From NCBI GenBank assembly GCA_002269645.1, contig NIVC01000661.1, positions 206,724 to 270,723 of the forward strand: 64,000 nt of DNA. Reading direction: 5' to 3'. This stretch comes from Macrostomum lignano. Taxonomy: Eukaryota. The notes beneath the pieces were generated by a model. The model worked only from the letters and a program-made list of their open reading frames with translations. It did not search any database and had not been told where the DNA came from. Of this stretch, positions 1 to 64,000 are shown one piece after another. Position 1 is the first letter of the stretch; each line of letters begins with the position of its first letter. A program made the position numbers and the translations under genes.

Positions 1-560
1 AATTGATCCCAATCCATGAAAATCCCAAATTGATCCCAATTCATGAATCCCAAATTGTTCCCAATCATGAAATCCCAAATTTTTCTCAATTCATGAAGTC
101 CCAAGTGATCCAATTCATGAAATCCCAAATTGATCCCAATCCATGAAATCCCAAATTGATCCCAATCCATGAAATCCCTAATTGATCCCAATCCATGAAA
201 TCCCAAATTGATCCCAATCCATGAAATCCCTAATTGATCCCAATCCATGAAATCCCGAATTGATCCCAATCCATGAATCCCAAATTGATCCCAATTCATG
301 AAATCCCGTGATCCCATCCATAAAATCCTAAATTGATCCAATCCATGAAATCCCTAATTGATCCCAATCCATGAAATCCCGAATTGATCCCAATCCATGA
401 AATCCCAAATTGATCCCAATTCATGAAATCCCGTGATCCCATCCATAAAATCCCAAATTGATCCCAATTCATGAAATCCCGTGATCCCATCCATAAAATC
501 CCAAGTAATCCTAATGCATGAAATCCCGAATTGATCCCAATCCTTGAAATTCCAAAGTGA
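1..560. repeat. Intronic minisatellite, ~26-31 bp unit aaattgatcccaatccatgaaatccc
   Basis: Direct tandem copies upstream of the first visible MUS81 exon. Confidence 0.9.
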
Positions 561-657
561 TCTCAATCCGATTCTAAAGCCAGTGTTGTCCTGATCCACA
601 ATTAATGACTTTCACTCTCAACTCAACTCGCGCTTCCCCCAATTTCCCAAATCCCAG

Positions 658-3371
658 TCAGCTCAAATCCCAATCCTCCCGCAAGCGCTGCGATGTCCAA
701 CAGCGCCTCCCTGCTGCTCAGCAAGCCGTTGATTACAAACAAATCGTTGTCATGGCAACGCCACGCCTCGCAACAGCGACGGGAACCTCGGAGTCGGCAG
801 CTGCATCCTCAGCCGAATCGGAGCCAGGTGCCAAGCTGCTGTACAGCATTCAGCCTGGCGGCTTCGATGTCATCTTCTGTATCGATAATCGCGAGCACTT
901 CGGGTGAGGGATTGGAATGCATCTCTCGTGTTTTAGTTAACCTTGGAGTTTCTAAAACCCTTCAGGTGTCTAAAAGCGTTCAGGTTCCAAACATCCAGGT
1001 GTCTAAAACCTTCAGGTGTCTACAACCTTCAATTGTCCAAAACCTTCAGGTGTCTACAACCTTCAATTGTCCAAAACCTTCAGGTGTCCGAAACCTTCAG
1101 GTGTCCGAAACCTTCAGGTGTCCGAAACCTTCAGGTGTCCGAAACCTTCAGGTGTCCGAAACCTTCAGGTGTCCGAAACCTTCAGGTGTCTAAACCCTTA
1201 AGTGTCTAGACCTTCAGGTGCCTAAAACCTTCAGGTGTCTAAAACCTTCAGTTGTCCAAAACCTTCAAGTGTCCGAAACCTTCAGATGTCTACAACATTC
1301 AGGTGTCTAAACCCTTAAGTGTCTAGACCTTCAGGTGTCCGAAACCTTCAGGTGTCCGAAACCTTCAGGTGTCCGAAACCTTCAGGTGTCCAAAACCTTC
1401 AGGTGTCTACAACATTCAGGTGTCTAAACCTTTAGGTGTCTAAAACCTTCAGGTGTTTAAAACCTTCAGGTGTCCGAAACCTTCAGTTGTCCAAAACCTT
1501 CAGTTGTCCAAAACCTTCAGGTGTCCGAACCTTCAGGTGCCTAAAACCTTCAGGTGTCTAAAACCTTCAAGTATCCGAAACCTTCAGGTGTCTACAACCT
1601 TCAGTTGTCCAAACCTTCAGGTGTCCGAACCTTCAGGTGCCTAAAACCTTCAGGTGTCTAAAACCTTTAAGTATCCGAAACCTTCAGGTGTCCGAAACCT
1701 TCAGGTGTCCAAAACCTTCAGGTGTCTACAACATTCAGGTGTCCAAAACCTTCAGGTGTCCGAAACCTTCAGTTGTCCAAAACCTTCAGGTGTCTAATAA
1801 CCATCAGGTGTCTAAAACTTTCAAGTCTTGGGACCTTTTTTGTTACTAATATTACGAGCGTAGCTTCCACTGATAAAGTGGCATTGTTATAGTTGTAACA
1901 AATAAGATTTACGCATAATTTTCAACCACTTCCTCAGCATGGGCAGCGTGAAGCAGATGTTACTGCCCGGCCTACTGCGCAACAATGTCAAATGCGATGT
2001 GCGTCCACTGCAGGTGTCCGACTTCCTCTGGGTGGCAAGTGTCGCTGTGAGTTTCTTTTTAGTCTGTACAATTAGTGCACTTATAATTGCAGTTGTTATT
2101 CAATTAAAATTGTTTTTTTTTCGCTTCTGCCTGCTTGCATCTACTGAAAGTAGAAAATCAACATTTTTTGCTATTTTATCTTTTTTTACTAAAACTAATC
2201 CTGCAGCCACGGGACGCGAAGCGGTGCTCAATCTGCTAGTGGAACGGAAGCGACTTGACGATCTGGCCAGCAGCATCAAGGACGGCCGGTTCAAGGAGCA
2301 GAAGTTCCGACTGCGCAGGTCCGGCATCGCCCAGCTGCTGCTTCTAGTTGAAGGCTTCGGCGGTCGTTCCGGCGGTCACGTGCGCATGCCGGAGGAGACG
2401 CTCGCCCAGGCCGTCTGCAACTCGCAGCTGATTGACGGCTGCGCTGTGAAGTACACGGACTCTGCTCAGCACACTGTGAGCTATCTCACCTTGCTGACCT
2501 GCCACCTGAGAGATCTGTACAGCGGCGGCAGCTGCTAGTCTATGACAGCATGCCGGCAACCGGAGGTGTCTCCAAGGACTCCAGACCGACTGTTTCAGCC
2601 GTGCTGCCGCTGGGCGGTCCGGGCACCGATGCTAATGCGGTGGACTTTGCCGAGTTTAATAGGGCTGCAATTAAGTCTAAGGTGAGCCGATATGTATCGA
2701 AAGTAAATTTAAAGTACCGATATGTAACGAAAGTTAATTATCGCGCCGATATGTATCGAAGGTAAATTAAAAGTACCGATATGTATCGAAAGTAATTATA
2801 GCACCGATATGTATCGAAAGTTAATTATACGCAATGATATATATTGAAAGTTAAGTATAAGTACCGATATGTATAAAAAGTCAATTTTAAGCATTAATAT
2901 TGTATCGGAAGGAATCTATCGTAAATACCGATATGTATTATAATTTTTTTAATAACCACAACACAACTTTTAAATCTCAAGCAATAAATTTTCAAATCTC
3001 CATGAACCTTTTTTAGAAACTTGTCGTTCGAGAAATGCTAGCCAAGCACCTGCTCCAAATTGGCGGCGTTACTATGGAGAAAGCGCTTGCCATTGTGCAG
3101 CAGTACCCCACTGTGCAAGCGTAAGTTTTAACCTTTCATAAAAATAATAATTGCATTCTTCTACGTACACTACTTATCTCAGTAGAAAGTTGGAAACTTT
3201 TCAGGTAGTTCATCTCGTTTATTTATTAATTTCAGACTGCTAGACGCGTACGCGGCATGCGAGACCGATGCGGAACGACGCCGCCTTTTGTCTGGCATCT
3301 GTCACGACAGGATATTTGACAAGCGGATAGGTGACTCAATTAGCAAGAGTGTCATGCTCAGCTTTAAGTAA
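658..3371 (+). CDS. MUS81: Crossover junction endonuclease MUS81, 3' portion; exons ~658-903, 1938-~2038, 2207-2681 (1-nt frameshift at ~2527), 3017-3120, 3236-3371
   Basis: Spliced translation gives [14 protein letters not shown] / [17 protein letters not shown] / [27 protein letters not shown] (ERCC4 nuclease) ... [13 protein letters not shown] / [31 protein letters not shown] (HhH) / [21 protein letters not shown]...RIGDSISK...*. GT-AG sites join in phase; the exon-2 donor and the first acceptor are approximate. Upstream exons lie outside the window. Confidence 0.93.
945..1820. repeat. Intronic minisatellite, ~17-19 bp unit aaaccttcaggtgtccg
   Basis: Direct tandem copies in a MUS81 intron. 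Confidence 0.92.
2685..2940. repeat. Degenerate ~29-bp repeat with core ccgatatgtatcga; further copies at 3470-3660
   Basis: Recurring cgatatgtatcg palindrome-like core. Confidence 0.75.
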
Positions 3372-4364
3372 TTCACTCTGAAGCTAAAAATATGAAACTT
3401 GTTATTTTCGTTGCAATTTTTTTCATTAGTATCATATCATATCACCAGAGTTACGATTGTCGACATGTATCGAAAACATACTTTTTAAAAAGTTGTTTTG
3501 GGTGTGCTTTTGATAAAAAACAGCCGATATGTATCGTACTCTGATTGGTTGGTTTATGTGTATTCAAACTAGAAAAATACGCCGATATGTTGCGTAAACG
3601 ACTTTAAAGCTATATAAAAGCAATGGTCTCTAATATTTCATATTCACCGATATGTATCGTAGTAGACTTTATAAAGCGTCAGATCAGCACTTAGACCTTA
3701 TACTGACTTAAAAAATTTCCATTTTTACGCCCAGCTCCCAAGTTTAGTCTTGCATTTCCCGACCGATTGCAATTATTGCTCCAGCTCTGCTATTTATTAT
3801 TCAAGTTGGAGTTCATCAATTATTTTTTGTATTTTTAATAAAATACACTTCAATTTTCCATAATACTACTTGTTTGCAGTTTATAAAAAACTAACAAAAT
3901 TAAAAAGGATTTCACTTGTGCATTAACAAATTATTTTATAGCCGCCAATAAAAAGATTATTAACTTTCCTCTCCATAAAACTTCTCCATTGTAAAATTGT
4001 TAAGCTGTGTTTTTTGTTTTACTGCATCGCCCAGCCTCCCAGTTTAATGATGAGGCTGTAATAAACAGATTATATTTTTTGAGTAGCTTTTCCATTGCCA
4101 TGCCGAGGCTTGAATTGGGGGGGGTCAGGTGGGTGGGTCATAATAATAATGATATTATAATATAATAAAATATAAATGACAGAGAGAACAGCTGCCCCTC
4201 TGACGTCTGCACTGGGTCTTCACAATGACAACTCGGAAAGCTGTTTATGCAGTCAAGGCTTCCATTGTTCGAACGGCTGTTTTCATTTTGGCTGTCTGCC
4301 TGCATGTCCATTGTGCCGCCATTGCAGCCTTTTTTATTTACAGACTCAATCCTAATCGGTTTCT

Positions 4365-5500
4365 CACTGACTGACTCTCAATCTCAGTCTATTCTCACTG
4401 ACTGACTCTCAATGTCAGTCTATTCTCACTGACTGACTCTCAATCTCAGTCTATTCTCACGATCTATTCTCACTGACTGACTATCAATCTCAGTCTATTC
4501 TCAGTGACTGACTCTCAATCTCACTCTATTCTCACTGACTGACTCTCGATCTCAGTCTATTCTCACTGACTGACTCTCAATCTCAGTCTATTCTCACTGA
4601 CTGACTCTCGATCTCAGTCTATTCTCACTGACTGACTCTCGATCTCAGTCTATTCTCACTGACTGACTCTCATCTCAGTCTATTCTCACTGACTGACTCT
4701 CGATCTCAGTCTATTCTCACTGACTGACTCTCGATCTCAGTCTATTCTCACTGACTGACTCTCGATCTCAGTCTATTCTTACTGACTGACTCTCAATCTC
4801 AGTCTATTCTCACTGACTGACTCTCGATCTCAGTCTATTCTCACTGACTGACTCTCAATCTCAGTCTATTCTCACTGACTGACTCTCAATCTCAGTCTAT
4901 TATCAGTGACTGACTTTCAATCTCAGTCTTATCTCACTGACTGACTCTCGATCTCAGTCTATTCTCACTGACTGACTCTCAATCTCAGTCTATTCTCACT
5001 GACTGACTCTCAATCTCACTATTCTCACTGACTGACTTTCAATCTCAGTCTATTCTCACTGACTGACTCTCGATCTCAGTCTATTCTCACTGACTGACTC
5101 TCGATCTCAGTCTATTATCAGTGACTGACTTTCAATCTCAGTCTATTCTCACTGACTGACTTTCAATCTCAGTCTATTCTCACTGACTGACTTTCAATCT
5201 CAGTCTATTCTCACTGACTGACTCTCGATCTCAGTCTATTCTCACTGACTGACTCTCGATCTCAGTCTATTCTCACTGACTGACTCTCAATCTCACTCTA
5301 TTCTCACGATCTATTCTCACTGACTGACTATCAACCTCAGTCTATTCTCACGATCTATTCTCACTGACTGACTCTCAATCTCAGTCTATTCTCACTGACT
5401 GACTCTCAATCTCAGTCTATTCTCACGATCTATTCTCACTGACTGACTATCAATCTCAGTCTATTCTCAGTGACTGACTCTCAATCTCACTCTATTTCTC
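4365..5500. repeat. Minisatellite, 31-bp unit ctcactgactgactctcaatctcagtctatt
   Basis: Direct tandem copies. Confidence 0.95.
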
Positions 5501-6039
5501 GTCTATTCTCACTCACTGCTCGCCCCTATTCATTTTCTCCTCCAATCTCTCATCTCTGCTTTCTCTAAACCCCTAATCTTCACCTGCAGTCCCTGCAGCT
5601 GCCCTTTAGGTATCTCGCCCGGCCGCTCCGAACCTTTCAGCCAACTCAATTTTCGTAATGGAAAACTGAGCAACTATGAAGGGCTTTCTAAGTCCATTAA
5701 CAGTCAGGTGGGTGAGTGGCAGGCAATTGAGCTAAGCAGTCTTCCACAAGCAGAAACACGGCCTATTGCTGCAGCCAGTGCCTCGCTGGCTGACCGAGCA
5801 AAACACAGATGAGGCTTTGACAAAGTAAATTTGCAGAGAAACTTTAGTAGCTGGCAGACGGCGCGACAGGAAGCAGCTCTAGTGCAGCCACCCCCGTTGG
5901 GTGCTGTTTTCGGGCTGCTCGTTCATGGACTACGAATAGAATCTGGATTAGACGTTAGCCAAAGACTGTCATTGGCCTCTTAGCCACCGGCGAATGGAGG
6001 CTGGAAACAGCTTGATTAGCAGGTGTTAATAAATGCCTC

Positions 6040-9000
6040 ATCAAGGCACAATGCTGCTCAATCTACATGCGGTCCAGAATCCGTACCATCCGAACTGCCG
6101 CTTGCTTCGCCCAGGATGCCTGTTGGTAAGCGCCGAGTGGAGTGGGGCCGCGCCATGCGCCAGCGCTCCTACCAGCTGGCGTCGGAGTCGCACCGCCAGT
6201 CGCGACGGACCGGCGAGCAGCTGCGACGCCGCCTCGTGTCGGAGGCGGTGGCCACGGACGCCGAGCTGGAGCGGCTGAGAAGGCAGCGGGCGGGGATGGA
6301 GGCTCGGCTGGACCGGTACACCAGCGAGCAGGCCCGGCACAGGTGGGTTAAGCTGAACCGGTGGCGGTTAGTACATGTAAATCTAGGCTTACATGTAGCT
6401 CAGCGGTGAAGATCTCCGAGTTCGATTCCGAAGGCTGTCACATCAAAACGTCGAATTTTGGGCTAACTAGCAATCAGCGCCCCCCGTTGGGGAGCCAAAA
6501 AATGCAGTACAAGTTTTTTTAATAAACTACATGTAGCGTCACTTTGCATTTTACCCCAGCAGTCCCTTGTAAGCCTTGACATGTCAGCAGTTCCCCCCAC
6601 AAGCCTTAACATATCAACTCCCCCCTTGACATCTCAGCAATGCCCCCATAAGCCTTGAAATCTAAAAAAATCTGTCGACCCTAATCCTAACCCTCAAGCA
6701 TTGACATTTCAGTAATTCTCACCAATAGTCATTATAGCACTACAGCATTATAGCGATTCCCTGCAAGCCTCGACATCGTAGGGATTCCCAAATGAATCTC
6801 TGAACTTCGACATGACGCTTCTTTTATTTTTTACGTGACGCTTTTTCTACCAGCGACCCCCCCGTGAGTAGCCAACAAATATTAATGTAATAAAAAGTTT
6901 TGAATAAACTACATGTAGCTTCTGACTTTAGCCTTGACATCTCAGCTATTCCCCCCGTAAGCTTTGACATCATAGCTATTCTTCCCAAGAGTCACAGCAC
7001 ACAGTTTCATGTGACGTTTTTTACATGACGCTTCTTTAATGTCTGACATGACACTTCTTTTGTCAAGGCTTTATTCAACTTTTTAATAAACTACATGTTT
7101 CCTACCTGTTTAAACTACAGCTTCTCTTTGCAATAACCTCAGCAATCCCTTGTGAGCCTTGACATCTCAGCGATGCCCCCCATAAACCTTGAAATCTGAA
7201 AAATCCCCTGTCAACCTTGAAACCCGCTAAACCCTAACCCTAAACCCAAACCTGACCTAGACCTAACCCTAACCCTAACCCTAACCCTAACCCTAACCCT
7301 AACCCTAACCCTAAAGCCTTTACATCGCAGCAATTCTTCTCCCCTAAGCCTTGACATTTTAGTGATTCCTCCCCACGAATCACAGCACTATAGCGATTCC
7401 CTCCAAGCCTTGACATCGTAACAAATTCCCAAATGAATCTTTTAACTTCGACATGACTCTTCTTCTATCAGCGCCCCCCCCCGTGGCGAGCCAACAAAGA
7501 ATGTAATAAAAAATTGAGTAAACTACATGTACTTTGAAGTAGCTTCTGACTTTTATTTTGACGTCTCAGAAACCCCCCCCCGTAATCATTTACAACTCAG
7601 TTATTCTCCGTGAGCCTTGACATCTCAGTAATTCTCTCCAGCACATGACACTTACTTCTTTGCTTGAAGTGAGCCTGACTGTTGGGGACCGCACAAGATA
7701 TCAAAGTACATGTAAATTCGGCTTCGAGCCCCGGTCGCACACCTCCAACTCCCAGATCTCAGCGCCTTCTGCACGACATGGAGCAGCAGCCCGTCGAAGT
7801 CGCCGAGATTTCCTCCGACGGCAACAACACCGGCGACGACTTGCCGACGGTCAACGAGTTCAGCGACCTCACCGACTGGGAGGCGGCCCGTCTCGCAGAG
7901 TTCGTTGCCAGGCAGCGAGAGCAGTTGGACGGCAGCAACGGCGGCGGCGGCGGCGCAGAGGAGGTGCAGATCGACGGCCTCAGTCTGGAGAAATTCCTGC
8001 GCAGCTGCGAGGCTCGCCGATCGCGCGACGGCGCCATTCGTCGTCTCTGCGAATTCGTCGACAGCTGGCGGCCGGCGCTGGGCGCCGATGCGACCGCCGC
8101 TTGGAGGTTCCGCCGGCAGCGGAGGACGCCGAAAGTGACTGATGAGGCGGCGGCGGCAGCGGCGGCTGCGCCGGCGAAGGCCAATCGAGTTCGACGCGGC
8201 GAAGTTATCGACGACGGAGCGCCAGAGGTGACGTCAGTGGCCCAGCCGGCGGCGCAGGACGCCGAAATTGGACGAATCGAGCGCAACTTTCGGGCGCTGC
8301 TGCAGGAGGCGCGCAAAGCGCGATATCTGCGCGGCCGCAATGCTGAAATTGTTGAGCGCGACCGCGAGCTCACGACCGAGGAGATTTTTAGAGCGTTCTG
8401 AACTTTTTCTTGGAACTGCAGAACTTGTGGGATTTTCGTAGAGTTTGTGGGAGTTTCTTAGAATCTGTGGGGTTTTCCTAGAAATTATGGTCCCCGACTT
8501 TCTTAAAATTAATGGGATTTTCTGGGAATTTGTAGGATTTGGAATCTGTGGGACTGTCTGTGGGACCTGGGAATTTGTAGGATTTTTTGCAATTTATGGG
8601 ACTTTTTTTTATAATTTATGGGGATTTCTTAAAATTTATTAGACTTTCTTGAATTTACGAGCGTATGAGACTTTCTTAGAATTTTTGGGATTTTCGTAGA
8701 ATTTGTGGGATTTTCTTAGAATTTCTTTGAATTTCTTGGAATTTGTGGGAATGTCTGAGATTTTTCTGGGAATTCGTGGAATTTCTAGGAATTAGTAGGG
8801 ATTTCTATCTCTGGAATTCTCAAAAACACAGACAATTGCTTTCTGCTTTGACTTCTACAAAAACTACAAGTTCTGTCGCGACCTTGCATTGTGCAATTTT
8901 TCTGATTAATTTTGCTTTGATTTTGACTCTACATTTGCCGTGTCGTTTCATACTTAAATAGGATATTTTGTTGTGAAATAAGCGCCAATCGTGTAAAAAT

Positions 9001-12000
9001 ACTGCTATTTGAATTTATTTCATTATGTTACAACATATTACTATTTTTACTACTCAATATTGGGGCAGAGCACTAAATGATACGGTTTGAAGTGTAATAA
9101 ATCTAAATATTCACAGCCAAAAATACGGGATTATATCGATAAAATTCTTACTTTCATGCTCCTAAAGATTATTTTTATTAAAATTAGAAATTTCTCTGCC
9201 TTTAAAACCCTTACAACACTACTCACCAGTGGCATTAGAAGCGCCTGAAGATTTTAATATAATTGTTTAAATTTAATTTGAATGTAAATCTAAATTAATT
9301 CGGCACAGATTTGTAGGTATCATGTTTAGTGTCATTCTACTGACAATTATTGTCATTGTACCTGACATAACTCGGGTCACAGTACTGACATAATTAGTGC
9401 AACAGTACTGACCTCCTGGCATCGAGGTGGAGATCATCAGAGGTCATCAGGCCGCGGATGACCTCGATTGGCTCGGACGGCGCGCTTCGGCTGCGGTAGC
9501 AAAGTTCATCTCAGCAGGGACTCGCAGAGGTCGGTCGGCGCAGCGCGCGACGTCGCACTGAGCGGCGGCGCGAGCGCAACCGGCGAGGGTGACCCGTTGC
9601 GCGGCCAGGCGCCTGTCGCCCCCAGTCCCTGCAACTCCAGCTATGGATCCGCCGGGTGGCGCCGGGGACCACGAGGCCAACCTTCATCTGGCCCCAGCTG
9701 TACCAGGTGGCCGCCTCAGACTCGGAACGATGAACTTCCGAACTCTGAAGGCCCCCTGGCGTCGCACCATCCTTGTCCAGCTGGCCCACGACCTACAGCT
9801 GGACTTCGTCTCGCTTCAGGAGGTTTCTATCGTGGCTGAGCTGGGGCTCCACTCTGAGGACTTTGGAGACGGCTGGAGCCTCCTGTACACGTCGGCAGAC
9901 GACCGTGGTCGGGGCGGTGTCGGCGTGCTGATCGGACCGCGCCTCCAGCAGAGCGTGCACTGCATCTCGCTGTCCCCGCGACTGATGCGGGTTGACCTGC
10001 GACTGCGCGCCCGCTGCATCCGGCTGTGCTGCGCGTATGCACCCACCGCTGCTCACCCCGAGGAGGCTCGTGCCTTCTTCGACTTCCTGGCTGGGCCATG
10101 AACCGCGTGCTCGCCGGCGGCGCTCCTGCACCCACCGAGTGGACCGTCGCGCACATCGTGCCGATCCCGAAGAAGGCAGGTACAACGCGGAAAGAAGACC
10201 ACCGCGGGATCTCGCTGATGTCCTGCACCGCGAAGCTCTTCAACCGGCTGCTGCTAGATCGCCTGCAGTTGCGCGCGGTGCTGGACCCGTACCTGCGGTA
10301 CGAGCAGAACGGATTCCGGCCGCAACGCGGTACACTGACTCAGATCCTCGCACTCCGCCGTGTCATCGAGGAGGCGCGCATCCGCCAGTCTACGCTGATC
10401 ATTGTCTTCGTAGACTTTCGAAAGGCGTTTGACTCGGTGCTGAGAGCCGCGCTTCCCTTCGTACTTCGAGCCTACCGGGTACCCCAGCAGCTAATCGACG
10501 CTGTCATGGCGCTGTATTGCGATACTGGAGCTTCTGTGGTGACGGCGGACGGCCTGTCTGACCTGTTCGACACTTCATCAAGAGTTTTGCAGGGCGACAC
10601 GCTGGCGCCGTTCCTCTTCGTGCTGCTGCTGGACTGGGTGCTTCGGACCGCACTCCCCTCTGCTGACGACGGCTTCCTGCTGCGCAGACGCATCGGTCGC
10701 CGCCACGGCGAAAAGCGCCTAATTATGCATGCAGCGTGCTTGGCTACCCCGACGACCTCGCCCTCCTGTCCTCGTCCATTAAAGGCGCCCAGCGCCAGAT
10801 CGACAGGTTGGTCGAGGGTCGTTGGTCAACACACTGAAGACCGAGGTGCTGACTGTGCCGGCCAACATCCCAGAGGACCTGACATGCCGCAGCGCAGACG
10901 GGCAGATGACCAGGTTCGCACGCTGCCAGCGGTTCACCTACCTCGGCGGTCTGGTGCCCCACGTGGAAGAGGACCTCCGGCGGCGCAGAGGACTTGCCTT
11001 GCCGGCCTTCCGTTCGATCCGGGCCGTCCTCCAGTCCGAAGCGCTGCGTGGTCGAAACCGTCCTGCTCTACAACGCCGAGACGTGGACGCTGACGGCTAC
11101 GCTGGAGCGGCAGCTGAATGGACTCGGCGCACCCACGGCTGCTCGGTGCGGCCTTTCCAGCTGACACGAGCGTCGGGACCGAGGCCCTGTACGATCGGGC
11201 CAAGCTGCAGCGCTCGTCCACCATCCTGCGCCGGCGCCGACTTCAGCTGGCGGGCCACACGTGATCAGGGCCGAGGGCTTCTGCCCCCAACCTGTTCAGG
11301 ACGTCCTGCTACTCACCCTGCAGGGCCCACTCAGGCGGGGTCAGGCCCGAACCCGTCGATACGTGGACTGCCTCCTACGCGACGTCGGGGCGCCCGACAC
11401 TGCCAGCGGGGCGGACTTCGTCCGCTCTCAGACTCTGCGGCGCGCCATCTGACGCGCCCTGCTCTGCGACTTTGCTTGCGGGGCTGCGTAAATTGTTGTT
11501 GTTGCATTACTGACATAATTAATAATTAGTGTCAACTGAACTGACATTAATAGTGTCAAAGTGCTGACATGGCTAAGTGTCAAATCGGCACTGTACTTTG
11601 ACTCTATTTTTTCCACTTGAAGTAGTCTGTTCTGCATATTTTTAATGACAATCAGCTATTAAGAAGCATAGAAAAATGTTAACTCACTGCGGGTCAGAGT
11701 GCTGCTCCATTGTCCGATTGTACACCTGGGCTGCGCACTTATAATCGCCCAGCCTTTGTGCACCTGGCTGAGAGGCAGCTGAGACTCCTGCGGGCCCAGA
11801 ATGAAGGCATTTATGAAACTGTGGTGGGCGACAGACAGGAAAGTGGGCAGCGAGAGGCTCAGGGCTTTGTAAAATGAAGCTCAAGCAGTCCAAGTCTCTG
11901 CACAGGTCAGAGCTTAGCAACCGCACAGTAACGGGGTGTGGGGGCTTGAGAGTGCGGCTTGATGATGAAAAATTTTATATAGAATTTTTTTCAAAGCTTC

Positions 12001-15000
12001 TGGGCAGACTGGAAAGGTGGACAGAATAGATCGAAAGACAGGCACACAGACAGACAGAGAGACAGACAGCCAGGCAGACACCAAGGACAGCCAGGCAGAC
12101 ACCAAAGACAGCCAGGCAGACACCAAGGACAGCCAGGCAGACACCAAAGACAGCCAGGCAGACACCAAGGACAGCCAGGCAGACACCAAGGACAGCCAGG
12201 CAGACAGACAGACAGACAGCCAGGCAGACACCAAGGACAGCCAGGAAGACACCAAGGACAGCCAGGCAGACAGACAGACAGAAAGCCAGGCAGACACCAA
12301 GGACAGCCAGACAGACAGACAGACAGACAGCCAGGCAGACACCAAGGACAGCCAGGCAGACACCAAAGACAGCCAGGCAGACACCAAGGACAGCCAGGCA
12401 GACACCAAGGACAGCCAGGCAGACAGACAGACAGACAGCCAGGCAGACACCAAGGACAGCCAGGAAGACACCAAGGACAGCCAGGCAGACAGACAGACAG
12501 ACAGCCAGGCAGACACCAAGGACAGCCAGGCAGACAGACAGACAGACAGCCAGGCAGACACCAAGGACAGCCAGGCAGCCACCCAGGCCATGCCGCTGAC
12601 CACGGAGAGCCTTCGCAAGCTGCAGAAGAAGACCTCGCAGACGATGCTCGGCGCCCAGCGCCGCGCCGAGATGGAGTCGAACCGGCTGGCGCGCGAACTC
12701 TCCGAACTGCGCGCAGTCGAAGATCGGCGCGACGTGGCGCGCAGGCGCAAATTTCGACAGGCGGAGCGGCAGCTGGCGCTGTCCGGCCTCGCCCTGTCGG
12801 ACAGTGTCATCGACGTGCCGGCCATCAGCGGCGGCCGGCCGAGGGCCGTCAGTTCAGCGCAGCGTCGACGGCAGCTGGACAGCCTGCCGGCCGGGCTCGG
12901 CGACGTCGTCGAAGCGACAACGGGTCGACGACGACGGCCGCGGCAGCGAAGGCCGCTGTCGGTGTTCGCGCCGCAGGCGGATCGGCAGCGACAGCTGATG
13001 GCGGACGAGGAGGCGGCGGCAGCGGCGGCTGCGGAGGCGGGGCAGCTGGGAAGTCACGTGAGTTGCGTTCGACCTGTTAGACCTATTGAAAATGTTAGAT
13101 AAGATTTTTCGATCAGTTAGAGACAGTTGATAAACCTGTTAGACACAGTTGTTAGATCTGTTAGACACAGTTGTTAGATCTGTTAGACACAGTTGTTAGA
13201 TCTGTTAGACACAGTTGTTAGATCTATTAGACACAGTTGTTAGATCTGTTAGACACAGTTGTTAGATCTATTAGACACAGTTGTTAGATCGATTAGACAC
13301 AGTTGTTAGATCTGTTAGACACAGTTGTTAGATCTGTTAGACACAGTTGTTAGATCTGTTAGACACAGTTGTTAGATCTGTTAGACACAGTTGTTAGATC
13401 TGTTAGACACAGTTGTTAGATCTGTTAGACACAGTTGTTAGATCTGTTAGACACAGTTATTAGATCTGTTAGACACAGTTGTTAGATCTGTTAGACACAG
13501 TTGTTAGATCTGTTAGACACAGTTGTTAGATCTATTAGACACAGTTGTTAGATCTGTTAGACACCGTTGTTAGATTTATTAGACACAGTTGTTAGATCTG
13601 TTAGACACAGTTGTTAGATCTGTTAGACACAGTTGTTAGATCTGTTAGACACAGTTGTTAGATCTATTAGACACAGTTGTTAGATCTGTTAGACACCGTT
13701 GTTAGATTTATTAGACACAGTTGTTAGATCTGTTAGACACAGTTGTTAGATCTGTTAGACACAGTTGTTAGATCTGTTAGACACCGTTGTTAGATTTATT
13801 AGACACAGTTGTTAGATCTGTTAGACACAGTTGTTAGATCTGTTAGACACAGTTGTTAGATCGATTAGACACAGTTGTTAGATCTGTTAGACACAGTTGT
13901 TAGATCTGTTAGACACAGTTGTTAGATCTGTTAGACACAGTTGTTAGATCTGTTAGACAACGTTGTTCGATCTGTTAGACACAGTTGTTAGATCTGTTAG
14001 ACACCGTTGTTAGATATATAAGAAATTATTTTTAGATTTGCTAGAGATCCACTCGCCAAAGCCTCTTGACTTACTTGACTTAGCTGCAGGGTGGTCCGTA
14101 GACACAGCGGGGAGGCGAGGGTCGCCCATTCCGCTAGCCCCTGAAGGCCCGCAGACAGGCAGAGGCGTGGGGCCGGTCAGGGTGGTCCGCCGGTCCGTCC
14201 TGCAGCGTGATCTTCCGTTGGGAAGAAACTGGCTCGTCTAGTCGCCCGAAGGAACTGGATGAGCCGTGGGATGCTGTCGGGCTGGCAAACCTCGTCAATG
14301 GACGGGTTCGGCCCGAGGTAGCGTAGCCGGTCTCTGTTAAAGAAAGGGCAGTGACAGACAAAGTGCTGAGCATCTTCATTGTCGCACTCGCAAAAGGGGC
14401 AAATTTCGCTCTCGAGGTCGCCTCGGAGGAAGCAGTGCCTGGCGAGGTAGCCATGGCCGGTGAGGGTCATGACAAGGGCTCGAATATCCTTCCGATTCTG
14501 GTTCAGAAGGATGTTTCTGAGCCTGTGAGACGGGCAAGGAACCGCGGCACGAGATTGCCGGCAGTTTTGGGTGCCCGCCCATCTGTCCCTGTGGAGGGAG
14601 TCAGCCCAGTCGTCGATCTGACGATTGATGACTGTCAAGGGCATAGGGACCAGGGGGCAGGGCCGAAGAAAGAGCCAGAGCCGCCCCTCTTGGCGAGGGT
14701 GTCTGCCAGCTCGTTCCCCGGAAACCCTGCGTGCCCTGGGATCCACTTCAGCCTGACAGTATTGCTTCTGGCCAGGAGGTTGAGCTGCCGGGCGCAGTCG
14801 GCGACTGTCCGGGAGATCGTTGTGGTGTGGCAAAGGGCCTGTAAGGCCGCTTGGCTGTCGGAGTGGATGACAATAGTCTTTCCTCTCGTAACCTTGGCGT
14901 TCAGCTCTGCAGCGCAAGAGCTGATGGCAAGGACTTCGTTCTGGAAGACTGTGGAGAGTCTACCAGTGTGCTGGGCATGCGTGGCAATTACGCGGCCGTT

Positions 15001-18000
15001 GATGATGATGCAGACCCCAAAGCCGGCGCGACCGTCTTTGATGGATCCGTCCGTGTAGCAATGGACCTCCTGGAAATTCCAGTGGTCATTGGCAGCATCC
15101 CTAGAGGGGATGGTGACCTTGTAGCGCTGAAAGAGGTTGAGAGTGCGGGGTTCGCCGTCAGATAGGACGTGGAGCCCGCCGCTGTCTCTCAAGTCCTTGA
15201 GGCAGAGGTCAGCGTGGGGCAGAAGCTTGCGCTTAGCCATGGCCCTATGGGGCTGGATTCGAATGCCAGCGTCAGCTAGACGGCGGGCAGTCTTAGCCGC
15301 TTCCCTGCGGACAAAGATGTCCAGCGGAGGAATGTTGAGGAAGGCGTTGAGGCCATCGTAGGAGCAGACGGAGGGGCGCTCATGATCGTGCGACAAGCGC
15401 GCCCTTGCGCTCTCCTGAGAGCCTCTAGACAGGTCTTTATCTGCAGGGCGCTAGCCCAGATCAGGCCGCCATACGAGATAGCGGGCCTAACCATTGCAGT
15501 GTAGATCCACCAGAGGCGCTTGGGGTGAGCCCCCAGGTGGTGCCGACAGCCCTGCGCAATTGCGCGAGGACTGCGAAGGCCTTTTTGGCTTTTGTTTGAA
15601 CGTGGGGTGACCAGTTCAGCCTGTGGTCCAGGGTAATACCCAGACATTTAGTCTGCTTGCAGAAGGGGATTTCCCTTCCGTAAAGCGTGAGCGGCCGAAT
15701 CTGCCACTTGGTCCTGCTGGTGAACATGATCGCTGCGGTCTTAGTCTCAGAGAGCCTTAAACCACAGCGGTCCGCCCATTGCTCATCAGCGTAGATGAAG
15801 TTCTGAAGAAGGTCCCTGAGGGTATCAGGGGACGGACCAGATGCCACCGCGGTGACATCGTCCGCATATCCAACTTTCAGAATGGGGTCAGGCCGAACAA
15901 CCCGGAGGAGCTCATCGATGACCATATTCCAGAGAACTGGAGACAGCACCCCACCTTGCGGGCTACCTTTGCAGACGGGGACCGTCCTCTGGTAGCCCAG
16001 CAGACTGGCGGTGGCCGTGCGATGGCTGATCATGTACATGATCCATCTGGTGAGATGTGAGTGCGTTTGCCTCTCACAAAGAGCTCTTCGGAACGCCTCA
16101 AAGAGGACGTTATCGAAGGCGCCAATGATATCCAGGAAGATCCCCAGAGCAAAGCCATTACCAAGCACGGCCTTCTCGAGTTTATCGACCAGGACGTGCA
16201 GCGCGCTTTCAGTGGAGCGACCCGCCCGAAAAGCGTGCTGGTTCTCGCTGAGAGGTTTGTTCTTCAGCTCAACAGAGAGAAGGCGCCAAAGCACCAGTCT
16301 CTCCATCAGCTTGACCAGGGAGGAGGTCAAGCTGATCGGTCTGAAGGATTTGATAGAATGGTAGTCCGAGCGGCCTGGCTTAGGGATAAAGATCACCTTT
16401 GCCTCGGTCCATGCCTGCGGGACATAACCAAGCGTGATGCATGCCCGAAGAAGGCTGCAAAGTTTGCGCAGGAAGCCTGGGCATTTAACCGCCTCTCTTA
16501 GAAGGGCCGGTACAATGCCGTCGGGTCCTGGGGCTTTGAAAGGCTTGAAGGAATTTGCCGCTCTCACAATGCGGTCCTCCGTGATGATAGAGGCAGCCAG
16601 CGCGTGACCTCCCTCCGAGTGATCCGGAGTGGTCTGGTTAGCTGGCTCGTTGGGGAAAAACGCAGTGAGCATTACATCAAGCGTTTCCCCTGGGTTGTCC
16701 GTGGACGTACCGTCGGTGCGTTTGACCGAGGAGAGCTTAGACATTTTGTCCAGCGTGAGCGCTTTCACAACTCTGGAGGTGGGGCGTGAGCCCTCTAGCT
16801 CCTCACAGTATTGTCGCCATTTTTGAGCCTTTGCATTCCTAACCTTCCTTTTAAACTCATGAATTGCTTCATGATAGGCGGTTTGGTCTGCAGGGCTCTT
16901 AGTTTTAGTTGCTCTGCGGTGGAGTCTCTTAGCCCTGCGACGGAGGTTGCCGAGCTCGGGATTCCACCACGGCGCCGATTTTTTCCCTTTATAGGCTTTT
17001 AAAGGGCAGGACGCCTCAAAGGCGGCGGTTAGCGTCTCTGTCAAAACAGTCGCGCACTCATCCGCCTCTCGGCACGACGTGATCGTGGATGGTTGGCCAG
17101 GAGACCGATGGAATTCCTTCAGGGCGAGCCCGAAGGTTTCCCAATCCGTATTTCTGGCGTTCCGTCTCCACGTAACACGAGTTGCGCTACGCGCGGCCAT
17201 TAGGTTGAAGGAGATGAACTTGTGATCCGAGAGTGAGGACACTGGAAGCACCCGCCACGCTCCAATACTCTGGTAGAGTCTGGGCGTTGCGAGCGTAGCG
17301 TCGATCACCTCCGACCACCGTCCGTTGTCAAAGGTAGGGGTGGACCCAGAGTTGCAGAACTCGAGGGTCGTAGAGGCAACGTAGGCTAGGAGGTCTTCGC
17401 CTCTCTGATTAATGCCAGTGCTGCCCCAGTGAGTGTGGTGGGCGTTGATGTCGCCGGCAACCATGAGCTCGTAGTTTTTGGCAGAGCAGAGCTCTACCAG
17501 CGTAGCGAGGGCTCTGGGGACGACCGCAGCATCACCTGGTAGGTAAACCGAGGCAATGAGGGTGGTCTTCCCAGGAAGAAGGTCCTCGGATTGGATGACG
17601 CAGATGTCCCTGTTGGACAGGTCCGATCTGAGCCACGCACTGAGCGTTTTGCTCGCAAAGATGCAAGCTCTGGGAGGCTGGTTGGCCTCGCGAGGGTAAG
17701 TATAAAAACAATTGTAGCCAGCAGGGGCGTTTTGAGGCTTACCTCTGAGAGTCCAGGGTTCCTGGACGAGGATGAGCCCCGGCTTGTCGAGCTCGGCGTA
17801 ACGCATAAGGTTGACCGAGGCTGCGACGCAGTGCTGCAGATTAATCTGCAGGCAATGGATTCCCTGGTTGCTGATCATTATCACGCAGTTGGGGAATCGT
17901 TGAGCAGGTCATCCTCCTCCTTTTCAGTGGTGGGTGACCCGCAGACCTCCATGGGAGTTTCAGCGTCCTCAGCAGTTAGGGTGGCTGTGGAGTCCTCCGC

Positions 18001-20050
18001 GGACGTGAGCCCAGCGTGGACGTTACCGTCGCCTCCCCTGCGTGCTTCGGTGCTGTCACTGCCCGTCCCCTCTGCCTCGTCGGTCAGGTCGATGCGGGTG
18101 GCGCCAGCCTCCTGGTGAGTCACAGACTCGAACCAGTCGGTCGGAGCCTCCCCGCTTAGAGTCTGGCCTTCTGGCTGTTGGGGTGGAGCGCGAGAAGCGC
18201 GGGCCCGCTCACGATGCGCACGAAGGTTCTTGGCCTGGTCCAGCGCGCGCTGGATCAGGCCGGACCTCCGGGTGCTCCTGGCGGGTCTGCGATTGCGATT
18301 TCCGGTTTCAGCAGCGCGAACTGCCTTACCGGGCATAGATCTGTTAGACACAGTTGTTAGATCTGTTAGACACAGTTGTTAGATCTGTTAGACAACGTTG
18401 TTCGATCTGTTAGACACAGTTGTTAGATCTGTTAGACACCGTTGTTAGATATATAAGAAATTATTTTTAGATTTGCTAGAGATCCACTCGCCAAAGCCTC
18501 AGATGTGAATGAATTCATGGCTCATAAAAATGCAGCCAGTATTACGTAATCAAAACCTCCACTGCAACCCTCGCTGGGATCAAGTGGTCCCAGGGCTCTG
18601 ACGGCAGTGGCTGCTTGACAAACTGTTATTGGGAAAAATCCAATTGGCTATTTTGGTTTCGATGGGAAAAAACTCCAAGAGGAGCCCCGAGAGTTTGAGC
18701 TCGTCCTGGCAGCAAAGGTCATAAAATTTGCATGAAAACAAATCATAATTTGATAGCCTAAAATTGGGCGCCAGAGTCTAAAATTGGGCGCCAGAGTCTA
18801 AAATTGGGCGCCACAGAGTCTAAAATTGGGTTCCAGAGTCTAAAATTGGGCGCCACTGTCTAAAATCGGGCGCCAGAGTCTAAAATTGGGCGCCACAGAG
18901 TCTAAAATTGGGCGCCACAGAGTCTAAAATTGGGTTCCAGAGTCTAGAATTGGGCGCCAGAGTCTAAAATTGGGCGCCACAGAGTCTAAAAATGGGCGCC
19001 ACAGAGTCTAAAAATGGGTTCCAGAGTCTAAAGTTGGGCGCCACAGAGTCTAAAATTGGGTTCCAGAGTCTAAAATTGGGTTCCAGAGTCTAAAATTGGG
19101 CGCCATAGTCTAAAATTGGGCGCCAGAGTCTAAAATTGGGTTCCAGAGTCTAAAATTGGGCGCCAGAGTCTAAAATTGGGCGCCAGAGTCTAAAATTGGG
19201 CGCCACAGAGTCTAAAAATGGGTTCCAGAGTCTAAAGTTGGGCGCCACAGAGTCTAAAGTTGGGCGCCACAGAGTCTAAAATTGGGCGCCACAGAGTCTA
19301 AAATTGGGCGCCACAGAGTCTAAAATTGGGCGCCACAGAGTCTAAAATTGGGCGCCACTGAATCTAAAATTGGGCGCCAGAGTCTAAAATTGGGCGCCAG
19401 AGTCTAAAATTGGGCGCCAGAGTCTAAAATTGGGCGCCACAGAGTCTAAAATTGGGTTCCAGAGTCTAAAATTGGGCGCCACTGTCTAAAATCGGGCGCC
19501 ACTGTCGCAAATTAGGCGCAAGTGTCTAAACTTTGGCGCCACTCTCTAAAATCGGGCGCCACAGTGTCTTTAACTGGCCATGCTCCTCTCCTTCCAGAAG
19601 CAGCAACAGCAACAGCAGAAGCAGCAGCCGCAGCCGGCTCCCAGCTGCCAGTTTGCTGGCTCCGACGGCTCCCCCTGCGGCAGGTTCCCCTGCTGCCTGC
19701 CCGCCAGCTACAGCTTCATCAGCAGCAAGCGGGAGATGCTGCAGCTATACGACCTGCTGCTCAGCCAGCTGCCGGAACACCGGCGCCCGAAGAGCGGCGC
19801 TGACTCAGCCGCCGGCTCGGACCTCAGCTCGATGATCTCCGACGCCGAGTACGTAATCGAGGCGCAGAAGAAGGTGTCCTCACTGGACCCGGTTGAACGC
19901 GCCCGGCTGCTCAAGATGGCGTCGGAGCAGTGGCGCCGCAGGCACTCCGGGCAGATGCCGCAGCCCAGGGAGACCCGGTATGGCAAGCCCTACCCGATGC
20001 GGAGGGTGATAAAGCCGATCTCTTCATCCAGCTGCTCATTTCTGAACTGA
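6040..20050 (+). CDS. Uncharacterised multi-exon protein with coiled-coil and Ala/Arg-rich segments; exons ~6040-6342, 7756-~8390, possible 11697-~11870, ~12008-13057, 19598-20050
   Basis: GC-rich open frames. Junctions 6342/7756 (phase 2) and 13057/19598 (phase 0) are canonical GT-AG and in frame; stop at 20048-20050. The donor after ~8390 and the start codon are unresolved, so this could be two genes. No family recognised. Confidence 0.55.
6470..7700. repeat. Degenerate long-period (~380-620 bp) duplication with internal gccttgacat subrepeats
   Basis: The cagcg(c/a)ccccccg...agccaa...taataaa...aactacatgta block recurs at ~6476, ~6852 and ~7469. Confidence 0.75.
7262..7313 (-). repeat. Interstitial telomeric repeat, about 8 copies of TTAGGG
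   Basis: Perfect (CCCTAA)n run on the + strand, with degenerate copies just upstream (7228-7250). Confidence 0.9.
9413..11504 (+). mobile_element. Degenerate RTE-type non-LTR retrotransposon, 5'-truncated, with a large internal deletion between endonuclease and RT
   Basis: APE motifs LGTMNFRTL, SLQEV, GVGVLI and AYAPT (9589-10095). RT motifs IVPIPKK, RGISLMS, EQNGFR, VDFRKAFDSV, LQGDTLAPFLF, YPDD (frameshifted) and FTYLG. Ends in (TTG)n; flanked by near-identical cagtactgac (9403-9412) and cattactgac (11505-11514). Confidence 0.88.
12070..12580 (+). repeat. Frame-preserving 21/24-nt repeat encoding (DTKDSQA)/(DRQTDSQA)
   Basis: The unit variants read are multiples of 3; the frame stays open into unique coding sequence. 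Confidence 0.85.
13135..14015. repeat. Intronic minisatellite, 22-bp unit tagatctgttagacacagttgt
   Basis: Direct tandem copies; partly duplicated at 18336-18450. Confidence 0.95.
13901..14065. repeat. Left copy of the 165-bp direct duplication flanking the LINE (right copy 18336-18500)
   Basis: Identical on reading, including the variant unit acaacgttgttcgatc and the unique tail gatatataagaaattatttttagatttgctagagatccactcgccaaagcctc. Confidence 0.92.
14066..18335 (-). mobile_element. Non-LTR retrotransposon with APE-RT-RNase H-Cys/His ORF2 (I group, LOA/Lian-like), 5'-truncated in ORF1
   Basis: ORF1 remnant 18335-17881, then TGA-TA-ATG. ORF2 carries QINLQHC, QEPW, GDINAHH, SDH, KAPGPDG, QHAFR, PQGGVLSP, YADD; RNase H YTDGS, VFQNE, SDSQAAL, WIPGH; C-terminal LTGHG...CPFC..HFVCHC. 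Short TAAGTCAAG-type tail at 14066-14083; 165-bp direct repeats on both sides. Clade assignment is by recalled motif similarity. Confidence 0.93.
14177..17878 (-). CDS. LINE ORF2 polyprotein (endonuclease, reverse transcriptase, RNase H) broken by three 1-nt frameshifts at ~15523, ~15361 and ~14655
   Basis: ORF track segments 15461..17884, 15276..15647, 14635..15396 and 14177..14917 join into one polyprotein when one C (minus strand) is restored in each of three C-runs. Confidence 0.88.
18770..19560. repeat. Intronic minisatellite, 20/22-bp unit gagtctaaaattgggcgcca(ca)
   Basis: Direct tandem copies ending just before the acceptor at 19597. Confidence 0.95.
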
Positions 20051-20454
20051 TTTTGATGGAGAACGTGTGATATCAGCTGAGGTGTGCAGTGTGACTTTTC
20101 GATAATTATTGTTATTACTATTAATAAAGAAAAACATGCGACTATTGAAGAAATTTTAATATAAATTCTGTACTTGTTGTTCGAGTCTTTCATCTTATGC
20201 GTGTACCTTCCATTGGGAGTACCATCGATGGGTATTTTCTGGTGGGTAACTTTTTTGAAGGCTACGGTGTCTGATCCAGCACCTCTAAGGTATCTTTTTA
20301 GTTCATTTCCTTGTAGAAAGCTTTTGATGGGTAACAGTCTCTTAATTGAGAATTATTTCTTGGGTATTCTCTCTTGAGTATCGTCTCTTGGGTACTGTCC
20401 CTTAGGTATTATCTATTGGGTATCATCTCTTAGGTATTCTCTCTTGAATTTAAT

Positions 20455-20915
20455 CTCTTGTTGTTCTATGGGTGCAGTCTCATACTCTATGGGTGCAGCC
20501 TCATACTCTATGGTTACAGCCTCATACTCTATGATAACAGCCTCATACTCTATGGGTACAGTCTCATACTCTATGGGTACAGTCTCATACTCTATGGGTA
20601 CAGTCTCATACTCTATGGATACAGTCTCATGCTCTATGGGCGCAGTCTCATGCTCTATGGGCGCAGTCTCATGCTCTATGGGCGCAGTCTCATGCTCTAT
20701 GGGCGCAGTCTCATGCTCTTTGGGCGCAGTCTCATGCTCTATGGGCGCAGTCTCATGCTCTATGGGCGCAGTCTCATGCTCTTTGGGCGCAGTCTCATGC
20801 TCTATGGGCGCAGTCTCATGCTCTTTGGGCGCAGTCTCATGCTCTATGGGCGCAGTCTCATGCTCTATGGGCGCAGTCTCATGCTCTTTGGGCGCAGTCT
20901 CATGCTCTATGGGTA
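20455..20915. repeat. Minisatellite, 21-bp unit ctctatgggcgcagtctcatg
   Basis: Direct tandem copies with a gradient of variants. Confidence 0.95.
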
Positions 20916-21169
20916 TGCATGGTAATTACGCAAATTCGGATGAAAATTGCAACTACGCTCTCCATCAAAAGTCTCCATCAGCATCAGCCTATCGAATGAT
21001 GTGCCGCCCAGAGCCTCAGCTTCACTAATCTTCAATTCTAATCCAGTCAGTTGATCTTCCCCAAAAATTGATTACTCTTTGCTCAAAGAAGGCTCCAAAA
21101 ATGTATTTCTTTTATCTCTGGGACTTGGCCTAATTGGAAATCGACCCCCAACACGGATCGATCCCCTAC

Positions 21170-23584
21170 GTTTTAATCCTTTTGCCAGGACCGAGAGTCA
21201 ATGCTGAGCGCTGCTGGTAGCTCATGCTGGAGAGTCATCACATTTTGGGCGCCGTATCCGCTCGTGCAGAGACATTTTAGTGGTGTTAAGACATTTTATA
21301 GGGTGCTGTAGAGACACATTCGGTGCCAAACAGACACATTCAGTGCTAAATAGACACATTCAGTGTGAAATAATAGACACATTCGGTGCCAAATAGACAT
21401 ATTCAGTGCCAAACAGACACATTCGGTGCCAAACAGACACATTTGGTGCTAAATAGACACATTCGGTGCCAAACAGACACATTTGGTGCTAAATAGACAC
21501 ATTCGGTGCCAAACAGACACATTTGGTGCCAAATAGACACATTCGGTGCCAAATAGACACATTCGGTGCCAAATAGACACATTTGGTGCCAAATAGACAC
21601 ATTCGGTGCTAAATAGACACATTCGGTGCCAAATAGACACATTCGGTGCCAAACAGACACATTCGGTGCTAAATAGACACATTTGGTTTCAGAAAGACAC
21701 ACTCGGCGCCACGAAGCCTCATTTAATGTCAAAAAACATATGCCGCAAAGACACATTTGGCCTTAGGCGCAACATAGACACACTAGAGTGCAATATAGAC
21801 ACACTAGAGTGCAACATAGACACACTAGAGTGCAATATAGACACACTAGAGTGCAATATAGACACACTAGAGTGCAATATAGACACACTAGAGTGCAATA
21901 TAGACACACTAGAACGCAATATAGACACACTAGAGCGCAATATAGACACACTAGAGTGCAATATAGACACACTAGAGTGCAATATAGACACACTAGAGTG
22001 CAATATAGACACACTAGAGTGCAATATAGACACACTAGAGTGCAATATAGACACACTAGAGCGCAATATAGACACACTAGAGTGCAATATAGACACACTA
22101 GAGTGCAATATAGACACACTAGAGTGCAATATAGACACACTAGAACGCAATATAGACACACTAGAGCGCAATATAGACACACTAGAGCGCAATATAGACA
22201 CACTAGAGTGCAATATAGACACACTAGAGTGCAATATAGACACACTAGAGTGCAATATAGACACACTAGAGTGCAATATAGACACACTAGAGCGCAATAT
22301 AGACACACTAGAGCGCAATATAGACACACTAGAGTGCAATATAGACACACTAGAACGCAATATAGACACACTAGAGCGCAATATAGACACACTAGAGCGC
22401 AATATAGACACACTAGAGTGCAATATAGACACACTAGAGTGCAATATAGACACACTAGAGTGCAATATAGACACACTAGAACGCAATATAGACACACTAG
22501 AGCGCAATATAGACACACTAGAGCGCAATATAGACACACTAGAGTGCAATATAGACACACTAGAACGCAATATAGACACACTAGAGCGCAATATAGACAC
22601 ACTAGAGTGCAATATAGACACACTAGAGTGCAATATAGACACACTAGAGTGCAATATAGACACACTAGAGTGCAATATAGACACACTAGAGTGCAATATA
22701 GACACACTAGAGCGCAATATAGACACACTAGAGTGCAATATAGACACACTAGAGTGTAATATAGACACACTAGAGTGCAATATAGACACACTAGAGTGCA
22801 ATATAGACACACTAGAGCGCAATATAGACACACTAGAGTGCAATATAGACACACTAGAGTGCAATATAGACACACTAGAGTGCAATATAGACACACTAGA
22901 GCGCAATATAGACACACTAGAGCGCAATATAGACACACTAGAGTGCAATATAGACACACTAGAGCGCAATATAGACACACTAGAGTGCAATATAGACACA
23001 CTAGAGCGCCTTATAAACACACTAGAGCGCCTTATAAACACACTAGAGCGATATATACACCTGACAATAAACCTAAAACGCCCTCAATGCTACTTAAAAT
23101 GATGCGTATTTACCTGCAATTAACCTCCCATTTGTCTTTCTCTTCATCCCAGCTCTCCTGACTGATGTTTTTCAGTACAAATTCTACACTCCTTTGTTTG
23201 ATCACCGATGCCGGGCATTGTCGGTACGCCACACCGCATCCCAATCCCGGTTCCCATCTGAACTGATCCCCATCCTCTCGCTTTTTATGAGGAATAAAAT
23301 ACTGAGTCGACGGTGAGTGAGCCCAGCCTCCCTTGAGTCCAACATCATCAAAGAGAATCCCATTGATCCGCCTCCGGCCTTCTCAATTCCGCTTTCCCAA
23401 CTCAGGCCTTCCTTTGCCAAGACAGATATTTGTTACACGCGAATCTCAAATCCCCCAAAGGCTGCGTCACTCAAAACATCCCATCGCTCCTTTGTTCCCA
23501 TCTTGAGTTTTTTTCTCCTGCACGCGCTCTCCGCTTACATTCGAACTCAAAAAACGGCTCGCCTTGGAGATTATTGATGAGTGA

Positions 23585-23662
<78 letters not shown>

Positions 23663-24930
23663 AGGAAAGAAACGAGAAGCAGTGGGACTTGAATATTTTC
23701 CTAATTATGATTATGGTTATCACCGTTTTGCACCTGCTCCACCGTTTTGCACCTGTCCAGTCCGAAATGGACTAATTAATTATCCTATCGGCATCTCCGC
23801 ATCCGAGGTTCCAATTCCCTTGGCCCAGCAGAATACAATTCGAATCGCATAAGGTAGTTTATTGAGGATGAAGTTTGAGGACAGGGAGGGGGTGTTGGAA
23901 AAAACACGAAAAAATTGATGAGGGTTGTGTTGTCTTTGTACTTTTGCGAATTTAATATGCTTTTTAGTGACTTTATAGAAAATTGCTGAACTATAACCAC
24001 AACCAGTGCTGTCTATGGTCCATCCACAGCTCCGCACAGACACAACCAGTGCTGTCTATGGTCCATCCACAACTCCGCACAGACACAACCAGTGCTGTCT
24101 ATGGTCCATCCACAGCTCCGCACAGACACAACCAGTGCTGTCTATGGTCCATCCACAGCTCCGCACAGACACAACCAGTGCTGTCTATGGTCCATCCACA
24201 GCTCCGCACAGACACAACCAGTGCTGTCTATGGTCCATCCACAACTCCGCACAGACACAACCAGTGCTGTCTATGGTCCATCCACAGCTCCGCACAGACA
24301 CAACCAGTGCTGTCTATGGTCCATCCACAGCTCCGCACAGACACAACCAGTGCTGTCTATGGTCCATCCACAGCTCCGCACAGACACAACCAGTGCTGTC
24401 TATGGTCCATCCACAGCTCCGCACAGACACAACCAGTGCTGTCTATGGTCCATCCACAGCTCCGCACAGACACAACCAGTGCTGTCTATGGTCAATCCAC
24501 GACTGCGCATAGACTAACGTCACAGAAGGATTATTGTCAGAAAAAGAAGCTTTTTACAGCATACCTGTCTCAGGTCAATAACAAATGACAAGTGAAGCAG
24601 AGGGTCTGTGTGTTTATATCTGCTTGCGTGACTGAAAATCGCAAAGTGATGGGCAGTAAGAGACGAAACGAAGCCAGTGTCTGCCAGAACGGGCCTAAGT
24701 ACTGCCGACTGTAAGATCTTCAATTCTACTTGAAATACATTACCGAAACGGTTTGGCCATCATGGCTGTGAAGGAGGTGCACCCCAGCCTGCTTGCATAG
24801 CGCAGCGCAGTCTTGGGAACCGCCTGATAATTTATTAGACTGCCGACATCCAGACCTACGTACTCGTCTGCATTATTTAGCAAGGCCAGGTCCGTGTTCA
24901 GCGACAATGGGTCCCGAGATTCTAACAATG
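21170..24930 (-). CDS. Putative uncharacterised protein; candidate exons 24930-24565 (frame break at ~24747), 23280-23114, and 21260-~21170
   Basis: Minus-strand open frames bounded by AG/GT (ttttcatccag|, gagacag|gtatgc, aaaag|cga, gcag|gtaaat) join in phase: LLESRDPLSLNTDLALLNNADEYVGLD...LHLSFVIDLRQ|REDGDQFRWEPGLGCG...KWEVNC. Needs one frameshift; no family recognised. Confidence 0.4.
21310..23050. repeat. Two adjacent related minisatellites: 20-bp aaatagacacattcggtgcc (21310-21690) and 21-bp aatatagacacactagagtgc (21770-23050)
   Basis: Direct tandem copies; these explain the low-complexity ORFs in the track. Confidence 0.95.
23591..23660. repeat. (GA)n microsatellite
   Basis: Perfect dinucleotide run. 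Confidence 0.97.
23998..24500. repeat. Minisatellite, 43-bp unit, about 12 copies
   Basis: Unit aaccagtgctgtctatggtccatccacagctccgcacagacac. Confidence 0.95.
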
Positions 24931-26689
24931 CTGGATGAAAATTAAATTAGAAACCAGGATTTGTGCAGTGTACATGTAGACCTGGGGTCTTGTAGTTTTG
25001 GAGTTTTTGGAGTTTTTGCTCAAAATGGGTTTGGACATTGTAATTCGGATCTACGCTCGTACAATGGATATCTGCTAGAAGTTATGGTTTGACTCAGAGC
25101 AGGAGCAGTTACTCGTGAGCAATTGCTCACTTTATTCATCCGGCCTTTAGTTGCAAAAACTTTATTTTACTCAAACACTTCGGCTAAATCTTTCATTCAA
25201 TCAGCCAGAGAGAGAGCGGCCCAGTTCTCATGGGACCGAGTTGGCGGGGCCACTCTACTTAACCAGCTGCGACAGACAGCACAGCTTGGGGAGCAACTGG
25301 TGACCCCTGAGCTTCCAGCTCGGAAACTGCTCAGTGCAGCCGACTTCTCAGGATGCGCCAGTGGCGTCAGACAGTCTGCTTCCCGAGCGGAGGGCCAAGG
25401 GACAGTTCGTGAGAGATCTCTAGGCTCTCTAATGTCGGCCTAAGTCTTAGCGGATGAGAGGAGTTTAACCCAGACATCTCGCGAGGACCAAGTCGGGCAT
25501 GTGTAGCCAGGGGAGAAGTGCCTGGGGAAAATTAATTAAATTGGCCACAATAGGATGAAATTAAAGTGGTGGTGGCCTCCCGCCGCGCTGCTCTCGCTAC
25601 CCCCCCCCCCCTAGCGACCTGCGAGCGCCTTCCCGCCCCCTGCTGAGACCTCCCGACCCAGAATTTCCCCTGCCGACGCCAGCCGCACGAGCCCCCCACG
25701 CTTCTATCCAATTCTGACCGGCAACTGGACTCCTCCATTTGCCGCTCGCTCCGCCTTACTTGTATCCCCTATTCTCTCTTCCCAGAGCTCAGCCGCCTCA
25801 TCACCACTCTGGCTTCTTCCTGCTCACCGACCCCCCAATTTGTCCGGCATTTCAGCCGGGCTCTCCGGGGCCCAGCGGTGACCTGTCGATCGGCTCAAGC
25901 CCGAGCAGAGAAATTGAAAGCGCGAGGGCAGCGGCGAATGCGATGAGGGACTCAGGAGCTGTCGGCTGATTTCTTTTCGACTCGCAATAAAACCCTGTTG
26001 GACTTTATTTCGTTTACTGACTGACAACGCCCCATACTAGAAGGGGAACTCTAAAGCTCCTTATTCATTCTTGGCGAACCAGTCGCTTGACAGGGGCACA
26101 AGTCAACTGAGGCGACACTGCATGGGATATTCTTCTAGGGGGGGGGGAGACGAAGTTTCCCAGCTTTCCCAGAATCGAAACTGATCCCGCATCGGTTCAA
26201 GTGCTGCATCATAAATCGTTTAAGCCATCCCTACTTTGCCGCGACAGACAGGCTTGAGGCGAAGTATTTCCTGTCCCACAAACGCTGACACCATTAAAGC
26301 CTTCTCCCCCGCCCAAGGCCTCAATATTGATGGCCTGCGAGGCGACTTAAAGCAAACACGATCGAGCTGCCCCAGCGTATCCCTTGCATTGGAGTCTTCA
26401 CTCTCGGTCATATCTCTGGTTACTTCTCTCATCCTCTTGTTCCCCTGATCGACCCAGTGGTGGCAAAATCGAAATTGGAAGCTCTCTGGCTGCAACTCGA
26501 ACGAAATGCTTACTGGCGTAATCTCGTCACAGCGCTTGACAAGTGCTGCAATATCGCCTATTGCTGAATATTCATTGCAGAGTCATTGCAGAGAAGGGCT
26601 GCTCGATTGGATTGATAAAACTCGCCATCTTTTCTTGGGAGACGGCCTGACATTATTCGGGCCCTTCTTCCCAACTTGGCGCCTCTCTG

Positions 26690-27690
26690 GTCAATTTGGC
26701 ACCTCTGATCAACTTGGCGCCCTCCCTGATCAACTTCGCGCTCCCTGATCAACTTAGCGCCTCTCTGATCAACTTGGCGCCCTCCCTGATCAACTTCGCG
26801 CTCCCTGATCAACTTAGCGCCTCTCTGATCAACTTAGCGCACTCCCTGATCAACTTGGCGCCTCTCTGATCAACTTGGCGCCCTCCCTGATCAACTTGGC
26901 GCCCTCCCTGATCAACTTGGCGCCCTCCCTGATCAACTTGGCGCCCTCCCTGATCAACTTGGCGCCCTCCCTGATCAACTTGGCGCTTCTGTGATCAACT
27001 TGGCGCCCCCTGATCAACTTGGCGCCCCCTGATCAACTTGGCGCCCTCTGATTAACTTCGCGCTCCCCTGATCAATTTGACGCCCCTGATCAACTTCGCG
27101 CTCCCCTGATCAACTTAGCGCCTCTCTGATCAACTTAGCGCCCTCCCTGATCAACTTCGCGCTCCCTGATCAACTTAGCGCCTCTCTGATCAACTTAGCG
27201 CACTCCCTGATCAACTTGGCGTCTCTCTGATCAACTTGGCGCCCTCCCTGATCAACTTGGCGCCCTCCCTGATCAACTTGGCGCCCTCCCTGATCAACTT
27301 GGCGCTTCTGTGATCAACTTGGCGCCCCCTGATCAACTTGGCGCCCCCTGATCAACTTGGCGCCCTCTGATTAACTTCGCGCTCCCCTGATCAATTTGAC
27401 GCCCCTGATCAACTTCGCGCTCCCCTGATCAACTTAGCGCCTCTCTGATCAACTTGGCGCCCTCCCTGATCAACTTCGCGCTCCCTGATCAACTTGGCGC
27501 CTCTCTGATCAACTTGGCGCACTCCCTGATCAACTTGGCGCCTCTCTGATCAACTTGGCGCCTCTCTGATCAACTTGGCGCCTCTCTGATCAACTTGGCG
27601 CCTCTCTGATCAACTTGGTGCCTCTCTGATCAACTTGGCGCTTCTGTGATCAACTTGGCGCCCCCTGATCAACTTGGCGCCCCCTGATCA
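26690..27690. repeat. Minisatellite, ~19-21 bp unit ctgatcaacttggcgccctcc, with an internal higher-order duplication
   Basis: The same order of variant units repeats at ~26820-27130 and ~27180-27440. Confidence 0.93.
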
Positions 27691-28174
27691 AATTTTTAGC
27701 CCAAAAGGCCTGAGGTACCCATGTTTATTCGGATAGAAAAAAATGAAAAAATGAAAAGCAATATTGGCCTGTCACAGCCATTTTTAAAGGCAAGTTTTAC
27801 TCAGAAGAAAATACACTTGCAAAAGCATTGGAGGCCTCTCTATTCAATTCTCATAAGAGGCCTCTCACTCACAATAGAGTCGAACAAGACCCAGAAATCA
27901 TCGCATTCAAGTCATGCATTAGCGAATTGGATTCTGGCCACTGCTCACGAGTCTCCAGAATTTTAGAGGAATTTTTATTCAGTAAAACAAAAATTAAGTA
28001 TAATTGTTGAAATGCGCTGTGTCCCTACTCGAGCTGGGATTACCAATCTGTCAATTGTCTGTCAATTGCTTCTCAACGCTAAATATTGACACTGCAGATA
28101 AGTATTACTGAAAATTGCAATTTTTCTTTTTAAAGAGCATTCAAGAAAATAATGGGGGTTCGCAAATTATATTG

Positions 28175-28700
28175 CCAGTGACAATTTGACTATGTTAGTG
28201 ACAATTTGACTGAGCCAGGGACAGTTTGACTGTGCCAGTGACAATTTGACTGTGCCAGTGACAATTTGACTATGTTAGTGACAATTTGACTGTGTCAGTG
28301 ACAATTTGACTGTGCCAGTGACAATTTGACTATGTTAGTGACAATTTGACTGTGTCAGTGACAATTTGACTGTGCCAGTGACAATTTGACTGTGCCAGTG
28401 ACAATTTGACTGTGCCAGTGACAATTTGACTATGTTAGTGACAATTTGACTGTGTCAGTGACAATTTGACTGTGCCAGTGACAATTTGACTGTGCCAGTG
28501 ACAATTTGACTGTAGAAGTGACAATTTGACTGTGCCAGTGTTGCCAAGTGACAATTTGACTGTGCCAGTGACAATTTGACAGTTATAGTGTCAGTTTGAC
28601 TGTGTCAGTGACAATTTGATTGTTATAGTGTCAGTTTGACTGTGTCAGTGACAATTTGACTGTGCCAGTGACAATGTGACTGAACAGTGACAATTTGACA
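28175..28700. repeat. Minisatellite, 20-bp unit gtgacaatttgactgtgcca
   Basis: Direct tandem copies downstream of the CPED1-like stop codon. Confidence 0.93.
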
Positions 28701-28721
28701 GCCAGTCTCAACTTCTCATCC

Positions 28722-31700
28722 CTACAACACGGAGTCCAACAGTGCAGTCAAGAGGCCCAAGCAAGTCCTGTGAATGTCGCCGTCAACTTCAAAGCCTCTG
28801 TCGCGGCCTGGCCGCCTCTGCCGGGGTGTCACGGTGTGAAAATGGCAGGCGCACTTGCCGGGATGAAACTCGCGATAGCGGGCGGCGGACAGGCGGAATG
28901 TGGGCAGCACGGAGAAGCCCAGGCTGGCTGATATGCTGTGCAGCTGGCTGTTCCTGTTGGACAGCTCCCGGGCTGTGTCAACTGTCAGTGGCTTGTAGGT
29001 CACTCCGGGTACTCGAATGTGAAATCCGGGGCTCAGGTCCTTCACGATGACGGGCACCTGAAGGCCGAGGCTGCCGAGGTTGGGGGTGAGGGACTGCCTT
29101 GATGTTTAAGCGCTGATCGTTGCCTGTCTCAGGTTGTCTATGGCCTGTCTCTTATTGTGTCTATGGCCTGTCTGTTAGTGTGTCTATGGTCTGTCTCTTA
29201 TTGTGTCTATGGCCTGTCTGTTAGTGTGTCTATGGTCTGTCTGTTAGTGCGTCTATGGCCTGTCTGTTAGTGTGTCTATGGCCTGTCTGTTAGTGTGTCT
29301 ATGGCCTGTCTCTTAGTTTGTCTATGGCCTGTCTCTTATGGCGTCTATGGCCTGTCTCTTATTGTGTCTATGGCCTGTCTGTTAGTGTGTCTATGGCCTG
29401 TCTCTTATTGTGTCTATGGCCTGTCTGTTATGGTGTCTATGGCCTGTCTGTTATGGTGTCTATGGCCTGTCTGTTATGGTGTCTATGGCCTGTCTGTTAT
29501 GGTGTCTATGGCCTGTCTGTTATGGTGTCTATGGCCTGTCTCTTATTGTGCCTATGGCCTGTCTGTTATTGTGTCTATGGCCTGTCTGTTAGTGTGTCTA
29601 TGGCCTGTCTGTTATTGTGTCTATGGCCTGTCTGTTGTTGTGTCTATGGCCTGTCTGTTATTGTGTCTATAGCCTGTCTGTTATTGTGTCTATGGCCTGT
29701 CTCTTATGGCGTCTATGACCTGTCTCTTATTGTATCTATGGCCTGTCTGTTAGTGTGTCTATGGCCTGTCTGTTATGGTGTCTATGGCCTGTCTGTTATG
29801 GTGTCTATGGCCTGTCTGTTATGGTGTCTATGGCCTGTCTGTTATGGTGTCTATGGCCTGTCTCTTATTGTGCCTATGGCCTGTCTCTTATGGTGTCTAT
29901 GGCCTGTCTGTTAGTGTGTCTATGGCCTGTCTCTTAGTTTGTCTATGGCCTGTCTCTTATGGCGTCTATGACCTGTCTCTTATTGTATCTATGGCCTGTC
30001 TGTTAGTGTGTCTATGGCCTGTCTGTTATGGTGTCTATGGCCTGTCTGTTATGGTGTCTATGGCCTGTCTGTTATGGTGTCTATGGCCTGTCTGTTATTG
30101 TGTCTATGGCCTGTCTGTTATGGTGTCTATGGCCTGTCTCTTATGGTGTCTATGGCCTGTCTGTTATGGTGTCTATGGCCTGTCTGTTATGGTGTCTATG
30201 GCCTGTCTGTTATTGTGTCTATGGCCTGTCTCTTATGGTGTCTATGGCCTGTCTGTTAGTGTGTCTATGGCCTGTCTCTTAGTTTGTCTATGGCCTGTCT
30301 CTTATGGCGTCTATGACCTGTCTCTTATTGTATCTATGGCCTGTCTGTTATTGTGTCTATGGCCTGTCTGTTATGGTGTCTATGGCCTGTCTGTTATGGT
30401 GTCTATGGCCTGTCTGTTAGTGTGTCTATGGCCTGTCTGTTAGTGTGTCTATGGCCTGTCTCTTATTGTGTCTATGGCCTGTCTCTTATTGTGTCTATGG
30501 CCTGTCTCTTAGTGTGTCGATGATCTCTCTTATTGTGTCTATGGCCCGTCTATTATTGTGTCTATGGCCTGTCTCTTATTGTGTCTATGGCCTGTCTCTT
30601 ATTGTGTCTATGGCCTGTCTCTTAGTGTGTCGATGATCTCTCTTATTGTGTCTATTGTCTGTCTCTTTCTGTGTCCATGGCCTGTCTCGTAGTGTGTCTT
30701 CACCTGCCTATGTGTGTTTTGAACATATTAGGGTCTGCCTTTAACTGTTAAAAAGTCTGTTTATAGGTTTACGAGCTGAAAACCCTCAGATGGGGTCAGT
30801 GGACAGTCAGCATACAGTGCTCAGATGGGGTCAGTGGACAGTCAGCATACAGTGCTCAGATGGGGTCAGTGGACAGAGTTGGCTGTTAAACCCACAATCA
30901 ATGATTAATTTGCATTCAGTCCTGTTGCACACATTAGGACATCCGCAATGCTAATGGCTCTCTCATTCGATCAAACACTGCTGCTAATTGGAACCATATT
31001 CCGCTTGAGTCAGTGACCACCCCCCCCCCTGTCCCCGCTATAAATCCTGTCCTCATGCGTGCATCCATTTTGAGGGATGCAGCTAAAAAATCAATGACCA
31101 TTTGGGTTTAGGAAGGGAAGCGCAGTAGTAAGGGATGTCTCGCTGATTGCTACTATAGGATTGGGATAGACGGCTATTGATTGAGGTTGGGATATTTGTG
31201 TGCTAAGGGAAATATATATTAAGCATGCAACACAGTCAAAAACGATTGCACATGTCCTTCAATATGCAAACCATGTGTCCTTGGTTTATAGTGCAAATTT
31301 ATCCAGTTTGTTGAAATATGAGCATTGCCAAGCTTTAACTGTCTACTGCATGAAGGGAGGAGAGAGGCGAAGGAGAAAGGGGAAAGGGGGGAATGAGTGA
31401 GGGGGGAGGAGAGATGGGAGAAAGAGAGAGGGGGATAGAGGGGAGAAGGAGAGAGGGGAGAAGGAGAGAGGGGAGAAGGAGAGAGGGGAGAAGGAGAGAA
31501 GTGAGAAGGAGAAAGGGGAGAAGGAGAGATGGGAGAAGGAGAGAGGGGAGAAGGAGAGAGGGGAGAAGGAGAGATGGGAGAAGGAGAGAGGGGAGAAGGA
31601 GAGAGAGGAGAAGGAGAAAGGGGAGAAGGAGAGAGGGGAGAAGGAGAGAGGGGAGAAGGAGAGAGGGGAGAAGGAGAGAGAGGAGAAGGAGAGAGGGGAG

Positions 31701-34700
31701 AAGGAGAGAGGGGAGAAGGAGAGATGGGAGAAAGAGAGAGGGGAGAAGGAAAGAGGGGAGAAGGAGAGAAGTGAGAAGGAGAGAGGGGAGAAGGAGAGAG
31801 GGGAGAAGGAGAGAGGGGAGAAGGAGAGAGAGGAGGAGAGAGGGGAGAAGGAGAGAGGGGAGGAGAGAGGGGAGAAGGAGAGAGGGGAGAAGGAGAGAGA
31901 GGAGAAGAAGAGAGCGGAGAAGGAGAGAGGGGAGAAGGAGAGAGGGGAGAAGGAGAGAGGGGAGAAGGAGAGAGAGGAGGAGAGAGGGGAGAAGGAGAGA
32001 GGGGAGAAGGAGAGAGGGGAGGAGAGAGGGGAGAAGGAGAGAGAGGAGAAGGAGAAAGGGGAGAAGGAGAAAGGGGAGAAGGAGAGAGGGGAGAAGGAGA
32101 GAGAGGAGAAGGAGAGAGAGGAGAAGAAGAGAGGGGAGAAGGAGAGAGGGGAGAAGGAGAGAGGGGAGAAGGAGAGAGGGGAGAAGGAGAGAGAGGAGGA
32201 GAGAGGGGAGAAGGAGAGAGGGGAGAAGGAGAGAGAGGAGAAGAAGAGAGGGGAGAAGGAGAGAGGGGAGAAGGAGAGAGGGGAGAAGGAGAGAGGGGAG
32301 AAGGAGAGAGAGGAGGAGAGAGGGGAGAAGGAGAGAGGGGAGAAGGAGAGAGAGGAGAAGGAGAAAGGGGAGAAGGAGAGAGGGGAGAAGGAGAGAGGGG
32401 AGAAGGAGAGAAGTGAGAAGGAGAGAGGGGAGAAAGAGAGAGGGGAGAAGGAAAGAGGGGAGAAGGAGAGAAGTGAGAAGGAGAGAGGGGAGAAGGAGAG
32501 AGGGGAGAAGGAGAGAGGGGAGAAGGAGAGAAGTGAGAAGGAGAGAGGGGAGAAGGAGAGAGAGGAGAAGGAGAGAGAGGAGAAGAAGAGAGGGGAGAAG
32601 GAGAGAGGGGAGAAGGAGAGAGGGGAGAAGGAGAGAGGGGAGAAGAGAGAGAGGAGAAGGAGAGAGGGAGGAGAGAGGGGAGGAGAGAGGGAGAGAGAGG
32701 AGAGGAGAAGGAGAGGGGGAGAAGGAGAAAGGGGAGAGAGGGGAGAAGGAGAGAGGGGAGAAGGAGAGAGGGAGAAGGAGAAAGGGGAGAAGGAAGAGAG
32801 AAGGAGAGAGGGGAGAAGGAGAGAGGGGAGAAGGAGAGAGGGGAGAAGGAGAGAGGGGAGAAGGAGAGAGGGGAGAAGGAGAGAGGGGAGAAGGAGAGAG
32901 GGGAGAAGGAGAGAGGGGAGGAGAGAGGGGAGAAGGAGAGAGGGAGGAGAGAGAGAGAGGGAGAAGGAGAGAGGGGAGGAGAGAGGGGAGAAGGAGAGAG
33001 GGGAGAAGGAGAGAGGGGAGGAGAGAGGGGAGAAGGAGAGAGGGGAGGAGAGAGGGGAGAAGGAGAGAGGGGAGGAGAGAGGGGAGAAGGAGAGAGGGGA
33101 GAAGGAGAGAGGGGAGGAGAGAGGGGAGAAGGAGAGAGGGGAGGAGAGAGGGGAGAAGGAGAGAGGGGAGGAGAGAGGGGAGAAGGAGAGAGGGGAGAAG
33201 GAGAGAGGGGAGAAGGAGAGAAGTGAGAAGGAGAAAGGGGAGGAGAGAGGGGAGAAGGAGAGAGGGGAGGAGAGAGGGGAGAAGGAGAGAGGGGAGGAGA
33301 GAGGGGAGAAGGAGAGAGGGGAGGAGAGAGGGGAGAAGGAGAGAGGGGAGAAGGAGAGAGGGGAGGAGGAGGAGGGAGGAGGAGAGAGGGGAGAGATACG
33401 TGAAAGAGCTGAAGGGTAAGGGCACAGGGGCAGACGGTTTTGTGAAGAAATTTTTATGCTTTAAGCTACCAGAGCCTCGGGTTGCGGATGAAGCCGTCAA
33501 TCAGAGCCATGTAAAAATCACAATTTTTGCAACTGTCTTATTCTAAATACTTTTCACAATTGACAGCCAGATGTGTAGAATACTTCGCAGATTTCATCTG
33601 ACTGACTGGCAGGTGTCAGCCAGGCCTCACCTGCCCAGCAACTCCCGAGTCTGCAGCAGCTCAGCGCCTGTCAGCCACTGGGCGCCTCCGATGACAATGA
33701 CGGTTCTGTTGAAGGCGGCTGCTGGCTCGAACTGCGTTCCGTTCTGGGAACTGAATGGGGAAAAGTCACATTAACAATTGATGTGTCCATCAAAGAGACG
33801 GTTTCTGAAACACGAAATTTAAACTACGGAAATTTTCCCGACACCTGGATTATCCCACACCCGAATTATCCCACACCGAATTATCCCACACCCGAATTAT
33901 CCCACACCGAATTATCCCACACCCGAATTATCCCACACCGAATCATCCCACACCCGAATTATCCCATACCCGAATTCTCCCACACCCAAATTATACCACA
34001 CCCGAATCATCCCACACCCGAATTATCCCACACCCGAATTATCCCACACCCAAATTATACCACACCCGAATTATCCCACACCCAAATTATCCCACACCCG
34101 AATTATCCCATACCCGAATTATCCCACACCGAATTATCCCACACCCGAATTATCCCACACCCGAATTATCCCACACCCGAATTATCCCACACCCGAATTA
34201 TCCCACACCCAAATTATCCCACACCCGAATTACCATCAAACATCCCACGCCCGAACTGCATCAAAACCCCCCAAACAACAGGCAGTGACTGAGCACAGCT
34301 CACATGAGCAGAATCCGTCTCAGAGTTTCGCGAAAGCCGGTCGCCCTACTGCCTGGCAACCAAAACTGGGGATAATACGAGAAGTCCATTCGACTGCGGC
34401 CATCCCTGTCCATCAGCGTCAGGGTGTCGTGGGATTTCTCCCAGCGGTTCAAACTGCCGTTGGCGATGTGGAACAGCGAGAACATCAGACCGCGCAAAGT
34501 TGAGTCTCCGAGGAAGACGACCTGACATTGGAAAAGGAAAATATGCTTTCCAGATCCCATTAGCTGGGAGAATTACATGAAGGAAATTTATTGGGTTCGC
34601 CAGTGGACCAGGGGAATTCCTGAGCAATAAACTCGGCATTTCTTGTAGTTTACGATGTTGCTGCTTCTGCAAAACCACCGCGCCGAGAGTTGCTTACACT

Positions 34701-35330
34701 GATTCTGTACTCTGACAGAGCAGCTCAAACTTCATAACTCAACTGAATTCGATCTTTGATGTCTTTAAGGTCAAATCTTGGGGACACTCCTGACATACTG
34801 ACACTCCTGACATACTGACACTACTGACATACTGACACTCCTGACATACTGACACTACTGACATACTGACACTACTTACATACTGACACTCCTGACATAC
34901 TGACACTCCTGACATACTGACACTACTGACATACTGACACTCCTGACATACTGACACTCCTGACATACTGACACTCCTGACATACTGACACTCCTGACAT
35001 ACTGACACTCCTGTAATGAACCCGGACTTCCTGACCCCTAATCCTTTAGCAGCTGACCCAAAACATCTGACTCTAAGCCCTGTTCTCCAATGACAAGCTC
35101 CCTGACAGTTTCATAGCCAGGTAAATCGCGCGCTCGGACTCGAACTGACCCGAACTCCATCGAGTCGCTTCCGCATCCAGTCGGTGGCCGGGAACTCGGC
35201 CAGGCAGCCCGGGTGCCACCAGCGCGCGAGGGGCCAAGCGCACAACTCCGGGGCGCCACAGCTGCCGCAGGGAATGAACCACCTGGCACCTGAGTGGCGA
35301 AAGTGGGGCGGGGGTGAGAGTCACCTTGCT

Positions 35331-35364
<34 letters not shown>

Positions 35365-35365
35365 A

Positions 35366-35426
<61 letters not shown>

Positions 35427-38400
35427 CTAAGACAGACACTAAGACAGACAGACAGACAGACAGACAGATGCAGGAAGTCCCCAGTCTCAGCACTCAGAGC
35501 CCAGCATTCTGAAGTGTCATCCGGCTTTGAGTCCGCAGTCGCAGCTCTCAGCGCCAAAAAAACAGGCCAGATTCGTCCGCCTGGAATCGAGAGGCCCAGC
35601 GGACTCAGCCAGCGGTATCTCAGCATCTCTAATCGCCTCCCCCGCTTCTCCCGCACCGCTCACTTCTCACTCTTGAGCTCCACTCCCGCGCTAACAGTGC
35701 AGAGCTCATAGAAAATGAACCACCAGCTCAGCTGGCGGGACTCATTCCAAATCGCTCCATCAGCGGCCCACTGCCCAGAAATAGGCGATTTCCTGCCCAG
35801 CAATATTTTGCATTCGGGGCAAACCCGCGGGCAAGCCAGCACGTGGGGACGAACAATTACTTTTTTATATGCATCATCTGCAGCCTCATTGTGGGATGCT
35901 TTTGGGGCTTTTTATTTTTTATATAAAAGCGGATTCTCCATTTTCCCTGGCTTGACTTTTTTGTCTTCTGTTTTAAAACTAAAAATAGGCCATGCTTTAA
36001 TTTAGACCGAACAGACCCAGCAAACAAAGGCCAAGCAGACAAAGGCCATGCAAACAAAGACCAAGAAAGCAAACACCAAGACAACAAAGACCAAGCAACC
36101 AAGCACCAAGCAAACAAAGACCAAGCAGACAAAGACCAAGCAAACAAACACTACGCAAACAAGGACCAAGCAGACAAAGACCAAGCAGACGAAGACCAAG
36201 CAGACGAAGACCACACAAACAAAGACCACGCAGACAAAGACCAAGAAAACAAAAACTAACAAGCAAACAAAGAGCCTCACCTTCAGCCAAGTCGCCCAGC
36301 CCGCACTGGGGCAGTCGGTCCCGACGCGCGCGCAGCCACGTCGCCCAGGTCAAGTTGGCGCCGGCTGCGTCAGCGGGAACCGGCGCCAGTCCGCACGACT
36401 CGCCGCCGGAGTGTACGAAGTCGCAGTCCTTGAAGCGGTCGAGGCGGATCCACTTTGACAGACTGAGAGGCCATTTTTCATTGTGCAACAAAAGAAGAAA
36501 GAAGCGAAGAGAAGAGAGTCCAGAGTCAGCGGAGCGCCCGGAAGAGCCTCATCGGCCTGACAGCTAACAAGGCTCCTTAGTTGAGGCTGGATGGGTATCA
36601 GGTTTCTTCTCCATCCATCTTCTCAAGCGCACCCCTCAGCAGCTCTGCATTCCATATCGTACTTGAATGACAAAAGGGAATCCAAGGCGGGGGGGTGAGG
36701 AGGGCTCTGAGCTCCACCAAGACGCAATCCTGGCTAATTTGCGACTTGAGCTCTCAATTCTTCTTCTAACAATCGAGCGATAGCGCACTGATTAGCATGC
36801 GATGCTGGGCCATTCTTTATCCCCTCATCCTTCATCGAGCGTGTTCTCTGCCCCACCCCAGCCCAGCCAGCTCCATCATTCCCGGGCATTTTAATGGGAG
36901 ACCCGCCTGTGCATGCAGGGTTGAAGCGAGGCGTGGAACCCGAGGTGCTTCTCGCTGTGAAGTGGGGATTTTCTAACCTGAATCCCGAGACCAGCTGAGA
37001 TAAATCTCCCATTAAAGAGGCTGACGTTCGCAATGCCATGCAGTTTCAAGTCAAGTCAAACAGAATCTCAATGTTTTTGTTTCTTGAAAAAACTCCCTCC
37101 CTAAGAACTCAGAAACTCCGAAACTCCCCCAAAAAACTCCGAAACTCCCCCCTCCGAAACTCCCCCAAAACTCCGAAACTCCCCCAAAAAACTCCGAAAC
37201 TCCCCCAAAACTCCGAAACTCCGAAAAACTCCGAAACTCCCCAAAAACTCCGAAACTCCCCAAAAAACTCCAAAACTCCCCTAAAACTCCGAAACTCCCC
37301 CAAAACTCCGAAACTCCCCCAAAAACTCCGAAACTCCCCCAAAAACTCCGAAACTCCCCAAAAAACTCCAAAACTCCCCAAAAACTCCGAAACTCCCCCA
37401 AAAACTCCGAAACTCCCCAAAAAACTCCGAAACTCACCTGAACCAGCTGGCAGACTCGAAGTTCGGCCGCTTGGCCGTGCGACTTCACGGACTTCAACTG
37501 GGGCCGCTTCAGTCTTCGAATGTGCAGCTGAATTCGCCTTGGCGGCCCCTGGCGGCCCGGCTCCGTCAGGAAGGTCAGCGAGTTCGGCCCGAGGCCCAGG
37601 GAGAAATTCGCCACTCTGGGATTGGGATTCGGATTTTTGCAGATTCTGCTTTGAAACAGATACTGTATTTTGGACTACCTGTAGCACCTGTTCACTTCAA
37701 TCACACCTGTTCACTCCCTACCACACCTTGTTCACTCTCAATCACACATGTTCACTCCCAATCACACATGTTCACTCCCAATCACACCTGTTCACTCCTA
37801 ATCACACCTGTTCACTCCCAATCACACCTGTTCACTCCCAATCACACCTGTTCACTCCCAATCACACCTGTTCACTCCTAATCACACCTGTTCACTCCCA
37901 ATCACACCTGTTTACTCCCTACCACACCTTGTTCACTCCCAATCACACCTGTTCTCTCCTAATCACACCTTGTTCACTCCCAATCACATCTGTTCACTCC
38001 TAATCACACCTGTTCACTCTCAATCACACCTGTTCTCTCTCAATCGCACCTGTTCACTCCCAATCACACCTGTTCTCTCTCAATCACACCTGTTCACTCC
38101 CAATCACACCTGTTCTCTCTCAATCACACCTGTTCTCTCTCAATCACACCTGTTCTCTCTCAATCACACCTGTTCTCTCTCAATCACACCTGTTCTCTCT
38201 CAATCACACCTGTTCTCTCCCAATCACACCTGTTCTCTCTCAATCGCACCTGTTCTCTCTCAATCACACCTGTTCTCTCTCAATCACACCTGTTCTCTCT
38301 CAATCACACCTGTTCACTCCAAATCACACCTGTTCTCTCTCAATCACACCTGTTCACTCCCAATCACACCTGTTCACTCCTAATCACACCTGTTCTCTCT

Positions 38401-40267
38401 CAATCACACCTGTTCACTCCCAATCACACCTTGTTCACTCCCAATCACACCTGTTCACTCCTAATCACACCTTGTTCACTCCCAATCACATCTGTTCACT
38501 CCTAATCACACCTCTTCACTCTCAATCACACCTGTTCTCTCTCAATCACACCTGTTCTCTCTCAATCACACCTGTTCTCTCTCAATCACACCTGTTCACT
38601 CCCAATCACACCTTGTTCACTCTCAATCACACCTGTTCTCTCTCAATCGCACCTGTTCTCTCTCAATCACACCTGTTCACTCCCAATCACACCTGTTCAC
38701 TCCTAATCACACCTATTCTCTCTCAATCACACCTGTTCTCTCTCAATCACACCTGTTCTCTCTCAATCACACCTGTTCTCTCTCAATCACACCTGTTCTC
38801 TCTCAATCACACATGTTCTCTCTCAATCACACCTGTTCTCTCTCAATCACACATGTTCTCTCTCAATCACACCTGTTCTCTCTCAATCACACCTGTTCAC
38901 TCCCAATCACACCTGTTCTCTCTCAATCACACCTGTTCACTCCCAATCACACCTGTTCTCTCTCAATCACACCTGTTCTCTCTCAATCGCACCTGTTCTC
39001 TCTCAATCACACCTGTTCTCTCCCAATCACACCTGTTCTCTCTCAATCACACCTGTTCTCTCTCAATCACACCTGTTCTCTCTCAATCGCACCTGTTCTC
39101 TCTCAATCACACATGTTCTCTCTCAATCACACCTGTTCTCTCTCAATCACACCTGTTCTCTCTCAATCACACATGTTCTCTCTCAATCACACCTGTTCTC
39201 TCTCAATCACACATGTTCTCTCTCAATCACACCTGTTCTCTCTCAATCACACCTGTTCACTCCCAATCACACCTGTTCTCTCTCAATCACACCTGTTCAC
39301 TCCCAATCACACCTGTTCTCTCTCAATCACACCTGTTCTCTCTCAATCGCACCTGTTCTCTCTCAATCACACCTGTTCTCTCCCAATCACACCTGTTCTC
39401 TCTCAATCACACCTGTTCTCTCTCAATCACACCTGTTCTCTCTCAATCACACCTGTTCTCTCTCAATCACACCTGTTCTCTCTCAATCACACCTGTTCTC
39501 TCTCAATCACACCTGTTCTCTCTCAATCACACCTGTTCTCTCTCAATCACATCTGTTCTCTCTCAATCACACCTGTTCTCTCTCAATCACACCTGTTCTC
39601 TCTCAATCACACCTGTTCTCTCTCAATCACACCTGTTCTCTCTCAATCACACCTGTTCTCTCTCAATCACACCTGTTCTCTCTCAATCACACATGTTCTC
39701 TCTCAATCACACCTGTTCTCTCTCAATCACACCTGTTCTCTCTCAATCACACCTGTTCTCTCTCAATCACACCTGTTCTCTCTCAATCACACCTGTTCTC
39801 TCTCAATCACACCTGTTCTCTCTCAATCACACCTGTTCTCTCTCAATCACACCTGTTCTCTCTCAATCACACATGTTCTCTCTCAATCACACCTGTTCAC
39901 TCTCAATCACACCTGTTCACTCTCAATCACACCTGTTCTCTCTCAATCACACATGTTCTCTCTCAATCACACCTGTTCACTCTAAATCACACCTGTTCTC
40001 TCTCAATCACACCTGTTCACTCCAAATCACACCTGTTCTCTCTCAATCACACCTGTTCTCTCTCAATCACACCTGTTCACTCCAAATCGCACCTGTTTAG
40101 TGTCAAGCTTCCCAAAGGCTGAACTCACCTGGAAGTCAAACTGACATCTCCGTGACTAATTCGACAATCAATTGCGCTGTCATCCTCCAGAAGAAAGTTC
40201 ACCTGAATGTACAGGATGTGAAACGGCGCCCGCAGGTTGTAAACGTCTGGTGGGGAGTCTCCTGCCT
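28722..40267 (-). CDS. CPED1: CPED1-like cadherin-like and PC-esterase (SGNH-type) domain protein; exons 40267-40129, 37645-37438, 36428-36281, 35289-35150, 34521-34304, 33750-33631, 29070-28722
   Basis: In-phase spliced product has [10 protein letters not shown] (cadherin-like sandwich), CQLVQ|[83 protein letters not shown] and FEVDGDIH, all in the order recalled for CPED1. The acceptors at 36428 and 37645 were chosen by phase. Confidence 0.88.
29135..30690. repeat. Intronic minisatellite, 23-bp unit gtgtctatggcctgtctgttatg
   Basis: Direct tandem copies. Confidence 0.95.
31390..33395. repeat. About 2-kb polypurine/polypyrimidine minisatellite, 15-bp unit gagaggggagaagga
   Basis: Almost exclusively A/G on the + strand. 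Confidence 0.96.
33845..37435. repeat. Series of intronic arrays in the CPED1-like gene: 33845-34235 (cccgaattatcccaca), 34785-35015 (ctgacatactgacact), 35330-35468 (GACA), 36010-36270 (aaagaccaagcagac), 37110-37435 (aaactccgaaactccccc)
   Basis: Direct tandem copies between the mapped exons. Confidence 0.9.
37685..40095. repeat. Intronic minisatellite, 20-bp unit caatcacacctgttctctct
   Basis: About 2.4 kb of direct tandem copies filling almost the whole intron. Confidence 0.96.
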
Positions 40268-40849
40268 CTGCAATTTATTTACGGGGTTGCAGAGATCGCA
40301 GCTGAGATATCGGTAATCAGTTTTTATGAGCCATCCATTATTATTACATGTACGCACAGGCCAGCAGGGGGTCTTTCATCATTCTTCATTGCTGTATGGG
40401 GACTGCGGGCTCGCATGAGCGCCTGACCTGGGAGGCAATAAAAACCACCGGGGGCCCCACAAGATAGCTCACGTTGCATACTTTTTTATCGCTTAGACCC
40501 GCTGGTCAGACTTGGTCGCTTCGTTTTTTTACTAGGGAAGAAAATGAAGGTTGATATAGGGAATGAGGGACTTTTATCCCAAATCATAACTAGCCTTGCG
40601 AGGATAATGTAGAGAACTATTTTGAGCATGTTGCTGGAGCAGCTCATAAAAAAAACAGATTGAGAGAACACAGTTTTACCATTTAAACTTTATGAACTTT
40701 TTCGGACTCTGGGGACATTAAAAGCCATTTTCTGACTCTGAACCGTTTTTATGAGAACCGAAGAGATAAGACTGCCTAACTTCAAAAAATCTCTATCACC
40801 AACCAATATATTTCATGTATTAATTTATAGAGAAGGTTCCTCGCTCTCC

Positions 40850-41320
40850 GCTCATCTGATTGGCTGTTCATTCAGATCTCTGCCCCAGTCGCTCATTGCG
40901 TCTCTCTCCCCGCATATCTGATTGGCTGTTCATTCAGATCTCTGCCCCAGTCGCTCATTGCGTCTCTCTCCCCGCTTATCTGATTGGCTGTTAATTCAGA
41001 TCTCTGCCCCAGTCGCTCAGTGTCTCTCTCCCTGCTTATCTGATTGGCTGTTCAATCAGATCTCTGCCCCAGTCACTCATTGCGTCTCTCTCCCCGCTTA
41101 TCTGATTGGCTGTTCAATCAGATCTCTGCCCCAGTCGCTCATTGCGTCTCTCTCCCCGCTTATCTGACTGGCTGTTCATTCAGATCTCTGCCCCAGTCGC
41201 TCAGTGTCTCTCTCCCTGCTTATCTGATTGGCTGTTCATTCAGATCTCTGCCCCAGTCGCTCATTGCGTCTCTCTCCCCGCTTATCTGATTGGCTGTTCA
41301 TTCAGATCTCTGCCCCAGTC
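40850..41320. repeat. About 60-bp tandem repeat, ~8 copies, each with tctga(t/c)tggctg
   Basis: Direct copies; most contain an inverted CCAAT box. Confidence 0.92.
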
Positions 41321-43683
41321 GCGCGCTGTCTCTTTTAATTTATCACTCATTCTGATTGGCTATCGCCAAGCCTTTAAAAATAGACAGAGTCTGGACAGTG
41401 ATCTTTGACCTAGTTTTTGTTCAAACTATCGCATTCAAAGTGTGCATTAAGCAACCTACATATTTATTTCTGTCTTGGAGAATTGGAACTAATAAACGAT
41501 GCAATCCTAAAAACGTTTTTAAAGCGTATGAGCTTTGTGTCAGCAAGCACACAGCCTCGGCAATTGTAAGAATTAGGAATGTACGAGAAGTACGTATAGA
41601 ACTAATAGAAGTCGGGAGCGCACAGTGCTGACAAGAGTGTGGGAGATCACCTCTCTCCGCGACTGTGAGTGCTCCCCGCCGTGCCCACTCGAAAACTACT
41701 CTCTCTTTGAGTTCATTGGCCTATATATTTTGGCTGGTGCAAGCTGCTCAAGTAGGGAGCGAGAGGCAGAGACAGAGAGGCCGATGCTGCACAGGGGGTG
41801 CTCAAGTTCAGCGTGAGTCCCCGCCCCCTCAGCAGCAGCAGCAGCAGCAAAATCTCTTCACTGTTCCCGCAAGCAAAGGGTGTCGCAGCTTTTAATGGGG
41901 TTTTTAGTCACCCGGACAGAGAAGGGGTGGTCGCGTCTCCCCTCCCTCTTCCTCATCACACTACTGCTGTCGCCTGGGTTTTTCTGTCATTCTCCCCATC
42001 TCTTCTCGCACCCTCATTTCCTATTTTATTCTGAGCAGGACTCCCAAGAGTTCGCCGTTTGTGTCCCACGGCCGCGAAAGAATTTTCTATTCTATTATGG
42101 GGAATCTTTGCTGGCGAGCCCAGCAGCTTATATGAGTGGTTGTGGAATTCTATTGATGTAAACAAAGTGCCTCTGCCACGGTCACCGGTAGTAGCAGCTC
42201 CTTTTTGTGAACTTTTAAAAGCTCCCTGCAGTTGTAAAAAAAGTTCAGAGCTCTTTGAATCAAAGTATGATTTCTTCAAAGTCGTCAATCTTATTGCGAG
42301 CTCCTGTCGCATCGATCCGATTCATGGAGCCGCTGCAGTCACCTGTAGATTCTGCGGAAGCAAACAGAGCCGGCCGCGGATACAACTTCCTCTGCATTAT
42401 TCTTGCTCACAGAAGCTGACACGCGGATGGGAGGCGACTTCCGCTCGACCCAGTGGATTTATGACACTTTTCCCTGTCACTTTCCTTCCCTCTTCCCGTC
42501 CCGTGCCGTGCCTTCCATTTCCCGTGGCTCGCTTCTAGCATTATAGATCGCAGAGCTACTGCGTCATTCTCCTTCATCAAAGCTGCTGGGAAATGCAATC
42601 ATCATCTGCTCACACTTGTGCAAGGGGTTTGATTCGATTTCTCTGTCTATCAGTCCCGGCTGCGCCCGGGTTAGCAAAAGCAACACCTTTTAGCTATGGT
42701 TGCAGTTCCTCTTCCCCCCGCAGCCGTGCCGTTTGCCTCCATCAAATTTGCTCTCGCGCCTGCTTGGTGGCGGCGCTGTTGGTGACAGCTTTTTTCCCTG
42801 TTGCTTACGTCGCCTTTCCCACGGGCTTGGATGGACAAAAAAGCCGAGCGACGAATGAGAAGGGGGGAGCTGAGCGCTTGTCCGTGTGTGTGTGTGTGTG
42901 AGAGTGAGGCACAGATACAGATGCACTGACGTGTGTCATCTGGCCCTCATCCCACCGCTTGCCAGCTACGCCTGTTTGGCCCATTGGCCTCCCAGCTCCG
43001 CTCCGCCAAAAACCGCGGGACGCGCGCCGGCCTCGCACTGACATCCTGCGGCCCAGCCTCTATTTCCTTCTAGTTTAGCCTTCAGCAACCACCCCCCCCC
43101 CCGCGATTCCGAAACCGCATGTCTTCTGTTCTCGTCTCTGCCTGTCTCTCTAGGGAAGGCCAGCGAGATGGTAGGGAGACAGACAGACAGACAGACAGAG
43201 TCAGCTCTCCGAGTCCAACCTCCCATCTCCTCCGGCTCGGGCCGCTCTATCCCCTTAGCCTCATCATGAGACCCTGCTCTGGACGCTGAGCTGTTGTTGA
43301 AAGAAGAGAGGGCGAAGGCCATCCAAAGCCTGTTGAAGAGTCGAAGCTGGCTCGCTTCGAGCCCGCGGGATGAGAATTCAAGCCAGCTTCCCAACCCCGG
43401 ATGGGAATTCTGGTGTCAACTTTCCGGGGCAGGCGAGCGAGAGCTGGCCGCCTCTCCACCAGCGCGCGCGCGGACAAGTGGGACTCTCGCTTGGTCTGGG
43501 CGGGGCCTGGCGGCAACCCCGAGAATGGCAAAATATTATTTATTATGCATGTACGACCCTCAGTGGGACCTTGTCAAGACACGATTGAGAGCTGAAGGCT
43601 TTGGGGAAGCTGCAGACGGTGAAGATTATTATTGGCAAAGTCTTTGGCCTTCTCGGGTTTCGAAAAAACTTCACCTGCTCAAG

Positions 43684-44063
<380 letters not shown>

Positions 44064-44460
44064 ACCCTGAGATAAGCAAGCAGCACATTCCATGGTACCA
44101 TCATAGGGAGAAATAGGGACGGAGAGCCACAGGGAGAAATGGTAGGGAGGGATTGCCCCCCAGTTTTTTCGCCGGCCGGATTCAGCTATTTTTCTTGCTC
44201 CATCACGCAGAGGCTCTGAGGAAGAGCAGTGCTGGAGCTGAAAAAGGATAAGGAAGGAGGAGTCCGCTGTGTCGCAAAAGTGCAGCACAAGAAGTCAAGG
44301 GAGCTCGGGCTGTATGAGTAAATGCTTATGCACGAGCACAGACACGCATGCACTCTCGCAAAATGCATGTCTAAGTGCCGCATTTAAATTAAGAGTCCCG
44401 CAATAATTTGGTACTTGGCTTCGTCTGTGCCATTAGTGTACTTTAAATAAGTTTCACTCA

Positions 44461-44957
44461 CCCGCGGGAGTGCAGTTGACCGGCAGCCTCAGAGACAAGT
44501 GGTCGCTGCCGAGGCTGTAGCTGCTGATGCCTCCTCCGGTTAGTTTGGGCGCCCGGAGACGCAGTGGTCTGGCTGGATAGAGCAGCGGCACCTGCAGTGG
44601 GATGGGGATTAACCGGTTTGGATGCAAAATGCGTTTATAGCTTTGAGTTGGAAAAATCCGCTGGATGACAACCGATTGCTTGAGAGAGACTAGCTGAGGA
44701 CACCTAGCAGTTTGAGGTTTGCCTATAGGGTGTCCATAGTCTCCTGGTGCCACCTGTTGAATGTCAAGAAGCTCCGCTTGGGTGAAGGCCAGTGACCAAC
44801 GAAGTCCGAGCTGATGCAGACACACGTAGTCGACGTGCTGATGTAATTTGGAGGCTTGGCAAGGCTGCACTGAGGAGCAGTGCTGATTGGCACTGGTGCT
44901 TATGGGAAAATCCGACCTTTGAGCAGAAGTGTTGAATTTCTCGACGGACCGGAGGGC
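44461..44957 (-). CDS. Probable upstream exon of the CPED1-like gene
   Basis: About 500 bp open frame between ctctaacag| and cgcgg|gtgagt. Its phase-1 end fits the phase-1 acceptor at 40267; includes VVIQRIFPT. Homology not confirmed. Confidence 0.45.
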
Positions 44958-45826
44958 TGTTAGAGAAGGTGCGCAACAAAAGTTAGCTCGTGTTTTTTAA
45001 TTTCGTGTGCCTGCGTTGCTCCGCAGCAAAAATGCCAGTTGGTAGTTCTAGTGTTACAGGGATTTTCGGGGATTTGTGGGAGAATTCCGGAGATAAGGGG
45101 AAATTTTTAGTATGTGAACAGTTCTCTGCTTTCGACAAGCTAAATTTTCGGTTATACTTGAAAGCGACCCACAGACTGACATCACCAATCAGCTTGACAA
45201 ACCCCCCCATCAGCAACTGTAACTGAGCCGCTAGTTTCGACTCAAACCTCCCCTCCAACATGGAGAGCCTCTTGGAGTGAGTCGATAGCTGTCCCAATTT
45301 TCTGCTCCAACGGACCGCCCCAGTTGTCCCCCCCCGGCAGGCATTGCTAAACACCCTCTGCGCAGAATCCCCCCTCCCTTGGTTTTTTTATCCTCACGAG
45401 ACGAAGAAGAAGGAAAAGGGCGGAAACTTAAAACCAGAGCCGACTCTCCGCGGATCTTTTACAGTCGATTAGCGGCGGCTGGCAGAGGAACGACATGCAT
45501 GCTGAGCCAGTTCAAGCGAGAAACGAGAATGAAAAAGAGAGATAGATGCCCCTGTTCGCTTGATCCAGCGCGTCTCCTTTTGAAACATTGATTTTTTCGT
45601 GTTGTTTTACATCCAAACTGCAAACAGTTCTTTTGATTGATTCACGCTAAGCGGACTGGAAAAGAGGAGCTCCAACTGCAATTCCTGCTAGTGTCTGGCT
45701 TGTACATTATTAGTCCAAAACCAGCCGTGCGAGCAGTGTACACGTTCAGAGTATCTTTGATGTACGCAAGACTTGGAGCTTGGCCGATTTTTCTATCCCT
45801 AACAAGCCCACCTCACGCCGCAGCAT

Positions 45827-45836
45827 GACCAATCAG
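45827..45836 (+). promoter_or_regulatory. Candidate CCAAT box upstream of the contactin-like ORF
   Basis: gaccaatcag about 115 bp upstream of the ATG at 45949; function is inferred. Confidence 0.35.
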
Positions 45837-45948
45837 CAGTCTGGCCTCTCCCTAGAGTTTAAAACGCATTCTGTTAAAGCCAGAGTCAGTGATTCAGAGT
45901 TTTACCATCCAACTGAGTTCAGTTCAAGCTATCTTTTTTTAAGCTGAA

Positions 45949-47895
45949 ATGCGAGAAGCTCCACCGCTGCCGCTACTGATTGCACTGCTAGCATTTGCAG
46001 CTGGCAGTCAAACTGAATCAGGCGCAGTGCCGCCCTTTCAATGCCCCGGCACCGGCTGGCATGTCTACAGTGATTGGCACGAGACCACCTGCCTGAAGTT
46101 GATGCCAAATCCGATGCTTTTAGACGAGGCGTTGCGTACGTGTTTCGAGTCAAGATCTCGGCTACTATCGTTTCAGCACAAGCACTCCAAGGTACAGTTT
46201 GTTAACGATCTTATCATCGCGGCGAATCCCAGCGAGAGTCACCGCGGTCAATGGCTTTTCGATCCACTGGGAATCGACCAGAGGCTCGTGAAGCAGCCGC
46301 ACCACCCAGAGGCTCGCTGGCTGCTGCTCCGTCCCAACGTTGACTCGTCGAAAATCGAGTTGCTGGCAAACACCACCGCCGTGCCGAGAAATTTCGTCTG
46401 CGAGGCGCCAGCGCGACCGGCGCAGCAGCGGCCCCAGATCGAGCGCGAACCAGAGGATGCCTTTGTTACGGAAGACCTGCTAGTTCCAACAACCGGCACC
46501 AAGTCTTCACCGTTTGTCGTCACATTTAATTGTCAGGCATTCGGCTTGCCGAAGCCAACAGTCTCGTGGACTCTTGTCAGCGACGAGGACCAACTGGAGT
46601 TCTCTTTGCAGCCAATCAATGCCACTGTTGTTCACAGCCCGAGACTGCCGATCGACCAGCCTGGTGTCAACTTGCGGAGACTTCTGTTCTATAATCTTCA
46701 GCGCGACTGCAAGCGCGAGCTCTGCCCGACTGACGGCATCCAGGAGAGCAGCCAACTGATCGTTGTCAACGCACAGCTGCTGCTGGCAGACAGCCACAAG
46801 AGGCCGCCTAGAGTTGCCTGCATCGCTGCAAACAGTTACGGCTCGGTGCTGAGCAGGGAGGCGCAGCTGATGGCCACTCGGCTGGGCCACTTTTCCAGCC
46901 AGTCCGTTGAGGTGTTCGCCACCGTTGGCCAGCCGGTCGTGACTTCAAATGCCATCGCCGTGAAGCCGGACGCTGCGTCAATTGAGTGCTTTCTCACGAT
47001 CGATGGTGAAAAGGCCCAGGATCGAGTCGACCTGATCCCGATGGAGGCGGTGAACCAGGCCACTCGCGGCGGTCTGCAACTAAGCCGAGCCAAGTTCGAC
47101 TTCATCGTCGATTCCTCGTGGAGTCAGGGCGAAGAGCGATATCTGTGTCAAGTCAGCTTGCCTAACGGCCGTCTGGGTCACGTGACTCGAGAGCGAACGC
47201 TCCTCATCAACTACAAGCCGTGCCAGCCTCCCGAGTGCAACCTGGCCTTCAAGCCCGTGTCCGTGGTACCCGGCTACCCTGCTGTGCTTTCAATGAACCC
47301 CTACAGCAGTCAGCTCATCCGCCACGGGGACAGCTTCCTGCTCGAGTGCCCCTGCACCGGCAAGCGGCATCCGGCTGAAGAGCTGCTCGTAGAATGGAAA
47401 CTCAACAATGGTGCCAATATTGAGGCTTTGGCACTGCCAACTTTGCCCCAAGGCTCCGTTCTGCTTTTGTCTGGGGCGGACAGCCTTCGGCACAGCGGCC
47501 TGTACGCCTGCCGCTGCCACCGAGGTGCGACCGCCTCCGACTGGCGCTCCGTACAAGTCAATGTCCTGCCATCGCTGACGCCGAGTCAGTGGACTCGTGA
47601 ACCGCTGCTCCGAGTTCGGGCTGGAAAGAATTTTAGTCTCAATTGCAAAGTGGACTCCGTCAAGGACATTGTGTCAGTGTCCGTCCAGCCTCTAAGAAAC
47701 ACTCGACCGATAGTGAGATCGGAACGGATCCAGCTGAACCAGCCCAGCGCTGGCCGATTCAGACTGAGCATCTTCAACGTTACTGTGGAGGACGCGGGTC
47801 TGCTCGGTTGCCGAGTTGCTGCGAACTACAGTGCCGGCTACCTAGACGTGAACACCTACTATGTGGCGCTGATGGTGGAGGCTGGTATCTCCTAA
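45949..47895 (+). CDS. Contactin-like cell-surface or secreted protein: signal peptide, C-type lectin domain, about four Ig domains (648 aa ORF)
   Basis: N-terminal hydrophobic stretch PLLIALLAFAAG. CTL signature CPGTGW...TCLKL...C...LLS...W...NFVCE. Ig motifs VTFNCQAFGLPKPTVSW...CIAANSYG, YLCQV, LECPC..VEWK..HSGLYACRC and FSLNCKV...EDAGLLGCRV. CTL followed by Ig is the known architecture of invertebrate contactins. Confidence 0.8.
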   Translation: MREAPPLPLLIALLAFAAGSQTESGAVPPFQCPGTGWHVYSDWHETTCLKLMPNPMLLDEALRTCFESRSRLLSFQHKHSKVQFVNDLIIAANPSESHRGQWLFDPLGIDQRLVKQPHHPEARWLLLRPNVDSSKIELLANTTAVPRNFVCEAPARPAQQRPQIEREPEDAFVTEDLLVPTTGTKSSPFVVTFNCQAFGLPKPTVSWTLVSDEDQLEFSLQPINATVVHSPRLPIDQPGVNLRRLLFYNLQRDCKRELCPTDGIQESSQLIVVNAQLLLADSHKRPPRVACIAANSYGSVLSREAQLMATRLGHFSSQSVEVFATVGQPVVTSNAIAVKPDAASIECFLTIDGEKAQDRVDLIPMEAVNQATRGGLQLSRAKFDFIVDSSWSQGEERYLCQVSLPNGRLGHVTRERTLLINYKPCQPPECNLAFKPVSVVPGYPAVLSMNPYSSQLIRHGDSFLLECPCTGKRHPAEELLVEWKLNNGANIEALALPTLPQGSVLLLSGADSLRHSGLYACRCHRGATASDWRSVQVNVLPSLTPSQWTREPLLRVRAGKNFSLNCKVDSVKDIVSVSVQPLRNTRPIVRSERIQLNQPSAGRFRLSIFNVTVEDAGLLGCRVAANYSAGYLDVNTYYVALMVEAGIS

Positions 47896-48574
47896 TAACT
47901 CTTGTAGCGTTTCAGTAAATCTCTAGGATACTCTTTGAAACAAAATAAATAATGAAAAAACTAAATTCTTGCTCTAATATTCTAAATTAGCTTACGTTTG
48001 TTGGTTCCGCGCAAGGTAAAAGTGCAGCCGAGGCGACGATAGCCACCACAGCCAGTCTCAGCGCACGATCGGTTGTTTGTTTGCTAAACATATTTTCTTA
48101 TTTAACTTCAGTAGGTCGATATAAAAGTTAATCTAAGCTATAGATGTCGCACAGTTCACATTGATTTAGCTGAGAATGCAACTCCAGTACAAGCTAACTC
48201 GCTCAAACTTGGGTCAGCATCCGTGTTGTATTTTATACTGTCTTCCAGCCCCATCAGAATCACATCTTCTATCTGTGTGGCGCTTCGCCTCATCCAACTG
48301 TCCAGTTGGCAGATCTGATTGGCTGGAAGATTGCTCAGCCAATGAGCAGCTCAGGTTTGCATTATGAATACCTTTTCGCGCTCAGGAGGGCAAAAAATGA
48401 TTGTTTCATTGCAAAACGAAATAATAAATGCATACGCTCGTAATGTAAGATGCATGACTTTCGAATGCAGACACCGCAAAACTGAGCTGCTGATGAACTG
48501 AGAGGGCAAACGAATGACAGTGAATTTATTCATGGGTTAGTTTTTGGTGTGTAGACTGAGGCTTCATGAAGACG

Positions 48575-48870
48575 GAAGCCTCTGACATCCGATTTGAAGC
48601 CTCTGACATCCAAGTTAAGTCTCTGACATCCTAGTTGAAGCCTCTGACATCCTAGTTGAAGCCTCTGATACCAAATTTCAAGCCCCTGACATCCAAGGTA
48701 AAGCCCCTGATACCCAATTTCAAGCCCCTGACATCCAAGGTGAAGCCCCTGATACCCAATTTCAAGCCCCTGACATCCAAGTTGAAGCCTCTGATACCCA
48801 ATTTCAAGCCCCTGACATCCAAGTTGAAGCCTCTGATACCCAATTTCAAGCCCTTGACATCCAAGGTAAA
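48575..48870. repeat. Minisatellite, ~42-bp unit ctgacatccaaggtgaagcccctgatacccaatttcaagccc
   Basis: Direct tandem copies. Confidence 0.9.
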
Positions 48871-49612
48871 GCCTCGATTGACGAATTCCATCTGGTAGCA
48901 AAATTAGTGACTGCAACATTTGTTAGAATTATGTATGCTTTCCGTAATTATTCAGGTATGATGAGTTCGGGGGGGACCTCCAGTAAGGAAGTCCGTGAGA
49001 CTGGGTGAAAAAAAGGAATAAAGTTCTCCATCAAGATCCACAGCTAAGGAAACTGAAACTAATGAGCTGCCAACATGGGCTCGCATTGTTTTCGGATGTA
49101 GCGATTCATGCACAGCTGAATGCTCGAACACAACTGGCTTGCGCCAGAGCAAGTTTTGCCTTCTTTAATTAGACTGAAATTTGCCTGGTTTTGTTCCATA
49201 TAGATTCTCTTCTAAAAGCAGCCAGTTCAGCGTGCGAGCGCAGCTCTTGCCTGCTTCTTCGGATGCTGACCATGATGCTGTTGAATAAATTCGTTTCCGC
49301 TTCTGTCATCAGAGAAATGATGATGAGAAGACGATGATGTACTACTGTTAGTGATCAGTACTCGTATTTTAGTTGCCACGCTTGTTTCATTTTAATAAGA
49401 TAAAATGGGCAGTTTTTTATACTGAACCTCCAAAACATGGCGCCTCAACCCTCGTCATAGCGCCTCAACCCTTGACAATGCACCTCAATCCTCACATTAG
49501 CGCCGCAACACTCAATCATGGAGCTTCAACCCTCACCATAGCGTCTCAAGACTCACCATTGTTCCTTAACTCTCAACATGGCGCATGATGCCTTAACCCA
49601 CGCCATCGCGCC

Positions 49613-50901
49613 GGGAGCACGACGTTTGCCCGCCGACGTTTGCCCGCCGACGTTTGCCTGTCGGAAGTTTGCCCGCCGACCTTTGCCCGCCGACCTTTGC
49701 CCGCCGACCTTTGCCCGCCGACCCCTTTGCCCGCCGACGTTTGCCCGCCGACGTTTGCCCGCCGACGTTTGTCGGTCGAAGATTGCCCGCCGAAGTTTGC
49801 CCACCGACGTTTGCCCGCCGAAGTTTGCCCGCCGACGTTTGCCCGCCGAAGTTTGCCCGCCGAAGTTTGCCCGCCGACGTTTGCCCGCCGAAGTTTGCCC
49901 GCCGACGTTTGCCCGCCGACGTTTGCCCGCCGACGTTTGCCCGCCGACGTTTGCCCGCCGACGTTTGCCCGCCGGAAGTTTGCCCGCCGAGGTTTGTCTG
50001 CCGACGTTTGCCCACCGACATTTGCCCGCCGACGTTTGCCCGCCGACGTTTGCCCGCCGACGTTTGCCCGCCGACGTTTGCCCGCCGACGTTTGCCCGCT
50101 GACATTTGCCCGCGGACAATATTTCGCTCCATATTTGGCTGAGTGACATTTCCCCCTAAAGGAGGTCGATTCTCATTGTGTTTTCAACTCCTTTTCATTT
50201 AGCCGCATGATTAGAATCATGAACGGAAACATGATGCGAAATAAAATTGTGAAGATTAAATTTACTTGACGGTAATAACATAAAATTATTAGCTGTACCG
50301 TTTCACATTTTTACGTTTATTTGTGTAGCGGCTGCACTCTCGTTTTTCGAAGATCGAAGGTGAGCACCTCTCGTGGAAAAAATCTTGGATAAATGGATCT
50401 ACTTGACAATGTGTAATGCATGCGCATACAGAAATATATGCGACTGAACTGAAATAAATAACAATCACTGTAATTTTTGAAGAGCTTGTTGTGTAGCTGG
50501 ACTGGAATGGAATCCAAGTGGAATGGAATGGAATGGAATCTAAGTAAAAATGTAAAAATTCATTTTTCGTACACGAAGCTATACACAGAAAGATTGATTG
50601 AGGGCAAACGTCGGCGGGCAAACGTCGGCGGGCAAACGTCGGCGGGCAAACGTCGGCGGGCAAACGTCGGCGGGCAAACGTCGGCGGGCAAACGTCGGCG
50701 GGCAAACTTCGGCGGGCAAACTTCGGCGGGCAAACGTCGGCAGACAAACGTCGGCGGGCAAACGTCGGCAGACAAACGTCGGTGGGCAAACTTCGGCGGG
50801 CAAACTTCGGCGGGCAAACTTCGGCGGGCAAACTTCGGCGGGCAAACTTCGGCGGGCAAACGTCGGCGGGCAAAATTCCAGCGGGCAAATTTCGTAGACC
50901 C
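49613..50901. mobile_element. Non-autonomous foldback/Mutator-like DNA transposon with tandem-repeat inverted arms and a 9-bp TSD
   Basis: TSD catcgcgcc at 49604-49612 and 50902-50910. Termini gggagcacgacgtttgcccg and the reverse complement gggtctacgaaatttgcccg. Arms are built of 14-bp gtttgcccgccgac (49620-50110) and its reverse complement (50603-50890); the core is AT-rich and non-coding. Confidence 0.85.
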
Positions 50902-51914
50902 CATCGCGCCTCAACACCAATTGTGGTGCTTCCAACATCCTTTCTGGCGCTCAACCGTAAGTAAAATTTTATTTCGGGTAAGAAAAAGTTTCTCTTTCCT
51001 AACAACCTTACTAGTAGTAGAGTAGAGTGTAACATGTCCTAATTTCAAGTTAACCACTGCGAAGAAAAATTATCATGAAGAAAAAATGTTTTAATATTAG
51101 AAAAAACAGTCAATAGAAATATTCAGAGCACATTTTTGCTTCTATTTTTCATCAAACAATTTTTTACTTAATATAGAAAAGATGCAGAGTGCCGACACAC
51201 TGCTCTGATACAAATAAAACACCTGCCACTTTATAGATCCCAGCATGCAGGCCATGATTATGAATTCTGTATATTATAGGAAGTGTCGCCTTAAGCCTTA
51301 ATAAGAATTACTTATACGTGCGTATATGCACATGACTCACTCTGTTGGGATCGAGAAGACGGGGAGAGATGAAGAGAGTGCCCGCCGAGGGAGGTCTTTA
51401 TTGACAAAGAAGCATGTTGTAATAACCACACAGACCGAAGCAGATGGGCTGTCAGTGCCTTTGAAATCGGCTGGGCTCTTGTGTGTATGTGGTTGCGCAA
51501 CTTTGGACCCGCGGCCCCCAAAGACTGGCGTGTTACCGCAATACCTTATTAACAGAGGGAGATGAATATAGCTGTGATAGTGGTCGCAAGCTCACGTGTA
51601 TACATATTCGATTTCAATTCTGTTCTATTTATAACATGCTGTGTAGGCTTTAAATATTATAATTAGACCCATCTGTCCCTTATATTCTGTACATATGTAT
51701 GTGTACACACGTGTTTAACATATGCTGTACATGCACTGTACACTATACGTAGTAACCGTGTATACTATAGAAAATATTGCCTTCAGGCTTCGGCTGTACT
51801 TTACTTTAGTCCATCTGCTAGTACAACATGTACGTGCGTATGCATGTGCATTACAGAGGACTTGTATTTACGTATATGTACTTCAGAGTGAATGGTACCC
51901 TGAAAAATGGTAGT

Positions 51915-52550
51915 TTAGGACTACAAAATGGTAGTTAAGGACTACAAAATGGTAGTTAAGGACTACAGAATGGTAGTTTAGGACTACAAAATGGTAGTTA
52001 AGGACTACAGAATGTAGTTTAGGGCCACAAAATGGTAGTTTAGGGCTACAAAATGGTAGTTTAGGGCTACAAAATGGTAGTTTAGGGCTACAAAATGGTA
52101 GTTAAGGACTGCAAAATGGTAGTTAAGGACTACAGAATGGTAGTTTAGGACTATACAGAATGGTAAGTTTAGGACTACAGAATGGTAGTTTAGGACTACA
52201 AAATGGTAGTTAAGGACTACAAAATGGAGTTTAGGGCTACAAAATGGTAGTTTAGGACAACAAAATGGTAGTTGAGAGCTATAAAATGGTAGTTATGGAC
52301 TACAAAATGGAGTTTAGGACTACAAAATGGTAGTTAAGGACTACAAAATGGAGTTTAGGACTACAAAATGGTAGTTTAGGACAACAAAATGGTAGTTGAG
52401 AGCTATAAAATGGTAGTTAAGGACTACAGAATGGTAGTTTAGGGCTACAAAATGGTAGTTAAGGACTACAAAATGGTAGTTGAGAGCTATAAAATGGTAG
52501 TTAAGGACTACAAAATGGAGTTTAGGGCTACAAAATGGTAGTTTAGGGGC
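51915..52550. repeat. Minisatellite, ~21-bp unit ggactacaaaatggtagttta
   Basis: Direct tandem copies. Confidence 0.93.
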
Positions 52551-55500
52551 TACAAATAGGTATATTTGAGAGCGATCTTACATAATAACTTTCCTTATAT
52601 AGTGAATTAGCCCAACATCATCTGAAAATTCCTAATTCTGAGCCAGTTCTCGTAAGAGTTTTCCCACGGTTCTGCAGCACATATAAATGTGGATGGACGT
52701 AGACAGACAGGCGGACTTCCCCCCTGCCCATCCCCCGTAACACTGGCTGCTGTATATTTACAGGAAATGCATGCAAACGCGCATGCTTTTGTTGACTAAA
52801 AGCCAGGCTAAACCTTCCATTTAAACAGCCCCTGGTAACGCCTTGGCGCCTACAAAGCAAACTGATTCTGTGCCCATACAGCCTGCCAAACCGTCATCGC
52901 CTTTTATAGTTTTGTGCGATTGCGTAATCGCGACTGCATCCTCGCACGTCAGAACTGTTTGTTCCCCATGGCTAGCGAAGCAAGCAGAGTGGCGGCCAGC
53001 CCAGAGGCTTTCATATGCTGGCCTCTCGAAGCAGAAGTGAAACTGTTTCCAGCTTCATCGTCATCAGGAGGACCCATCAGTCAATGTCGCACGGTCTCGG
53101 CTAAGTAATAATAATGTAGATCACTAATGCGTATTGGAGGCATGCCTAAGGCTGTTATGAATTATGATCCCTAAGAAAAACTCAGAATCAGAAACCCAAA
53201 GTCAAAGAGAAAATACGAATAAAATTCTAGCAAAGTACATACGGTAGGTAGCTACTTTGTAATGAACGTCAGATGTCCTTTTAATAGTACAATGTACGAG
53301 CTCGCTCACTTTAAAAGGATGGGAATTACGGTATTGAAATCATCATAATCGCAAGGGCAATAAAAAAGTCACGGCCGGGCCCATGCAGGCGAGGCGAGGA
53401 GCATTAAGCTTTTTTAATATGATCCCTTGCGGGAACAGGAAGGATTGAAGCAGCTGGGAAAGGAAAAGAAGTTTGGAGGAACGAACGTGGGGAGAAGGAG
53501 GCCCGGAAGGGGTAGGCAAAGATAGGTGGGTTAAGGGGTGGTAAGATAGATGCATTAAAACCGACAGTCTACAGACACAAACCCCGTTAAGAAGCAGGAG
53601 GAAGGCCGGTCCTTCGCCAATAGCCCAACCCTATCCAGTCCGCCGGACCCTCCCCACCAGATAAACTCCGGAGGACTCGCTCCTCCCCTCAGCCAGTATA
53701 GCCCCTCCCCCTCCAGGGGGCAGGGGGAACGAGGGAAGGAAAAGACGGGTTGTACCAACCCCCAAGCTAGCCCCTCTCCTATCGAATTCAACAGACCAAC
53801 GACGAATGACAAGGGAGAGAACGGCAGAGTCTGCGGGGGGGGGGCAGGGAGGGGGTGGGTGCGCTATTGGGGGACGGGTCGGATGGCTTGGCTTTAATAT
53901 AAAATAGGAATAGCGCGCAAATGCGAAGTGAGGGGCCTACTACTACTAAATAACAGGGCGAAATATTTTTTGTATTAATAATACAGGCAATAGCGTTAGT
54001 CGGCTATAGTGGCGTATGTATTTTATACTGGCAAAGGCTTAAAACAAACACAACTGTGCAGTGTAAGCAGGGCCCTCTCCCGCCCGTACTGGAACCGCTC
54101 ATTCTGCGCTCTGCTTGTTCTTCGCCAATTTGCAATTATTATTATTATTAAGAAGAAAAGAAGAGGGGCGGAGACCAGACTCGCAGCTGTATCTTTTTAT
54201 TTCATCTCTCACGAGTCTGAAAGCTTGTCAGAGGACAGCAAACTCGGAGCAATTTTTTTGATTTGATCAAAGAAGCGAAAGAACATAGAAAGACTGCTAG
54301 AGAGCATCTTTTCTTTTCTGCCTGTCGCTGGTGCAAGAATTCAAGCAACAGATTAACAAAAGGCAAGGTAAGACAAGGTTAGTAATTGCTCTGTTTCAGC
54401 TGACTCTCCTGGTTTATTATCGCTTTTTCTCAGACTCAGACTAAACAAAATAAAAAATCGCTGTTTCGAATTCATCGCCTGTATATTCGTTTCGATTGCT
54501 TTTAGCGGAAAATGTTGCTTTTAGAAGAAGCCGACACAGTCAGTCATAGCCTGCGGCTGCAGCAGCCTGCCATTTTTGCTTTGTTCTGCTCTCTGCCTCT
54601 TTTGTTCTATTTGATTTTGAACTCCCGCCTGCCTTTGAATACTGTGACAGAATTTCACCTATGCAAGGCCGATGGCATGCCATGCATGTATTCATGTTTC
54701 CCCCACTTTCCAAAGCTTCTACCATTATTATAAAGAGGCCTAATCTAGTCCCTAGTCACAAGGCCCGGGTAGGTGAGTTTTGGCACTGAGCAGAGCTACT
54801 CAGCTACTCTCCCAACTCTTTATCTCTCTTCCCCTCTTCTATGCCTCTCGATTGTCTTCTAAGTCTCATCCATGGCTTCATAATAGTGCCCTCTGCTGCG
54901 GTGTCTCCCCGATTCAGTTAAACTGGCTGACGCACGCACTATGCAGACTCCCTCCCCCATCTCTCATCGCAATGGAGAGCATTAGAATGAGGTTTTTTAC
55001 CTGCGCCAGCGTAGGTTAGATTAGACACAGAGAAGGCAGTATTCTTTTTTCAAAGTGGCAATATCCCCGATTGCAGCAAAAATAAAAGTACATTCTATCG
55101 ATCCATTCGAATATTTTACTCTCTATAAGTGCTTTCCCTATTGGGATTGTCGGATTGATTGATAGGTACCTGGCTTACCTGTCTTGCCATAGGGAAGGCA
55201 ATTAGGCAAGGTAGGCAATCGAGCTCTGGCTGCTATAACCCTCTTGTAAAACAAATTTGCCTTCCATTATCGTCTTTGAAAAGCTGAAACATTGGCCCGG
55301 AGTAAACAGCTGGAGTATAGACTATGCCTCGCAGTATTTTTAGTCATAGCAATCAGCTAGGCAAACGGCGTGAGTAACTATATCTTCAGTTGCAGTAGTC
55401 TCTGCCTCGTCATCTTCTCATCTAATAGCAAATACTTTTTTCTGATAAAACCATTGTGAAATATTTATTTCAGTTAGCTTTTCAGTTATCTGACTAACAA

Positions 55501-56329
55501 AGTACGAGACAAAGGGTGTAACTAATTAACTAATTTAATTGGCATCACGTGATTTAGCACGTAGCACAAAAACAATGTTATGTTGCCCATTGCCCAACCT
55601 TTAATACCTTTAACGTGATAATTATCGCCCTTATCAGTACGAGCCAGGCTTGGTTTTTGGCTCCGAAGAGGGAGTGAACGGTAGACCTACCTTGGCTTAT
55701 CAGAGCTGTTAAAATCAGGTCCATCCACACCTCGGACTGATTATTAGATCGATAATTGTTTTACGGCGAGGGGAGCAGGCAGGGTAGAGGCCTCCGCCCC
55801 TATAACAGTGTTAGCGTAATTAACAGTCTGCATGGGCTCTGAAATGCGAGACCATCTGCTTGCCTACCTGCCCATATCCATTTGCTCTCACCTGGCCAGT
55901 TCAGAACAGAAGCCAGCAAATAGGTGTGGGTCCTCCCGCCTTTGCCTTGTCGCGCGAGATTTTCCAATGACAAGATTGACGACTCTTACGAATTTTTCTT
56001 CTCGGATTACAGCCTCTTCCCCGCGTGACAATCTTATCTTATAAAGAAATCCTGGGCGCGCATGCTTGAGCGTGAGTTCAGCGATTAGCTTAATCAGGCA
56101 GGCAGGAACTGTACTACAGGTGGGCGAATGCCACTGAATGCAATCGTGAACTAGTGTTTAATGAAAAGACTCGTCTAAAGAAAGTTATTAATGACACTCA
56201 TTCTAATGACATGCAACTGACAATTGACTGAAAAGTTCTATCTGAAATCTGACTGACTCAAACCCCTTAACTGTACCCCCCCCCCCTCACTCGGTGACTC
56301 AACCACTCTGAGAATCGCCCTCTAACTTA

Positions 56330-56770
56330 ATCAGTTTGAGAATCGCCCTCTGACTCAACCAGTCTCAGAATCGCCCCCTGACTCAACCAGTCTCAGAATC
56401 GCACTCTGACTCAACCAGTCTCAGAATCGCACTCTGACTCAACCAGTCTCAGAATCGCACTCTGACTCAACCAGTCTCAGAATCGCACTCTGACTCAACC
56501 AGTCTCAGAATCGCACTCTGACTCAACCAGTCTCAGAATCGCACTCTGACTCAACCAGTCTCAGAATCGCACTCTGACTCAACCAGTTTGAGAATCGCCC
56601 CCTGACTCAACCAGTTTGAGAATCGCCCTCTGACTCAACCAGTTTGAGAATCGCTCTCTGACTCAACCAGTCTCAGAATCGCCCTCTGACTCAACCAGTC
56701 TGAAAATCGCCCTCTGACTCAACCAGTCTGAAAATCGCCCTCTGACTCAACCACTTTAAGAATCACCCCT
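56330..56770. repeat. Minisatellite, 28-bp unit ctgactcaaccagtctcagaatcgcact, upstream of LHFPL
   Basis: Direct tandem copies. Confidence 0.94.
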
Positions 56771-57018
56771 GTAGTTTAGATCCTTCAGTCATCTCTAGAG
56801 CTCTCCCTCTAAAAACCTGATGGAGAAACTGTTTGAGCCTTATTGCCTTAATATTTTTTTGTAAAATATCAAAAACTAATCTTGCCTCTCAAAAAGTGTG
56901 TACTCAAAAACAACTTCCCAGAATTGGCAGCGGAGCTGCGGCGTGAAACCGCAATATGCGCTCAAACGGATGCAACGGAAACGGACGCCCGCCGCTTCAT
57001 CACCGCAGCCACCAATCC

Positions 57019-60000
57019 ATGGAGAGCTACTCAGATGCCGCCGCGGCCGCAGCCGCAGCCGCATCCAGCAAGACCGACCAGCTTCTTGAGAGACGCAAAG
57101 CTGCTGCCACGGCGAGTTCGTCCAGCAGCGCTGGTCAGCAGCGCTCCGACATGGTGGCCGTACTGTCGTCGAAAGACGCCGCCGCGTCGGCCGTGGCAGC
57201 CTTCAACCTGCGCTGTCTGTGGGTCGGCTGGGTGTTCATGTGCTGGGTTGGCGGCATGATGACCGCCGCCGGCTTCCTGCTGCCCTACTGGCTCAAAGGC
57301 AGCCGGGAGGCCAGCAATGTTAAAAAACAGCTCAGCGATTTGGGCCTGTTCAGGCTGTGCGCCTATCCTAGACAGGTTGATGGACAGGTGAGCTTGTTTT
57401 AACTTTATTTGCTTGGAATTTCGAGAAAATAGCTGAATAACTTTGGTGTCACCTTCAATGTCATTTTGGTAGATCCGATCTCATTCTTTCAAGGTCATTT
57501 GACTTCGAATCATTCTTTCAATATCATTTGACTTCCGACCCATTCTTTCAAGGTCATTTAACTTCGACCCATTCTTTCAAGGTCATTTGACTTGGACCCA
57601 TTCTTTCAAGGTAATTTGACTTCGACCCATTCTTTCAAGGTCATTTGACTTCGACTCATTCTTTCAAGGTCATTTGACTTCGACCCATTCTTTCAAGGTC
57701 ATTTGACTTCGACCCATTCTTTCAAGGTCATTTGACTTCGACTCATTCTTTCAAGGTCATTTGACTTCGACCCATTCTTTCAAGGTCATTTAACTTCGAC
57801 CCATTCTTTCAAAGTCATTTGACTTCGACCCATTCTTTCAAGGTCATTTGACTTCCGACACTACCTTTTGAAGGTCATTTGATTTCAGACCCCATTCTTT
57901 CAAGGTCTTTAACTTCGACCCGATTCTTTCAAGGTCATTTAAATTCAGGCCCCATCCATTCAAGGTCAATTGAATTCAGACCCCAAAATTTCAAGGTCGT
58001 CTAGCTGTAGTTAGATTCCTATAACCCTTTCAGGGCTATTATGGCTTGACTGTAACTTTCAAGGTCATTCAGATACTACTCAAAATCTCGAGGTTATTTG
58101 ACAGCCAAAATGTACAATACAATGTACATTGATCGATCCTCAACCTTGGCTCAACCCACCCAGGTCCGTCTGGTGATGGACTGCGCTCATTATCGCCACT
58201 TCGCCGAGATCCCCAGCCCGCTGTGGAAGCTGGCCTTCGTCCTGATGGCCACCGCCTGCTGCCTGCTGCTGTTATTGACTTTCTTCCTGGCTTTCACCGG
58301 CTTCCGGCTGTTCATCCTGCGCATCCGGTCGGTGGTGGCCATCTGCGGGGTTGCCCAGGCGTTCAGCTGTGAGTTTTGGCCAATTTTTGCGATTGCTCGA
58401 TGATATGCAATTTCTAGGGATCACCTTGGATCTAGGGGAAACTAGGATTTCTAAGAAAGTCCTATTCAAATCTCAGGATAAGGATTTGTAGGATTGGGAT
58501 TTATGATTTATGGGACCTGGGATTTATGGGATCTGGGATTTATGGGATTGGGATCTGGGATTTATGGGATTGGGACCTGGGATTTATGGAATTGGGATCT
58601 GGGATTTATGGGATTGGGATCTGGGATTTATGGGATTGGGATCTGGGATTTATGGGATTGGGATCTGGGATTTATGGGATTGGGACCTGGGATTTATGGA
58701 ATTGGGATCTGGGATTTATGGGATTGGGATCTGGGATTTATGGGATTGGGATCTGGGATTTATGGGATTGGGATCTGGGATTTATGGGTTCCGGGATTTA
58801 TGAGATTGGGATCTGGGATTTATGGGATTGGGACCTGGGATTTATGGGATTGGGATCTGGGATTTGGGAAATTGTGATCTGGGATTTGGGAAATTCCATG
58901 TGAAAAAGGTATCTAGCTCATTTTTCAATCTAATCTTTTGTTAAGGTTTGCTTTTCCTTTTAATCCTTTTTTAAGTCCGCGACAGTTAATTAACTGTCCG
59001 CTGAATTTTGTTCAACTATTTCCTAGAAACTTCCATTCATTCGTGTTTTTAAAGTTATATTTAAAATTAGTTTGCAAGGCTGGTGTAAGAAAGCTTGAAA
59101 TAAAAAACCCACGCAGGGGCCGATGGATGAGATGACGGAGCATCGGTGAGCTCGCAGCATGCTCAGCCTGATCTGCTGCTTTCTCAGGCTGTGGCACTTC
59201 AAAAAAATCATACCCAAACTCAGCTCTGACTCTGAGTTGTTTTTTTTTCGTCGATTTTTAATGATCCTAATGGTTCTCAAGTAGTACCACCTACTCTTCC
59301 AAATCCTCAGTACTGGGTCGTCCTTTCAAATCCTCAGTTGCTGGGCCAGCCTCGCCAGCCTCCCAGATCCTCAGTTGCTGGGCCAGCCTCTCAGATCCTC
59401 AGTTTCTGGGCCAGCCTCCCAGATCCTTAGTTGCTGGGCCAGCCTCCCAGGTCCTCAGTTGCTGGGCCACCCTCCCAGATCCTCAGTTGCTGGGCCAGCC
59501 TCCCAGATCCTCAGTTGCTGGGCCAGCCTCCCAGATCCTCAGTTGCTGGGCCAGCCTCCCAGATCCTCAGTTGCTGGGCCAGCCTCCCAGATCCTCAGTT
59601 GCTGGGCCAGCCTCCCAGATCCTCAGTGGCTGGGCCAGCCTCCCAGATCCTCAGTTGCTGGGCCAGCCTCCCAGATACTAAGACGGGTCGGCGCTATTCC
59701 AGACCCCCCTGTGCTACAGTCAGGAAGATGCCCTTGCCTGTACTGTGGTATAGGGGCACTTAGCCACATTTTTATAGTACTGACTGACATTTAAAAGCTT
59801 CTATTTTCCAGTCACTTGAAAAAACTCACTTCCCGTCTTCGGAACCTGAAGAAGCCACTTAAAAATTGGTTCATTTGGTCCTTCCTCAGCTTCCAAAGTT
59901 ACGTCCGTGTAATTTTTTCTTTAAATAGCGATCGCAGGGTGGGCGGCGGCGCACGCACCAAGAACTGCAGATTCCGCCGGTCGAACCAGATGAAGGAGGA

Positions 60001-62166
60001 GTCTGGCGGACCGTGGGACCTTCAATTTCCTCACCAGTATTCCAACTATAGAATAAACAACCTCGCAAATATCGGATTTCGAATTTAACTACGGGGGGGC
60101 ACGTACTGTAGTACTATATCTGTGACTAATGCGGCCGAGGAAGGTTTGAACTTTTTTCTCGAGAAAATCACTCGGAAACCCAAACCCTAGCACTAGCCTT
60201 AGCCCTAGGACTCTGTTCTAATCCAGCTTGAACTACCTTTATCTAATTAGCTGCAGAAAATATTCATTGATTTCCATTTAATCCCAGATTCCCAATGGAA
60301 TTGAAGTTCAGTGTTGTTTTTTCAGAGTTCCAAGCTTATTAGTCTTTCTTATCTTACCTGCATTAGAAAACTTTATCAAATGAAATTCAGAATAAAATGT
60401 GTCTTTGCATGAGATGAGAATTTTTAGTTGAAAATCCTGCGACTCAGCTTCCCATTTCATTTGACAGGGGCGGCATTTCATTTGATATAGGCGCCATTTC
60501 ATTTGATGAGAGCACCATTTCATTTGATGGGGCGCCATTTCATTTGATATAGGCGCCATTTCATTTGATGGGAGCACCATTTCATTTGATATAGGCGCCA
60601 TTTCATTTGATATAGGCGCCATTTCATTTGATGGGAGCACCATTTAATTTGATATAGGCGCCATTTCATTTGATGGGAGCACCATTTCATTTGATGGGGC
60701 GCCATTTCATTTGATATAGGCGCCATTTCATTTGATGGGAGCACCATTTAATTTGATATAGGCGCCATTTCATTTGATGGGAGCACCATTTCATTTGATG
60801 GGGCGCCATTTCATTTGATATAGGCGCCATTTCATTTGATGGGAGCACCATTTAATTTGATATAGGCGCCATTTCATTTGATGGGAGCACCATTTCATTT
60901 GATGGGGCGCCATTTCATTTGATATAGGCGCCATTTCATTTGATGGGAGCACCATTTAATTTGATATAGGCGCCATTTCATTTGATGGGAGCACCATTTC
61001 ATTTGATGGGGCGCCATTTCATTTGATATAGGCGCCATTTCATTTGATGGGAGCACCATTTCATTTGATATAGGCGCCATTTCATTTGACAGGGGCGGCA
61101 TTTCGGGGGTGCCATTTCATTTGATGGAGGCGCCATGTCATTTTGACAGAGGCGCCATTTTACTTGATGGGGGCGCCATTTCATTTGACAGAGGCGCCAT
61201 TTCATTAATTGGGGGCGCCATTTCATTTGACAGAGGCGCCATTTCATTAATTGGGGGCGCCATTTCATTTGATGGAGGCGCCATTTCATTTGATGGGGCG
61301 CCATTCATGTGAACTATCATTGATAATTGGTTAAATAAAAAAAAATTATTGGTTCAATAAAGCCGTACAGGGTTTTTATGACGTCGCCATGAAGTTCCTG
61401 AGTTTATAATTAAATTTGACTGTAGAGAAAAAATACAATACAATCAGTAAATGCATAACAATGGCTCGCATGCTGCACTATACGCCAACAATGTCGTTAA
61501 TTAACTCATCTTTATGCTCGCCTCTGCTGCATCAGCGTTCATCATCAAGCCTTACTATAGCCTTAATGGCCTCACATGCTGCAGTGAGCTCTCTGTGCCA
61601 TTTCCCATCTTTTACTCATCTACTCATTTTTGCTGCCTGCGCCTATCCGTTTAATACCAAATTACGTAACATAATTATCCGGCCTGTTATGGCACACCCA
61701 CTGCTTAATCATAATCCTCTCCCCTGACTCTTAATTTGGGATCAAATTTATTTTAGGAGGCCAAAAAGCTTCGATCCTTTAACTCGCACGAGCCGCCGTG
61801 GGAAAATTGGAGATGACAGGTCTGGGTGTTGGGATGAAGGGGAAAAAGGAAGCTTGGGATCTTTTGAAGAGAGGTTGGGATCTTTTGAAGAGAGGTTGGG
61901 ATCTTTTGAAGAGAGGTTGGGATCTTTTGCTGAGAGTTTGAGATATTTTGCAGAGAGATTAAGATCTTCTACCGAGAGTTTGAAATGTAATATTTTTCTG
62001 TATGTTTTTGAAAAAAGTTTTAGGATGTGACACAAAGAATCCCACATTAAATAATTTCCCTCAGCGCTGTTCGTTCTGCTGTCCTGCCTGCTGTACGCTG
62101 CCGGCTGGCGAGCCAACCCGGACGTGGCTCAGGTGTGCGGCAACAACGCTGACGCCTTCAACCTGG
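57019..62166 (+). CDS. LHFPL: LHFPL/TMHS-family tetraspan membrane protein; exons 57019 (or 56956)-57387, 58164-58368, 62065-62166; the last exon was not found in the window
   Basis: PYWLKG...LGLFRLCAYP / CAHYRHFAEIPSPLWK...VAICGVAQ / LLSCLLYAAGW..NPDVAQVCG...FNLG match LHFP-like family motifs. Canonical GT-AG junctions in phase. The paralog cannot be determined by eye. Confidence 0.9.
57480..57990. repeat. Intronic minisatellite, 29-bp unit cccattctttcaaggtcatttgacttcga
   Basis: Direct tandem copies in LHFPL intron 1. Confidence 0.94.
58490..61305. repeat. Arrays in LHFPL intron 2: 58490-58890 (gggatttatgggattgggatct), 59300-59675 (cctcccagatcctcagttgctgggccag), 60450-61305 (ggcgccatttcatttgat...)
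   Basis: Direct tandem copies. Confidence 0.93.
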
Positions 62167-62209
62167 GTGAGTTGCTGTGGACAGATTAATGTCATCGCTG
62201 TTGTCTGGG

Positions 62210-63860
62210 GTTTGGGATTTGGGATCTTAGTTTGTGGATTTGGGGTTATAATCTTAGGATTTGGGATTTGAATCTTGGAATTTGGGATTAGAATCTTGAA
62301 ATTTAGGGATTAGAATCTTGGGATCTAGGGTTAGTATCTTGGGATTTAGGGGTTAGAATCTTTGGATTTTGGGTTAGAATCTTTGGATTTGGGATTAGAA
62401 TCTTGGGATTTAAGGGTTAGAATCTTGGGATTTTGGGTTAGAATCTTTGGATTTGGGATTTGAATCTTGGGATTTGGGATCTGAATCTTGGGATTTGGGA
62501 TTAGAATCTTGGGATTTAAGGGTTAGAATCTTGGGATCTAGGGTTAGAATCTTTGGATTTTGGGTTAGAATCTTTGGATTTTGGGTTAGAATCTTTGGAT
62601 TTGGGATCTCTTGGGATTTGGGATCTGAATCTTGGGACTTGGGATTAGAATCTTGGGATTTAAGGGTTAGAATCTTGGGATTTTGGGTTAGAATCTTTGG
62701 ATTTGGGTTAGAATCTTTGGATTTGGGATCTCTTAGGATTTGGGATCTGAATCTTGGAATTTGGGATTAGAATCTTGGGATTTAAGGGTTAGAATCTTGG
62801 AATTTAAGGGTTAGAATCTTGGGATCTAGGGTTAGAATCTTGGGATTTAGGGTTAGAATCTTGGGATTTTGGGTTAGAATCTTGGGATCTAGGGTTAGAA
62901 TCTTTGGATTTTGGGTTAGAATCTTTGGATTTGGGATTTGAATCTTGGGATTTGGGATTTGAAGTCGAAATATTGTGATTTATATCTAACCACCTGGCTT
63001 ATAAATGGAAATATTTCACTATTTTTCTGTGAGTCTTGTCTTTTCATTATATCTTGCGTCGTAATATTTTCCTGCTTGAAATCTTGCAAGAGTCGCACAT
63101 GAGCACGATTTGCGCCCGAATCGAATCGAATTCATTCCTTTGAGAAAATCGGGCCGCAGACTGAGACTGCACCTGCGAGTCCAATTAGGCAGCCAGAGCC
63201 AGCAGTGAATTGCGCCTTAAACAGAGCAAAATATCAAATTGAAATTTGCTGCTTCAAAGCAGAAATCAAAAGCAATTTTCTGCGCTGTTCGGTCGAGTGG
63301 AATGCAAGCAATTTAATTGGTGAAAAAACAAGCAAATATGAGCTGTGAATGTCTCAGGTGCTCGACAGAGACTAAAAAATGATTGATTTTACAAAATATA
63401 AAATAACAAATATGAATTATGCTAGATAAAGAGATAGACGGATAAATCGTGTATATAGCAAAGTAGATACGCAGACAGGTAGATAAGTAGGTAGAGTGTA
63501 AGTTGTACTGGTATAAGTAAGTAAATAAGACAAAGGTAAATAGGTACATTTAGGTAAATAAACAGAAAGGTAGACAGGCAGACAGGCGAACAGACAGATA
63601 GACTCGTAATATAAGCAGATAGACAGACAGATAGACTGGTAATATATGCAGATAGACAGACAAGTAGACAGGCAGGCAGGCAGGCAGGCAGACAACTAGG
63701 CAGACAGTTAGATAGACAGACAGACAGGCAGGTAGATAGACAGACAGGGAGACAGGCAGACAGGTAGATAATCAGGCAGACAGGTGGAAAGACAGGCAGG
63801 TAGATAGACAGACAGGCAGACAGGTAGATAACCAGGCAGACAGGTGGAAAGCCAGACAGG
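62210..63860. repeat. Arrays in LHFPL intron 3: 62210-62960 (gggttagaatcttgggattt) and 63560-63860 (agacaggcag-type)
   Basis: Direct tandem copies. Confidence 0.9.
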
Positions 63861-64000
63861 TATTTAATTCTAATTAGTTAGATATTTAGACTGCAGACTC
63901 AAGAACAGCCGGTTCCGGAGCCGCAGCCAGGCGGACATCATAAACTGTAGTCCCCCAGGAGAGTCACTAAACCCCCTCGCGGACATTTCCCTGTTTGCCT

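Follow-up and report, generated by a model that had tools for sequence, protein, structure and literature searches.

The window, a 64,000-nucleotide stretch (positions 206,724-270,723) of contig NIVC01000661.1 from the Macrostomum lignano assembly Mlig_3_7 (GCA_002269645.1), holds a LINE on the reverse strand that lies at the edge of a 22-bp minisatellite and is flanked on either side by a copy of the same 165-bp sequence (Table 1). On the contig, the LINE occupies positions 220,789-225,058. The DNA between the two repeats occurs only once in the window (blastn). A preliminary description had taken the element for a LINE with an APE endonuclease and an RNase H whose 5' end is missing, and both parts of that description stand: Pfam returned APE, reverse transcriptase and RNase H matches, and the element begins inside ORF1 when set beside the M. 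lignano copy P0030 and the relative L001.

Table 1. Features of the LINE insertion and its surroundings (positions within the window; TSD, target-site duplication).
Feature	Position	Strand	Basis and remarks
22-bp minisatellite, consensus GATCTGTTAGACACAGTTGTTA	13111..14015		TRF, 41.1 copies; last 5.2 units lie in the left repeat
Left 165-bp direct repeat	13901..14065		Probable TSD copy at the LINE 3' end; exact identity, array register
TTTTAG acceptor-like hexamer	14030..14035	+	Read directly; 30 bp before the insertion point; repeated at 18465-18470
5'-truncated LINE, classed as I-like	14066..18335	-	4,270 bp; Pfam APE, RVT_1 and RNase H; tblastn to P0001 and P0030
3' UTR	14066..14176	-	Ends ...CCCTGCAGC(TAAGTCAAG)(TAAGTCAA[G]); conserved family 3' terminus
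ORF2 C-terminal region with Cys/His motif CPFCECDNEDAQHFVCHCP	14177..14657	-	Stop codon 14177-14179
ORF2 RNase H region	14653..15364	-	Pfam RNase_H 8.1e-15 and P0001 alignment; frame differs from that of the RT
ORF2 N-terminal part (APE and RT)	15464..17878	-	805 aa from the ATG at 17878; 62% identical to P0001
Frame change 1, 1-nt deletion in a CCCC/AA run	15520..15525	-	By comparison with P0001
ORF1 C-terminal remnant	17884..18335	-	PGKAVRAAE...DSPTA; stop 17881-17883; truncation point 18335
Right 165-bp direct repeat	18336..18500		Probable TSD copy at the truncated LINE 5' end

The endonuclease lies at the N-terminus of ORF2 (Exo_endo_phos_2, 5.5e-20; Exo_endo_phos, 6.6e-08; aa 13-224 of an 807-aa ORF) and is followed 3' by the reverse transcriptase (RVT_1, 2.1e-30; aa 500-750 of the same ORF). 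The RNase H and the Cys/His motif sit in frames that are shifted by 1-nt deletions, the first of which is listed in Table 1, with two more of a similar kind at approximately 15358-15364 and 14653-14657; these three homopolymer deletions may be either true mutations or long-read consensus errors. The Cys/His columns of the motif are nearly invariant across the relatives (alignment A1), and the C-terminal region of ORF2 is 100% identical to the last 146 aa of P0030. ORF1 is complete in P0030 and in L001, and its C-terminal 150 aa are what is left of it here. The element starts ...MPGKAVRAAE where full-length P0030 reads ...PRQTADP-MPGKAVRAAE..., and in L001, whose ORF1 has 525 aa, this start corresponds to approximately aa 406 (aligned aa 406-453). 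The similarity of ORF1 to DUF4780 is weak and sub-threshold (E = 0.023); ORF1s with DUF4780 are present in the relatives L002 and L004. At its other end the element carries a tail made of a tandemly repeated 9-mer, (TAAGTCAAG)2, at 14066-14083, and the terminus CTGCAGCTAAGTCAA is common to the element and to L001 (5948-5962 in the latter), whose amino-acid identity to it is 62%. A search for inverted repeats gave none, and the LINE is without LTRs or TIRs. The ORF1 remnant and the ORF2 C-terminus are 99-100% identical to P0030, which, together with the 0 differences over 165 bp between the repeat copies, indicates that the element is young.

On the sequence of its domain set, ORF1 and tail the element is classed as an APE-type non-LTR retrotransposon of the RNase H-bearing I-like group. 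Its nearest named matches are unclassified M. lignano models, followed by insect and fungal elements at 24-27% identity. The protein database holds the family solely as chimeric UniRef gene models, and exact-protein look-ups of the LINE ORFs in the window found nothing. Neither blastn nor a pattern search for the 3' terminus detected further copies of the family in the window, none were present in the fetched loci beyond it, and a scan of metagenome contigs found no close relatives. TSDs were measured in six relatives with clear simple-repeat tails, all of them distant (27-41% amino-acid identity to the element), and came to 11, 11, 13, 14, 14 and 14 bp; L001 stands outside this count, its contig stopping short of the 5' flank. 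A TSD of approximately 10-15 bp is a usual, not a strictly defining, feature of I-like elements, and the 165 bp at this locus depart from it.

The two repeats are identical at 165 of 165 positions, with 0 further matching bases to the left or right, as had been claimed when they were first described as direct repeats abutting both ends of the element. Each is composed of 115 bp of the minisatellite and 50 bp of non-repeat DNA (14016-14065 in the left copy), so that the presence of unique DNA in the repeat was correctly noted earlier and its length, put at approximately 55 bp, was not. By blastn the unique part (50-60 bp) is found at two places only in the window, one per repeat copy, and as the probability that the unique 50 bp alone would match by chance is approximately 4^-50, chance cannot explain the repeats. 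The variant unit that had been called diagnostic, GATCTGTTAGACAACGTTGTTC, is indeed so: as the 39th of the 41 units it has no second occurrence in the array, and it is seen again only in the right-hand repeat copy. A unit-by-unit listing shows that the left copy prolongs the array upstream of it with its 22-bp register fully kept, and the right one passes unbroken into the unique right flank at 18501; joining 14065 to 18501 therefore restores a simple empty site.

With the junction marked by a slash, the DNA reads ...CCGGGCA/TAGATCTG... at the 5' end of the element (18335/18336) and ...AAGCCTC/TTGACTTAC... at its 3' end (14065/14066). The 3' junction is ambiguous by approximately 1 nt, since one G may be part of the TAAGTCAAG tail, and the 5' junction by at least 1 nt, since the A of the parental ATG is common to both sides, and the duplicated target is thus approximately 161-165 bp long. 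Microhomology of this kind at the 5' junction (the shared A of the ATG) is typical of 5'-truncated LINEs.

The hexamer TTTTAG, previously described as an acceptor-like site just before the insertion point, is present in both repeat copies, and the right copy restores the sequence as it was before insertion; as a splice acceptor it remains a candidate, read from sequence. No homologue was found for the exon-like ORF upstream of it (12587-13057), nor did the records yield an annotated gene for its context; a look-up of the ORF at 7778-8398 found it not to be on record, and no Rfam family matched in the window. Tandem arrays (41 in number) make up 37% of the window, so the adjacency of the insertion to an array is not special, and about half of all 165-bp intervals would by chance overlap one. 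A shared nick motif beside both boundaries (AGATGTG/AGATCTG on the + strand) was considered and rejected, as it has the opposite polarity to the nicked strands and its occurrence is a coincidence with the array consensus.

Our data suggest that a 5'-truncated I-like LINE most likely inserted here by ordinary target-primed reverse transcription (TPRT), in a genuine and recent germline event with an unusually long TSD of approximately 161-165 bp, which is the most economical reading of repeats that are exact and abut both ends of the element. The anatomy of the element, its exact junctions, its conserved 3' terminus, its 5' truncation and the nativeness of the left repeat copy to the locus are established; the order of events may have been as follows. 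The endonuclease of the element would nick the + strand at 5'-AAGCCTC^AGATGTG-3', between 14065 and the base that is now 18501, and the 3'-OH of the nick would prime cDNA synthesis on the RNA 3' end, ...(UAAGUCAAG)2. Reverse transcription would halt after 4.27 kb, within ORF1. The opposite strand would break approximately 165 nt off, 115 bp inside the minisatellite and between 13900 and 13901, where the cDNA end would join with at least 1 nt of microhomology, and filling in of the two 165-nt 3' overhangs would then duplicate the target.

We regard the long TSD as most likely an infrequent product of ordinary LINE integration, of a kind that has been described before. The distant second break would, on our analysis, most likely be sporadic, arising from an unrelated nick, from a repair or replication intermediate, or from late or off-site cleavage, as described for L1 and ZfL2-2; it probably reflects no trait of the family or of the minisatellite. 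In calling it sporadic we draw on the prior provided by distant relatives (27-41% identity) and by other LINE clades, with one copy of the family to hand.

It is unlikely that long TSDs are regular in this LINE family or in M. lignano LINE integration generally, as they might be, for example, if the second cut fell about one nucleosome away or if flap or nick processing in the host were weak. The 165 bp found here exceed the 11-14 bp of the relatives more than 10-fold, and a human repair background can push most L1 TSDs above 100 bp (PMC5223499), so that a shift in host or family is mechanistically possible. However, the locus is a single observation, also for the earlier suggestion that this family may nick the second strand far from the first, TSDs are short in relatives that share the element's domain set and type of tail, and long TSDs have been rare outliers wherever many events were counted. 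A second-strand break falling regularly 100-200 nt from the first nick (approximately one nucleosome), throughout the family or throughout M. lignano, is accordingly a tentative idea to which we give little weight.

We also think it doubtful that the minisatellite caused the long duplication, as an array prone to breakage or slippage that drew the second-strand break or its priming. In general, replication tends to run into difficulty at tandem arrays, and the second break would fall 115 bp into the array. Arrays are nevertheless so common in this window that such contact is to be expected in about half of all cases, and the repeat units and the 50 unique bp follow in the same order and register in both copies, with no out-of-register pairing visible. 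Nor do the single strands of the duplicated segment fold notably better than their shuffles (z = -1.2 and -1.9). The same points (the correct order of the unique 50 bp in both copies, unremarkable folds and common arrays) speak against the earlier proposal that second-strand synthesis was primed by the minisatellite, for which we find no support, and the unremarkable folds led us to discard a hairpin or cruciform as the cause of a break in the array.

An assembly artefact, in which the Canu consensus of PacBio CLR reads joined filled and empty alleles or took in chimeric reads, appears quite improbable. The sequenced line carries extra chromosome copies, its PacBio CLR reads are noisy, and the assembly made from them is redundant and difficult (PMC5730564); three paralogous copies of the region exist in it, and the three 1-nt homopolymer deletions in the LINE resemble consensus errors; with such noisy data and such deletions, accuracy at the level of bases and of structure is not guaranteed at this locus. 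A haplotype switch alone, however, cannot give rise to the point at which the LINE 5' end meets the array, this junction looks natural (truncation inside ORF1 with 1 nt of microhomology), and the duplication is bounded exactly by both ends of the element, which a misjoin would not respect. Two paralogous loci, on NIVC01002837.1 and elsewhere on NIVC01000661.1, could hold an empty site; the insertion site is not contained in L006 or L007, and the site-equivalent positions, which would fall near 118-124 kb of the former contig and near 75-80 kb of the latter, lie 27-32 kb from the sole usable anchor gene. Dating of the insertion against the split of the paralogues was tried and abandoned, since L006 is approximately 94% to 99.6% identical to the window, depending on array content, a spread too wide for dating 0 differences in 165 bp.

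It is very unlikely that the repeats are something other than a TSD, that is, an earlier tandem duplication of 165 bp into which the LINE inserted, or a later copy made at the LINE 5' end by template switching or gene conversion. Minisatellite regions do undergo local duplications and gene conversion could also give exact identity between the copies, but the element would have had to land exactly at the old joint, or a second event would have had to match both LINE ends, which is much less economical than one TPRT event, and the duplicated block crosses the boundary from array to unique DNA, unlike array slippage. Finally, LINEs can carry flanking DNA, and beyond this nothing supports a transduction in which the 165 bp would be source-locus flank carried with the element; the structure contradicts it, since a copy whose truncation lies inside ORF1 cannot have undergone 5' transduction, while the repeat at the 3' end prolongs the resident 790-bp array in perfect register and is hence native, and in L001 the shared terminus is followed by other DNA.

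Second-strand cutting and priming is the least understood step of LINE integration, and to our knowledge natural germline insertions with very long TSDs have rarely been documented outside cell-culture assays. If the locus is, as we think likely, an ordinary TPRT insertion with an unusually long TSD, this flatworm case suggests that the rare outcome of a distant second nick also arises and persists in a non-vertebrate germline, and does so for an RNase H-bearing I-like element. It would also illustrate how a single insertion can leave the host with a second copy of 165 bp of its DNA, in this case with a possible splice acceptor. As a single event it is a curiosity that is consistent with existing models.

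The statement in the preliminary description that very long TSDs are known mainly from elements with a restriction-like endonuclease leaves out the APE-type precedents L1 and ZfL2-2 (PMC5223499, PMC2912911, PMC2666801) and has to be revised. For human L1 in HeLa cells, TSDs above 100 bp make up less than 10% of events and are linked to 5'-truncated insertions, and in NER-deficient cells they become the majority (PMC5223499, PMC2912911; the long-TSD L1 events of Gilbert et al. and Symer et al. are summarised in the same papers), while zebrafish ZfL2-2 in DT40 cells gave one TSD of 1,228 bp among 25 insertions (PMC2666801). As in those long-TSD events, the element in M. lignano is APE-type and 5'-truncated, has its intact 3' end at the first nick, and shows a duplication of more than 100 bp that is bounded exactly by the intact 3' end and the truncated 5' end; it also shares with them a 5'-junction microhomology of a few nt at most and, by our reading, a second-strand break far from the first. 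The L1 and ZfL2-2 events were, however, obtained with engineered elements in cell culture, whereas ours is a fixed or segregating copy in a flatworm germline, and it belongs to an RNase H-bearing I-like family with a simple-repeat tail and not to one with poly(A).

With the Drosophila I factor and other I-like LINEs the element has in common the order APE-RT-RNase H-Cys/His, a separate ORF1 and a tail of short tandem repeats, e.g. (TAA)n. The tails of the relatives in our set are (TAA)n, (TCAA)n, (CAAA)n or (GAA)n, whereas the tail unit of our element is the 9-mer TAAGTCAAG, and its TSD of 165 bp contrasts with their 11-14 bp. R9 of bdelloid rotifers is described as an element with a restriction-like endonuclease, C-terminal to the RT, that is specific for the 28S rRNA gene and makes the same 126-bp TSD at every copy. 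Like R9, the element described here is a non-LTR retrotransposon flanked by a TSD of more than 100 bp, but its endonuclease is APE-type and N-terminal where that of R9 is restriction-like, and its target is the edge of a minisatellite, in a window without an Rfam match, and not an rRNA or other known RNA gene, where R9 targets the 28S rRNA gene. Should long TSDs after all prove to be the rule in this family, it would be a useful natural system for second-strand cleavage and the first family of the APE type in which long TSDs are systematic, paralleling R9 with a different endonuclease.

The 4,270 bp insert (14066-18335) is flanked by 165-bp direct repeats, which pairwise comparison within the window confirms to be fully identical, as the preliminary description had reported, with the match ending precisely at either boundary. 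Each copy comprises the final 115 bp of a 22-bp minisatellite followed by 50 bp of non-repeat DNA; this segment and array unit 39 (GATCTGTTAGACAACGTTGTTC), one of a kind among the 41 units, recur in the window solely in the right copy, and the repeat cannot have arisen by chance. The left copy keeps exactly to the 22-bp register of the 790 bp of array that precede it and is therefore native to the locus, and the right copy passes directly into unique right flank. A TTTTAG motif lies 30 bp ahead of the insertion point and occurs again in the right copy, so that, as previously suggested, the original sequence of this junction is regained downstream of the LINE. Upstream of TTTTAG is a GC-rich, exon-like ORF (12587-13057), which a GTGAGT donor follows at 13058; the 21-bp array in front of this ORF shares its frame and would be translated into a peptide repeat. 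The protein database has no homologue of this ORF and no annotated gene was found near it or the motif, and TTTTAG is therefore an unproven candidate splice acceptor. Elsewhere in the window, the ERCC4 nuclease ORF probably represents one exon of a gene of the MUS81/XPF family, and a further GC-rich, exon-like ORF (7778-8401) has no entry in the gene index.

Coordinates of features in the window
Feature	Position	Strand	Details
ERCC4 nuclease domain ORF	1939-2538	+	Pfam PF02732, 2.9e-24
Telomere-like interstitial tract	7230-7314		(AACCCT)14
Exon-like ORF	7778-8401	+	207 codons
Decayed LINE	9410-11507	+	unrelated to the LINE under study
Decayed LINE, APE N-terminal fragment	ORF 9589-10101	+	
Decayed LINE, RVT_1	ORF 10026-11093	+	6.2e-19
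21-bp array	12047-12587		
Exon-like ORF	12587-13057	+	157 codons
22-bp minisatellite	13111-14015		41 units (TRF)
Left 165-bp copy	13901-14065		LINE 3' side
50-bp non-repeat segment	14016-14065		in left copy
LINE	14066-18335	-	
APE-type endonuclease, Exo_endo_phos_2	805-aa ORF, ATG at 17878	-	Pfam 5.5e-20
Reverse transcriptase, RVT_1	same 805-aa ORF	-	Pfam 2.1e-30
RNase H domain	downstream of 805-aa ORF	-	Pfam 8.1e-15
Cys/His motif CPFCECDNEDAQHFVCHCP	beyond RNase H	-	aligns to conserved C/H columns in relatives
ORF2 frame changes vs P0001	~15520-15525, 15358-15364, 14653-14657	-	1-nt deletions in short homopolymer runs
Right 165-bp copy	18336-18500		truncated LINE 5' side
Ig-domain gene	45949-47895		single exon, 648 aa
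14-bp array	49620-50117		(CGACGTTTGCCCGC)35
14-bp array	50602-50874		(GGGCAAACGTCGGC)19

The insert, which occurs once in the window, is a minus-strand non-LTR retrotransposon. Its ORF2 (~1,233 codons) is complete apart from three frame changes relative to the intact related protein P0001 (62% identity), and P0030, an M. lignano UniRef gene model from another copy, switches frame in the corresponding regions; the deletions are either common to family copies or recurrent long-read consensus errors. Mlig_3_7 (GCA_002269645.1) is a Canu assembly of PacBio CLR reads with Pilon polishing; its redundancy is known, and its source line carries extra chromosome copies (PMC5730564), so the three deletions may be consensus errors rather than true mutations. 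ORF1, which P0030 has in full (99-100% identity; ...PRQTADP-MPGKAVRAAE...), is reduced in the insert to its C-terminal 150 aa, encoded by the 450 nt 5' of ORF2. The window copy begins at base 2 of the internal ATG codon of P0030 (MPGKAVRAAE) and is therefore 5'-truncated within ORF1. P0030, annotated as a 'Peptidase_S8 domain-containing protein', is a chimera of a subtilase N-terminus with ORF1 and ORF2 pieces of this family, and P0036 and P0040 are similar chimeric models involving a related LINE family. The 3' UTR terminates in ...CCCTGCAGC(TAAGTCAAG)(TAAGTCAA), and as CTGCAGCTAAGTCAA also closes L001, a full-length relative from a separate sequencing run, base 14066 is the true family 3' terminus, give or take one G.

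Read in the orientation of the element, the flank is followed by one 165-bp copy, the truncated LINE with its tail, the other 165-bp copy and the remaining array, and deleting the LINE with one repeat copy restores a simple continuous sequence. This geometry is the prediction of target-primed reverse transcription (TPRT), and the repeat is very probably a real target-site duplication (TSD) generated by the insertion, a well supported reading. The first nick would have fallen on the + strand (AAGCCTC^AGATGTG) and the second break between 13900 and 13901 of the - strand, which would leave two 165-nt 3' overhangs acting as primers. LINE and target share the A of the parental ATG at the 5' junction, giving microhomology of at least 1 nt, as is usual at junctions of 5'-truncated LINE copies. 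An assembly misjoin that created the second copy is very unlikely, since it would not easily yield a junction between LINE 5' end and array resembling a natural truncated one. The assembly does hold two paralogous copies of the region, on NIVC01002837.1 (L006) and, inverted and ~200 kb away, on the window's own contig NIVC01000661.1 (L007, 35,763-57,805; window at 206,724-270,723); both carry the annotated Ig-domain gene (BOX15_Mlig008232 group), in flanking DNA ~94-99.6% identical to the window with differing array lengths. TPRT is far more economical than a tandem 165 bp that preceded the LINE, or than later copying that happened to stop at both borders of the element. Transduction is excluded, as an ORF1-truncated copy could not bring 5' flank and the 3'-side repeat is in the register of the resident array.

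The most likely account is a single TPRT event whose second-strand break fell by chance ~165 nt away. The preliminary description had also proposed priming on the minisatellite, but a role for the array in the long duplication is unsupported and, on priors, unlikely. About 37% of the window is taken up by 41 tandem arrays, whose periods are near 20 bp (mostly 14-31 bp); a 165-bp interval would contact one about half the time, and adjacency to an array carries little weight. Units identical in kind and order, followed by the identical unique 50 bp, leave no trace of out-of-register pairing in either copy. Folded singly, the two strands of the duplicated segment do not outperform shuffled sequences (z = -1.2 and -1.9). 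The minisatellite density is itself extraordinary, as simple and tandem repeats make up 15% of the M. lignano genome (PMC5730564); the two 14-bp arrays, reverse complements ~480 bp apart, make a large inverted-repeat structure, and the telomere-like tract lies in a non-telomeric region.

That long TSDs characterize the whole family of this LINE is likewise unsupported and improbable on priors. As a weaker control than other copies of the family would give, relatives with the same domain set (27-41% amino-acid identity) were taken from public contigs and scored where a simple-repeat tail marks the 3' end and matching sequence flanks the 5' end. None of the six had a long TSD: 13 bp in L002 and 14 bp in L005 (both (TAA)n tails), 11 bp in L019 ((TCAA)n), 14 bp in L036 ((CAAA)n), 11 bp in L069 ((GAA)n) and 14 bp in L083 (A-rich). 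The norm of 11-14 bp, from which the window copy departs more than 10-fold, speaks for these distant relatives and not for its own family. In L005 (4553-6427 and 3080-12292) the full-length (TAA)n element encloses another LINE with a (TTA)n end, upstream of a 5'-truncated ORF1, in a nested or tandem arrangement. A degenerate ~23-bp repeat (TACTGACATAATTAGTG...) surrounds the decayed LINE of the window (3' end ...AAATTGTTGTTGTTGCA), which makes the TSD of that element indistinguishable from array periodicity.

The earlier statement that very long TSDs belong mainly to restriction-like-endonuclease elements was incomplete, since APE-type precedents exist. L1 insertions with TSDs >100 bp make up <10% of events recovered in HeLa cells and the majority in NER-deficient cells, some exceeding 1 kb, and the authors propose a distant unrelated nick or a replication/repair end for second-strand priming (PMC5223499). 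Extremely long TSDs go particularly with 5'-truncated L1 copies (PMC2912911), and among 25 insertions of ZfL2-2, of the L2 clade, in DT40 cells of wild type, one had a 1,228-bp TSD (PMC2666801). Given these precedents, a lone 165-bp TSD on a 5'-truncated APE-type LINE falls within known, if rare, behaviour, and on the most likely account the window insertion is a new natural example of this rare integration outcome.
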